From Vermamoeba vermiformis (lineage: Eukaryota), in contig JBEWZL010000302.1 in the NCBI GenBank assembly GCA_045837725.1, positions 434,001 through 498,000 on the forward strand: DNA of 64,000 bases. Direction: 5' to 3'. Below the pieces are notes generated by a model. It was given only the letters and a program-made list of their open reading frames with translations, had not been told where the DNA came from and ran no database searches. Below, piece after piece: positions 1 to 64,000 of this stretch. The translations under genes and the position numbers were made by a program. How positions within the stretch are numbered: the first letter of the stretch is position 1; each line of letters starts with the position of its first letter.

Positions 1-1287
1 ACGATTGCCTGTAGTTTCCGTAGCTGAATCGAAGAACTTGAAGCTGCGAGCACAGCAATTAAGTAATCCCAAAGAACGCATGGGCTATTTAAAGCAGTCC
101 ATTGGCATGATTGAAGAAGCTCTACGAATTTATCCTGGAAGGTAAAGGAAAACATTTCCATATTTGGATGCGACTAATCTACCGTTCAGTGAAACGCTAA
201 TGAATTCGTACGTTGATATTTGTTTGGAGACGGCATTTATAGCAGAAGGAGAACTAGCGGACAAGTTATTTTTCAACGCGATCCGGATCTATCGTGTTTT
301 GAGGAGCAAAGAAAAAGCAGTTGAATTGTTAGTGCGGATCAAAGAAGACAAAAAAGAAGTGTCGCCGAACATTATACAAAGCTTGTTCGACTTTATTTTC
401 AACAGATCGATCAGTCCCGTCACAAGAGAAGACGTGCTGTTAGTTGGACTTCACGGATCTGGCCTGCAATCCTTAGCTCTCGATGGATTGTCACTAATAG
501 ACGACAATATGCTCAAGTTGGTAGGCGTTGGATGTTCACAGATTATTTCTTTGAGCATCGGGTACTGCAACAAAGTGACAGGTAAAGTGTCAAAAAAGTG
601 TCAAAATCTGTTTTCCGTTATTAATATTATCGTTAGATGAGGGCATCAAATACTTATTCTATCATTGTGGATCTAAGCTCCGAGAGTTGTACATTGACGG
701 CAACAAGTTGACAGGTAAGTGTCAAAGTGTCACGTTGAATGTCACGTCTAATTTCCCTTTCAGATGCAAGTCTAATCGAGATTTCACAAAAATGTCCTAA
801 TTTGGTCAATTTGAGCATCGTCACGTGCGAAGGATTCACCGACAAAGGATTCAAAGCCTTGTCTAACTTGAAGTTATTATCGCGACTGAACATGAGCTGG
901 TGCTCGTACAATCCCAAAATAACCAGCACCAGTCTCAAATCGCTGCTATTGGTCAAAAATAACGTCGACCTCAATGGCGCCAAATCGCTGCTCAAAAATT
1001 GTCCAAATTTGCAGTCTTTAGATCTCAGTTTGTGCAGTCAACTAGGCAACGCAGCGGAATTACTCTCGAGCATTTTATCGCGAGAAAAACTGTCGTACAT
1101 TGGCTTGGAAAAAGTGACGTTCAATTTGACCGAAAAAATTCTCCGAGAGGCCAAAAGAGGAAGTGTCGTTAGCGGAGGTCGAAGAACGATTTTAAGCGAC
1201 AGTATTAGTAGTGATGATGCGTATGGCTTGCAAGAGCTTGGATTTACTATTCAAAAGCCTTATTTAAATAAACCTGGCGTGTCCTAG
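1..1287 (+). CDS. LRR protein of the FBXL/AMN1-like cysteine-containing type; 3' part only, 5' end outside the window
   Basis: Spliced ORFs 164-640 and 739-1287 carry repeats such as 'LIEISQKCPNLVNLSIVTCEGFTDKGF' and 'LLKNCPNLQSLDLSLCSQL'. GT-AG introns at ~142-190, ~582-637 and ~714-762. Stop TAG ends at 1287. Confidence 0.8.
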
Positions 1288-1397
1288 CTGTACAACCTAG
1301 ATCCGATTAATTTACTTAGATCTGTCTTCGGAAAACTCTAAGAAGTATTTTATTAACTAGTATTTATTATAATTTAATTAATAGTAATAGCGTGGTA

Positions 1398-3218
1398 TTA
1401 TATAGTAATTTTGTAGCCCACCATGTTGTTGTAGGGTTGCAGCCAAATAACAAACGAATCGTCGCTGAAACGGGTTATGCGACGCGCAGAAAATCCAACT
1501 TTTCTATCTTTAGTGAATGGTAATCCAAATGATTTGAAGCCTTCAGCTGGTGGAGCAGATCTGAAGTCGAGGATCTTAAAAAAAAAATTATTATAATATT
1601 TTTCAGTCAGATTCGCAAAAAAAAATTTTCTGACAGTAAACGTACTGCAATTCTTTGGTCGTGGACTGAGATGATAATATCGTTACTAAGCCAGAAGAAT
1701 TCAGCTCTGAGTGGCTTCTGGTTCAGCAGCGGATGCACTCGGCTCTGTTTTCTATTAATGCTCTTCTTCTTTTTCTTTTTCTTCTTTTCTGGATCAACGA
1801 CATATTCTTCCACTGGTTCTTCAAGAAATAATATATTTGTTTGTAAAACGGTGGTGTAGTCTTGATCTTTGCCTGATCGTGTACTGGATTTGTCTTTTAA
1901 AGTTATTTGAATGCTCTCTTCTAATGCTTCATATTCTATTATTCTACTTCCATCTGGCGATATTGAAATATCTTCACCGTGGACTTTGATTTGGCGCTGA
2001 ATGGTTGGATCGAGCGAACAAGATCCAGAAAAACGTCCAGTATCTTCGTGAAACTGCAGCGAATCTGATATATATGTTATATCAAATGTTTCCTGGTAGT
2101 TACAAATGACTGGTAGCTTTTCGTGTTGTCGAGTTTTTGAATTGTAGATAAAAGTAACTGGATAAGTTTCGCTGTCCGACAGATCTTGGATAAGAAATTT
2201 GACTGCTCCGTGGTGTTCTATAAATCCCATAATATTTCTATATGGTTCAGGACCCAATCTGTCTGGATAATTGTAAATTTCGACCGCATCTTCTCTGAAA
2301 ATCTCAACTTTATCGCTCGACGCCAGCCAAACAGTTCCATCATCTATATCAATATTAATATAATAGCATTTTATAATTGCGGCGACATACCTTGAAGAAA
2401 AGCAGCCAAAGAACTATCTTTTGTTTTGGTGTCGATCTTTCTTACCAAATCCACTTTGCCGTCGTTACTAACATCATAAATATACAACATTTGATTGGTT
2501 GGAGCAGGTTTGGACTTTGGTGCTTTGCCGCTTGTAGATTCGTCGGTGGCTGGCAGCTCCATCGACTTTTGGCTTACTAGCACCTGTTTTCCTTTAGAAA
2601 TAATTAGTTCTCCTTGTCGATTTTAAAATATTAGTATGCATTACTATGGGCATTGGCTGAGAATAAGGCTCGCCCCCAACAAACATATTTTCCTTCCTGC
2701 GAAACTACGATCGGATCTGGTTTTCGCAAGTCGATAATACAGTGTGCATCCTCTACTAAAAATACTATATTTGGACACCATGGAACTGATTTAATATCCA
2801 CATCACAATGCAGACTTTCGGTGAACTCGAGGATTTGGATGTCGCTGATGTGTTGTCGAACTTGCGCCATTTCAGCCATTGTTTTGAGTTTTTGAGCTCT
2901 AGTAAAGGTTTGATATGAAAAGGGAAGTATATGAGCGAACATCTCGCGGTAATAAGTCGTGATCTTGACGTGCCATGATGAGCAAGTTTGGCTCAACGCT
3001 TTCAAATCATTCGTCACCAATTTTAAATGATCTAATATCTTTTTAGCAATGTCTTTGTTGAGGTTTTGGAACTAAATATGATCGTCAGAATTTTTAAAAA
3101 ATTAATTGAGAAAATTACGCACTCCTGAATCTACTGAAGACGGGTCTTTATCGACGATTTTTTGTCTCTTTGCTTTTGGAATTGCAGTGCTTTCGTTTTT
3201 TCGTTTTTTTGGCGGCAT
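1398..3218 (-). CDS. F-box protein with N-terminal basic NLS-like segment and an uncharacterised C-terminal region
   Basis: Starts MPPKKRKNES at 3218. Next exon gives F-box-like 'FQNLNKDIAKKILDHLKLVTNDLKALSQTCSSW'. Exons match ORFs 2631-3020, 2371-2583 and 1607-2257. Last exon ends ...GYKITI* at 1398. Confidence 0.65.
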
Positions 3219-3470
3219 CGATGATCAACTTTGTGTTAGTAGATTCGATCGTCTGTGAAAAAATGGAAAAAAAAATATCCGCACAAATAAAAATTAACGT
3301 ATAAACAATTAAAATTTTCCTCACATACTAACGCTACCATCGCGCTGGTCCAACAACTAAAATTGGAAAAAAAGGATCCGGATGTGATCACGATCTCGCC
3401 TTAACCCTAAAGCACCTTATTAGTTTTGTTCGGGAATGTTACTTTTATTTTACAATTAGTTCCTAAGAAA

Positions 3471-5900
3471 TTACAGTTGATCTTCGCTATTAACTTTCTG
3501 CAAGGCTGAATTAGCAGGCGTGGTCTTGGACGAACCAGAGCGCGTGCTGTGTGCTCCCGAAGGCTCGTGCAAAGCGAGCATGTGCATGAGACTGATGAAA
3601 CTCAGCGAGAAGAATGTGATGAACCACACCGAGTAGAAGCCCCACGGGTACCAAAATACCTAATGATACATCAATATCAACTACCAATACAAGAACAAAA
3701 CGATGACATTTTGACACGTGAAAAAATTGATGATGCAATGCACTTTGTTGATCAATTTGTATGGAACAAATGACACGTGTCATGTAATTTTGCAGTCATT
3801 GAGTGACACGTGTCGCAAATAGATAAGAAAATGGTTTTAAGGTTTTCGTCTTACGTCAGATAATCCGCCAGCGACGAGACACGCGAGCCACGCCAACACA
3901 CCAGCAGTGCTAATGTACACGTAGAGTGCCGTCTAAAAATGGAAAATTAGTCTTTAAGTCACGTGTCATGAAATTTCATAGCGACTCGTGTACCTTGCTC
4001 AATCGTGAGCGCCGCTTTGAAGAAGTGTATTTCTGGGCAATTCTTTTCAGTTCCCGCGCTAGTCTGTGTCCCGTCACGAAGAAGAATATGACGCACGCAA
4101 GAGCGATCAAAATGTAGATGATACCAAGGGCTAGAACGAAGATGCGCGTGTTGTATTGCAGGCCTCGAAGCACTCCCGATGCAATCTCGCCGGCTAGAAG
4201 GACTGCAAAGATAACCCAAAATGGTGTCAAGAGCTTCGTCAAGAACGAATTGATTTGAATTTTCGACTTCCGCATGAGTTCGTGCCTGTTAAATAAGACA
4301 ATTTAATTACGCATATCGGATCCGAAAAAAAAGTCGTACAATAGTGACAAATGATCTGTATTATTAATGAAGTAGAACTTACCAATAAAAACTGACCAAT
4401 AGCAAGTTGATAATGAAGAACGGCCAGCTAATCGTGTAAAACATTTGGGTCTGAAAGTACGTCATAATTGTTCGCGATTGGAGCGGATCTATTGCAGTGT
4501 GGACCAATCGAACTATAATTACAAACATTAGTATTAATTACAGTCATTATACCTTGTGTTCTTACGTGCATTGGCGATGAATTCAAAGATGAGCATAAAC
4601 TGTGAAATTGACGCTTGAAATCCTTTGAATCGCACGAACGAGATGTATTTGTACAGCGCGAGGGCCATGCAAGCGACGGCTAGTACGGACAGAAACACCG
4701 AATAGAAAATCATCCAGCCTGACTCGAATGTAATAGTCCACTCGTTGACATCTGTCATTGGAAGTGTCAAATCGATTGATTTATAAGCAATTTTGCACGA
4801 CTGTTAAAAATATGTTTGACACGTGTCACTTTAGAATTTTTTCACGTGTCAAACAAAAGGATCGATCTACAAAATATCTTAATGCTTAAAAAAATTGGAG
4901 ATATATTTAGTCCGATTATGATTCTGGTGGTTTGCGTCTGACACGTGTCAACAAGTGTCAGAAGTTTCGAAACACAAACTAGCTCCAAAAATAATTATAT
5001 GTACCTACAGGTTATTATAATTATGATATATATTTAGAACTACTTACCATTAGCATCGAATCGAATGGTAACGTTTTCGTTGTTCGCGATCAGATCTTCC
5101 AACACCGGATACACAACGCTGCTGACTTGAACTACCGGCAATAATGTGGAGCTGTGATTTAATCCATCCCAAACATAATTTAATAGGCCAGGGATATCAA
5201 CTGAAAGGAAAATAGACGTTAGAAGATTTGCGCTGAATTTGCCGCCGCATCCGCAAGATTAATAAAGTAAGCAGAATAGATTTGATTACTTTTAAAATGA
5301 TTGATAATTATATTGCATTATGACTCACTTGGAGATGATCCTGCATGGACTACTACGCCTGAAATATTTCTTTTTGCTAGTTCGACCAAATCCAGCTCCG
5401 TTCCCGCTTCAGCTCGGCCAAAAAACAATAAAATCCTATTCCATTCATATTAAAATAAATATTTGATATAGTTTGGGAGTTTTATCGATGCCGATTTCAA
5501 AAATTAAGTCAGAAAGTTTCATCGTGGTCTTACTTGTTGGTCACATCCGTTGCATTAGCAAGGACAATTTGTCCAGTCACGTTGAATTGCCATTGAGGTG
5601 GTCCCAGCCATCGATATCGCGGTGAATCATATTTCTATTGAATGGAAGGATCAGTACTTTCATTGCAAAATCGATTATTTCGTTATAATGAAACATTAAT
5701 AATTATTAAATTAAATAAATTAAATAATTTTCTTTTAATTTAACTGCCTCGAGTGAGGCTAATCGATGGGGATTTGTTTCATACCTCGCCTGCGCGATCT
5801 GTCGTCAAAATCTCCAAACATGAACCGCTTGCATAAAAAATATACAATACTAATGCATTATTATTAGTGTATTCTTTGACGTGATAGTTATTGTCGGGTA
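3471..5900 (-). CDS. Seven-transmembrane (GPCR-like) protein with an N-terminal PA-like ectodomain; start codon not resolved
   Basis: Joined exons give the ectodomain 'QFNVTGQIVLAN...IPGLL...LPVVQVSSVVYPVLEDLIANNENVTIRF'. Seven hydrophobic helices follow: WMIFYSVFLSVLAV, QFMLIFEFIAN, FYTISWPFFIITLLLVSFYW, FWVIFAVLLAG, IFVLALGIIYILIALACVIFFFV, ALYVYISTAGVLAWLACLV, GFYSVWFITFFSLSFISLM. Then an S-rich tail and TAA at 3471. Confidence 0.7.
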
Positions 5901-6431
5901 AATACCTAACAGCGTGCTGACTTTTAACCGCATCTCCGAACGTCTACAGTAAGTCCTTAATCTTGACGCTGTATATCATATGATGCTGTTGTGGGCACAG
6001 CTGTATCTATTATGGATTTAATACGCTGATTTAAAAATCTCGTGACCCGTAAAGTGAACCTTGTCTCCAACCTGTCAAAAGCTCAAAAAGGAAAAAGTTC
6101 AAATTTAGGTTCGGCTCTGTTTGGCAATTCAATTTCAACGCTGCGAATGTTACTTCGGTTATTTTAGACTTGAAATTCCTTAAATCAAACGCTCATCCAT
6201 TTTGCGGTTGAGAATCCGGTCTGTCACAAACTTTCGTTTTTGTTTCGGAGGCATGTGTTGGATTAAACGAAATGTTTAACACTCATAATTTCCTTCTACG
6301 TTAAATTAAGCCTTAATTTCCAACAAGCTCGAATGCAAGGGCGAACTAAATGTACCAAAATTAGACGGCAGACCAGATCTTGCGTACCAGATCGCTAAAA
6401 ATTTTATTTTGACGTACTGTAAGGAACTCAG

Positions 6432-9400
6432 TTATTTTCGGTGCTTGACCAATTTAGAAAGTTCCATTACGATTAACGGGAAGTCAGGTCTTTTGGCCGG
6501 ATCCAGCTCCGTGCACCGAATAATCAACTTGTGGACGCTATTCGGAACGACGTCCGTAATCTCTAGCGACGGAATAATTATAGTTTTTCCTTCGTGCTCG
6601 TAGTTGACTAGTTTTGGCTTTTGGCGCGAAAAGCTTTCCCACAGCATCTAGATCCGGTCAGATTTTGAACTACTCGGGAATGAATGTGTAAGTACTTACG
6701 ATTCCAAAGCTAAATGCATCGCTTTTCTTGGAATAATTAGCTTCTGGAGCGCTGTAACATTTCACGGCGAGTTTTTGTCGCGTTTCGGCGGTGTATCTTT
6801 TGCCTAGCAAAATATCCGAAATTTTCACGTCATAGCCTTTGGCTCGCTAAAAATAAGTTATTAGTCACGTGACAATTCTTCGAAGATAACTCCTTTTTAC
6901 CTTTTTTAGTAAAATAGTTTCTGGCCGTAGATCGTAGTGCAGGACATTGAGCGAATGTAATTCACACATGCCTTTAGCGATGCACAATAATATGTCAAAC
7001 ATTTCTTCGTCGTGCATCTATAATAACTGGATCGTTAATAACTATATCGAGTCAGATTCGCAATTGTTTTCGTACTTTGGTCTCGGATCTGAGTACATCT
7101 GCCAAAGTTAGATCTGCTAAATTATACAGCAAGCAATTCAACGGCAAGTCTTTGCGATTCTTCAAAACTATTACAAATTACTTAGCATTTGATCATATTA
7201 AAGTTAATAATAAATTTACCTGAAGGCATGTTTTCTTCGGTAATTTGCAAAAAACCTCGAAATTCATTCACGTACTTGATACTCTCCTTAATAAGACTAC
7301 AAATAATAACAATTAGGACTTATATTACTATTAAATTATCTATTATCTTGCCTTAGTGTCAAAATGTCAGATTGGAGGTCTTCGAGATCCAGCGCGGATG
7401 TATTTAAAATTTTGATGGCAATTTGTTTGTTTTTCTTCTCATTCTTTTTGCGCTGCACCACTTTGTATAATTGATAGTGCGCACATTCTTTGATGAGCTC
7501 GATTGGCTCCCAGATTAAATGGTTCGCGGAAACTCGTTTGTAAAAATCTTCTTTCCATTTTAGGCTCGCACTCGCCGCGAATTCTTGCAATAATTGCATA
7601 ACGCCTTGCTCTTTCAAGAATATTTTTCGAGCCTCAGGTTCTAAAAAAAGCTCGTTAAATCATTTCCTTATTTAGAAAAAAGTTTTTCATACCTGTCTTA
7701 ATGCACAGCAACGCTAATTTCTTCGCCGCTCTTCGTTTTTCAGTCTTAGTAGTGCTGTTAACGATATTGATCAGGTGTTCGGCGCTCAGATCCGTGTTCA
7801 AACTGATTTCGTGTTCCAAGAACTCATCCACATCCGCTTCACCACAAGCAACGGAATGATTATAACCCGCAGCAATTATTTTGACCTTCGCTTGTTTGAG
7901 TCCCATAACGAGTGTTGGTACCAATTGATCTTCGTCTTTGTCTTTGACGCCCAAATGTACGTGGGCGCTACCCCAGGCGTAAATATGACCGCTATCTATT
8001 AGTGTAGCCACATTAGTTATTATTCTGTGCATTTTAGTAAGTTAAAGCATTCAAAAATGCAACTGAATCTGTAAAGCGTCCGTTACAAAAAATTTCCAAA
8101 TTTGGTAATACCCGAATTTGGATGAAATATACGTACTTGTTAGGGCTAGAGAATGATACCAACCAGCTGAGATATCGATGACTTTCTCTTTAGACAGTGA
8201 TTTGAAGAACTGAATCTCTTTAGGCGCTAATTGATTCCACGCGTTGTTGTGACCTAATTGACCTTCTTCGCCGTTGCCCCACGAATACACTTCCCCACTT
8301 TCTATGGGAAATATTAACATCTTAAATGAAGTATTATACTGCGCTAAGATTTGTAGTTACCGGATAAAGCGAGCACGTGACCTCGACCAGGGCTGATTTG
8401 AGCGATGACAGCCTCTTTCAACGACTCTATCTGTTTCGGCGCGTCATAGTTCTGTTCATCCTTGTGGCCTAGAACACCAGAAACACCTGATCCCCACGAG
8501 TACAACTTGCCGTCGTCTGAAAAATATTGTTTGATGTAAGTGGCCACGCGTACATTGCAAGACGTACTCGTCAATGCTATTGAGTAGCTGTTGCCCGCTC
8601 CAACAAATTTCACAACACTCCAAGAAGGCGAGAATGGTGTGACTTGTTTTGGCGCGTTTAAGTTATCACTGTTGCCGTGACCGAGTGCACCAAACAGTCC
8701 CGCACCCCAACTGTACACGTGACCATCCTCTGCGTAGAGTGTTTAATTATTTGAATAAGGCATTCCGAATGTTAACTCACGTGTGCAGGCTAGTGAATGG
8801 TCCGTTCCAGCTGCTACTGAAATGATTTTGTGGTGTTTTAACGAATCTATTTTCCTCGGTGCAGAGTACCACTCGAAATTTCCATGGCCGAGCTTTCCTC
8901 CACTTCCTGAACCCCAACTGAAAACCTCACCAGCATCTACAACACATATTAATCGATGATACAGGTTTAATGTTACATGAATAAGCGAACCTGACAAGAC
9001 AAGTGTGTGATCCACGCCAGCTGAAATGTGAACGATTTTGTGCGGAGTACTAAGGGGCCGAGGAATCAACTCTTCAGCGAGCTCGCCAGTACCCAATTGA
9101 CCTGCTGAACTCAGGCCCCACGCGTAGACTTGTCCTTCTAAAAATAGAAATCAGTTGACACGCGTCATACCAAAATATCTTTTTTTGGCGTTGGTAGATT
9201 ACGCAATAATAAATAAGGGGTTCGTAATAATTAAATGCACTTGCAGTATTTTGATCTTTATCTCATAAAATTAATTTGAATTAAATTACCGGCAATGGCA
9301 AATGTGTGCGCGCCACTAGCAAAAACAGCGTGGACTTTGAGACCGTTCAACGCCATGACTATAGCAGGTCGTTCTCGGTCTTCTTCGTCTCCATGGCCTA

Positions 9401-9886
9401 ACGCGCCTCCTTTGCCGAGGCCCCAAGAAAAAACGCAATTTATTCGTCCTGTGTCCCAAATTTCAGTTTTAATTGTGGTTATTATTTTAATAATTGGTTA
9501 AAAATAATACAAATGGTAAAATTTTTGTAATTTTATGCTGTTTTATGGTAAAGCAAAGCAGATCTATTTTTAATTTGACATTTTTGTCGGTGTTTCAACT
9601 TTGATTCTTTTGTTTACGGCGTAAAATAATAACAATTAAATAATCTAATATAGTGAAAGGACTAACGGCAAATTTACCTTTTGACATGAGTAGATCCTGA
9701 TGTTCGACAACGAAATCTTTCTCGGTTCTCTTTTCCCGTGAAAATTGCACGAGTAGTATTGCGTATTATATTCAATTTGACCAGAATATCTGCGCGAAGA
9801 CTCGCTAGAATGGATTTTCGGTGAACAAAAGAGCACACTGACAGACCGTGAAAAACCCAATTCAATTTTCCTGCCCGAACCATCAC
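6432..9886 (-). CDS. RCC1-repeat protein with a helical (ARM-like) linker and a C-terminal TKL-like probable pseudokinase
   Basis: About seven RCC1 repeats (e.g. VFSWGSGSGGKLGHG, ISAGWYHSLAL). Kinase motifs: IAIK, HYDLRPETILL, ISDILLG, YSAPE, SDAFSFGI, CTELDPAKRPDF. The first exon (9677-9886) is tentative. Confidence 0.8.
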
Positions 9887-10112
9887 CAGACGTGCCTAGT
9901 AACGCATTATTATTATTGTAAATATTTAGAGTGGTCGGGCGTGGATTTACACAGATGGAATTGTTTTGGTGGATTGGATTTGTTACCGTTACGCTGGTCT
10001 GCTACAAAATTTACAAATTTGTTGATTTCTAGTGAGTAAAATATGTAGAATATAATTATAAGACGAGCTAATTAAACTAAGCTAAAAGGTCTTTTCGCGC
10101 GCAATTTTTAAT

Positions 10113-11151
10113 ATGGATCTCCGTTCCGTAATTTATAAATTGATTTTCCGCCCAATTATTAGTGTAACGTACCAATCCATAAAATTTGTATATTACCTTT
10201 TAGGAATTCCAACTAATTTCGTTGATTTTAGTTTCATCTCCAAGCCGGCAGATCTTAGCAAGTATCGTGGCGAATGGGCTCTAGTGGCAGGATCTGCTAT
10301 TGGTATGGGTCGTGCGGTTAGCGTCGAATTAGCTTCGAAAGGAATCAACCTGATCTTACTCGATCGACTGGAAAAAGAACTCGAATCCACCGCCAAAGAC
10401 ATCGAAAAAGAATACAAAGTTCAAACCAAGCATATGGTAGTCGATTTTGTGAAGCACAACGAAGAAATGTGGCAAGCTATATCGGATTTGGTCCAAAATG
10501 CTCAAGTTTCCATTTTAGTCAATTTAGTTGGCGGAACGACGGTCCCTAAATTATGGCTTAATAGCACTGTTACTGACGACGAATATGCCTTGCATTTAAC
10601 GAGCACATCAGCGTTTCGCCTGACAAGGATCGTGCTTCCGAAAATGGTTGCGCGCAACAAAGGCGCGGTCGCGTTGATCGGCTCCATGTCGTTCAGAGCA
10701 GGACCATTCGTGGCCACGTACGCAGGAGAAAAAGGAAAATTAGTAAGTTTTGCTAAGAGCCTCAACACGTGTTAGAGCAGATTAGCAACAACGTTACAAT
10801 TCAATGCTTGACGCTGGCGAAAGTGAATTCACCTGGCTTCAATATGTATAAGGATGATAAGAGTCCGCGTAAGTCTTTGAAATTTACTATGCTAGTCGAA
10901 TTTTCTCGCTGATCGGATTTGTAGATAACCCAACCTCGTTAGCTTTCCCTTCCGTCGACTGGATAGGCAAAGCTATCGTAAATAATATAGGCAAAGGAGG
11001 TCCTTTTGTCATTCCTTACTGGCTGCACGGACTTCAAGCCGAGATCATGAATCTGTTCCCTTACAACTTGCAAGCTAAACTTGTTTATCACGCAATGATC
11101 GATGAATATCGCTATTTGAAGGCTGAAGTTGAAAATAAACGCCGTCGATAG
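10113..11151 (+). CDS. Short-chain dehydrogenase/reductase, 17beta-HSD12 / very-long-chain 3-oxoacyl-CoA reductase-like; frame disruption near 10772-10775
   Basis: Motif 'YRGEWALVAGSAIGMGRAVSVELASKGINLILLDR' and catalytic YxxxK (YAGEK). The downstream frame continues 'NNVTIQCLTLAKV...VIPYWLHGLQ' to TAG at 11151. Confidence 0.85.
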
Positions 11152-11199
11152 ACTAAAGTAAAGAAAATCTTCCGATTTAATTTGACGCTTTTTTCAACG

Positions 11200-11970
11200 A
11201 TGGAAAACCACAACAGCAAAGCAAGCATATTTGAGTTGTTAGCCTTAATTGATGACTTTATATTAGTAAAAATTATTAGCTTTCTGGGCAGTGAGCAGCT
11301 GTTGATGTTTGGACGGGTAAGTCTTGGCGAAATTTTTCAGAACGGTAGATCTTCATTATTACTACTCTTAAGCGAGTAGAATATTTACTAATAATTAAAT
11401 AAATAGTTAAATCGAAAATTTAATCATCTTACAAACGATCCAAAACTCTGGCGCAAGATATTAAAAGATGAATTTAATTGGCCACCTAAGCACGCACCAA
11501 AAGGAAAAAAGAAACATATTCGAGAACAATTAGGCTCAACTATATCAATGAAAGCTATTTTAATAGAGCAGATGTGCATGGCTAGTTCCCAAAACGATAA
11601 TGAAATTCTATCCAATTTAATTTACGTTCTAAAACACGCGATTACTACATACCCCGGTTATACAAACGATCAAGCTAAGAGATGTAATCATCAGATGATC
11701 GGGTAAGTCAGAAATTTAATTTTACATGAAAAAATCCTGCGTTAACAAAGCAAATCCAGATTTTTTCCAGAAGACGCCAAAAATTACCCTAAAGAAGTGC
11801 GATGCTCTACCTGTGGAGTATCTCTTCCATTGCGATTAACCAAAATGCAAATGCTCAAACACTTTCGAGACCCAGATGCCAAGGACACGTTCAAGCAAAT
11901 CGTTGGCGTGGGTACTACAAAATTGCGACAAGAAGGATTCGACCCTTGGGCAATTCAAACAAGGTATTAG
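11200..11970 (+). CDS. Small F-box protein with a CxxC motif
   Basis: F-box 'LIDDFILVKIISFLGSEQLLMFGR|VNRKFNHLTNDPKLWRKI'. Introns 11317-11406 and 11703-11759. Contains 'RCSTC'. Confidence 0.7.
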
Positions 11971-12103
11971 TGCAGCTGGCTCAGTCACTGATGAATCGGA
12001 AAGAAAAGATCTCGCGATCAAAGAAGAAAGCTGGAGGCGATACTAAATTTAGCCCTTAAAGATTTATTTTGGCTTTTTACCAATTAATTGAAGAAAAACA
12101 TAA

Positions 12104-15079
12104 ATGGAAGCAACAACAGGTTGCGATATATTAAACCGAGTCCCTAGTGATTTGTTAGCAGCGGAGATCTTGCCGTGGTTAACTTACGGACAACTCAACA
12201 AAGTTACAAGAGTCTCAAAGCAGTTCGCCGCCATATTGAAGAAGACAGGTTCATTTTCTATTGATACCTTTCAGTAAGTACTGTTACATCGTAACTCATT
12301 TTAGTCTTTACAAAAATTAAATTTAATTTTTTTAAATTATAATACCATCGCTATAGCTTCGTAACTACAACCATACGTTCTATGAATTAATGAAATTGAT
12401 CTAAAATATTTTTAGCGAGGGTTGGCTAGATCGAACTCGTGTACAAGAGCACATTGGCCGTTGTCGATATTTAATGCTCAGCGGAGGCGATGTAAAATTA
12501 TTAGAGCATTTAGCAAGCTTAAATCAGGTAGGTTAATCTGAAAGCGAGATACTCATTGAATTCGTACTAAATGAGATTTCAGAATCACCTCGAAAGGTTG
12601 GATGTGCGTTACTTGAACGGCAATGACGACTCTTTCGTACAACTAATAGCCACGATCATTAAGAACAATATGCATCATTCCTTAAAATCGTTGAGAGTGC
12701 CGGCAATCAACTTTAAAAAGATTGTCGCTGATAATGTGATCTGCCCGTCAGTCCACTCCTTAATCATTCGTAGGTCAATATATCGATCAACGAACATAGT
12801 AATAACGTATTATAGGCAATACGAGCTACAGCGAAGTACCAATTGAAACAACGGACATTCTTAAAGTTTTTCCATCGCTGAAACGACTCGAACTCTTGGA
12901 GAGTCCTAACGTCGATCTTTACAAGTACTTGTGCGAGCATATTGACACTCCTTTGGAACACGTAAGTCATTGTCATAGCCCTTTCTTTGAAATTACCATT
13001 TTTGGAAATTGTTATGTTTCACTTTTTAATTTCAGCCATTGTTGTCTAATTTATTTATTCTTTATAATTGATCATCGTATCCAGTGAAGCAATTGTTAAA
13101 ATCTATGATATTATTACTAGGTCTTTTTTACGAGCTACGACTCTGAAAGGTTTTCCGGAGCCAGCATCACCGCTGAACTCAAAAGTCTCGAGATCTATTT
13201 GAGTATTCCGCAGACAAAAAAAGAAATGTTGATGAATTTGAGCCAGAATTTGACGCGGTTGAAAGTGGATCTGGGGTACAACGAAGGATTTAAGTTACCG
13301 AAATTAAAAAATCTCGAGTGGCTTGAGATAAACTCAGGTAAATAATACTTACTATATTTGGAAATGTCACAATAATAACGTGATATTTTCATTTAGAGGA
13401 TGACGCTGTTTGCAAATTGATTGAAAATGCAAAAAATCTCACGCACTTGACGGCCAACAAAAAGCTCATTGTAAGCACTAGGACTATAATATTGCTATTA
13501 TTATAATACTAATTAAAGATGATAGGCGACCTCGAAATTGCCGCCATCACTAAAATCGATTGAGTCGAGACTGAACGAGAAAGATTTCAAAGCCGAAGTT
13601 TTCACGAAATTGCCTAATTTGGAAAGTCTAACGTTATTCGATTTTGGATCGACATTTTGGACGATGAAGAAAGGCAGTCTATCGACTTCGTTGAAGAAAC
13701 TTCAAATCGAATGTTACATCAACGAATGGAATCCAACGATGAATAGTTTTGTTAATTTGACGCACTTTTCGCTCACTGGATCTCACGAGCTGAAAAAAAT
13801 TCCGAGTCAATTCTTCAAAAACTGCACCAAATTGACGCACTTTTCGGTCGAGGTAGTACCTTGATATTTTTATCACCAGGCCCATTTAATTAATTCAACT
13901 CTTTTTAGAAATGCGGAATTACTTCGATTTCACGAAAGGTCAGGCACTTGAAGGATTTGGAAGTGTTTAAAGTCAAGTACGTTCACATCAATAACCATAT
14001 TTGGCAATTACCACGAATTCTAATCTTGATGTATTATCGAAGGGGCTGCAAATTGACGTCGATCCCCGAAGGCCTTAAAGAGCTGCCACACCTTCGCGTG
14101 CTCGATCTGCGCAACAATCCGTTCACACTCGAAGCAGTGCCACTGACACTGCCAGTCAAAACAGTGCTGTTCACTGATCGCGAGTGGATTCAACTCATTC
14201 AACAGTACCTCGTGGCACTGTCCAATGCCAAGCCCAAGACCGGTGGTGTCATTCAATACGTCCAGTCGTTCTTTGAAAAGTCACCTGCACCAAGTACGTA
14301 CTTCAACTATTGTTTTTTTGTTCGTCAATAATACTAATAATATGATGTTGCAGCTGTGGCACAAATGATGAAAATGCCGTGCTTGTCTTCGAGACTCAAA
14401 TTGGAAGAAGGAAGATTGGCCCGTGTGGTAAGAAAAAAGGAGCTGTCGTCTTCTGAAATTGACCAATCAGCGACGAGCTTATGAAATTTCGTTCTTATTT
14501 TTGCCTAGCTCATAATTTCATCAATTAACCAATATCTCCTAATTATTTTGCTGACTCCACTTTGCAGCTGTTGCACGCATTCAAAGTGAAAGGCGTGGAG
14601 TTAGAGGCGGGTGACGATGACTCTGATTACCTCGCCGGAGCACTGATGCGCAAAAGATTCTCCAACGACTACTCAGGCGAAGACACGGAGAGAATTGCAC
14701 TACAGGCCAAGTATCACGACAAAGCTACGAATGTCGGAATAATTCTGTTCAATGAATTCAATGCGCGACAAGATAGTCACGACAAGCTCCGATTGGTCCG
14801 AGTCGAAGCGAAGAGCAACAGAATCAAGACCTATGCTTTGGAAGTCTCTGATGCCAGCAATAATGACGGGGGTTGGTTTTCGCGCGCTGTGTGGAAATTG
14901 CAAGGCTACATCCACGGTACGTAGAACAGATTTATCGATATTTCCCTTAATTATAATATTATTCCTATTAGTATAATAATATGCGATACTAAATGTCATA
15001 TTGCTGTTTAGAGTTTAAGGATTTGAAGGTCACTGAAAAAGAATCGAAGTACATCCGCAGCGTTGTAGAGCCGAAATAA
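12104..15079 (+). CDS. F-box + LRR protein with an uncharacterised C-terminal domain (paralog A)
   Basis: F-box 'LNRVPSDLLAAEILPWLTYGQLNKVTRVSKQF'. LRRs 'LTSIPEGLKELPHLRVLDLRNNPF'. C-terminal 'GDDDSDYLAGALMR...VGIILFNE...SRAVWKLQGYIH'. Stop 15077-15079. Confidence 0.8.
14052..14211 (+). repeat. 160-bp near-identical direct repeat, copy 1 (copy 2 at 19457-19616)
   Basis: Manual ungapped alignment shows 7 mismatches in 160 bp. Confidence 0.9.
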
Positions 15080-15321
15080 GTCAGCGCAATGATTAATATT
15101 TACCAATAGTATTATAAACAAATATTCTTTGCTTTTTTACTTAATTTTGGGTTTTTAGCCGGGTTCCTTGGCAGATGTGTTACAGTCTCAGTTAATCTTC
15201 GATTATATTTACTTTAGGAGGATTCCGTTTTATTAATATAGTATAGTATAAACCCGGGCTACCTTTTTGTGGTGCTTCGGAGTTGATTTAATTTATTTTA
15301 CTTTTTCTGTTGACGAACACA

Positions 15322-17225
15322 ATGGGCAACGAGAACAGTCAGCCAGACCAGCAAAATAATAACAATAATAACGCGCCTAATCCTGTAGCTGAAACTGCTC
15401 GTAATCTATTTGATAAGATTGCAAGTATTTTCAAGGACGAAGACGAACAACAAGCAAATCCAGATGCGCCACAACCGCGACAAAGTATCAGGCTTTGGCC
15501 AACGAGAACTGGCCCGTTCCCCGATGAAAATTGGATGGAATTATTTGAGTCTCTGCCATTAGAGATTTTATATTCGATTTTCTATTATTTAGAATTGAAT
15601 TTTAAAAACGTGATCAGGTAAGGAGGAATTCTATTTGGCTTCGTGCAGTAGTTATGATTTTAATAATTTTATAGAATATTAAATATTTATAAATTTAAGG
15701 CGCCGAAAGTAATCAATTTATTTACATACAAGATTTTTCTCGTGCTACATCCGGATCTAACTCCCTTTAATTTAGTATTCGCCTAGTATCTAAGAGATGG
15801 AGCGACTATATATTTTCAAGAATTCCTATGGACCTTGACGCTAGTTTTATTTCCTTCAAACGCTTGTCTTTCTTGCCGCTCATCTCTGGCTTGAAAGTTG
15901 CCGGTTTTGGATTGAACACTGCAGCATTACAAGATATAATGAATATTACTAGTCTCGAGAAGCTGCATATTAGCCACGATAAGTGTATGTAACGATTTGA
16001 TTTGGAATTGCGCATTTTCGGATCTTGGATCGAATTCTAAATTTTGTTCTTGTTTAGCTGGAGAAGTAACTCCCAACGCATATGCCAAGCTATATAAATT
16101 GGAAAACTTGCGCGATCTTGCGTTAGTTAATCTGCATAGCTTGCCGTCTCAGCTGGATTTGGCCGCGTTTGAAAGTTTAACAAAGTTAGAACTGTCTGGA
16201 CTTAATGCGACACTGAAGATTAAAAATTTACATAAGCTAACTAGGCTAAAAATACTCATGTAAGTTCAAATAGAGCTTTTTCGATAATTTTTGGATGTGG
16301 ATTTGACTTTTTTTCATAGAGGCGATCAGAATATATTGCCATTAGAAGAAATTGGTAGTCTTGCTAGTTTAGAATACTTGCATTTAATTCGTATGTCGAA
16401 TCGAAACGGTCTGAATGGCGATCAGCTCGGTTTGGAACGCCTGAAAAATTTGAAGACGTTGAAATTAGCTGGCGATGAAAGTCACGTGCACATCCCTGAT
16501 GACTTTTATAGCTATATATTGCAAGTACAACAACTATCACTTACGAAGATGAGATTGCCTAAACAGGCAAGTTTGTCAATTCTCGCTAATCTCAAGCAGC
16601 TCATATTATACGAAGTGCAAAATATCAACCAAGACGAGTTATTGTTATTGCCTAATTTGGAAATATTGAAGATTTCGTTCGATCTTTCCAGCGCCGAGTC
16701 AGCAAAATTGGATTTTAAGCCAGAATTGACAGAAAAATGCCACAAATTGCGCGAATTAGTGCTGGCGAGCGCTACTTTCGCTGAGACGTCCTGCAAAGCA
16801 ATCACAAAGTTTCCTAATTTGGAATACTTATCCGTCCCGTCCTCTCAAAACCTCAGCGTGCAGCAAGTCTATGATTTCGCAGGCATGCAAGGCTTAAGAA
16901 CGCTCAATCTGTCGTACAATGTTGCCACTTATTGGGTCACAGCGCAATTTTATGCGGATGTGGTGGCGAGAGCCAAGACGTTGCGCACTGTTTATTTGAT
17001 TGGATTCCCTGAATATCTGCTCGGCAAACAAGATTATATTGTTAATTTCATTCACTCACGATAATCAATAATTAATAAACTCTCGTTACAGCCAACGCAA
17101 TCGAAAAAATTTGAAGTGTACCGGATTCAGATCAAAAAAAATGTCGATCTGTAAGTATTTTCTATTCTAACCCTGCTACTACTAACAATGAGTCATTCAG
17201 GTTGATTAACGTACGGCATTCGTAG
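15322..17225 (+). CDS. F-box + LRR protein with a candidate N-myristoylation start (MGNENS)
   Basis: MGxxxS start; F-box-like 'FESLPLEILYSIFYYL'; LRR exons at 15997-16263 and 16291-17064; final exon ends ...NVRHS* at 17225. Confidence 0.75.
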
Positions 17226-17321
17226 CAGTTATTCTTGCCAGGGAAAACAATCCAGAAAAGCACGTGATTTATCAGTTTCTTAAAATCAGGTTTAGTTTCT
17301 TTTTAATGCAATTACGCGAAG

Positions 17322-20300
17322 ATGAGCCAACAAACAGAGAATTTGTTCCACAGACTCCCAAATGATATGTTAGCACGAGAGATCTTGCCTTTGTTATCGT
17401 TCGGACAACTCGCGAAAGTTGCAAGAGTCTCAAAGCAGTTTGCAAGCGTCGTTAAAAATACTGGACCATTTTCTGTTAACTTATTTAGGTAAGAGCGCAC
17501 ATTTGACGATTTTGTAGTCTTTACAAATTCAAACTTAAATTTAATTAATCTCAAAAATGTTGTATCGTTGTCAAATGGTTAAAATAATATTTTTTGGCCA
17601 ATATAATTAATTGGAAATTTTTTTCCAGCGAAAGCTGGCTCGATCGAGATCGCGTTCATTACTTGGAACGGTGCCGTTATCTCACGCTCAGCCGCCGTGA
17701 TCTTAATATCCTAGAGCATTTAGCGAGTATGAAACAGGTAAAAAATAAAATTTTGCCTAGGCGACGTCAGCATCAAATTTAATTTTTTTTCCGTAGCTAC
17801 AACTCGAAGAATTGGATGTGCAGTACGTTGAGGCCTCTGACAGCACTATTTTCGCTCAACATATAGCTACTATACTTAAGAACAATACGACTCACGCTCT
17901 TAAAGTTCTTAAACTCCCTGTAACGGACTTTAAAGTGCTTTTGTCCGAGAACGTTATCTGCCCTTCAGTTTATTATTTGAGCATCCGTAAGCGATTACAT
18001 AAGTATATATAGTGTATTATATTAATAGGAATGATATTTAGGTAACGATCATGTAAAAAGCCCTCAAATTTCAACAGCGGATGTACTCAAAATTTTTCCT
18101 TCACTGAAGCGAATCAGCATTGACAAGTCAGTGCCGATAGACTTTTACAAGTATTTATGCGCGCACAGTGATACGAAATTGGAACATGTAAGTACTCTAA
18201 GGACTTGAATTTTCATGCAGATCAGATCTCGAGCTGAACCTACCCTTTCGTTCCATATTGAAGTTAGACTAATAGAATTGCATTTAATAATTCATTTTTA
18301 TGTTCGCTGTATTGTGAGTGAAATAACCAGTCATTGCAGTTCTCTTACGTATGACCATCGTTACCTATTGATTGACGGATCCAATTCCTTTTTACAGGTG
18401 GACCTGGCGTGCGATCAACTAGTCGCCGATGACAGCTGCGTGAAAACACCGCTCAAAAGTCTCTCGTTGAAAGGCTCGTTCGGGCCGAGTAATATTGTGC
18501 AAAAATTCAATACGACGAACATGAAGCACTTGGAGCTTGTGCTAGGATTAGGCGACGAGGCTACTTCTTTGCCTAATTTGGAAAATTTCGAGTCGTTGAC
18601 GTTGTTGTCAGGTACGCACATGATGATAATACCAAATAAGGAAATTACGTAATTCAAAGCGGATTCATCCTCAAACCAAATTTTATGATTTGTATCTTAA
18701 TTATTTGATTATTTTATCAACGGTAATTTCGTTTAGACATTGATGAGGAATCGGCTCAGCTCCTTGAAAAAGGAACGCAATTAAAGCATTTAGAGATGTC
18801 ATGGTATCTACAAGTACGTAGAATAATTAATGTACAAATTAGTATAATTCTCAAAACAGGTGTTTGAAACAGCACTGAAATTTCCGCAAAGTTTAAAATC
18901 ATTGACGGTTGCACTTAACGACGAAGAATTTGATGTGTCATGTATAACGACATTGCCTAATTTGGAAAGTTTGCAAATCTATCGCGAGGCCCTCCCGTTT
19001 TGGAACGCAACTAAACCGAGTTTTGCGACAACCCTGCAAAGACTTCATCTGCAAAGCGATGATGAAATTGGGGCGTGGAGTCCGGTCATGAACGAGTTTG
19101 TCAATTTAACGCATTTAACGTTGGAGATGCAGTTGAATGAGATCCCCGCTGAATTCTTCAAAATTTGCACCAAAATCACGCATTTGTCATTAGAGGTAAG
19201 AAATATTCTTCATTTAATCTTTGCACGAATTCTATCCCCTAAAAAACATCGTTCGGAATTCGCTTTTGTAGTAATTCTGCTTTACTAATAATTTTTTAAA
19301 GTTGTGTGAAAATTTGACAACAATTCCGTCAGAATTAAGTTTGTTGACTAATTTGGAACTGTTCCAAGCCAAGTACGTAAAAACCACCGATCTATCTGAA
19401 AATACACCAAAACAAGTTATACTAGAATAACTTAATTTTTTTCACAGAAACTGTGGATTGACGTCGATCCCCGAAAGCCTTAAAGACTTGCCACACCTTC
19501 GCGTGCTCGATCTGCGCAACAATCCGTTCACACTCGATTCAGTGCCACTGACACTGCCAGTCAAAACAGCGCTGTTCACTGATCGCGAGTGGATTCAGCT
19601 CATTCAACAGTACCTCAGGGATAATACTAAATTACCGAGTAAGTCAAATTATTAACTGAATTAGTTTTTTTTCAAACGGATCTGGATCCAGATGGGTCCG
19701 TCTTAAAAACTCACAATTCAATTGATATGATTGTACTATAATTAAGTATTTACGATTGTTTCTATTTGATTGGTGTTATTCTAATTATTTCTGTATTATA
19801 GCGGTGGCACAGATGTTAAAATTGCCGTTCTTGACGACGTACCACCAGTTAGAACAAACCGGACGATTGACTCGAGTGGTATGCCCATTGATATTAATAC
19901 TAACAGATAAATCCAATCAATATGATAATAGATTTTTCTGTCCGGATCTGGGCTTGGATCCGGATTTGCTCAATATTCTTTTCACGTAAATTTCTGCTAA
20001 ATTAATTGATTTAAACGTTCGAAAATTGTTACTGAACACTAATACTTGCCTATATATAGTTATTACACTCGTTCAATATACCGGGTGTCACATTAGAACC
20101 AGGCGACGACGATTCAAATTATTTGTCCGGCGCTGTGATGCGCATGCGAAGATTTGCTCATGACAACGATGATCCAACAGAATTGCCTTATTTGGCAAAA
20201 GACGTTACTGTCGGAATAATTCTGTTTCATGAATACTACGAGCGGGAGAGCTCGTATGGAAGAATGCGATTGGTCCGCGTCGAATCTGATGGCTTAAATA

Positions 20301-20560
20301 AGATCACGACCTATTCATTTAGCGTGACTAATAAAAAGGGAGGCATTGGCTGGTCTTCGCGCGCTGTTTGGGAATTTAAGGGCCACATCCACGGTACGAA
20401 AAAATATATTTTTACAACGATTATTTTTGCTGGCATATCAATATAATTTAGATATTATTTAGTAAACTAATACATATTTATTATATGAGTAGAATTTGAA
20501 GGGTCTAATGGAACAGAAAAAGAGAAAAAACACATCAGATCCATCGTCGAAGGAAAATAA
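17322..20560 (+). CDS. F-box + LRR protein with an uncharacterised C-terminal domain (paralog B of 12104-15079)
   Basis: F-box 'FHRLPNDMLAREILPLLSFGQLAKVARVSKQF'. Exon order matches paralog A. C-terminal 'GDDDSNYLSGAVMR...VGIILFHE...SRAVWEFKGHIH'. TAA at 20558-20560. Confidence 0.8.
19457..19616 (+). repeat. 160-bp near-identical direct repeat, copy 2
   Basis: Matches 14052-14211 with 7 mismatches. Confidence 0.9.
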
Positions 20561-20625
20561 GCTTTTGTGCAGTGAACATTGTCGTTAAAATTATGTATAG
20601 TTATTGTATATGAAGCAATATAGTA

Positions 20626-23600
20626 TTATTTGGTGAAAGGAAAGTGAGGAGGAATTAACGGATCTCCAGTTCTGCGGTAGAATAAAAGTTGGTCCGATTG
20701 AGGGTCGTACAATAGCGCTGCCTTGTCAATACCGTCTTTCATCTTCTTTTGAACGTAATTAAGTAACGCTATAACTTTCTTCATGGCTGCCACCATTTTC
20801 TGAAGTAAAAATCAGATCCGAAATTCTGAGAAAAATTAACTAAAATACAATTGGCCTTACCGCAACGTCTACATGTGGTTCAAGTGACGCTAAAGTTTCT
20901 TCGATTACTTTGGTGACTTGAAGGCTCCTTTTGCGTTGTCCCAAGTATTTCGATTCTTTCAAGCCAAAAGCGAAATGATTAATTCCAGCGATGAATGATT
21001 GGAAATAGATCGAATTATATTCCATCCTATTAATATATTTTCATCAGTTCATTAATCTAATGATAATGGTTCATACTTCAATTTTGGATCGCTCAAGTTA
21101 AATCTGTCTTTCATGATTGATTTTAGAGCAATGTATTCTAATTGCTCCTGTTGCTTGCTATGCACGACAAAAGCCACATCGGACTTGTTGAATATCTCTT
21201 TGTTGTCTTTAATCGATGCTCCCTTCAATTGCGTTGTAATTGCATCATCGGAGTTTTTCGTTGACATTTGGCCGTCAACTTCGTACCGCATTAACACCCT
21301 GCGAATAAGTTAATCCATAAATCGTATATAGTTATACCTATTCTTACTTGTTATTGCCAAGATCAAATGAGCCGATGATATGGTACGCTACTTGACTGGG
21401 CTTACGCAAGCATTTTCGCTCGAACAACCACCTGCCATAGAAAATAAATTCTATAAAATTAAGAATATTGCCAGTCAATCAGTTCTCCTTACGCCGAAGA
21501 ATGAGTGTTCGCATCTGCTTCAGACTGCTGTTCATCGCATCGACCTAACACTAAGCAGCCGTCATACAGTTCCACGTCAATGCGACATAATTTCGTGCCT
21601 TCTTGCATGGCCCACGATAACAGTTTGCGCAAGTTATTCCGATCCGTCAAAATGTCATAATCGGCGAGCTAAAAGATCAAACAGTGTCAGTTTGATTTTG
21701 ACAGGTGTCACATGGTCTGATTTTCAAATTTACCGAGAAATCCTTAATGAGAGTTTGACAAGCGATCAACATTGGCTCGTACGGGTGCTTGAACAGAGCC
21801 TTATTGACATCGGCATGAGGTACGTCATTGTCACGACCAGTAGGCGAGATGTCAAACGGTACGTTAGGTTTATTGTACACTGCCTGCAATAAAATTAATA
21901 ATGCATATCAATTGACGGCCGAAAAATCTTTGCGTGACACGTGTCAACGGAAATGTCACTTATTTAATACTCACCGGCGATGCAGGGATGACTACGTATG
22001 GTTTAGATGTTGAAAAGTTTGTTTGATATGAAGCGATCTGCTTTGGGCGATGAGTCTTGGAATCAAAGTCGATCTTGGCGACATCCAGATCTTTTTCTGA
22101 AATCAGAAGCGGCTCCTTCAGCTAATTAATTAACATTAGCATAATTATTATAATCGAGTATTAGAGACTTACGCCTTGCTTAAATTTTACTCGATCTGCC
22201 TCGTACTGGCTTTCCTGATCTTCAATTAGCTCTTGGAGTAGGGCCTTGGCGTCGTTAATATTTTGCAAATTATTCGAATATGAAATAATTTCTGCGATGC
22301 CTTCAGGTTTGAAATTAATACGGCATTTCAAAGGACCAAAACTTTTTGTTTCGTAGATCAGCTTGCGCCTTAAATAAGGAGGATATTTAATGCTATAGTT
22401 ATGTTCCATCGCTAAGTGGGTATTATAAAAATTAACATTTTCTATTATTGACGGAGAATTTATGCAATGATGAGCACGCCGTGTTGAATCCAACACGTTT
22501 GACCAAAGTTTGACCGAAGAATTGTTTGGAATTTCATGATTAACACCAAAAATATCCGAATCCACTTAATCAATATTGCATGATAACTGGATTTGAAGAA
22601 TTTTTGAAATGGTCGATAATTTTTATAAATTTGTAATATTGAATTGCGGTTCAATGAGTTGCAAAGTGACTTCCCAATTGATAGTACCGTTATTATCGAC
22701 GTATTTAGGCCTTGCATCAATACCGTCGTGGTGTAGCGCTGAACCAAGCCAGTCTTCTGCTGCATCGTTCATTTGACCGCGGAAATAATCGTTGCGGATC
22801 CACGTCAACCATGTATTGCTTGGCTGATTATAGGTGAATACTTGCGAACCATCTATATAATATTATGATTAATACAATCGAGGCTCATAAAGATTTTAAA
22901 TTTTCAAGATCGTGATCTGAATCCGGATGTGGCTTACCGAAAGTAACGTCCCGTGGAAATTCGTAACTAGTATTATCTGGTAATTGAACGATTTTCAAGT
23001 TCTTCATACGAAGCAAGAAATTGGCAAAGAACTTAGTTGGACTTGATCGATTGTTGTTATAGCTTTCTTTGTCTTCTTCATCCGCCTCTTTTGTCAACAT
23101 AATGAAACTGACCGCATTTGATGCCCATACGAGTGACAATTTCCTAATTAGGCAATAAAAATTGTCAAAACGTTATCGGATCAAGATAATCTGATAAAAT
23201 TTATTCTAAGAGTTTCTATTGCATTGAATTATTTATCTAGATTGTTGATATATATTGAACTGTATCCTTATCATACGTACCAATTTCTATTGTTCACTTG
23301 GAAAGTCGACGAAACAGATCGGATCTTGCCGCTCAAAAATTTATCGAATTTTTTGAAAGCCAACGGCACCGTACGCAAGGTATAGCGTAATGTTGCGAGA
23401 CTAGTGTTCATTTCCTTATATGGATTGGTCTCCTTTTGCTCCTTATCCACAAAAAAGTTCAAATGAAAGCATTGTAACGAACCTAAGAAAAATTAACAAT
23501 TTATTTCCCGTAAAAACGTGTTACTTTTTAACTTACTCTCGTTATAATTATCGAATTTGCAGTACTCTTCTATGTATTTGTGAATGTCCTTGTTCTTTTC

Positions 23601-25650
23601 TGGATTAAAATTCTGCGGTTCCGGGCCACGCCTTAAGTTTTCGTTAAACAAAATTAGTAATATATAACTTATGGTTATCACTAGCGTACCCCCAACTGAG
23701 TTGGTCACTCGTTCTTGTCTCTTCTGAGTACCGATGTGCTTCGCGGATTGAATCAGCCGGCAAGGTCAAGTTTTGAGCCCTAAATTTATGTGTCAATAAT
23801 TTCTTTCTTGGAAACAGTGATATTACCGTTTATAGTAATCTTTGACCCAAGCTGGTGGATTCGGCAAATAGTCGCATAACCTTTGGTACTCGGTTTTGTT
23901 CCAACACTTCAGGAAACACCGCTTCATAATGGTTATACCACGAGTCCATCGTGCTATTACAAAAAGAAATCAGATACTTAAACGAATTTGACACGTGAAA
24001 AAATACGGAGTGACACGTGTCAAATGTCAAGATGTCAAGCATGGAAGGACTTACTTGGCCAATGATGGAATTCACTCTCACGGTTTAAGCCAAAATCTTC
24101 CTTTCCGAATGAAATTCTGAGCAATGCGATCTTATTCAAGCACATCAATTCGATCAGTTGACGTGTGCTCGGGTGAATATTTGCATCTATTTCCTCCTCC
24201 GAATCTAAATGTGTCGTTAATATCATCACAAAATAGTACTATTATTGTGCTATGTAATATATTATTATTGCTTACTGAACGAGCCGTGACCATGAACGCG
24301 GAGATGCAGCGGAGATGCAATGTTGTAGCCTCGAAAGTGATACTTGGCAAGTCTTTCCCAACGCAGTTTTGGTCCGAACTTGGTGCTGCTGTCGAGTATA
24401 TTAGATCCATAAGTCGATCCAAATATGAATCTGTATAGTAATCGTTAGAAAGTGTTGAAAAGTAGTGCATGCAAAAAGTACCTTGGAATTGTCAACACTG
24501 TCTGGCCATTAAATCCAACTGCAGATATCGTCAATACTTATTAATGCATCTATTGTTAATATGAATCTTACTCGAACACGAGTTCATGTCAGAGGCTAAT
24601 AAAATTTCCAACGGTGACACGTAAGTACTGCAAAAAAAATTGTCAGATCCGTTGTCATAACGGAGGCAACGGGTATACCTGAGAATAATTTGAATATTTC
24701 TGAAGCTTGAACTAGCGACTAATGTGATGGTATTTGCTGTTTTGAAAATTCCGATCGGCTCGCCCCAAGCTTTCAAGATCGATCTGTAAATTTCTTCAAC
24801 TTTCGCTTGTGATTGCTCTTTTGTCAGTCCATATAAGTAAATATCGATATCAGATGCATGGTATTGGCCGTATCTGCCGAACGAGTGTGGATTGTGTTGG
24901 GTCTCGTGTCGAAGAGATCCAAGGACTATGCCACCAACAACAAGAACGTTATTCCAATTTAAATATCGTAAACAACCATTATTTGCCATTTCATGAAAGT
25001 AATTCATGAACGCATCTCGATCGTAGAACTGGTATTGGAAACAAGTTGGTCCGAGATACGATTGCACGAGGGCCTGTTTGAGCTACAATTTCTCCCGTTA
25101 GAATACTCAATACTATTTGATATTTTGTACCTGATCAGTAGGTGCCAAGTGCTTCGTATTCAATAAAGGAATGATCTTCTTGTCTGCAAACACATCGATA
25201 ATAAGTGACTGTTCCAAGTAGGCGAGCAAAGGGTTTGTCGGATCTTTCCAATACAAGTAACGAAGCATATCTTCTTCTTGCTTGATACTACAACAATGTG
25301 TCGCATTATTAAACCATTAATTGATATTCACATTAAGGTTCGTACCTTGCGGCAATGACAAGCGGATCCAGCATCCAAACTTGGTCTTTGTAAATACATT
25401 TAAGCGTCGTAAAAGAGAGCTGCGAAATGATTTTGGCTTGAACGTCTTCTGGCAATAATTTAACGCACTTTTGAAAATAGTCTACAACTCGATCAGGTGT
25501 GGAATCCAAACTTGCAACAACAGATTTGACACTGGCAAGAAGGTTTCCTTTCTTCTTACGCTCGTTCACAGGATCGCTCGTAGCTTCGTTCATCCAAGCA
25601 CATATTGTACCAATGCAAAGCGAAGATAATGAAGGAGGCGAGTTTTCCAT
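20626..25650 (-). CDS. Large multi-exon protein: Pol-beta-fold nucleotidyltransferase-like domain fused to a C-terminal DXO/Rai1-like nuclease domain
   Basis: NTase motifs: 'LNWNNVLVVGGIVLGSL...SDIDIYLYGL...TANTITL...RNIQIILR...SPLEILLASD...ERLAKYHFRGY'. DXO-like motifs: 'IASYQ...YVVIPASP', 'DILTDRNNLRKLL', 'CRIDV', 'LMRYEVDG', 'IALKS', 'IYFQSFIAGINHFAFG'. Exons can be joined in frame through GT-AG introns; the join at ~22565-22687 is the least secure. Confidence 0.7.
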
Positions 25651-26193
25651 CGATCGAAAACGAAGAACGGATTTGACCTCGTCATTACAGACATAATTGT
25701 TACCTATTAAATTTGCACGTTAGTAATAAAATTTTTAAATATTAATCATGAGCTCTGGACCGACCTGTCACGTCAACCGCAGCATCTTCGATCTGAAATC
25801 CGAAATAAGTTGCTAATTATAAAAATAAAGCAAGGGAGTAAACAAAACGCCTATAAATATAGTTTTACTATTGATTTTTTCCTATTATTTATTACTTTAA
25901 TCCCGACCGGTCACATCCAGTCTGTGATTTTTCTCGTTAAGAAAATGAAGCTTAAAGAGGCCGATAATACCTGCATATCATCGAATTGTTCGGCTTCGTC
26001 CAAAAACTCGTTGAAATGGTCAGCCATAGTGTTGTTCAAGCGAAAGAAAATCAAATTTTAAGAAACACGCTCTTCTCACCCCGCTAAATTTTGGTTCGCT
26101 CGTATCGATTTCTAAATTGATAAGAGACTATTTCATAGTACTAAGAAAATGATTGGTCAGATTTAAATCTAATTATTAGATTAAGTTAGCTTT

Positions 26194-28736
26194 TTATTTT
26201 TCTTGCTTATTTTCGGTTGTTACAATTTCATTGCGTTGTTCTACCAACGATAAGACTTGCTGCATCCATACTAATGCTTCTTCGTACGTTATTTTGTGCT
26301 TTAATGGTTTAATATAAGCGTCGAATGTATCTTTCGTAATCCTGAATAGTTTTTCTTTGTGCTCTTTCAAGAAATACTGAAGAGCTACTTCGTTCTTAGT
26401 TTTGAATATTTCCAATAAATCTTCACACTCCCACTCCCAATTGATCCACCCATCCTTATTATAAATCTTATCAAAGTTGCTGAAAATGACCGGATCTGTT
26501 TCGTACTTGGCAATGAATTTGTGTAATTTAAAACCATATTTGAACTGCAATCTACGGGGCATTTTGTCAATATTACGAAGCGCATCGCGCATTAAATCGT
26601 AGTTCGGCCTTATCCGAGAATAACTGCTGGCTGGCCATTTGCTTTCAAAGTAAAATGAATAATTGTCGGTTATCAACAGCAATCTATCAATATCTCGTCT
26701 TTTTAATGCGTTCCCATAATTCAATACCAAGCCAGCGTGTTTTCTGAGCAACATTTCTGCGAATTGTACTGAAACTGTTGGTTCATCCACAAACTCGAAA
26801 ATAACTCGAATTAGCTCTTTTGGAAGCATTTTGAAGTAACTAGATTCATCTCCATATTTATGAGCCAATAATACCAATAACTTTCTTTCCGAGAAAATTT
26901 TGTGTTTTCGGTAGATCTGCGGAAAAGTGTCCAATAGAAAGTCGAGTAATTTCGGATAGTTGCTTCCACACTTGCTTTGATCAGGAATGCTTTCAAGAAT
27001 TCTCTGAAACCAATAAAGATTCATGAACGATCTAAACTGCAACAACTTCGTTACATCCATGAGGTACGGTAAAATGTCCCAAATATTCCCCTTATTCTCT
27101 AATAAGAATTGTATTCTAGCTATATGCTTATCCTCTACTGTCCGAAGTATATCATCAAAACAAAGCAGATTATTACTAAATTAAAAAATTAAATAATTAA
27201 ATAATTAAAAAATAATGGTTCGATTAGGTCTTACTCAATGGGCACACCAAGATCGTGCAAACATTGCATTACTTCAATTCGCGGATTATCGGAGTTCAAA
27301 TTCACCAAGTAAGGCCTGTACTGATACACAGCTGTCTTCCAATCTATCGCTGCGGTGATAACATTTAGCTCCAACGGTAATCGAATATAAAAGAAGTTGA
27401 TATATTAAGAGTAATATATGAATGTAGGATAATAAGTTAGTTTTGGCTTACGCGTTGATTGGTGGATCCGCTTCATTTCTTCAATATCCCCTGCAATGAG
27501 GCTCCGATAAAACTTGCATACCTCAGGTTGCTGCACCACGCCATTGTTCGGTATATAATATTTGGTATTGCCAACGAGACGTTTTAATGTCTGAGAGATG
27601 GATTCGGTGTTCGTGATCTGCAACGGCTTTACGACCAATTTCCAATTTTTGCATCGAAATACTTTGAATCCATTTCGAAATGCCACGCACATGCTATTGG
27701 GTTCTGGATAAATGTTAATATAACACTAAGAGAAATTCAAAATACGAACCAGAAATCAGTGAACGGTGGATCTCGATTGCAACCTCCGGAGTATAGCATC
27801 CAAAGAACCACGGTTGGTCTTCAATAGGCAAATCAAATAGTTCGGGCGTTATTAAGCATTTTTTAAAGTCTAACAAATAATTAGTATTGTTTAAATTGAT
27901 GAAAATTAATTACGATACTTACCCAGAAACATAGGGAGAATTAGCTGCGGCTCTAGCAATATCCCTTTAGCAAAAGCTTGCTGTATAATATTGCCAATAT
28001 TTTTTGCAAAGTTTAATCGTTCCTTATTCTCGAACGCTGAGCGAATTTTTTTGATAATAGCGGATGTGTCCCGAAAACCCGGGTAGTAGCCCCGTACATA
28101 ACAGTTGGTTAGTACGTCAAATAATAATAAGACCATATCTGTGCATCCTCGTTCATACGCCAATTTAATTGCCTTGACTAGCGCCACAGGTTTGAAGAAT
28201 GAAGAGTATTTCAACGGATGTCGTTTTGCTTGTAAGTCACGCCATACTATTACATCAAGAACAAGCATATAATTATGCAGAAATTCATACGAAGTGAGTC
28301 GTATTATATCGGGTAATAGTTTTGTGAGGGTTGGAAGGTATTCTGAGTGATGATAAATTTTGATAAATTCGCCACCAACTTAGATTAATGAGTTAGATCA
28401 CATATGTTGCATAAAGATAATATCTTACATTTAGAAAAGCCAGTAATATCGTTCGACCGAATTAATCTGTTCAGTTTAGTCTTGACAAACCTCGATCGGC
28501 CTAAAATGTGATATTATTAATTATCTCGCGAAAATTAAGTTTGAAAATTATAATTAAATACCTCGAACATATCTATAGCATATTTGAAGCAATATTTCGT
28601 CGTTTAGTGCTTCGTGAAATGTTTTTGAAGTGATTGAAAAATTCACGGTGGCTTTGAATAGCTCGTAGCTGTCTTCTGATTGCTTCAATCGCGAAAATAT
28701 TATTTTAAATACGTTGCTAATCTTTGTGACATCCAT
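26194..28736 (-). CDS. Uncharacterised multi-exon protein with an N-terminal F-box-like segment and an internal 'LPKELIRVIFEF' motif
   Basis: Exons 28554-28736, 27906-28268, 27405-27692 and 26194-27060 lie on the same strand, separated by GT-AG introns. Confidence 0.55.
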
Positions 28737-29183
28737 ATTCAATTAAGTGGAGCCGTGTTGCAACGTGTTTACGTGAACAGGTTTTGTTTGGTCTTGAAAA
28801 CCGAAAGATTTTACCGTAGGCTATATTTAGAATAACACATGTGCTTATTAAAAAATCTAAAGATATTGATTGAAGCTCAGCAAGCAAGATCTCGGTACCG
28901 AAGCACGAGACAACTATTCGCGAGCAACGGAATATGGCTAGGGTTATACCTTACTGAAAAGTAACTATGCTTGTTTACGGAAGGAGAGAATCTTCCCTAG
29001 CGGATCTGGAAGCCATTTTGATTTTCAATCAATTTTTAATCGAATTTTCATTATTTTACTTGCGCCCACAACTCGCACCTTTTCAAAAAACAACAATTAG
29101 AATGACATTTCAAATTATATTTTATTATCAACGCAACGCAGCTGCAGCTCGACTTACGAATCTGCATCCAACAAAACATCATC

Positions 29184-31556
29184 ATGGCTTCAGAATTCAC
29201 TCAATACAGCGAGACTGATACCGCTCATTTTTGTGTAATGCACCAGCCTTCAAAAGAAATTTTTATCTCGTAAGTCTACCCAGTTGAGCTGCATCTCTTA
29301 GAATATTCAAAAAATTAATTCAGCCACTGAGTATTTTCAAATTGAAGAATTTCCAATTTTATTTATTTTACTAATTTTATAATTAATAGTTCTTTGCACC
29401 CCTTGGGCTCTTTGTATGAAAAGGCGGGAAGTTCTGCTGAATCCAAAAGACACCATCAAGCGATGGTTGATAAGCTCATAGAATGCGGTATTCAAGTCAA
29501 CCTCGTGCGCTCAGTGCTAGAGAAGAGTTTGCGCGATCCCGTTCACCGAAGAAAGCTGCATCTGGCCGCTAAAAACACTTTGAAATACGAAGTCGACTTT
29601 TCCGCTACTAACGAAGAATTGGCTAACTTGGAAAGCTATAAATTAGAAGTTATTGAGGCTCTAGATGACGATGAGCTCGTTGACGCGCTGATTATGGTAC
29701 GTACAAAGCACTTTTCTTTCGTTACGCAAAGTTATTTCCGTGGATTTGCTTCAACCCGAAAAAATTCCTTACAAACCGTTATTTTTACTCATTTATATGT
29801 GCTTTAATTAATATGATTGTACTTTAGCGCCCAACAGTTCATTTATCTCGTACTGATCGCGGATTCGTTACATCCAGCGTCGAATTCAAACCAAGCGGCA
29901 ATTTGGTGTTTACTCGTGACCAACAGATCGTTACAGCTCGCGGTCTTATATTAGGTTCATTGCACGGCCCTCAAAGATCGCACGAAGTTGAATTAATGAA
30001 ATTCGTGTGGCAAGCTCTGGGCGTTCCAATTATCGATGAACTGCCTAAGACTACTATTCTAGAAGGCGGTGATTATGTACCTGCAGGTAAGAATATTTTT
30101 TAAATTAATTAACGAAATTTCCTTTTTTCCATTTTACATCCGGATCTTAACTTCCTTTTTACCTTTATAGGCGATATTTCCTATATTGGCTGTGGTATTC
30201 GTACCGATCAAGGAGCTATCAATTATTTAATGGAAAGAGATCTATTTGGCTCGCGTAAAGTAGCAGTTGTTAAGGATCTGTTCGATCGATGCCAAGATCG
30301 CATGCACTTGGACACGTACTTCAATATCGTCGATAATAACACTTGTGTATTATCGAGTGGAGTTAGCGGCATTAATAACCCGAAGAGAAGACTTGTCGAT
30401 GAGTAAGTACTGCCAACAGATCCGTATTATTAATTTTTCTGTTAGCTCCCAATATTCTTTTGCTGCATTCAAAACAATATCTTACTTCATTAGTTTAATA
30501 TTCCTCGCGCTCTATAATTATCCAAATTACAGCAGAAATTTTTAAAAATAAGTCGCAAGATCTAGTATACTAGATCCACGACCGTTATCTTAATTCTAAT
30601 CGTTTATATATACTCTTTATTGGTATCATAAACATCAAATTTATCTTTTTTGTCCAAATTTTGGCTTCAAGGATCCATATTCCATAGCCAGCGTACGCGT
30701 GTCGAAAGATCCGTCTTCTCAGCGCTAATTTCTTCCCTAAATTTAGGGATACCTAAGTAACACTACTCAAATTAACAACCCCAATAACCCATCCCCCGTT
30801 CATTATTTTTAATTCAATGTAAAGAGTGCTTGTGGCGATGAGAGCATTCCGGTTTAAGGAATGATTGACACCCACACTCAGAAAGACTCTTGGCGTCCGA
30901 GTTTAGGTGAGTAGTAGTAAGGACATCCAAGAGCCGAATAGATTGTAAGGCGTATTAGCGAAATTTATCGAGTGTTGCTCGCGCTTTGTTATTGCTGATC
31001 TGATCCGGATTTGTTGTGGGTTCGTTGCACGTTGAAACTTCGGCAGCTGAAATTTTTGTGGATAAATCGAATATTCTAAGCACGTTCTAGACGTAGCTAG
31101 GTATAGATGGAGTTTTCTATCACTTATTCGAGATTCTAAACAAGATCTTCCATTGAAAAGTTCGGATGCAGCTTCAAATTGCTTAAATAAGCTTTTCTAG
31201 GCAATTCTAAATACTAATTTGACTATCTATGTAGATATGAGCGCAATCATTTGGGCAAATATGAATTGAAACGTGAAGCCGTCGAGTTTTCGACTTACTT
31301 GAAGGACCAGAAGATGCACGTCGTTTCTATCAGCGAAAAACAACAATTAGAGTATATGGCCAACTTCCTATCCGTCAAGCATAAGCATATTATCGCCGTA
31401 CATCCCGATCTTGAACGAGTGTTGCGAGATGCAGGAGTAACGGATGTCAAAGTCGATTACGTGCCTTATGGCGGCATCACTCGCATGTACGGTGCCGCTC
31501 ATTGCACGACTCAAGTGTTCCGTACGAGAAATACCTCTGAAGCTCCTGTTGCCTAA
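29184..31556 (+). CDS. arcA: Arginine deiminase (amidinotransferase superfamily, eukaryotic ADI type)
   Basis: Hallmark motifs NLVFTRDQ, LEGGD, MHLDT and C-terminal YGAAHCTTQ (catalytic Cys). Includes an 832-nt intron at 30403-31234. Confidence 0.9.
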
Positions 31557-31747
31557 ACCCGTGTAACGGATCTTGTAATGTAAATCAATCCTTTATCCAA
31601 AAGCTTAGTCAGGTATATTATTATTTCATAAGCTGGTTTAACTTAAAATACCAACTGTTCCTGACTTATTTTATAAGTTAAATATAAGTTAAGAACGTTC
31701 TCGATGACAATTGATTGTTGTAAAATTGCTGGATTCGTTTAAAATGG

Positions 31748-33710
31748 CTATTGTTTATTAAACTGATCTACAATCTTCGAGAATACATTAGAGAAATCAA
31801 TATCGATCTCAGGGGCGTTGAAGAATGAAAAAATAATTCGCCAAATTTCGAGTGGCAGATGTGCTCCAACAAAGTTCGGTCTTAATACTGCCATCTTCAT
31901 CGCTGATACTGCTTGATTAATACGAGCCTGCCTAATCTCTTGATTTTTGTGCATTTGTGCGAGCACACCGGGAGTGTTGGTGTCGGCAGTAGTGGTCATA
32001 AAAGCTGTATAGCAGGTCCAAATCTTTAAGTATTTCAATCCAATATTCCGTTGCAATAATTGAATTATAGGCTTCTCCAGCTTCTCTAAGACAATTGGTA
32101 TATTTGAAAGTCTATCCCAAAAATCGAGATTGTGGCGCGCATTCTCCACTGCGTAAAATTTTGGACTAAGACAAACGTGTTTCAGATTTGGATTGCTTCC
32201 CAGAGCTACTAGCAAATGTTCGAAACTATGCATATAAAATTCAAAATCAAAGCTGAAGACCTAGTTATGCATCCAGTTATTAATAATTAATAGAGGTCAA
32301 CGGAAATTTTAAAATATATTATGGACTTACTCGTAATGCCTTATTGACTTTTAGCGCCTCTGTTAACTTCATTATGCTATCTTGATTCAGCATAAACGGA
32401 ACATTATTATTCTGATTACTATCTGTATCCTTGTCACGTTGGATGTGTAACTCGGTCAAACTGGTGTTAACTTTCAATGCCTCTGAAATTTCGGTCAAAT
32501 CGTCTATTTTTAGGCATTGCTTGATTTCTAACGTTTTCAGTGAATTGTTCGTTTGCAGGAATCTTCCAATAGATCCGGATCCAATTGCCTCGTCAACAAA
32601 TGACAAGTGCGTAACGCTTGTATTGAACTTCAGAGCGTCCATTATGACACTACATGCATCTTCGTCGATATTGTTGCCAGTAAAAGCCAATTTCTTCAGT
32701 GTATTGTTGTCGTCCAGCAAATCCGCAATGACTCTTTCCAATCGAGGAAATTTGTGGCCCAAGGAAAGTTCCTGCAGCTGATTTTTCAAACTAATGATCG
32801 AGGGGGCCAATATATAAGGGTTATTATGGTATGAATAGCAATCAAGCGTTAAACTCGTCAAATTTTTGGCGTTGGCGAGCAGGTCGAAACTTCCGAAGCT
32901 GCAACTTATTAATTCTAGCTTTGTCAGTCTCTTCATAATGTCTTCTAAATACTTCTTATCTTCTTCTTCAAATGAGATTGAATGGAGTGAAAGCTCGGTT
33001 ACATTCGTAGCGGATTTGAGTGCTTCAAACGTATAAGGCTCGCAGCAATCGTTGTCAAGCAAAAAAGATCTAATATTTTTTGCATCTTCAATAAATCTAG
33101 ACAGCAATTCGCGGATGGATCGTTGATTGGGCAATCCAACGAATCCAATTCTCTCCAAAGTCTTGCTTTCTTTAATAGCGCTGCATAAATCGATGAAATT
33201 CGACATAGATATCGTATGTTTATCGTCGAGCTTCATAATGAATTCTTTGAGCATTGGAGGGCCATGTCGGATCAGATGTGTTGGTGATATTTTGCGAGAT
33301 TCTAAATTTACATTTGTAACTGTCACTGATGTGATGCTCTTATTATTTGACATGCATTCGATCACTTTAAGCCACTCTTCTGGCTCAACGACATCGGTGA
33401 TGCAGATCGACGGAACATTGGTAGATGTTAGAATCAAATTATGGGCTTCTCTATCGCGTTTATCGAAATGATAGCTACCTGTATAGCTAAAGTAGGGCAA
33501 ACTGGTGGGACGATAGCTTGGTGGCACCTACAAGTGAATTAATTAATAAATTTAATTTAACAAATTGTTATAATTCAGTCCTAAAATATTTCTAGTCTCG
33601 GGTAATTATCTTATACAACTTACTCGCTTATCTCCCGATTTTTTATTATTTTTGGGCTGCTTTTCCTTTTTTTCTTTCTTTTGTTTCTTTTCCTTCTTTG
33701 TTTTCTCCAT
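31748..33710 (-). CDS. RNI-like LRR protein with a K-rich N-terminus and a C-terminal F-box-like motif
   Basis: Repeats 'ALKFNTSVTHLSF', 'ALKVNTSLTELHI', 'DNNTLKKLAF'. C-terminal 'LPLEIWRIIFSF'. First exon MEKTKKEKK at 33710. Confidence 0.8.
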
Positions 33711-33873
33711 TCAGCTGTGCTACTGCTCTTCTTTAATTTGCTTCTTTAATTCTTTCTCATTTGAAACCATCGTTAAATATCAAAGCACGCAGAAACTTGC
33801 GAAAATCGGGTTCCTGTTTTCGTTTTGGAATTAAGAATTAAAAAATGTTTATTTTTTATAACCAACTTTAATT

Positions 33874-35634
33874 TTAAATAAGGATCACCAGCAATATGGT
33901 TACTAATACGAATAGATAGAAATCGCGAGTTGTAGATCCGCTGGTTACGGGCTTTCCGTCAGGACCGAGCACAGGTTGGGGTGGGGTAACAGGCGGTGGA
34001 GGACACTGAGCGTTATCTGGCTGTTCTGAGCATGGTGTACACGTGTCATCACCACTCATGCTGAATGTGCCCTCAGAACACTCTTCGCATGCAGTCCTGT
34101 TGGCGTTAGGCACCAATCCGTCACCGCACAAAACACATCCGGCAGTCTCGTTGAAGTACTTGCCACCAGCACACGTCAAGCACTTGCCTTTGTACGTGAA
34201 CTTGTCTTCGGGACACACGCATCTGCCGTTCTCGTTCAAATAGTTTCCGTTGATGCAGCCAAGCGACACCAAGATCGGTGCAGTGGCATCACCAGAACTA
34301 CTGCCAATGTAAATAGTGCCATCTGATGCAATAGATGGACCAGCACCTTCGATAGCCTTTGTGCTGGTGATCATTGTCCACATATTTTTCCAGCTGGTTC
34401 GATTGGTGACGTTGTACGCAGCCAAGTTGCCGACGCCATCAGCAGCATACACGACATTGTCCGCGTAAAACAACTGTGCCCTCACTTTACCAATGTTAAG
34501 CTGACCATTCAGTATCGATGTGTAGGCTTGTGATGAGGTGTCAATGGCGTAAAATCTGTCGTTAGTCATGATGAAGAGGTAGTTGTCGACCAATGCCGCT
34601 CCGTGCACAATTTCAGCGGGGTTGAATACTAGTGTCCAAACTGATACAGCTTCGAATGAGTACTTAGCCACGAAGCCATTTCTTGTTACGGTGTATATGA
34701 AGCCGTCGTTGGGATCCACAAGTGGCGGGTACGTGTTTGCGTCGTCGTAAGTCAGTCCGTTCATATTCACCGGGACTGCAAATACCTTGTCGCCAGCGTC
34801 TATGCCAAGCTTGACCATGTAGCCCTTTGTCGTTAAGAAAACAAGCGTGTTGTCAAAAGGCGAAAGAATTGGAGCCATGAATTGACCGGAGGATGAGTAG
34901 CTGCTTTGCGCAAAATTGAAGCCCCATTTAGCCACTTGTCCACCTTCTTTGATTAAGGCACCTATGACGCCTCCCAAAGGCACGTAGAGCGCGGTTTCGT
35001 CGACCAAAATTGGCGCGGAGAGCTTCACTCCAGATTCCGCTCCAAACATCGCGCAAAGGTCAGGCGAGGTCCATATAGTCGTGAAATTAGTCAAATCAAA
35101 TGCATGGAGCATGCACGAAGCTTCGTTGATAATGTAGAGTGTACCGTTGCTCACAGCGAGAGTTCCAGAGCACGATCCAGGAACGGTATCGTTGTACGAG
35201 TAAAGTACGGTTCCATTCTTACTGAGCACCCAAAATAGAGGTTCAGAAGATGCGCTATTCGGAACAATAATGTTGCCAGTCGAATCGTCAATGTTGATCA
35301 CGCCTAATTACACAAAACTAATTAGAAAAAAATAAGAATATTGTATAATACTGAAACAAAATTTATATGATTCAATACTCGCCTAATACCGCGGTTTAAA
35401 AATTTTAAAGATTTTGTACAAACTTAACCAGTACGATCTCGATCAAGAATCTTGCTTACCTTTGATTACGCTAGCATTAGGCTGCCTGAATGACCATTGA
35501 ATATTCGGTTGTACATTATAAACAGGACGCGTATGAACACCGTTGTTTCCAGCGGCCCATTGGTTCCAATCGCTTGCCACGAAGCCGATCTGTCCTAATA
35601 GGCATGCTGCGACGAACAAAATTAATAATCTCAT
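33874..35634 (-). CDS. Secreted/surface protein: signal peptide, PQQ/BamB-like beta-propeller, Cys-rich repeats, P-rich stalk, hydrophobic C-terminal anchor (paralog 1)
   Basis: Signal 'MRLLILFVAACLLG'; propeller blades such as 'GPSIASDGTIYIGS'; 'CEECSEGTFSMSGDDTCTPC'; hydrophobic tail without a cytoplasmic domain (GPI-like). Confidence 0.8.
33995..34154. repeat. 160-bp near-identical tract shared with 35846-36005
   Basis: Manual ungapped alignment shows 7 mismatches in 160 bp. Confidence 0.9.
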
Positions 35635-35733
35635 TCTGATTGATGTACACGAGTGCCGTCCTGCGGTTGAATGACAAAAAAAATTCATTTTTCTAACCGT
35701 TACAATTTTTTTTCGTCTGTTGCAAGTTTTTAT

Positions 35734-37414
35734 TCAGCAGCTCAGAATCACGGCAAAGAACATGCAAATAAAAGCCTTCAGTGAACGAAGCTGAGTGGCT
35801 TCGCTGACTTCAGTTGAAGGTACCGCGACTGGTGGGGTCACAGGAGGTGGAGGACACTGAGCATTATCAGGCTGTTCTGAGCATGGTGTACACGTGTCAT
35901 CACCACTCATGCTGAATGTGCCATCAGAACACTCTTCGCATGCAGTCCTGTTGGCGTCAGGCACTAATCCGTCACCGCACAAAACACACACGGCAGTCTC
36001 GTTGAGGTAAATTCCGCCCGAACAACTGACGCACACGCCATTCTCGTCTAAGTACTGCGCTTCAGGGCATCCAAGAGTGATCAAGGTGGGTGTATCTGCA
36101 TCACCAGAGGCGCTGCCGACGTAGATTGTGCCGTCTGAACCGATAGAAGGACCAGCACCCGTTACCGTGAAGTTGGTGCCAGCAGCGTTCATAGTCCAAA
36201 GATTTTTCCAGTTAAGTCGATCAGTGACGTCATACGCGGCCAAGTTGCCAAGACCATCAGTAGCGTACAAGACATTGTTCGAGTACAACAGTTGCGCCTT
36301 GACTTGACCGATGGTTACCTTGTCAATAACAACGGCATTGTACTCGCCAGTGGTAGCATTGATCGCGTAGAAAGTGTCGTTAGCATTGACGATGAGATAG
36401 CTGCGATCAATCAGAACGAGTCCGTGTTGAATAGACGTGTGGTCAGATTGGAGGGGAAAGCTGACGTTCCAAATGTACTGACCCGTCGGCGAGTACTTGA
36501 ACACCGAACCGACGCTCAATGTCACGTAGATCTCACCGTTTGTTAGATCCATCAGCATGGGGTACATGTTCGGGTCATTGTAGTTTGGGTCAGAAGAGAC
36601 TTTGACCGACCATCCCAGGCCCGAACTTGCTTTGGTCAGTTGGCTTGATGGCCAGTAGAGCACCGTTGTGGCATCGAACGGCGAGTAGGTTGGCGTGAAG
36701 AACTGAGCCGAATATTCTTCGTTAATGCGGTCGAAGGGGGCCCAAGCTCCACTATCCTTGTACAGGCACATAAATCCAGCTCGGAGCGGCACCATGACCA
36801 AATATCCTTGCACGATGGTGATCGGACCCGCGACAGGTCCGTCATTGGGCGGGAACAAACAAAGTTCGTCTGAAACCCACAGGAGAGTTTCGTTGATGAT
36901 GCTGACTGCAGAGACCTTGCACGTGACTTCGTTGAGTACATAAACGATCCCGTTTTCTACGGTCAACGCTCCTGAGCAAGATCCAGCCTCCGTGTCATTG
37001 AACGAGTAGACGATATTGCCGTGCTTGTCGAGCACCCAAAACAGCGGTTGAGATGAAGCACTGTTCGGCACAATAATGTTTCCAGTTGCATCGTCAATGT
37101 TGATAACGCCTAATGTAAAAATCGATTAGCTATTGAAGATCGTTCAAACGCTGGATTAAACACGTTATGCCAGAATATATAACTTTATATTTTTAATGTT
37201 AAAACTTCTGGATCAGGATCTGTCTTGCGGATCAGCGTTAGTTCTTACCTTTAATGACACTAGGGACTGGAGGATTAAATGACCATTTAATGTTTGGTTG
37301 AGAGGTGTAGACAGGACGATCGTGCACGCCATTGTTGCCGTTAGCCCATTGGTTCCAGTCGCAAGCAATAAATCCGATCTGCAGCAGAACAAGACCGAAG
37401 AAGATGAAACGCAT
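35734..37414 (-). CDS. Secreted/surface beta-propeller + Cys-rich protein (paralog 2)
   Basis: Signal 'MRFIFFGLVLLQIGFIACDWNQW'. Same single intron position after VIKG and same domain order as paralog 1. Confidence 0.8.
35846..36005. repeat. 160-bp near-identical tract shared with 33995-34154
   Basis: Manual ungapped alignment shows 7 mismatches in 160 bp. Confidence 0.9.
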
Positions 37415-38270
37415 CTTGTTGAATATGTTATGAAAGATGAGTAATATGAACCAAGCGAAGATTCTGCTTTTATGGCTGCGTGCACGGTGAATCACTGTCA
37501 AAACATCAGCCGCATTGTGGTGCAGTCGGAAGATTTGCCGCGCTGTCAGTTGTTCGTGTGCCGCGATTCAATATATTTCCGAATTAAGGAGCGAGTATTG
37601 GTCGTTAATAGCGTCAAATCCACGAACCTAGTACTTTTTGGTTGGTGAACAACATCCGTTACAAATCGCTATTTTTTTAAGTTTTAAATGAGCACAACAA
37701 AAAGCGCGTTGTAAACCCACCATCCATACGGCAGTTATTGAGGACGGAGCTCTATTAGTTCCGGTTAGTGGATGGAGTTTGCGAAGCACAAAAATCATCT
37801 GTACACGCGCGTAAGCAAATTTAAAAAAATGGTAAATAATATGTACACTATTAATTCCGCCACACCCATTGTGAATTGAGGTTAACCACAAGTCAATTAA
37901 AAATCTGTTTGCAAATAATTTAAGTTTATTTGTTTAGCATTATTATATAGCGTGCTAAGCAAAAATGTCTTAAATATAAATAGTGCATATTAAATAAAAT
38001 AATTAGGACCAATATTTTGCGGTACCAGACAAATTTTTTTTAAAAATCCATTTCGGCTCTATTTCTTGTGGTACGCTCAAAAGGGTTGCTTAGTGATAAA
38101 GTGCTTACCTATTAACGTTATAAGTTGCATCTTATTTTAATAAACAAGTTGCGAGAGATGAAATTAAGATTTTTTGTGCATTTTCAGACTTTTAGGGCCG
38201 ATATTTCAAGCGACATGTCGTGGACCATCACGAGCTCCATTTCAGTTGCGAAACAATTAAGAACTACCAA

Positions 38271-40353
38271 ATGGTAAGGAAATTATTACCGTAACTCGCC
38301 ATGCAGTGGATCTGCAGATCTAAAAGTTTTGAATCTGACAGGATCCGAAGAGTACTCCGAGAGAAAATGGTTCTTCTGAAGAACCATTTAGCACCTTATT
38401 ATTTATTAAGGGTACTGAACAGAAGAAATTAAGCTTAGAAGACTTTCGAAACGATCTAATCCGTCAAGAAGAAACAATTATTTTCGCCTTGATCGAACGC
38501 GCTCAATTCAAACAAAATTTAATAACCTACAAGCCAGGTAATAACAAATGTCCATCATTAATTATTTCTCTTATTTTCAATTATTTAATTCATTTGTTTT
38601 TAGGAGGTGTCACCGAAAATATCGGCTCGCTGAGTTTCCTCGATTTTTTCTTCGGTGAAATCGAGCGCGTTCATAGTATGATGAGACGCTACACGTCGCC
38701 TGGTAAGCGAAATTTCCAATGTTCCAAGTCACATCCATTTTTTTCTGTCCCGTGTATCTTCGTAACATTTTCATGAACCATAGATGAGCATCCGTTCTAT
38801 ACTGACAAGCTCGTGCCTCCAATTATTCCATTGCTGAAATTTCCAGTCGTCATCAAGCCCAACACTATCAACATAAACAACCAGATCAAGTCGATTTATC
38901 TCAACAAAATTATTCCGTCTATTTGCGCTGAAGGCGATGATAATCAATTTGGCTCGTCAGTGAATATGGATATTAACGCTCTTCAAGCCATTTCTAAGCG
39001 CGTTCATTACGGCAAATTCATCGCTGAAGCCAAATTTCAAGCTGAGCCTGAAAAGTACGGCGAACGCATCAGAAAAGGTATATGCCCTAATTATCAATTA
39101 TTAGCTACTAACATGATATTTTTAGGTGACGTTGAAGGTTTGAGAGAGCTATTGACTAATTTGGAAGTCGAGAAAAAAGTTCTCGAAAGAATTCATTTGA
39201 AGGCCTCAACTTATGGCCGAGACGTCACATCCGCCCAAAGTAAGAAATATAGTAAAGTACTACTAGTATTAATAGCCTTAATTAGATCAAAAGTTCAAAG
39301 TGGATCCCGAGGCAATTATGGCTATTTACCGCGACTTTATTATTCCTCTGAACAAAGACGTGCAAATCGCATATTTGTTGCAACGATTAGACGACCCTCA
39401 AGTAGCCTATTTAGGACCTCCTTCGACTTTCTCTCATCAAGCAGCGTTACAGCACTTCGGCGAAAAGCTCAAGTAAGTGGCACCGATTTTGACACTTTTG
39501 ACACCTGTCATATTAATATTTCCTTAGTGGCACTCCTTGTGCAAATATTTCCGAGGTATTTTTGTCCGTTATGGCTAACAAGACTTTCTTTGGTGTTGTG
39601 CCCGTTGAAAACTCAATCGCTGGTACACGACAGAAGCATTCCATTTTGTGGTTTTTTGTTAATGTGTTTGTAGGTCGAGTACAAGAGACTCTCGGGCAAC
39701 TCTTCGAAGCACAAGTGCGTGTCGTTGGAGATCTCTATTTGAAAATCACGCAGAACTTGTTGTCGCATCACCCGCTCAATGAGGTTGAGATACTTTACAC
39801 GCACCCTCACGCTTACGAACAATGTCGCGGTTTCATCGCTAAGTACCTCCCGAAGGCTACTTTCATATCAACGAAATCAACGTCCGCTGCTGCTGAATTG
39901 GCCGCTCAAAAGTCAGCCGCAGGAGAGAAGTGCGCGTGCATTGCGAGCGACCTGGCAGCTCGTGAATTCAATTTGCCGATCGTCCAAACAGATATTCAAG
40001 ATCACAAGCAGAATACTACGAGGTTCTTAGTCATTGCCAAAGAAGATATTAGCAGCTCACCTTCAGGCCATGATCTGACTTGGATCGTGTTCGGCGTTCA
40101 CAATGTAACCGGAGCTCTGTCAGACGCTCTTCTTATCTTTGCTAAGCATGGTATTAATATGAACGCACTCGATACACGTCCAAATAAGACTCGCGACTGG
40201 CAATACGACTTTTTGGTTGAAATCCAAGGTCACGAGCAAGATCTGAACGTCAAAACGGCCATTAGTGAGTTAAAATCCAAGACGCCATTCTTAAATGTTA
40301 TGGGATCTATTCAAAACAGGAGAGTGTCCATTTCTTCGGCGATAAACAAATAA
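38271..40353 (+). CDS. Bifunctional chorismate mutase (fungal/plant Aro7 type) - prephenate dehydratase - ACT domain
   Basis: CM motifs: 'LEDFRNDLIRQEETIIFALIERAQF', 'RRYTSP|DEHPF', 'LQAISKRVHYGKFIAEAKF', 'IIPLNKDVQIAYLLQRLD'. PDT motifs: 'VAYLGPPSTFSHQAA', 'VPVENSIAG', 'NTTRFLVI', ACT 'GALSDALLIFAKHGINMNALDTRP'. The ATG at 38271 is a 3-nt first coding exon. Confidence 0.9.
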
Positions 40354-40425
40354 AAAGTTGCGCAGTTCTTTTGTTAGGATTCCTCTAGAGAATCTTTCTG
40401 ACAGTCGACCACATTTCATTTAAAT

Positions 40426-41569
40426 ATGACTGAAGCATTAAAACAGAGTTTAAAGATTGCTTTCGTTCCAGGCACGGGCAACATGGGCAAGGGCCTGGCT
40501 AAAAATCATGCCAAAGCCGGATGGCACGTCTTACTTGGCTCCAGATCTAAGGACAAGTACGACTCCTCGTCGAATATTATAGTAATAATTTTTAAATATG
40601 GATCATGGCAAAATTGACTCAAATTATTGCTGCAGAATTTCAAAAAATGATTTTCTGATATTTCCATTTTCTTACAGAGCTCAAGCTGCTGTTGACGAGC
40701 TGAAAGATGAACACCCTGAGCTTAAAATAGAAGCTGGCACCAACGCTGAAGTTGCCGCTAAAGCTGATGTAGTGTTTTGGGCTCCTCAGGGTTCATTTGA
40801 AGATCGCTACTCGATGCTACGAACTCTGCAAAAGGAATTGACCAACAAAATTATTATAGATGTAACTAACGTAAGTAATATAATGCATATAAGCTATTTC
40901 TCGCTAAACCAAGCTCGATCTGATTGCGTGTCAAAATTTTCTCGCTTGCAATCTCAAATTTTATGGAATATTTATTTTATTTATCTATAACAATATTTTA
41001 ATGCATAGATATTGTATATGGCTGATGAAAAAGCGTGGGGTCAGACGAGTTCCGTACTTGAAAATCAAAGAGAACTCGGTGCCCCAGCCAAATGGGCTTT
41101 TGCTTATAAGAGTACCTTCGCTAAGCTGCTTAAATCACCTACAGACACAAGCGGCGCTCCTGTTCACATTTTGATTGGAGGAGATGACGAGGTAACGCGA
41201 TCTCATCCTGAATTTTTTGGTGTAATTTCTTTCTTTGTATTTCGAATTTGAATAGTTATTAATTAATTTTTGTTACATAATTTATCGCCTAATCATGACT
41301 TTTAGGCTGTTCCGACGCTAAAAGCCTTGACTGAAAGCTGTGGTTACAAGACAATCCATATGGGAGGCCTAAAGGTACGTTAGAATCTCATAATAATATT
41401 TGTTATATTCATTTATGGCTACGATAATGCTCTAACTCCAACTGTTGTTTAGGAATCCAAGATCGCTGAGCTGTTTGGCCCTCGCTACGTTGCAACTATT
41501 GATAATTTGAATAATAATGCACAATTCAATGGATATTGGATCTATACTTCGAGCGCTAATAAGCATTAA
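40426..41569 (+). CDS. NADP-binding oxidoreductase of the F420H2:NADP+ oxidoreductase (Fno/NpdG) / STEAP N-terminal family
   Basis: 'KIAFVPGTGNMGKGLAKNHAKAGWHVLLGSRSKDK|AQAAV...AGTNAEVAAKADVVFWA...KIIIDVTN...ILIGGDD'. Confidence 0.8.
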
Positions 41570-42005
41570 CGCATAAAAATGGAGATCTGACATCCAGAAT
41601 ATTTTCCTGACCGTAGTGGATACCTGATATTGCTATCAATATTATAAATGTATTTCCAATGTAATATTAATGATTTATCTGCGATATGAGGTGCGGTGCA
41701 CGAGGGGGAAGTGAAAACTGGCTTAGTCGTTTGTCCCGCTCAGTTATTCTGACAAACACTAAAGGTGAAAGTTGATGAAACACAACTACTGTTTATGATT
41801 ACAAGTGTATGTACTATCATATGCACGAGAAAATATATGAAGGAATTCAGTGGAAGGTAAGATACTGATCGGCCAGATGTATTTCAATTTTGTAAATTTT
41901 CTGTTACTTCTGGGCCTGCTAAGAACGAGTCCATATAATGCTACATAATTTAGTATATATTTATTTAATATTCTAATTAATCGCGTTAATTGGAATAGGC
42001 CAAGT

Positions 42006-43133
42006 TTAGTAGATGCGCATTCTCTTGTTGGAACGCTCTTCACCACCCCAGCGAGCTTCGGCACCTTTGTGACCAATCTCGTAGACTTTGTCCTTGGGCA
42101 TTGAAGCGAAGCCTTGCTTGCCAGAGCGGCGGTAGTTTCCGTTTCCTTGATCCTCATCTTCTGAAGACTCGCTCTCGGATTCGTCGTAGCCGCCTCTCTT
42201 TCTCTTGCGACCGCCACCGTGGCCATGACGACCACCTTTAGCGGCAATCTTGCGCACCTGCTCCTTGGGCATCGAAGCAAAGCCCTGCTTGCCGGATCTG
42301 TAGCCGCCTTGATCTTCGTTGTCAGAACCTTCGTCGCTCTCTTCGTCGGAGCCCTCATCGCTGTATCTTTTTTTGCGACCACCGTGTCTTTTCTTCCGCC
42401 CATTGCTTCTCTCTTCTTTTTTTTTCCCCCTTCCTCCCCCTTCTTCGTCGGAGTCTTCCTCTTGGTCGTAGTGGCCACCCTTGGCCTTGCCACCCTTTGA
42501 AGCAATCTTGCGGACCTGGTCCTTAGGCATGGAGGCGAAACCTTGCTTGCCGTGCTTGCGACTACTGCCTTGATCGTTGTCGGAGTCTTCATCGGAGCCT
42601 TGATCATCGTCGTAGTCTTGTCGTTTGCGACCACCGTGACTGGAACGACCACCCATGGAGGCTATCTCGCGCACTTGGTCTTTGGGCATCGAAGCGAAGC
42701 CCTGCTTGCCGTGTTTGCGACCACTGCCTTGGTTGTCATCAGAGCCTTCGTCGTGGTCAGAAGTGTCACGGCCGCGTTGTTTGCGACCATGGCTGGACTT
42801 GCCACCCTTTGACGCAATCTCACGCACTTGGTCTTTGGGCATCGAAGCGAAGCCTTGTTTACCATGCTTGCGACCACTGCCTTGGTTGTTGTCGTCATCG
42901 TCTTCGTCTTGGTCGTAGTGGCCACCTCTGGACTTGCCGCCCTTTGAAGCTATCTCGCGCACTTGGTCCTTAGGCATGGAGGCGAAACCTTGCTTGTTAT
43001 GCTTGCGGCCACCTCGATTGTAGTCGTCACTTTCGCTCTCGTCGTCGCCTCCATAGTCATGACGCTTGTGCTTGCCACCATGGCTATGGCGACCACCCTT
43101 GGCAGCGATTTCTCGAAGGCGATCTTTGTCCAT
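42006..43133 (-). CDS. KGG-repeat (GsiB/Con-10-like) hydrophilic stress protein; the true start may be 43207 via a 1-nt indel
   Basis: Seven copies of (GFAS)M[PD]KxxxxEIAxKGG separated by acidic and basic low-complexity spacers. Intronless. Confidence 0.85.
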   Translation of the reverse strand: MDKDRLREIAAKGGRHSHGGKHKRHDYGGDDESESDDYNRGGRKHNKQGFASMPKDQVREIASKGGKSRGGHYDQDEDDDDNNQGSGRKHGKQGFASMPKDQVREIASKGGKSSHGRKQRGRDTSDHDEGSDDNQGSGRKHGKQGFASMPKDQVREIASMGGRSSHGGRKRQDYDDDQGSDEDSDNDQGSSRKHGKQGFASMPKDQVRKIASKGGKAKGGHYDQEEDSDEEGGGRGKKKEERSNGRKKRHGGRKKRYSDEGSDEESDEGSDNEDQGGYRSGKQGFASMPKEQVRKIAAKGGRHGHGGGRKRKRGGYDESESESSEDEDQGNGNYRRSGKQGFASMPKDKVYEIGHKGAEARWGGEERSNKRMRIY

Positions 43134-44061
43134 GGAAGCAAATCCCCACGTCCGGCTTGATCTTGACCTTCGTCGTTGCTAATATCGTAGTCTTCTCGTC
43201 TGCTCATGGTTAAATATATTGCAGAATGCTTTTGTGGTATGTGTTTTGTTGGTAAGTTGAATTAAGAATAGATCCGTAAGCCAGAGCCTTTAAACCTTTC
43301 CGGAGCCCAAATGAACAGAAAACTCTGTTAAATAGGCGTAGAATATCGATGCGTGTCGTAAGATAGTAGCCTTCAATTATTGCATTGTGGTAAGTGGTAA
43401 TATTTTTTTAAATATTTTATCCTTATTCGGATCTTTGCTGGCAAAGCACAATAAAAATCATAAATTATTACACGCTAATTGCAAGGCCTAATGCGCCATT
43501 ATATCATCGGTCACGTCATTGGTTATTTATTTGGTTCGTTTTAATCATCTCTTGGGGTTTAAGTCTATTATTGTTCAGCCTTCAACTTCTAGATCTGCTC
43601 GCGAGCAGTCTTATTCGACTAAGCATAAGGTAAAATAGCCTTATTGGTATTAGTGACATTCTCCGATACTGTTTGATTGTGCGCAATTATAGTACAATAG
43701 CAATGTAAATACCGTGCAACTCTCTCTTCGTCTCGTTACATCATCAACTCCAATTATTTCGAAGAGATAGTGCATTTTCGCCTATTGTTAAAAATCTACA
43801 AAAGTTATTACTCATTCTTGTGGTGTTGCATTGTAACAGGATCCAAACCTGAATCGGTGAACGGACAAAGTTCGAGAAATCATATCCTGCTTCGGAGATT
43901 AGGATTTAGTACTATGAGGATCTCACAGGGGTGATTTTGAAGTTAGAGGGCGCTATTTTTGTGCTCGAGTTGGATTTCTATTCGTTAATTTTAGTGTGCC
44001 GCGATACCACACAAGAATCGCGTCATATTACCAAATTTAATCTGCAATATTTAATAGTTTC

Positions 44062-46153
44062 ATGGAAACCTTTGCAGACTACTTCAAGACTGGCGCCCTG
44101 AAACGGGATTCAGCCAGGTGTCTCGCCAAACGGATTAGCGGTGGTACGTTGTCTAATTAATCAAATAATATTTTTTCGGGAAGACATGAAATAACTCTCA
44201 CAAATTATGCATATAAATTTAAATTTCCGAGCCGTAGAACATTTAAACAATTTTTTTAATTTTGGATCGTGACATTCAATCATTTGTATTGATGGTAACT
44301 GGCTTAATAATGTCTAATAGGTTCATGCGAATTATCTTCGAATTTATTAGAAGTAGCGGAGTGGTTTTTAGACCAAAGCACCAAAAATGAAACGGTAATG
44401 AATTTCTCGATCAGTTTGAGAGTGTATTAATATAAACTCATAGGAGAACTCGGCACTAGCGTTAGCTTGTTTAGACGAAGCCATTAAAATTTTAACTCGC
44501 AGTAACTTTGGAGAGGTCTCAATGAACGATCTGCTCGTCAAATGTTATGAAACACGATACAGAATTCACAAAAAGCTAGAGCTAACTAATTTAGAGGCAT
44601 GGGATGCTTGGAAAATACTAAATTTAAAGAAAAATATTGAAGGTGAGTTATTTAATGAAATCTGAGGCAGTTTGATCTGACCTATTGATCAGGATCCGAT
44701 ATGACTAACTTTGTGGCGGCATCTTTTTCAACGTATGACTTTGCCTCTGCAATGAAACTAATAGACGATAATATGGATATTGCTATAATGGCTGGTACGC
44801 GTGATAATTTGCTAAAAATAGAAATTTTAACGATTTTTCAAAATGCAGCGCTGAAGCCTACAATAGAGAATTATATGACTAAAGACAATAGTATGGGCTA
44901 TTTAGGCTATTTTGTGCATGATTTGACGACCGGTTTGAAATCTGTCAATGAAGACCAGGATTATTTTCAATTACTAAACAAAGAAATTCTCGAAAAGCAA
45001 TACAATATCGAGATCGTTGATTTTGAAGGTAAAATTAATAAATGAATGTTACATTGTTACTAATTATTGTTAGGACGAGGACGTGGCATTAGGGCTCTTA
45101 AAGATTTTGAGGCAGGAGAAATCGTTCTCAAAGAATTTCCTATTTGTTGTGCGACATTTAATCCAAAATGCTGGTACGATATCAAATAGGCTTGTATTAA
45201 TATAGATTTTACTAATACTTTTTAGTTTTCATTGCATGAAGTACTTCGAGTCCGAACCGCCTGTCAAATGTTCTGTTGACACGTGTCAAACTAGATTTTG
45301 CTCTGAACAGTGCCGCACTATTGCCAATAATACCTATCATCGAGTATTGTGCAGCAATCATGAAGTGAATGCTGTCAGAGATTTAATTAAGGCTACAGAG
45401 TCACCGAGTTCACTTTGCACACCCGTCATGTTGAAGCTCGTTGGTACGATTACATTACTATTTAATCAGCTAGTATTAATAGTACATTTAATAGCCACTG
45501 CCGTTCAACAAAATATCGATGTAGATGATCTCGAAGGCATATACAATCTTCACGGCTTCATCGCCAAAGACACCCAAGTCGGTCCATTCCGTTACGCCTA
45601 TCATCAAATCGAACAAGTTATTCGAGCTAAGTCCGAGTACAAAAACCGTACTATCGAGTGGGATTGGTATTTGAATGTTTGTTCTAAAGCACTGTTGAAC
45701 ATGTTCGGGTACGATCCGATCCCGACGCAAAGTAAGATCCGCCAATAATAGTACTGTATCATTTCGACTTACTATGACGTTACAGATGGACCTATGGATC
45801 AGTGGATTGGTGCACTGTATAATGTGACGAGTTATTTCAATCACAATTGCAACAATAATTGCGCAAAGGACTTTGACGGCGCTACTGTCATTTTCAAAAC
45901 AAAACGAAAAGTCAACAAAGGTATGCTACAAACTAATTAATATGCCTTAAGTAGACCATATTAATATCACTCATAATATTTGATGAGTTCTAATCTATTT
46001 TTAGGCGAAGAATTGACGATTCAATATTTCCCACCAGCAGACGCCGTTCAAGCTGTCATTCACTTTGGCTTCGCTTGTTCGTGCAACAATTGTCAGAACA
46101 TTTACGCGACGATGAAAGATTCATTGCCCGAGTGGGTGTTCAAAAACAAGTAA
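44062..46153 (+). CDS. SMYD-like SET-domain lysine methyltransferase with a MYND-type zinc finger
   Basis: 'GRGIRALKDFEAGEIVLKE', 'CCFHC...CSVDTCQTRFCSEQC...YHRVLC', 'SYFNHNCNNN', 'GEELTIQY', post-SET 'FGFACSCNNC'. Confidence 0.85.
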
Positions 46154-46533
46154 AAAAGCGGAACCAGAACCAAACTACGTGAGTCAAATAGTATGTGCGA
46201 AAACGTTTTCTATCTATCATAATGTGCTGCTGTCGGTTTTGACAAGTTGTTGGCATGCAATTTGTTGACAATTTCGAGAATATTGCTGTCAAAATGCGTT
46301 TACAAACATTTATTTTGCATTTTCAAATTTTGATTTTAACTTGCTGCAACAATACGGTCATAGTATTTTTCTTGAATATAAAGTAACAGTACAGAACAAT
46401 CTTAATAGATTCTATAAATGAGAGTCAAACTAATTTTAGGTTTGTGATTCAGGGGACTGGATCCGATGTTGACAAGCCAAAAACAAGGATCATTTCTGTT
46501 TTCATTTTTTTGTTGATGCGTAATAGCAATACA

Positions 46534-48437
46534 ATGGGTCCTATTGCGAAGATATTCGTTTCTGCGGTCGTACTCTTAGCGTTTGCGAATCTGGCTGCTG
46601 GCTTGAACAATGGCCTTGCACGCCTTCCTCCGATGGTAATTAACTCATAATAATATCATAATATATTTTTAATCCACAACATTACTTCGAGATAAGCCCT
46701 TAAAGATAAATTTGGTCTACCTTAATGAAACGTTTCATTCAATTAATATCTTCAATCAAATAATTAATAAATTGAATTAATTAGGGATGGAGCACGTGGT
46801 GCACGGACGGTAAGATATAAATTTAAAATTAAAATAAAGATTTTGTTCGCAAGATCAGATCTGACATTTTGAGTGCGATAGATTACATTCCGTGCGAGGA
46901 CGATTATTGCTCAGAGAAAGAAGTCAAGCGTAAGATATATTTATGGAAATTAAATATGACCCTAGTAAACTCGACTGACATGTGAACCATACTTAGAGGT
47001 GGCAGATGCGATGGTGAAAAGCGGAATGCGAGACGCTGGATATAATTTCGTTAATTTAGATGACTGTTGGGGAGGGTAAGCACTTCAGATTAAATTAAAA
47101 GGATTTTTCTTGCCACATCCAAAACTGAAACAAAATATTTTTAGTCCTCGTGATAGCAATGGTCATTTAACCGCAGACAAATCACGCTTTCCTTCTGGTT
47201 CACTGAAACCTCTCGCTGACTACCTTCATTCGCTGGGCATGAAGCTTGGTGTAAGCTCCATTCATTTTTGTTGCAAGGAAATAACGATAAAATCTCAGGT
47301 TTACCTTTGCGCGGGAAATTTTACTTGCAAATTTAACAGACCGGGCTCTTGGGGACACTTCGATGATGATGCTCAAACTATGGCGAACTGGAACGTGGAT
47401 CTCGTCAAGATGGATTTTTGTTATCATCCTGCTTTGCCTCCCAAGCAAATCTACGGTACGTCCATTTGACACGCGTCACTTCTGGCACGACTGACAGGTG
47501 TCATTTTGAACCAGGCATGATGCGCGACAGTTTGAACAAGACGCGCCATCCGATGGTCTTCTCAGTGTGCGAGTGGGGCAAGGACAATCCTTGGGAATGG
47601 GGCATGGAGACTGCCAACATGTGGCGTGTCGTAAGTGTCAAAAAGTGACACGTGTCAAATTGAATGACTGATTTGTTTCTTAGACCAACGATCACCTGCC
47701 GTTCTTTTACCTGCCATTTGGTCACAAGCTCGGCTGGAGCACTCAAGACATTATTGAAGCCTTTGCTGGCAAGTCAAAGTTCGCTGGTCCTGGTGGCTGG
47801 AACGACGCTGACTTTTTGATGACTGGTGCCATAACCATGACTGACATTCAAAGCAGAACTGAATTCAGGTACGAGACGTCCGCCCGATTGTCACGTGACT
47901 TATATTTTGTTTTTCTTGTAGTTTCTGGGCGTTGTTCGCTTCACCGTTAATTGTTACGACTGACGTGCGTGACATGTCAAACAAAGGGCACATCTTGCTG
48001 AACCAAGAAGTCATCGCCGTCAATCAAGACCCTGTAAGTATCACTTGATTATGACAGTACCCGCCATCTCTTACAATAATCTAGCTCGGTATTCCTGGCG
48101 ATCGATTGTACAACTTTGAAAGCGGCGGTCAGATCTGGGCCAAGCCATTGTCGAACAAAGACTTTGCAGTTATTTTCTACAACTACAATTTCTTCGGCTC
48201 AGTTGAAATGGTGTTGAACTGGTCTGACTTGGGCTTCTCGTCCACTGCTTCGTTGAAAGTTCGCGATCTCTGGTTGCACGAGGTATCATTTGTGATTGAA
48301 AGTATTGTGCGCAGAATGGTCAACCTAATTGTATATTTCCTATTTAGGATCTTGGCGTGTTTTATCAAAACTTCAAAGTCAAAGTCAGCGGTCACGATGT
48401 GTTGATGATTCGTGTTTCGCTCGTGAGCAACAATTAA
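46534..48437 (+). CDS. Secreted alpha-galactosidase / alpha-N-acetylgalactosaminidase (GH27)
   Basis: Signal peptide followed by 'LNNGLARLPPM|GWSTW', 'NLDDCW', 'DLVKMDFC', 'SVCEWG', 'GPGGWNDADFL', 'NQEVIAVNQDP', 'VRDLW'. Confidence 0.92.
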
Positions 48438-48662
48438 ACCACAGTTTTAGTTCGATAAAGCTTATTTACGTTACCTGGTTAATCCCAATTCACTCGCTCA
48501 TGATATTCATCGCTCAATGTTTATTCCATTAATTATGAAATTCATCGCCAAGATTCTATCTCGTTGAGGCGGCCACCAATTTTATTTTTTCAACCAGGGC
48601 AGGAAGGCATCACGAACCGAGAATGGAGAATATTGCTTATTTGCTCGAAACAAACCATCAAT

Positions 48663-50493
48663 ATGGAGACGATTGTGAGTACTTGTAATTGTGTTTAAGT
48701 TTAAATCCGAAATCTGATCTTTTTATTTCGTAGCCGATGACCGTTCTGAGCGGCTTTCTTGGCGCAGGAAAAACTACTCTACTGAACCATATTTTAAACA
48801 ATAATGAAAATAGAAAAATCGCCGTCATTGTCAATGATCTGGCTGCGGTTAACATAGATGCAAAATTAGTTCAGAACAAAAATACGCAATTAAACAAGTA
48901 AGTTGATAGATAATTCTCTAATAATTTTTAATAATTTCTCAAACACAGGGTTGAAGGAGAAAAGCTTGTTGAACTGAGCAATGGATGCGTATGGTAATTA
49001 TTTTCTTTAACTATCGTTTATTTCGATCCAAAATAATATTATAATTTTAGCTGCTCGCTGAAAGAAGGCTTGTTAATTGAATTGAAGAAATTAGCACGAG
49101 CCAAACAATTTACGCATATTATCATCGAAGGATCCGGTACGTAAAACCATTAAACAGGTTTTAATGTCTATAATACTCATATAATGCTATTATAATAGGT
49201 GTTACTGAGCCTTTGCCCGTTGCAGAAGGCATTAGCAGCTACGAACTTGGTGGCGGCAAACTTCTTACCGATATTAGTACGCCTTATTCTGCTACAATTT
49301 CTACGAATTTAAATTAATATTTTATTTAGCCCGATTAGATGCCATGATTACCGTAGTTGATGCCAAGAATTTTATGCGCGATTTTTACTCATCTGACTTC
49401 GTTGCCAATCGTCCTGAATTAATGGCTGAATTGAAGAAAGGCGAGCAATTAGATGTCGAACATGAGCATAAGGATGACGAGCATAGCGAAGAAGAATACG
49501 ACCATCCTCCCGTTGAAGCGCATAACGTAGCGGATCTGCTAGTGGAACAAGTTGAATTTGCGAATATCATCTTATTGAACAAAACTGACTTAGTATCCGA
49601 AAGCGACCTTAAAAAATTAGAAATAATTATTAAGGCGCTTAATCCCGATGCTAAGGTCATTAAGACAACCTTCGGCAAAGTCGATCTGAATCTGATCCTC
49701 GACACGAATCTGTTCGATCTGGACAAAGCGTCGAATGCAGCTGGTTGGCTGAAGTTAATGAAGGGCACGTATATGTCCCAACAAGAACAAATTGGCTTTT
49801 GGAGTTTTGTTTACAACCGACGAAGACCGTTCCATCCAGCGCGACTCGCCAAAGTCATGGATGATGTCATGTTCAAGTCGATTATCAGATCGAAAGGATT
49901 TTTCTGGCTAGCCTCGCGAAATGATACTATGGGCAGCTGGTACGTACCTTAATATCACCATGTTGTCTTTTCGTTGTTTGGATCGCGATCCAAAATAATA
50001 TTTCTACCCCATCTAAGAGCCAAATTCTCTACTATAATTCGCCAGATGGCAAATTTAATCGCACTTTATATAATATTCTACATTCTTAGTAATTATCAAT
50101 CGTTTACTCTGGATCACACAGTGTGTTAAATTTTGACTTTTTGTACGGAACTGAAAAGGCCTATTTTTATTTCTTAAATAATTTATATTTAATATTCTTA
50201 GGTCACACGCCGGAGAAGTGATTCACTTGGAAGGCAGTGGTCCGTGGTTTGCAGCAGTCGATGAGTCGGAGTGGCCAGGAGACGACAAGAACAAGAGCTT
50301 GATTAAGAAAGATTTTGACAGCAATCCTGCCATCGGCGATAGAAGACAGGAGATTGTTATTATTGGCGTTGATATCAATCAAAAAGAAATTGAAACAAAG
50401 TTGGATCAGTGTTTGCTTACGGATGCCGAATTTGCTTTGGGCGCGGAAAAATGGCGCGATTTTGAAGATCCGTTGCCGCCTTGGGACGAATAG
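48663..50493 (+). CDS. COG0523/CobW-family zinc metallochaperone GTPase (ZNG1/YciC-like)
   Basis: '[19 protein letters not shown]', CxCC motif 'ELSNGCVC|CSL', 'IIEGSG', 'LLNKTDL', CobW-C 'RRPFHPARL...[11 protein letters not shown]', '[11 protein letters not shown]'. Confidence 0.92.
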
Positions 50494-51046
50494 TAAGAGC
50501 ATTTATTATTGAAATCAATTGTTAATAATAAATACAATCGTAGAAAAAAATTGTAGTGCTACATCCGTCCAAGTTAGGCTTGTTTGTTGGTATTAATGGA
50601 GAACTTAATCATGAGTTGGCATGTTAGGTAATATACTTTTAATAATATTAATAATTTAGTCTGAAATGTGGTCTAGATACTAATTAACTTTTCGAATCCA
50701 ACTCCGTTTCACAAATCTTTTCGATTTAATTAAACAAAGATTGGCTTATTAACAATAATTAATGATATTTATAGAGAAGTAAGCGTAAGAACAGTTGCAG
50801 AGTTTCAAATCAGATTGACATGGATGACACGTGCCCGTCAAATTCTGGATGGCAACTTTTAGCCCATAATTTCAACATCCAAAACATATAGCCACAAGCG
50901 AGACTATATTTTTGGTAGATATATAGCTAAACTACCAAACGGTAAAGAGCTCGTCAAGGTAACCGATAATAATCTCGTGAAATCCGAGATCGTCTCGAAG
51001 CTCTAACAAATTTATATATTTAGTGCTCGCGATATATTATTTAAAT

Positions 51047-54000
51047 ATGATCTCTTCTGCATCACGAAGCCTAGCATTTATTTTGCTAATTTTTGGATGC
51101 TATCTGCGTATAAACAATGTGCGCGCAGCTACCGTGCCGTTAACAGCCACCGAGCAAGAAGCTCTTATGAATATTAGAGATGCATTTATTAACTATCCAG
51201 CGAACTGGCTTAACACCACTGTAGCAAATCCATGCGGAAAATGGACTGGCATTGCATGTAACGGAGCCGGTGTATTTAATAGAATACAACTGACTGGAAA
51301 GGTAAGTCTATCATAATTACAATTAATTAATTTTCAAGCCATAATTTAATTAAAACTCGTTGTAACGTTTCCGAGTTGTGTTCGATCCGAGATCTCAAAG
51401 ATTTATTTCGCAAGGTCTATCGGTTGGTCTAATATACTTTGTATTTTAGCTTTCAGGTGGAACTATATCGCCTTATATTGGCAATCTTACGAACCTCGAG
51501 GTATGGGACACGTCCCATTTTGGTTCCGAAATAATTCTGAACGATGTACCCTTTATTTTAGATCGTTAAATTGGAAAACAATGGACTTACTGGCACAATA
51601 CCGCAAGAAATAGGCTTATTAACCAGTTTGACAAATTTATGGCTCACATCCAACCAATTAGAAGGATCGCTTCCGGATGCGATTGGCCAGTTACCAAATT
51701 TGGATTCGCTGCGCCTAAACTCTAACGAGCTCACTGGTACTATACACAGCTCAATTGGAAATATTACAGGCCTGGCAGAATTTTACGCGTCGAATAATCA
51801 ATTCAGCGGTACCATACCGAGCACTTTCTTCAATAATCCAACATTGGCGACATTAGATCTATCAGGAAATGACTTTACTGGCGGTATTCCGGAAGATATT
51901 GGTGCTTTGACGTCGTTAGGAACGTTAATTTTGAACGATAACAGACTCGGCGGAACGATCCCGGATTCAATCGGCCTTGCGAAGAAATTAACGCAATTAG
52001 ACCTCGAAAATACACTTATTGAAGGCACTATTCCATATTCTATGGGCAATTTGACCAGTATGGCCTACTTGAACTTGGCATCCAACAACTTGGTCGGAAC
52101 TATCCCCGATAGTCTGAGCAAAATGAAAGTCCTGAAAGAAATTAGATTGAGCGAAAATTCATTTGAAGGAACAATCCCCGACGTATTTTACAAGAATATA
52201 ACGACTATTTCGGTCTTGGAAGTCAGTCGCAATGCTTTTTCGGGAACGATCCCGGACAACATCTCCAATTGGAAATTTTTGCAATCATTGCGTTTGGACA
52301 ACAATCAATTTAGCGGCACTATCCCTACGACGATTGGACAACTTCCAAATTTGCAGATCTTGACACTCAGTGCGAATCAATTCTCCGGAACTATTCCGAA
52401 CTCGATCACGCAATTAACTCGCATTAGACAGTTGGAAATGACAGACAATCAGCTCGAAGGCACTATACCAAGCGACATTAACAAATTGATCTTATTGACA
52501 TCGTTGCGCATGGACCGAAATATCCTCGTTGGAACCATCCCTGATTTGTCAACTTTGCTTGTCTTACAAACACTTCTATTGAGCGACAACGGCCTCACGG
52601 GAAGTCTACCCGAGTGGAATAACTTGGGACAACTGACCAGCATTGAACTCAGTAACAACAAGCTGAGCGGAACAATTCCAAACTCGGTCGGTCAGTTGGT
52701 TCGACTTCGAACATTGCTGTTGGACAACAATCAATTAGAAGGCTCGGTGCCTGCTTCAATAGGCAATGCAGGAGCACTGCTCAATGTTCAACTGCACAAC
52801 AATAAGTTGAGCGGATCTCTGCCCGAAGAATTGTATTATTTAACTGGACTTCAATTCTTGCTACTGAACAACAACCAATTCAGTGGCACACTATCAGACT
52901 CGTTACAATCGCTTAATAATATCCAGCAATTGGTTCTCAGCTTCAATCAGTTCGGCGGATCCATTCCGAATGTCTTTGCACAATTTTCACGACTTCGAGA
53001 ATTCTCAGTCGACAATAACCATTTCAGCGGGTCTATTCCCTCATCGCTTTCCAATTGCACGTTATTATCGACGCTATATATGGAAGCCAATCAGCTTGAT
53101 GGAGAAATTCCGTCTGGATTCGGATCCGTTTCAAAACTCACGCGCATGAAGTTCAACAATAACCACTTATCTGGCACTATTCCCGACGATCTTGGCAATT
53201 CAAACTCGTTGATCGAGATCGATCTCTCTAGCAACCAATTGTCCGGATCTTTGCCAGCCTCATTGGGCCGGATCAGATCCCTTCAAACGCTTGGACTTAA
53301 CAGCAACTCTTTGAGTGGTTGTATGCCCTCTTTTGACACGCTCATTCCGGAGTGTAGAATATCTTCGAATATGTGGCAATGCAACTGTTTCAACAGCTCC
53401 TTGTGTCAAACTCAAGATCAGACTGTTTGCGTAGATCCCGAAAACGAATCATTCAAGATAGGTCTTATTGTTGGACTTACTATTGGCGGTGCTGTAGTAG
53501 CAGGCGGTAAGTTCCGTTTATTTGGTAGCTCCTTCCTAACTGAATTTTCCTAATTTAGTAATCGTCTTTGCAATCCTGTTCTCGCGTTGGAAGAAAAAAC
53601 GAGGAATTTTCTTGAGCATTAAAGAGCCGAATTATCAATTGGTGGCTTTTATGAAAGATTTGACCTTGCAATACAAATATAGTGCGAGCGATGATTACAA
53701 GTACGTACACTTGACATTCTGAATCCAACCTTCTGAATCCAAAATTTACTTTCTTAATTAGGGAACTAGAAGATATTCTGTTCAGTACTGATCGAACTTT
53801 CTTATCGTGCCTAGTGTCAATTACAGCCGCTACCGAGTTTGACTTGGTAAGTTTACTATTGATCACTTTACAACGTTTTTCCTTCTTGGTGACCCCTCCT
53901 TCCTTGTTTGGAAGCGAATTGCTATATTTGGAATATGTCGGTTGTTAATAACAAGCCCTCGTCCAAAAAAATTGTTCGGCGCCTCCACGAAAAATACCAT

Positions 54001-55495
54001 TCTTATGTGTATTCACAAATATTTGCAGATTGCCAAATCGGTCATGTTCTTGGGTCATCACAGACAAATTGCCGCAGATCTTGTGGAATATTTTGCTGCC
54101 AAAGAAATTCTTGATACACGTAAGCTTAGTACCCGGAACCTTTTTACATGTCATTTTAGCGATTGTACTTTACTTTAGACGAAGAAAACACATTGTTTCG
54201 AATCGACAATATGGCGAGCAAGATGTTCAAGTTTTATTCGAAGATTGTTGGCATCAATTACTTGTTCCAGTCCTTGGCTCGTGTCATTAACGAGCTCGAA
54301 CTCGTCATCAGCGAAAAAGAACACGTGAGTATCGTGGTGATATAATGTATTATAATCATATTCGTATTAAATATTTACTATAGGACATTGAGAAAGGCAA
54401 AGCCAGCATTCTTGACATAAACATGGAGGTCAGTACAAAGTGACACGTGTCACTCAATAATTTTCACGGAGTAGTGAAAAAAAATAGATCCTTATTATTA
54501 AATATACGTATATTAATTAATCGAATCGGAATAGCAAGCACTAATCGTCGTTTGACAGGTCGATCCGACTCGTTTCCAAGAAGACGTTGATAAAGACGCG
54601 AATTTGTTCCAATTGTCATTCACTTGTCAAAAGATTATTCAAGTCATCATTGCCAACGAGAACAAAATTCCACAGTAAGCTAACTAGGGCAAAAGAACGA
54701 TTAGAAAAATCATGAGCTAATTTATTTGTAGGGAATTCCGTCGGTTGTTTACGCGCATGAAATTTGCTATTTTGTCGCGATTCAATAGCGATGAAGCTGT
54801 TTATAAGGCTCTGGGAGGCTTCTTATTTTTGCGATTTATTTGCCCGGCGATTACTGCTCCTGGCGCATACGGCATTTTAGAACGTAAGAAAAAGATATTT
54901 CCTAATTTGGTAATACTTACCTTTTATAGAAAATCCTTCTCCGAAGCTCCAGCGCCAATTGATTTTGATCGCCAAAGTCATTCAAAATGTCGCCAACATG
55001 TCAAAAACTACCAAAGAATCGTTCATGGAAGAATTGGTCGTATTTCGCGACAAAAATATCCCAAAGATTAAAGGATTTTACGACCAAATCCTCGTAAGTG
55101 AAATTACATTGTAATTACTTGCGTAATCGAACCTCATTTGGTTTTACAGGATGTTCAAAAGATGGAACGTGCTCAGCCGAATAGCAAGCCCATAACAGTC
55201 CCTGAAGAAGTCCGTTTGAACGCTCTTTGCAATTTGCACGCACAAATCGCGAGTAATACAAACAAATTGCAGCAAAGTTTTAGCAGCCTTGATCCAGACA
55301 AGCAAGATGTGAGTACAACCAAATCTAATACTACTTATTAGTAGACCTAATGTCGTGTAGAAAATGAACCAAGCCTTGCAAAGAATTAATGAAAAGTACG
55401 GCAAAGCACCGAAGAAAATTAACGGCGGAGAAGATCCGCAACCGAAATCAGCGCGAGGAGACAAAGAACGACTATTAGAATCTAATGCTAATTAA
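51047..55495 (+). CDS. Single-pass receptor: signal peptide, plant-RLK-like LRR ectodomain, TM helix, cytoplasmic RasGAP domain
   Basis: LRRNT-like 'WLNTTVANPCGKWTGIAC'; more than 20 24-aa LRRs (LxxNxLxGxIP); TM 'IGLIVGLTIGGAVVAG|VIVFAILF'; RasGAP motifs 'TLFRIDNMASK', 'FLFLRFICPAITAP', 'LILIAKVIQNVAN'. Confidence 0.88.
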
Positions 55496-55725
55496 TAACC
55501 CGTGTAGATGTATATCATCTTTGTATAATTACAGAAAAAGCTACAGTTTATTTACAAATTTTCTACCTCATCTGAATCCACAAGCTCATCCGATGAAGAC
55601 TCGCTTTCGTTATTATTATCATCGGCTTTTTTGACCCACTTACTAATATTTTTACCATTAAATCCGATAATTGGCGCGCCTTCTCGAATTTTCTTTTCGA
55701 GCTCAGGAGGTGTTTCTCGATCTAG

Positions 55726-56849
55726 TCATTTTTGACCATTTGAAAAAGTCGGTGATGCAGTTATATATTTTCTTAAATACTCTGCTACAGAAGGGAATGT
55801 AAATTCTTCTAATTTCTTGCCCCCAGTCATCATATCTTGACGAATGGCCGTAGAACTGATATCTTCCAGATCCGTCGGTACGTAATAATAAAACGGCCTT
55901 AGTAATGATTAGTTAGCTATGATATAGCTACATATTATAGTAGGTCTCGGTACCTATTATTAACGAACATCTTGTCGTATCCTCGATTCTTAGCAACTTT
56001 GTCAATGTCTTTGCTGTAGCCCGGTCGCGCGGCACAAATAAATCCAAAATTAAAATTCTTCAGACAAGCCATATTACATCGAATAGCATGGTCTGTATAA
56101 TAATATTAATAATCATATTACTATTAAGGAGGTATCATACCTGCTCCGCAAACGTAAAGTACGTTGATGGTCACATCCGGAAATTTCTTCTTTAATTCTT
56201 TATCAATATTCTTAACGACGCCATCGAAATTGACGAATGAATCTTGATCGCTATAAAATACATTAATAAATCTAGTAATTAAACTAGATCTACGTACCAT
56301 TCCCACTCATCTACCATCAACCAATCTTTGCAAGTTGATTCTTGGACTGCACGATTGCAAAGCTCTATTCGCATATGACTCGGCATATGATATATTCCTA
56401 GCTTGCCGCTGACATAGTAATCGTGGCTAGGCGATAAATAGCCGCCGATCTACAATTTGTTCGTTAATCAAATCCGTTCAAAGAAAATCATAGAATTCTA
56501 ATTTGGCGTGCAACTTACAACAACATGGTCCGGTTGTTGCTCTAGATGAGCTTTAGCAACATTAAACATTTCAACGTGCATTCTGTTAATAAAATAAGAA
56601 TTATTAGATCCGGATTCAAGTTCAAAAATACGTAGTTAATGTAAAATTCAAACAAAGATGTACTTAATTATGCTATTATTTTTAATATAATATTTACCTA
56701 TGCACGGGATTTAAGCTACCAGTTGATACTAAAACGAATAATTTTTTCTGTTTAATCGCTTCTTTATCCAAAGCAGCCAAATTATTCTTTATTTTGTCAA
56801 CTGGAGTTGATTCTTTTTGCATGTTGTTCTTTAGTGTGTGCTTTTCCAT
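55726..56849 (-). CDS. Nicotinamide/nicotinate mononucleotide adenylyltransferase-like (cytidylyltransferase HxGH fold)
   Basis: 'STGSLNPVH|RMHVEMF', 'GGYLSPSHDYY', 'YVCGA|D', 'ISSTAIRQ', 'PSVAEYL'. First in-frame stop is TGA at 55726-55728. Confidence 0.85.
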
Positions 56850-57238
56850 TTTGCTAGCAACGAATACAGGTCTTGCCAGTTTTTTTAGCTTTTGACAGCA
56901 CGTGCCTTAAGAGAACGTATCTAGGAACCTATATAATTGGTGATGGTTGAATGTTGCGCAAGTGGTACTGTTGCCACTTCCGCGCTGATTACGCAGAGAA
57001 TCCAGATTTGTTTGACATTCCTTGAACTTTCTGTAAGCTGTTTGGACAACTACTCCTGTATCAGATTTCTCGAATGAAGGAATATTTGGTAATGACATAG
57101 GCTTTGTGCTATCATTGTGGAGGAGTTTCATGAAACAAGTTGGTTGGGAAATTTGACGACGTTTTTGTTTCAATTGATTTTTTGAGCGTAACACGACAAT
57201 CCTGGAGCGTATTATTTATATTATAAATAGTTATAATA

Positions 57239-59583
57239 ATGGATAAGCTGCGGTCATCAACCAAACTGAGATCTAGCTCCGGATCTCGTAGAAAAGGTAT
57301 TAACTAACAAAATAAATTGTAATAATAATTATAACGTGTAAAATATGCTACAATATCGCAATAATACGCAATTTATATATTTTTTGATTTTTTAAAATCG
57401 TGAAGATTTTTTTCTAACGTAAAATCTTTTTTTATTCAGCCGAGTCAGACAGTGACGTGGTAAGTGAAAATTTCGAATATTTAGATACAATAACGCGTAT
57501 ACTAATTTATGGTTAGTCCGACGGACCTGATCTTAGCGAAGAATTAAAAGATGTGGCGGATGACGATCTAGAAGATAGCACGAATGAGGATGCCTCGGAA
57601 CAAATAGAAGAGGTCGATAAATTCTTAAAAGATTTAGAGGAAAAGAAAAAAAAGCAAGAAGAAGAACGTAAAAAGGCTCTAGCGGAACGAGAAGAGATGC
57701 GCAAGAAAAGACAAGCTGAAATGGCCAAGTAAGCATATATTAAGTTATTAAATAGCAAATAGATATTATTAAAAGCGTAAATTTCCGAAATTGCAACGTT
57801 TTAAGCGAGATCGGATGCGAGATGCACTTTTATTGATTACCCTTATTACGTTCTCAAATATTAATACTCTATTTTTAGGCTTGATGCCGAATTAGCTTCA
57901 GATACAATGTCGGCAAAAGAAAAGGCTCGAGAACAACGGTTAGTAAATTTCAAATCCCGAGACACGCGATCAAATCTGACCTTAACAGCCGCAAGCAAGC
58001 CGAAGAAGAAGAACATCGTATTCAACTCGAACTAAAGCAACGCGAAGAAGAGCGATTGAAGCGCAGACAAGAACGCGAACAAAAATTACGCGACGAAGAG
58101 AAACGCATCAAGGAAGAATCAGCAAAACGATTAGCGTAAGCTTAAAAAACTATTACATACGACTAAATATTATATGAGCTACATTAATAGCATCTAGATT
58201 AGTTGTTTGAATAGTTTAAGATCGTTAACTAAGCAGATTTAAAATTGTAGTGAGATCGCAGAACGCGAAAAGAAATCTCGCGAATGGGAATTAGAACAAG
58301 AACGGCTGAAGAAAGAAAAACAAGAAAAATTGAAGAAAAAAGAACTAGAGTTGAAAGCACAGGCCGAGAAAGAAGCCAAAGAATTCGAAGTGAAACGAAA
58401 ACTGCAGCAACAGGCAAGTAATTACGTTATTAATAGCATAATATGTATATGAGAACTATATTTATATTATAACGATTTTAAGACAAGAAAAGAAGGATTT
58501 GAAGTTAATTTTTTTGGTTTAGGAAATGGATCGACTCGCCAAAGAGCTCGAAAAAGTAGATCTTGCCGGAGAAAATGGAGAAATAGCTGATTTGAATATC
58601 AATCTCGATGGCGCTAGCGAACTGGACGGCAGCGAGCAGATCGAGCACTTGGATGACGCGTTGAGCGCCAAAAGTAACGACCATAGTATTCGAGGTACCA
58701 CATAAATATTATTATCGTCGTATATGATATTAATAGAGTTGTTTGTAGACGACACTGAAGAGCCAGCAGCAACAAGTCCTCGCGGCCAATTAGAGCGCCA
58801 ATCCTCAACGAGCTCGATCAGATCTGCCACCAGTTCTGTATCGCGCGAGTCACGTGGTGTGTCTAGAGCGAGTGGACTGCGCGATAGTCCTGCGAGCAAG
58901 GTCAATGACGCCGAAGAAGATCCGATCGAGCGACGCGCACGTGAACGCGAAGAACGTGCGAGACAACGACAGAAGTATGAAAAATTGATGTTTCTATATT
59001 TGGAAATGTTGCCTAATACTTCTAGGGAGCGTGAAGAACGAGAGGCACAAGAGCGCGAGGAAGAAAGAAAACGTGAAGAAGAACGTGAACGGAGACGCAA
59101 AGAACGCGAGTCGAGTTACAGCAGCACACGTGACACATCCGCGACGACGAGCAGTTACGGCACGAGTGGATATCGATCGAGCACTGCTGCATCGAGATAT
59201 GGCACCACGACGACTGACACTGACTCGAGGTATGTTGAACAACGTTTGACACCTGTCAAAAGATATTTTGTAACAATTGGTTTAGTTATGATGATTTGCG
59301 CAAGAAAAGAGAACAAGAGCGCGAGGAACGACGTCGCAAACTCGAAGAAGAAGAAAAGAAAGCTGAAGAAGAGCGCAAACAACGCGAAGAAGAGCGCGAA
59401 CGGCGCAGAAAAGAGCGTGACGCGGGCACTTCGTCGTACACTTCGAGCTACACGAGCAGTTACACGCCGTCATCGCGCTCGACTTACACGCCCTCGTACA
59501 GCTCGTCAAGCTCTTCTTACACACCTTCATACAGCAGCTCCTCTTCAAGCAGCTCACGCACATCTTATTCACGAAGATATTAA
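57239..59583 (+). CDS. Low-complexity E/R/K-rich coiled-coil protein with S/Y/T-rich segments
   Basis: Multiple exons of charged single-alpha-helix-like sequence (EEERKREEERERRRKE); final exon ends SYTPSYSSSS...SRRY*. Confidence 0.7.
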
Positions 59584-59683
59584 CAATCCAGCAAACTATT
59601 TAAGACTGTAAATAAATATTAACAATTTACTGTACAAGTTTATTTCGCACGAATTGACGTCAATTCAACTCGATTATTTGTTT

Positions 59684-62600
59684 TCACTTGTCGATCCATT
59701 TGTTGAGCAACAAGTAGATCTTCTCCATCGAAGCAGGTTTGGTCAAATAATCGTTCATGCCCGCCTGTTTGGCACTCTCGATCAGTTTTTCATCGGTATG
59801 CGCACTGAGACCGACTATAACCGTTGGAGACACGCCCAGACTGACTTCTTGTTCGCGGATCTTCTTCGTTACTTCAATGCCGTTCATCAGAGGTAAGGTC
59901 AGGTCCATAAGTACTAGCTCAAACTCGTTTGGTTTGAACTTATCGAGTACTTCTGGGCCTGTCGATGCCAGAACGGATTCGTAGCCTTGTTTCTTCAGTA
60001 AATTTTTCAATAATGTTTGATTGATAATGTTGTCGTCCACCACGAGGATAGGTTTGTGCACTCTCTTCTCTTTAGGCTCCTTCGGTTTGGCAATATTTTG
60101 GCTCACCATATCGTCCTTAGTTTTTTTCTTGCCAGCGTCAGCACTTGCCCACTGAGCAATAATATTTACAATTTTGTCGAAGGTCGCGGGCTTGCTGATA
60201 AAGTCGTCCATGCCAGCATTGATGGCTTCAACAATCTTCTCGGGCTGAGCATAGGCACTCAAGCCGATAATAAATGTTGGGTGAACCACCTTGTTTTGTC
60301 GTTCGCGTTCACGAATGCGTTTGGTCACTTCAATGCCGTTGAGCTCAGGCATGGCAATGTCCATCAGAATGAAGTCAAATTTGTCAGGCTGGTACTTCTC
60401 CAATGCATCCACGCCGTTATTGGCCACTTCGCACGTGTAGCCTTGTTTCTTCAACAAGCACTGACACAGCACTTGATTGATGTAGTTGTCTTCCACGACG
60501 AGCACATGTTTCGTGTGCACACGTGCTTTGACAGGGATCTCGGGACTTCTGATTGTTTCCTCGCCAATCGAAGAGCAGCTGACCGCAAACGAAAAGCCGT
60601 GTTCAGCGTCCTCTTCTTGGTCGTGCATGACTTCGATCTTGCTGCCGCCCATCGCCTTGACCAAAAGATTACTGATAGCCAAGGTGAAGCCCGTGTTGCT
60701 GTAGTGCGAGCCCATGCTGCGATTAGCAAACGAATGCTGTTGCAGGGAAGTTAGCATTTCAAACGCCGTCTGATCGATGACTAGCGTGCCGCAGGTGATA
60801 CGCGTGCTGAGTTGTGAAGTTTGCTCGTTGATCACATTCAGCGACTGCGATAAAACAATGTTGCTGCCTTGAGGAACGGAGTCAATAAGGTAGATCAGCA
60901 ATGCGTTGACGATGTGCGCCAGACAGCGTGAGTCAATCTTGACACGCAGACCGAACTTGACAGGCTGTAATTCGACAGTAATGCCACGCATCTCGAGCCT
61001 GTCGGTATGAACTTTGACAATCTCCGTGAGTAAGCCAGCAGGATCGCAGACAGTTTGAGCGAGTTCAAACTTGTTCGAGTAGAGCTTGGTGAGCAACACG
61101 ACCTCGTCCATGACGCGTGTCTGATGAGCTGTGCATTCTTCCAGATTGCTGAGGTACTCTTTCATGTCCAACAGATTCGTAGCTAGGTTCTGGTCAAAGT
61201 GTGTGATGGGTGAGCTGTGTTTGGAGACGCTCTGCCAAGCCTTTTCGAGTGAGAACAGTCTGTCGGATAACAACTCCCAGCTGCCTGTGATGCCGTGCAA
61301 GGGATTGCGAATCTCGTGACAAATCATGTCAATGAACTCATAGAGGGCCGTGTTGAGCTGACGAAGTTCCTTGGTCTTCTTGTCAACTTCGCGCTCCAAG
61401 TGCATGCGGAGTCGACCAAGTTCGAGGTGGTTCTTGACACGGGCAAGTAACTCTTTCTCTGAGAACGATGTCTTGACCAAGTAGTCGTCGGCGCCTTTTG
61501 CAAAGTATTAGTATCAAGCCAAGCAATAAAATATTAACTGGCTGGCACTTACCGTGGCCTAAACCTTCTACCTTTGCCTCTTCACCAGCACGCGCAGACA
61601 ACAAGATGATCGGAATCCCCTTCGTGACTGGATTCTCGCGAAGCTTTTGGATCAAACCAAAACCGTCAAGTTTTGGCATCATAACGTCACTGACAACCAA
61701 GTCCGGAGGATTTGCACAAGCCATCTCGTAAGCTACTTCTCCATCGGTGGCTGTGTCCACGTGCCAAGCCTTTGCGAGAATTTGTCTAATGTAGTTACGC
61801 ATGTCCACGTTGTCATCAGCCAGCAGCACGCGATAATTCTTCGGGTTGCTAATTGAGCTTGACTCCGACTCTTCCTCCATATCAGCCGAGTGCTCGCCCC
61901 ATCGTGTAGCTTCTTCAACGATCGAGTGACTGTGCAATGAAAGCGTGGTATCGCTTGTGTTCTCTTCTTTGATCTTGTCTTGCGGCAAGTGATCCCGACC
62001 CAGTGGGATATGAACTGTGAATGTGGTTCCTTCGCCGAGTTTGCTAGCGACAGTGATGACACCGCCGTGCAGCTTAGTGAGTTCTTGAATGAGCGCAAGA
62101 CCAATGCCTGAGCCTTCGAAGCTTCGGCCTTGTGAGGTTTCGACCCGATGGAATCTACGGAACATGTTGGGCAGTTCGTGTTCAGGAATGCCCACGCCCG
62201 AGTCCTTGACGCTAAGTTCGACGTGATCGCCAACTTTCTTTAGCTCTACGCGGATGTGTCCTTTGAGTGTGAACTTGTAGGCGTTGGAAATCAAGTTCAT
62301 GACAATCTTCTCCCACATCTCTGTATCGACGTAGACTAGTTCGTCTATAGCTTGAACTTCGACAATGTAATCTAATGAGGATTGCTCCATGACTGACGTG
62401 AAGAGTTGACAAAGTTCACGTGTCAGCTTGGTAAGGTCTGTAGGGGTAAAGCAAATTTGAGCGCGTCCAGCTTCAATGCGCGAGAAGTCCAAGATAGTGT
62501 TAACGAGCTTCAACAGCCGCAGTGCATTTCTTTGGATCAAGGTCTGGCGAGCTTTCTGACGCTCGTTGAGTGGATCGGTTTTGTCAGCAAGAGAATCGGC

Positions 62601-64000
62601 CAAAGGTCCCAACATTAAGCTGAGGGGCGTGCGGAACTCGTGACTGACGTTCGTGAAGAACAAAGTCTTCGCGTGATCGATCTTAGCCAACTCTTCTGCG
62701 CGTCTCTTCTGCTCTTCGTAAGATCTGACGGTGTCCAAAGCCTTGGCAATGTGACCAACGACCATGTCAAAGAATGATTTGTAGTCTGCGTTGTAAAGTT
62801 GACGAGGACTAATGCCAGCGACAAATACACCGATAGGCTTCTCTTTTGCATCGGAAATGATCGGCAATACGATGGCCAGATCTGGTGACTCGGGCCAAAT
62901 ACCTCCTGGAAGCCGACCGACTTTGTTGTTCAAATCGCTGACCTTGATGGAGTGCATGGCATTAATCACTGCCGAGAATGGCCACACGCAGTTGTTAGAC
63001 TCGATGTCAACTTTTTCTGGGCAAGCTGCGTGACCAGGTTCGATGCCTGTGTAAGACTGCAGAACCAACGTCTTCTCGTCGTCAAAGAGGTACATGAGCG
63101 TGAAGGGCAGGTCAGCAGGGCACGTGTTCAGTGCTTTGGAGAGGGCCATGCAAACATCGCGCGTTGTGCCTGTCTTGTCGGTGGCACTAACTTCACGTAG
63201 CAGGTCCATTCTGCGAGTATTAAGCACTTTCTTGGTAGTTTCGAATGTCACGTTGATTACACCAACCACTTTCATTTCCTCGTCGAAGATTGGAGAAAGT
63301 GAAAATGTAAAGTAGACTTCCTCAGCAAATCCATTGCGTTCCATAACGAGCATCAAATCTTGTTGCAAGTTAGAGCTTTCGCCTTGTAGAGCTCCTTCGA
63401 GCATTGGCATAATTGAGCCCTTGATATCTCCCCAGATCTCCAGACCCTTCTTGCCCATAGCAGGATGTTTGTCGCCAAGATAAGGACGATAAGCGTCGTT
63501 ATATAACAGATAAAGATCTTTGCCCCACCAAATACTCATCGGAAATTCGTTCTTCAAGCAGATGTTGACCGTGATGACAAGACTTCGAGGCCAGGAGGTA
63601 ATAGGACCCAAGCCGGACTTGCTCCAGTCAACTCCGAGCATGTATTTGCCCATTTCACCTAATAAGTCAATTAGTGATGAGATTTCTAGATTTTTAGTCC
63701 GGATTTAATCCGTACCGCCAGATTCGATCAGCTCGAAAAAGTTTCGCGGAAGGTTAGTACCCGTTTTAACGACCGGTAAGATCGTATTGTTGACGCTCGA
63801 TGGTTCTTTGCTGGCTGCGGTGGCGGTCATTTCCTGATCGGGATTCGTCGCGCGTGGCAGTCGCAGTGTCACGGTGAATTTAGTTCCTTGGCCTTTACTG
63901 CTTTCCACCGATATTTTGCCACCCATAAGCTCTACGAGACCTTTGCAAATAATAAGTCCGAGCCCAAATCCTCCGAATTGTGTTGCGATGGAATTGTTCG
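59684..64000 (-). CDS. Multi-module hybrid sensor histidine kinase; 5' end outside the window
   Basis: Domain order: HATPase end ('GFGLGLIICKGLVELMGGKISVES'), PAS/GAF ('WSKSGLGPITSWPRSL'), HisKA ('VSHEFRTPL'), HATPase, REC ('SDVMMPKLDG'), HisKA ('CHEIRNPLHG'), degenerate HATPase, REC, REC. Confidence 0.93.

Follow-up and report, generated by a model that had tools for sequence, protein, structure and literature searches.

Two groups of described proteins are among the closest to those considered here. One is Gad2 of Bacillus phage SPbetaL7 (OQ921347.1, 109563-110765; PF26128), an inhibitor of the Gabija system (10.1101/2023.05.01.538930). The account of Gad2 in that preprint states that its homologues "almost always reside in phages and prophages", and the passages on Gad2 in two 2026 reviews (PMC13670838, PMC13728456) still describe its mechanism as unknown.

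The other group consists of Rai1, DXO and Dxo1, and some animal lineages have Rai1-like paralogues that are catalytically altered. Drosophila Cutoff, for example, is a Rai1-like protein without the catalytic residues. A nematode RAI1-like gene, y47h10a.5, has also been described (PMC12381656). The conserved motifs of Rai1 have been defined (PMC4513879), among them G-Phi-X-Phi-E for motif II, E-h-K for IV, K-X4-Phi-h-Q for V and G-h-R/K for VI, and the glutamate of motif IV is described there as a metal ligand.

The locus lies in a 64,000-nucleotide stretch of Vermamoeba vermiformis DNA (the window). The original prediction described one continuous spliced ORF in which a nucleotidyltransferase (NTase) was fused to a DXO/Rai1-like nuclease. 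Our analysis leads to a different layout, namely that the interval very probably contains two independent protein-coding genes in tandem on the minus strand, a Gad2-type NTase gene followed by a Rai1/DXO-like gene; a single polypeptide carrying both domains is not supported. The layout is as follows, with X6 denoting a run of spliced contigs from organism B:

22623 to 26027, minus strand: gene 1, Gad2-family NTase protein, 15 exons, 783 amino acids, ATG at 26027-26025, TAA at 22625-22623
22623 to 22625, minus strand: TAA stop of gene 1; the homologues P0001, P0002, P0016, P0018 and P0020 end at the aligned residue
22410 to 22622, minus strand: spacer of 213 nt, with an X6 depth of 0 in the bin 22411-22611 and one X6 contig ending at 22410
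20626 to 22409, minus strand: gene 2, Rai1/DXO-like protein, 8 exons, 451 amino acids, ATG at 22409-22407, TAA at 20628-20626

The model of gene 1 matches P0018 from end to end (residues 1-781 against 1-755, 56% identity), and tblastn matches of P0001 and P0002 are colinear with it. The gene had been thought to start at 25650, and this has to be revised, as homology with the N-terminal part of P0018 adds 5' exons at 26027-25971 and 25792-25765, and the adjoining intron, 25764-25704, is seen in X6. The predicted end at 20626, which is the end of gene 2, was correct. The locus is indeed spliced: the two models have 20 canonical GT..AG introns of 47-137 nt plus a first intron of 178 nt in gene 1 that was modelled from homology. 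Six introns of gene 1 and five of the seven in gene 2 are seen in the X6 contigs; these 11 account for the fitting joints among the 15 that were listed, and three more joints exist beyond those.

The TAA at 22623-22625 had already been noticed, and it is this codon that separates the two genes. Five gene 1 homologues (52-59% identity) extend as far as the C-terminus, and the last residue of every one of them aligns with the last codon before this TAA; they come from two independent 90% clusters (P0001/P0016/P0018 and P0002/P0020). Translation of gene 1 would therefore stop here, and gene 2 has its own ATG 213 nt downstream; inside the open frame, no in-frame ATG precedes the one at 22409. At the protein level, this is the outcome that the original prediction had named as its refutation. 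The X6 contigs are from organism B and contigs cannot show RNA ends, and from the RNA runs X16-X18 only 44, 72 and 45 reads were placed, none of them at 99% identity or more, and the spacer is neither crossed by a read of the window's own organism nor the end point of one, so that the stop is assigned at the level of protein and not of transcript ends.

The NTase motifs reported earlier are real and lie on the minus strand of gene 1:

24307 to 24974, minus strand: Gad2-type Pol-beta NTase domain, residues ~237-407 of gene 1, in 4 exons with 3 introns, supported by hhalign, AF2 and VIA-align
24930 to 24959, minus strand: NWNNVLVVGG, the helix-turn G-G motif; G228-G229 is invariant in alignment A6 and the motif aligns with AGG of phage Gad2
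24837 to 24854, minus strand: SDIDIY, the DxD metal-binding motif (D278, D280); D256 and D258 are invariant in A6 and the motif aligns with NDVDIY of Gad2
24576 to 24602, minus strand: LLASDMNSC, with the third carboxylate D348; D326 is invariant in A6 and the motif aligns with FDFTVC of Gad2
24319 to 24354, minus strand: RLAKYHFRGYNI, the R..KY..RGY motif, aligning with LRVQKYTDKEYTI of phage Gad2

The Pol-beta catalytic set is thus complete in gene 1 (G250-G251, D278-I-D280 and D348). It is invariant in eight eukaryotic homologues and aligns with G31-G32, D45-V-D47 and the Asp of FDFT in Gad2. The R..KY..RGY motif is present in eight of the nine aligned phage homologues, and the row of Streptococcus phage SW22 reads MKY. 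When an alignment of gene 1 with P0018, P0020 and P0003-P0009 was compared by hhalign with SPbetaL7 Gad2 and eight phage homologues, the match had a Prob of 96.0 and an E of 4e-9 over 145 columns. Gene 1 alone against the phage profile gave 59.2 and 9.1e-5, and alignment A3 against the single Gad2 sequence 47.9 and 1.9e-4. The controls stayed far below these values (10 column shuffles at 0.2 or less, the reversed alignment at 0.1 and the gene 2 family at 0.1). A tblastn search of 50,697 phage records with P0020 returned no match, so the relationship with Gad2 is visible to profiles only.

A precomputed label of PF26128, the family called "Gad2" (Gabija anti-defence 2) in the Atlas, is also present on eight of the nine gene 1 homologues, and it is on this label and on hhalign that the membership of gene 1 in the family rests. 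In the local copy of Pfam-A, PF26128 gave no match to P0001, P0002, P0003, P0004, P0005 or P0009 (three of which were tried to E<=10), presumably because the model is absent there. The Atlas scores for the gene 1 family itself are 0.84, 0.82 and 0.77, which are below 0.9, the bar of that tool for more than a lead. The suggestion that this is an NTase family common to fungi and giant viruses has held up, and Gad2-type domains do occur in giant viruses; the family has now received a name. A Pol-beta NTase fold for the core of gene 1 is supported by modelling: in the AF2 model of the homologue P0001 the NTase core (residues 91-240) has a pLDDT of 62-89, and VIA-align places class II CCA-adding enzymes and other NTases at the top of its matches. 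Judging from the intact catalytic residues, the gene 1 product is most likely an active nucleotide-transferring enzyme. The nearest solved folds, those of class II CCA-adding enzymes and poly(A) polymerases, point to an RNA 3' end as its putative acceptor.

Gene 2 is under purifying selection, given that 16 of the listed differences from organism B are synonymous and five are non-synonymous. Its best homologue is P0015, with a phmmer score of 58 bits that is colinear over three exons (gene 2 residues 161-306). Both P0015 and a second homologue, P0023, are stand-alone proteins of 309 amino acids, their contigs being 1071 and 1341 nt long. In the Atlas P0015 matches three clusters named "Geranylgeranyl pyrophosphate synthetase" (scores 0.97-0.96; 63, 54 and 67 members of 300-436 amino acids). 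This uncharacterised, mainly ascomycete family, to which the C-terminal ~290 residues of gene 2 belong and which has no Pfam model, shares with gene 2 the motifs TDRNNLRKLL, RID.EL, YEK/FER and R.EVD and the Q motif; gene 2 differs in its greater length and in an Ala that replaces the Glu of EMK. We found no papers on the family. The name is an automatic label, and the motifs suggest something nuclease-like and not a prenyl-chain synthase; the family is probably a divergent, misleadingly named Rai1/DXO-like group, mainly fungal, which would be a lead for annotation.

The Rai1/DXO motif series described in the original prediction was located on the minus strand of gene 2:

20629 to 21787, minus strand: Rai1/DXO-like domain, gene 2 residues ~161-451, drawn from weak Pfam RAI1 matches, P0015 homology, an Atlas lead and the motif map
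21647-21633, minus strand: TDRNN, Rai1-like motif I (R188)
21285-21271, minus strand: YEVDG, Rai1-like motif III (E271-V-D273)
21118 to 21132, minus strand: IALKS, at the position of motif IV (A322-L-K324); Ala322 stands where Rai1/DXO have Glu and P0015 has EMK
21010-20996, minus strand: IYFQS, Rai1-like motif V (Q348)

Motif II of gene 2 is AWLFE, with E241 and an Ala in place of Gly (P0015 has GHNYE), and motif VI is G360-L-K362. As in Rai1/DXO/Dxo1, the six motifs follow each other in the order R, PhiXPhiE, EhD, xhK, PhihQ and GhK, motifs I-III having been assigned by this order rather than from a significant sequence alignment with Rai1. The spacings of 24 residues from motif IV to V and 12 from V to VI are identical in Candida albicans Rai1 (K246, Q270, G282, R284; PMC4513879). 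The I-to-II, II-to-III and III-to-IV spacings differ, with ~30 extra residues between III and IV, and the Lys of motif V stands nine residues before the Gln against seven in Rai1. Gene 2 also carries an unrelated N-terminal extension of 145-160 residues that Rai1 lacks.

When single exons were scanned with Pfam RAI1 (PF08652), two gave colinear matches, both below the gathering score of 26.8 bits: one at E 0.014 (15.1 bits, profile 74-124) and the other at E 0.17 (11.6 bits, profile 229-265). One falls on the exon that bears motif I and the other on that of motifs V/VI, and Pfam RAI1 had no match on the exon that encodes EVD and ALK. P0015 had no Pfam match at E<=1, and a PDB sequence search at E<=10 found nothing for P0015, two gene 2 exons or profile A5. 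An AF2 model of P0015 from a five-row alignment had a mean pLDDT of 30.3, which is too low for a fold search. In the rank-11 Atlas cluster for P0015, which scores 0.89 and has 176 of 256 features in common, 49% of the members carry RAI1; by the bar of the tool this is a lead only. The substitution of Ala for the Glu of the ExK motif was read correctly (GCT at 21129-21127) and, since motif IV E-h-K reads ALK, gene 2 is not classed here as a canonical and catalytically complete Rai1/DXO enzyme. From its sequence, its product would most likely bind or hydrolyse RNA 5' ends, with a catalysis that is weakened or rewired.

Could the two parts nevertheless be joined? They lie on the same strand with 213 nt between them. 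Between 22565 and 22409 the frame of gene 2 contains no stop, and 15 combinations of GT..AG would remove the TAA in frame, for example an intron of 123 nt from 22687 to 22565, whose donor scores 6.5 and so lies inside the range of the real donors (5.9-11.0). An in-frame fused isoform could thus form in principle. However, the acceptors of all 15 pairs score 2.3-4.1 against 4.5-11.8 for the 20 real acceptors, the one at 22565 being at 2.3, and this intron would delete the last 20 residues of gene 1, which are conserved in P0001 and P0002. No joint across the gap is among the 15 X6 joints listed, and the would-be exon 22411-22565 is at zero X6 depth against 4-11 on the flanking exons. A Rai1-like region is absent from gene 1 and from nine NTase homologues, which are longer proteins, and homologues of each gene are found alone on short contigs; that of P0018 (757 amino acids), for example, is 2421 nt long, of which the ORF leaves no more than 147 nt free. 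Together with the conserved stop, this makes a fused protein highly improbable. There is then no new architecture to explain, and the idea of a coupled tailing/decapping enzyme loses its basis, with only adjacency left. The two ORFs could still be a functional unit, a conserved pair that is co-transcribed or co-regulated and whose products share their RNA ends as substrate, perhaps in conflict or RNA surveillance. The tight same-strand spacing would fit this, as would the transcription and splicing of both genes in organism B, the conflict-linked relatives (Gad2 as an inhibitor of Gabija, and the giant-virus domains) and the contig of P0002, which is 3372 nt long and extends ~1.58 kb beyond the ORF. 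Yet the upstream neighbour at 26194-27180 is equally close (~165 nt) and unrelated, and tight packing is the local norm; the homologues standing alone also argue against it. On the conservation of the pairing, scans of metagenomes and of viruses returned nothing. We regard such a pair as unlikely.

It is somewhat less unlikely, and still doubtful, that gene 2 is no relative of Rai1/DXO at all and that the likeness is convergent or due to chance in a protein of another fold and function. The sub-threshold exon scores, the lack of Pfam and PDB matches for P0015, the three differing spacings and the lead-only Atlas score all allow for this. Against it, two of 10 fragments match one family out of 24,736 and in the right order, and we estimate that, given the first, a second chance match at E<=0.17 has a p of ~6e-5. 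In addition, the matches sit on motif-bearing exons, the six motifs keep the canonical order, two of their spacings are the same as in a solved Rai1, and P0015 retains the complete E..EVD..EMK..Q set. We therefore prefer to view gene 2 as a Rai1/DXO-like gene beside an independent NTase gene. A more speculative proposal, which we consider improbable, is that a Gad2-type NTase and a Rai1-like protein whose metal site is crippled form a conserved eukaryotic two-gene module, perhaps exchanged with giant viruses. In it, the Rai1-like protein would recognise RNA with an abnormal 5' end, and this RNA would then be marked or repaired by the NTase. If true, the module would be a eukaryotic counterpart, or a target-side relative, of a phage anti-defence enzyme.

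Set beside the known systems, the lineage-specific, catalytically altered paralogues mentioned at the outset, Drosophila Cutoff and C. elegans y47h10a.5, offer gene 2, by their description, a precedent for non-canonical function or for binding alone. For gene 1 the nearest NTase structures are those of class II CCA-adding enzymes and poly(A) polymerases and other Pol-beta NTases (e.g., 4wby, 9kma, 3wfo, 3h37 and 1miv, and TENT5/FAM46 6jyj). We found no paper stating that Gad2 has intron-bearing eukaryotic relatives, and supplementary tables 10-11 of the preprint might list exceptions to its statement on phages and prophages. Our results indicate that relatives which contain introns, are transcribed and keep the catalytic set intact exist in microbial eukaryotes and fungi, so that the kin of gene 1 offer a lead for annotation and for picking a tractable eukaryotic relative for biochemical work. 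Anti-Gabija activity belongs to the phage founder alone, and nothing suggests that a eukaryotic member would have it. Gene 1 and phage Gad2 share the series h-h-A/V-G-G, N/S-D-h-D-h-Y, F/S-D-x-x-x-C with the third Asp, and R-x-x-K-Y-x-x-x-G-Y. Phage Gad2 has 400 residues, while gene 1 encodes 783 and is interrupted by introns, its product extending ~236 residues further at the N-terminus and ~375 at the C-terminus; and whereas phage Gad2 acts on bacterial Gabija, the host of gene 1 is a eukaryote, in which Gabija is not expected.

The interval 20626-25650 had been predicted to hold a single spliced ORF in which a nucleotidyltransferase (NTase) is fused to a DXO/Rai1-like nuclease. On present evidence the interval is not one ORF, and our verdict is that this region is occupied by two neighbours, both of them ordinary genes whose families have been little studied:

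22623-26027, minus strand: gene 1, ATG 26027-26025 to TAA 22625-22623, 15 exons, 783 aa
20626-22409, minus strand: gene 2, ATG 22409-22407 to TAA 20628-20626, 8 exons, 451 aa

The surroundings of the locus have a G+C content of ~38%. Within the interval, all coding sequence is on the minus strand, where short introns interrupt it. Exon models were assembled by hand and by script. All 21 modelled introns start with GT and end with AG; 20 of them are 47-137 nt long, and the remaining one, the first in gene 1, measures 178 nt. Eleven of the modelled introns are precisely absent from the contigs of X6, a run of a related organism (organism B, 90-99% alike). These contigs therefore derive from spliced RNA, and both genes are transcribed and spliced in organism B. 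The start at 25650 in the original prediction is an internal Met, as the gene-1 homologue P0018 has an N-terminus that matches two exons further upstream, and X6 shows an intron at 25764-25704. Spliced gene 2 matches its homologue P0015 with 58 bits over three exons (phmmer), and so its splice model is validated as well. A MAFFT alignment (A4) with misplaced short exons was set aside. One X6 joint, from 21596 in gene 2 to 23689 in gene 1, was rejected as a splice; its ends are non-canonical (GC..TA) and 11 foreign letters lie between them. The contig is probably a chimera or comes from a paralogue.

The stop codon between the two parts is conserved. The largest NTase exon, used as a query, returned nine longer proteins, the closest of which are P0001 (59% identity to this exon) and P0002 (52%). 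Both are colinear with every gene-1 exon, and in both the final residue is the one that aligns to the last gene-1 codon ahead of the TAA at 22623-22625. The same C-terminal end is present in their cluster mates P0016, P0018 and P0020, that is, in five of five proteins from two independent 90% clusters. P0018 (757 aa) aligns with gene 1 residues 1-781, and its contig of 2421 nt has at most 147 nt outside the ORF. The C-terminal 20 residues of gene 1 are conserved in the homologue comparison and are therefore coding, not intronic. A gene-2-like region is absent from all nine NTase homologues. The best gene-2 homologues, P0015 and P0023 (309 aa each), stand alone on contigs of 1071 and 1341 nt, respectively, and their start aligns at gene 2 residue ~146-161.

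A fused product would have to splice around the TAA, and we enumerated every GT..AG pair that skips it while staying in frame with gene 2 (15 pairs). The best stop-skipping donor, at 22687, scores 6.5, real donors ranging from 5.9 to 11.0. The three usable acceptors score 2.3-4.1 as opposed to 4.5-11.8 for the 20 real acceptors, all of which are higher, although the matrix was trained on the same real introns and so flatters the real sites. No gap-crossing joint is present among the 15 X6 joints listed out of 18; X6 depth is 0 in 22411-22611 compared with 4-11 in the adjoining exon bins, and one X6 contig stops at 22410, one base ahead of the gene 2 ATG. The gap and the contig end are supporting evidence only, because contigs cannot prove RNA ends.

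The two genes have a third neighbour on the same strand, the next gene upstream, which ends ~165 nt from the gene 1 ATG:

26194-27180, minus strand: intronless ORF, 328 aa, no Pfam family

The three genes are thus packed with spacers of ~165 and 213 nt. The upstream spacing implies that tight same-strand packing is the local norm, and adjacency alone says little. No relative was found when P0002 and alignment A2 were searched against metagenome contigs, or when P0015, P0001 and the gene-1-family alignment A6 were searched against viral contigs.

None of the listed records that contain the stretch is an RNA record. Only 44, 72 and 45 reads matched the window in three RNA-seq runs labelled as its own species (X16-X18), none at 99% identity or more, and 93-96% of them continue into unlike sequence. 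These reads are uninformative on the transcript ends of this locus. Reads at 21265-21300 and 22347-22387 are only 90-95% identical to the window; they have loose ends at 21300 and 22387, and their continuation resembles, without equalling, the start region or adjoining exon of gene 2. A diverged copy of gene 2 (a paralogue or another strain's orthologue), with an intron at the same position, may thus be expressed. Runs from water and aquifer metagenomes contain small shares of the stretch, which are not evidence of habitat.

Several other genes in the window have recognizable domains:

33874-35307 and 35734-37125, minus strand: tandem pair of paralogous ORFs without introns, 477 and 463 aa
42006-43178, minus strand: intronless ORF of KGG stress-protein repeats, 390 aa; PF10685 E 1.6e-59, 6 stretches
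51562-53553, plus strand: intronless LRR receptor-like protein, 663 aa, hydrophobic C-terminal segment
59684-63704, minus strand: large hybrid histidine kinase in two long ORFs, with GAF, HisKA, HATPase_c and three response-regulator receiver domains

The tandem ORFs match a PQQ_2/BamB-like propeller (E ~2e-7) and also have a stalk rich in Cys, a linker rich in Pro and a hydrophobic C-terminal tail; their block is 45-46% G+C. The KGG repeat is a bacterial motif according to Pfam, and the patch around this ORF has 47.6% G+C and an AT skew of -0.24 compared with ~38% G+C outside; it is possibly a horizontally acquired or a desiccation/stress gene. Matches of the LRR protein include LRR_ComC, a model named for a Dictyostelium protein. 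The kinase region, at ~48-49% G+C, is well above the window average.

An exhaustive protein search with the 59-aa exon of gene 2 gave six matches, from which P0012 and P0015 were kept as true relatives. The other four (P0010, P0011, P0013 and P0014) were rejected as repeat-protein artefacts, each of them matching over 3 to 11 short stretches; the sequences of P0013 and P0014 are internally repetitive. Two gene-2 exons had no match in word-based searches of proteins, and no PDB sequence matched two gene-2 exons, P0015 or the gene-2-family profile A5 at E<=10. The AF2 model of P0015 has a pLDDT of only 30.3. In the protein Atlas, P0015 sits in mainly ascomycete clusters (scores 0.97-0.96) auto-named 'Geranylgeranyl pyrophosphate synthetase' and without a Pfam family; its best row with a named family, a lead, is a cluster from nematodes in which 49% of the members carry RAI1 (0.89, 176/256 features). 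A literature search found no paper linking this fungal family to Rai1; the 'RAI1' of PMC9780802 is the unrelated retinoic-acid-induced RAI1.

Pfam RAI1 matches two gene-2 exons weakly and colinearly (E 0.014, profile 74-124; E 0.17, 229-265), and we estimate that, given the first match, a second would fall by chance on this model out of 24,736 with p ~6e-5. At the positions of the six Rai1/DXO motifs, mapped by the definitions in PMC4513879, gene 2 has R188, AWLFE241, E271-V-D273, A322-L-K324, Y-F-Q348 and G360-L-K362. Gene 2 equals C. albicans Rai1 in the K-to-Q (24) and Q-to-G (12) spacing but differs in the other motif spacings, and its motif V Lys is shifted by two. The same paper gives the motif IV Glu as one of four Rai1 metal ligands, and the earlier reading of this residue as Ala was correct. 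Motif IV of P0015 is E-M-K, and therefore the change is specific to the lineage of gene 2. Among the 40 listed of 120 differences to organism B, 21 fall in gene 2, 16 synonymous and five non-synonymous, which implies that the gene is maintained by selection. Gene 2 is quite probably a divergent Rai1/DXO-like protein that is catalytically weakened or rewired, and we do not file it as a canonical member.

A precomputed PF26128 label, named 'Gad2' in the Atlas, is present on eight of the nine gene-1 homologues; PF26128 was not among the matches when homologues were scanned against a local copy of Pfam. The nearest Atlas clusters are from Basidiomycota and Nucleocytoviricota (scores 0.84, 0.82 and 0.77; leads only). 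The P0001 model has no Foldseek match at E<=0.001, no phage sequence was matched by P0020 in tblastn, and PHROGs matches were weak (P0018 to phrog_1614 'nucleotidyltransferase', E 0.008; P0004 to phrog_4400, E 0.006). The ~236 N-terminal and ~375 C-terminal flanking residues of gene 1 belong to no recognised family. In a literature search that covered text of the Gad2 paper, no description of Gad2 relatives from eukaryotes was found.

According to 10.1101/2023.05.01.538930, Gad2 is a protein of 400 aa with which Bacillus phage SPbetaL7 counters Gabija; this paper and reviews describe it as an AlphaFold-predicted nucleotidyltransferase whose mechanism is unknown. In tblastn, 199 phage records match its NTase domain (the first ~196 residues), among them small phages of Streptococcus thermophilus and enterobacterial jumbo phages. 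At least 80% of Gad2 is covered in only 10 of the 199, and so the domain has a much wider distribution than the full-length protein.

A phage profile was built from the annotated Gad2 CDS (OQ921347.1 109563-110765) and eight homologues out of the 199 matching records. A profile of the eukaryotic family, with spliced gene 1 among its members, matches it with Prob 96.0 (E 4e-9, 145 columns), gene-1 residues 191-361 (737-aa numbering) lying against Gad2 residues 18-166; the controls reached at most 0.2 in ten column shuffles, 0.1 with the reversed alignment and 0.1 with the gene-2 family. Because of this match, its controls and the aligned motifs, we assign gene 1 as a eukaryotic Gad2-family NTase with an intact catalytic set; it may be active and act on RNA 3' ends. 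The motifs quoted in the original prediction are real. Between gene 1 and phage Gad2, the G-G and D-x-D motifs align, as do a third Asp and R..KY..(R/K)GY, the last of which is the one quoted in that prediction.
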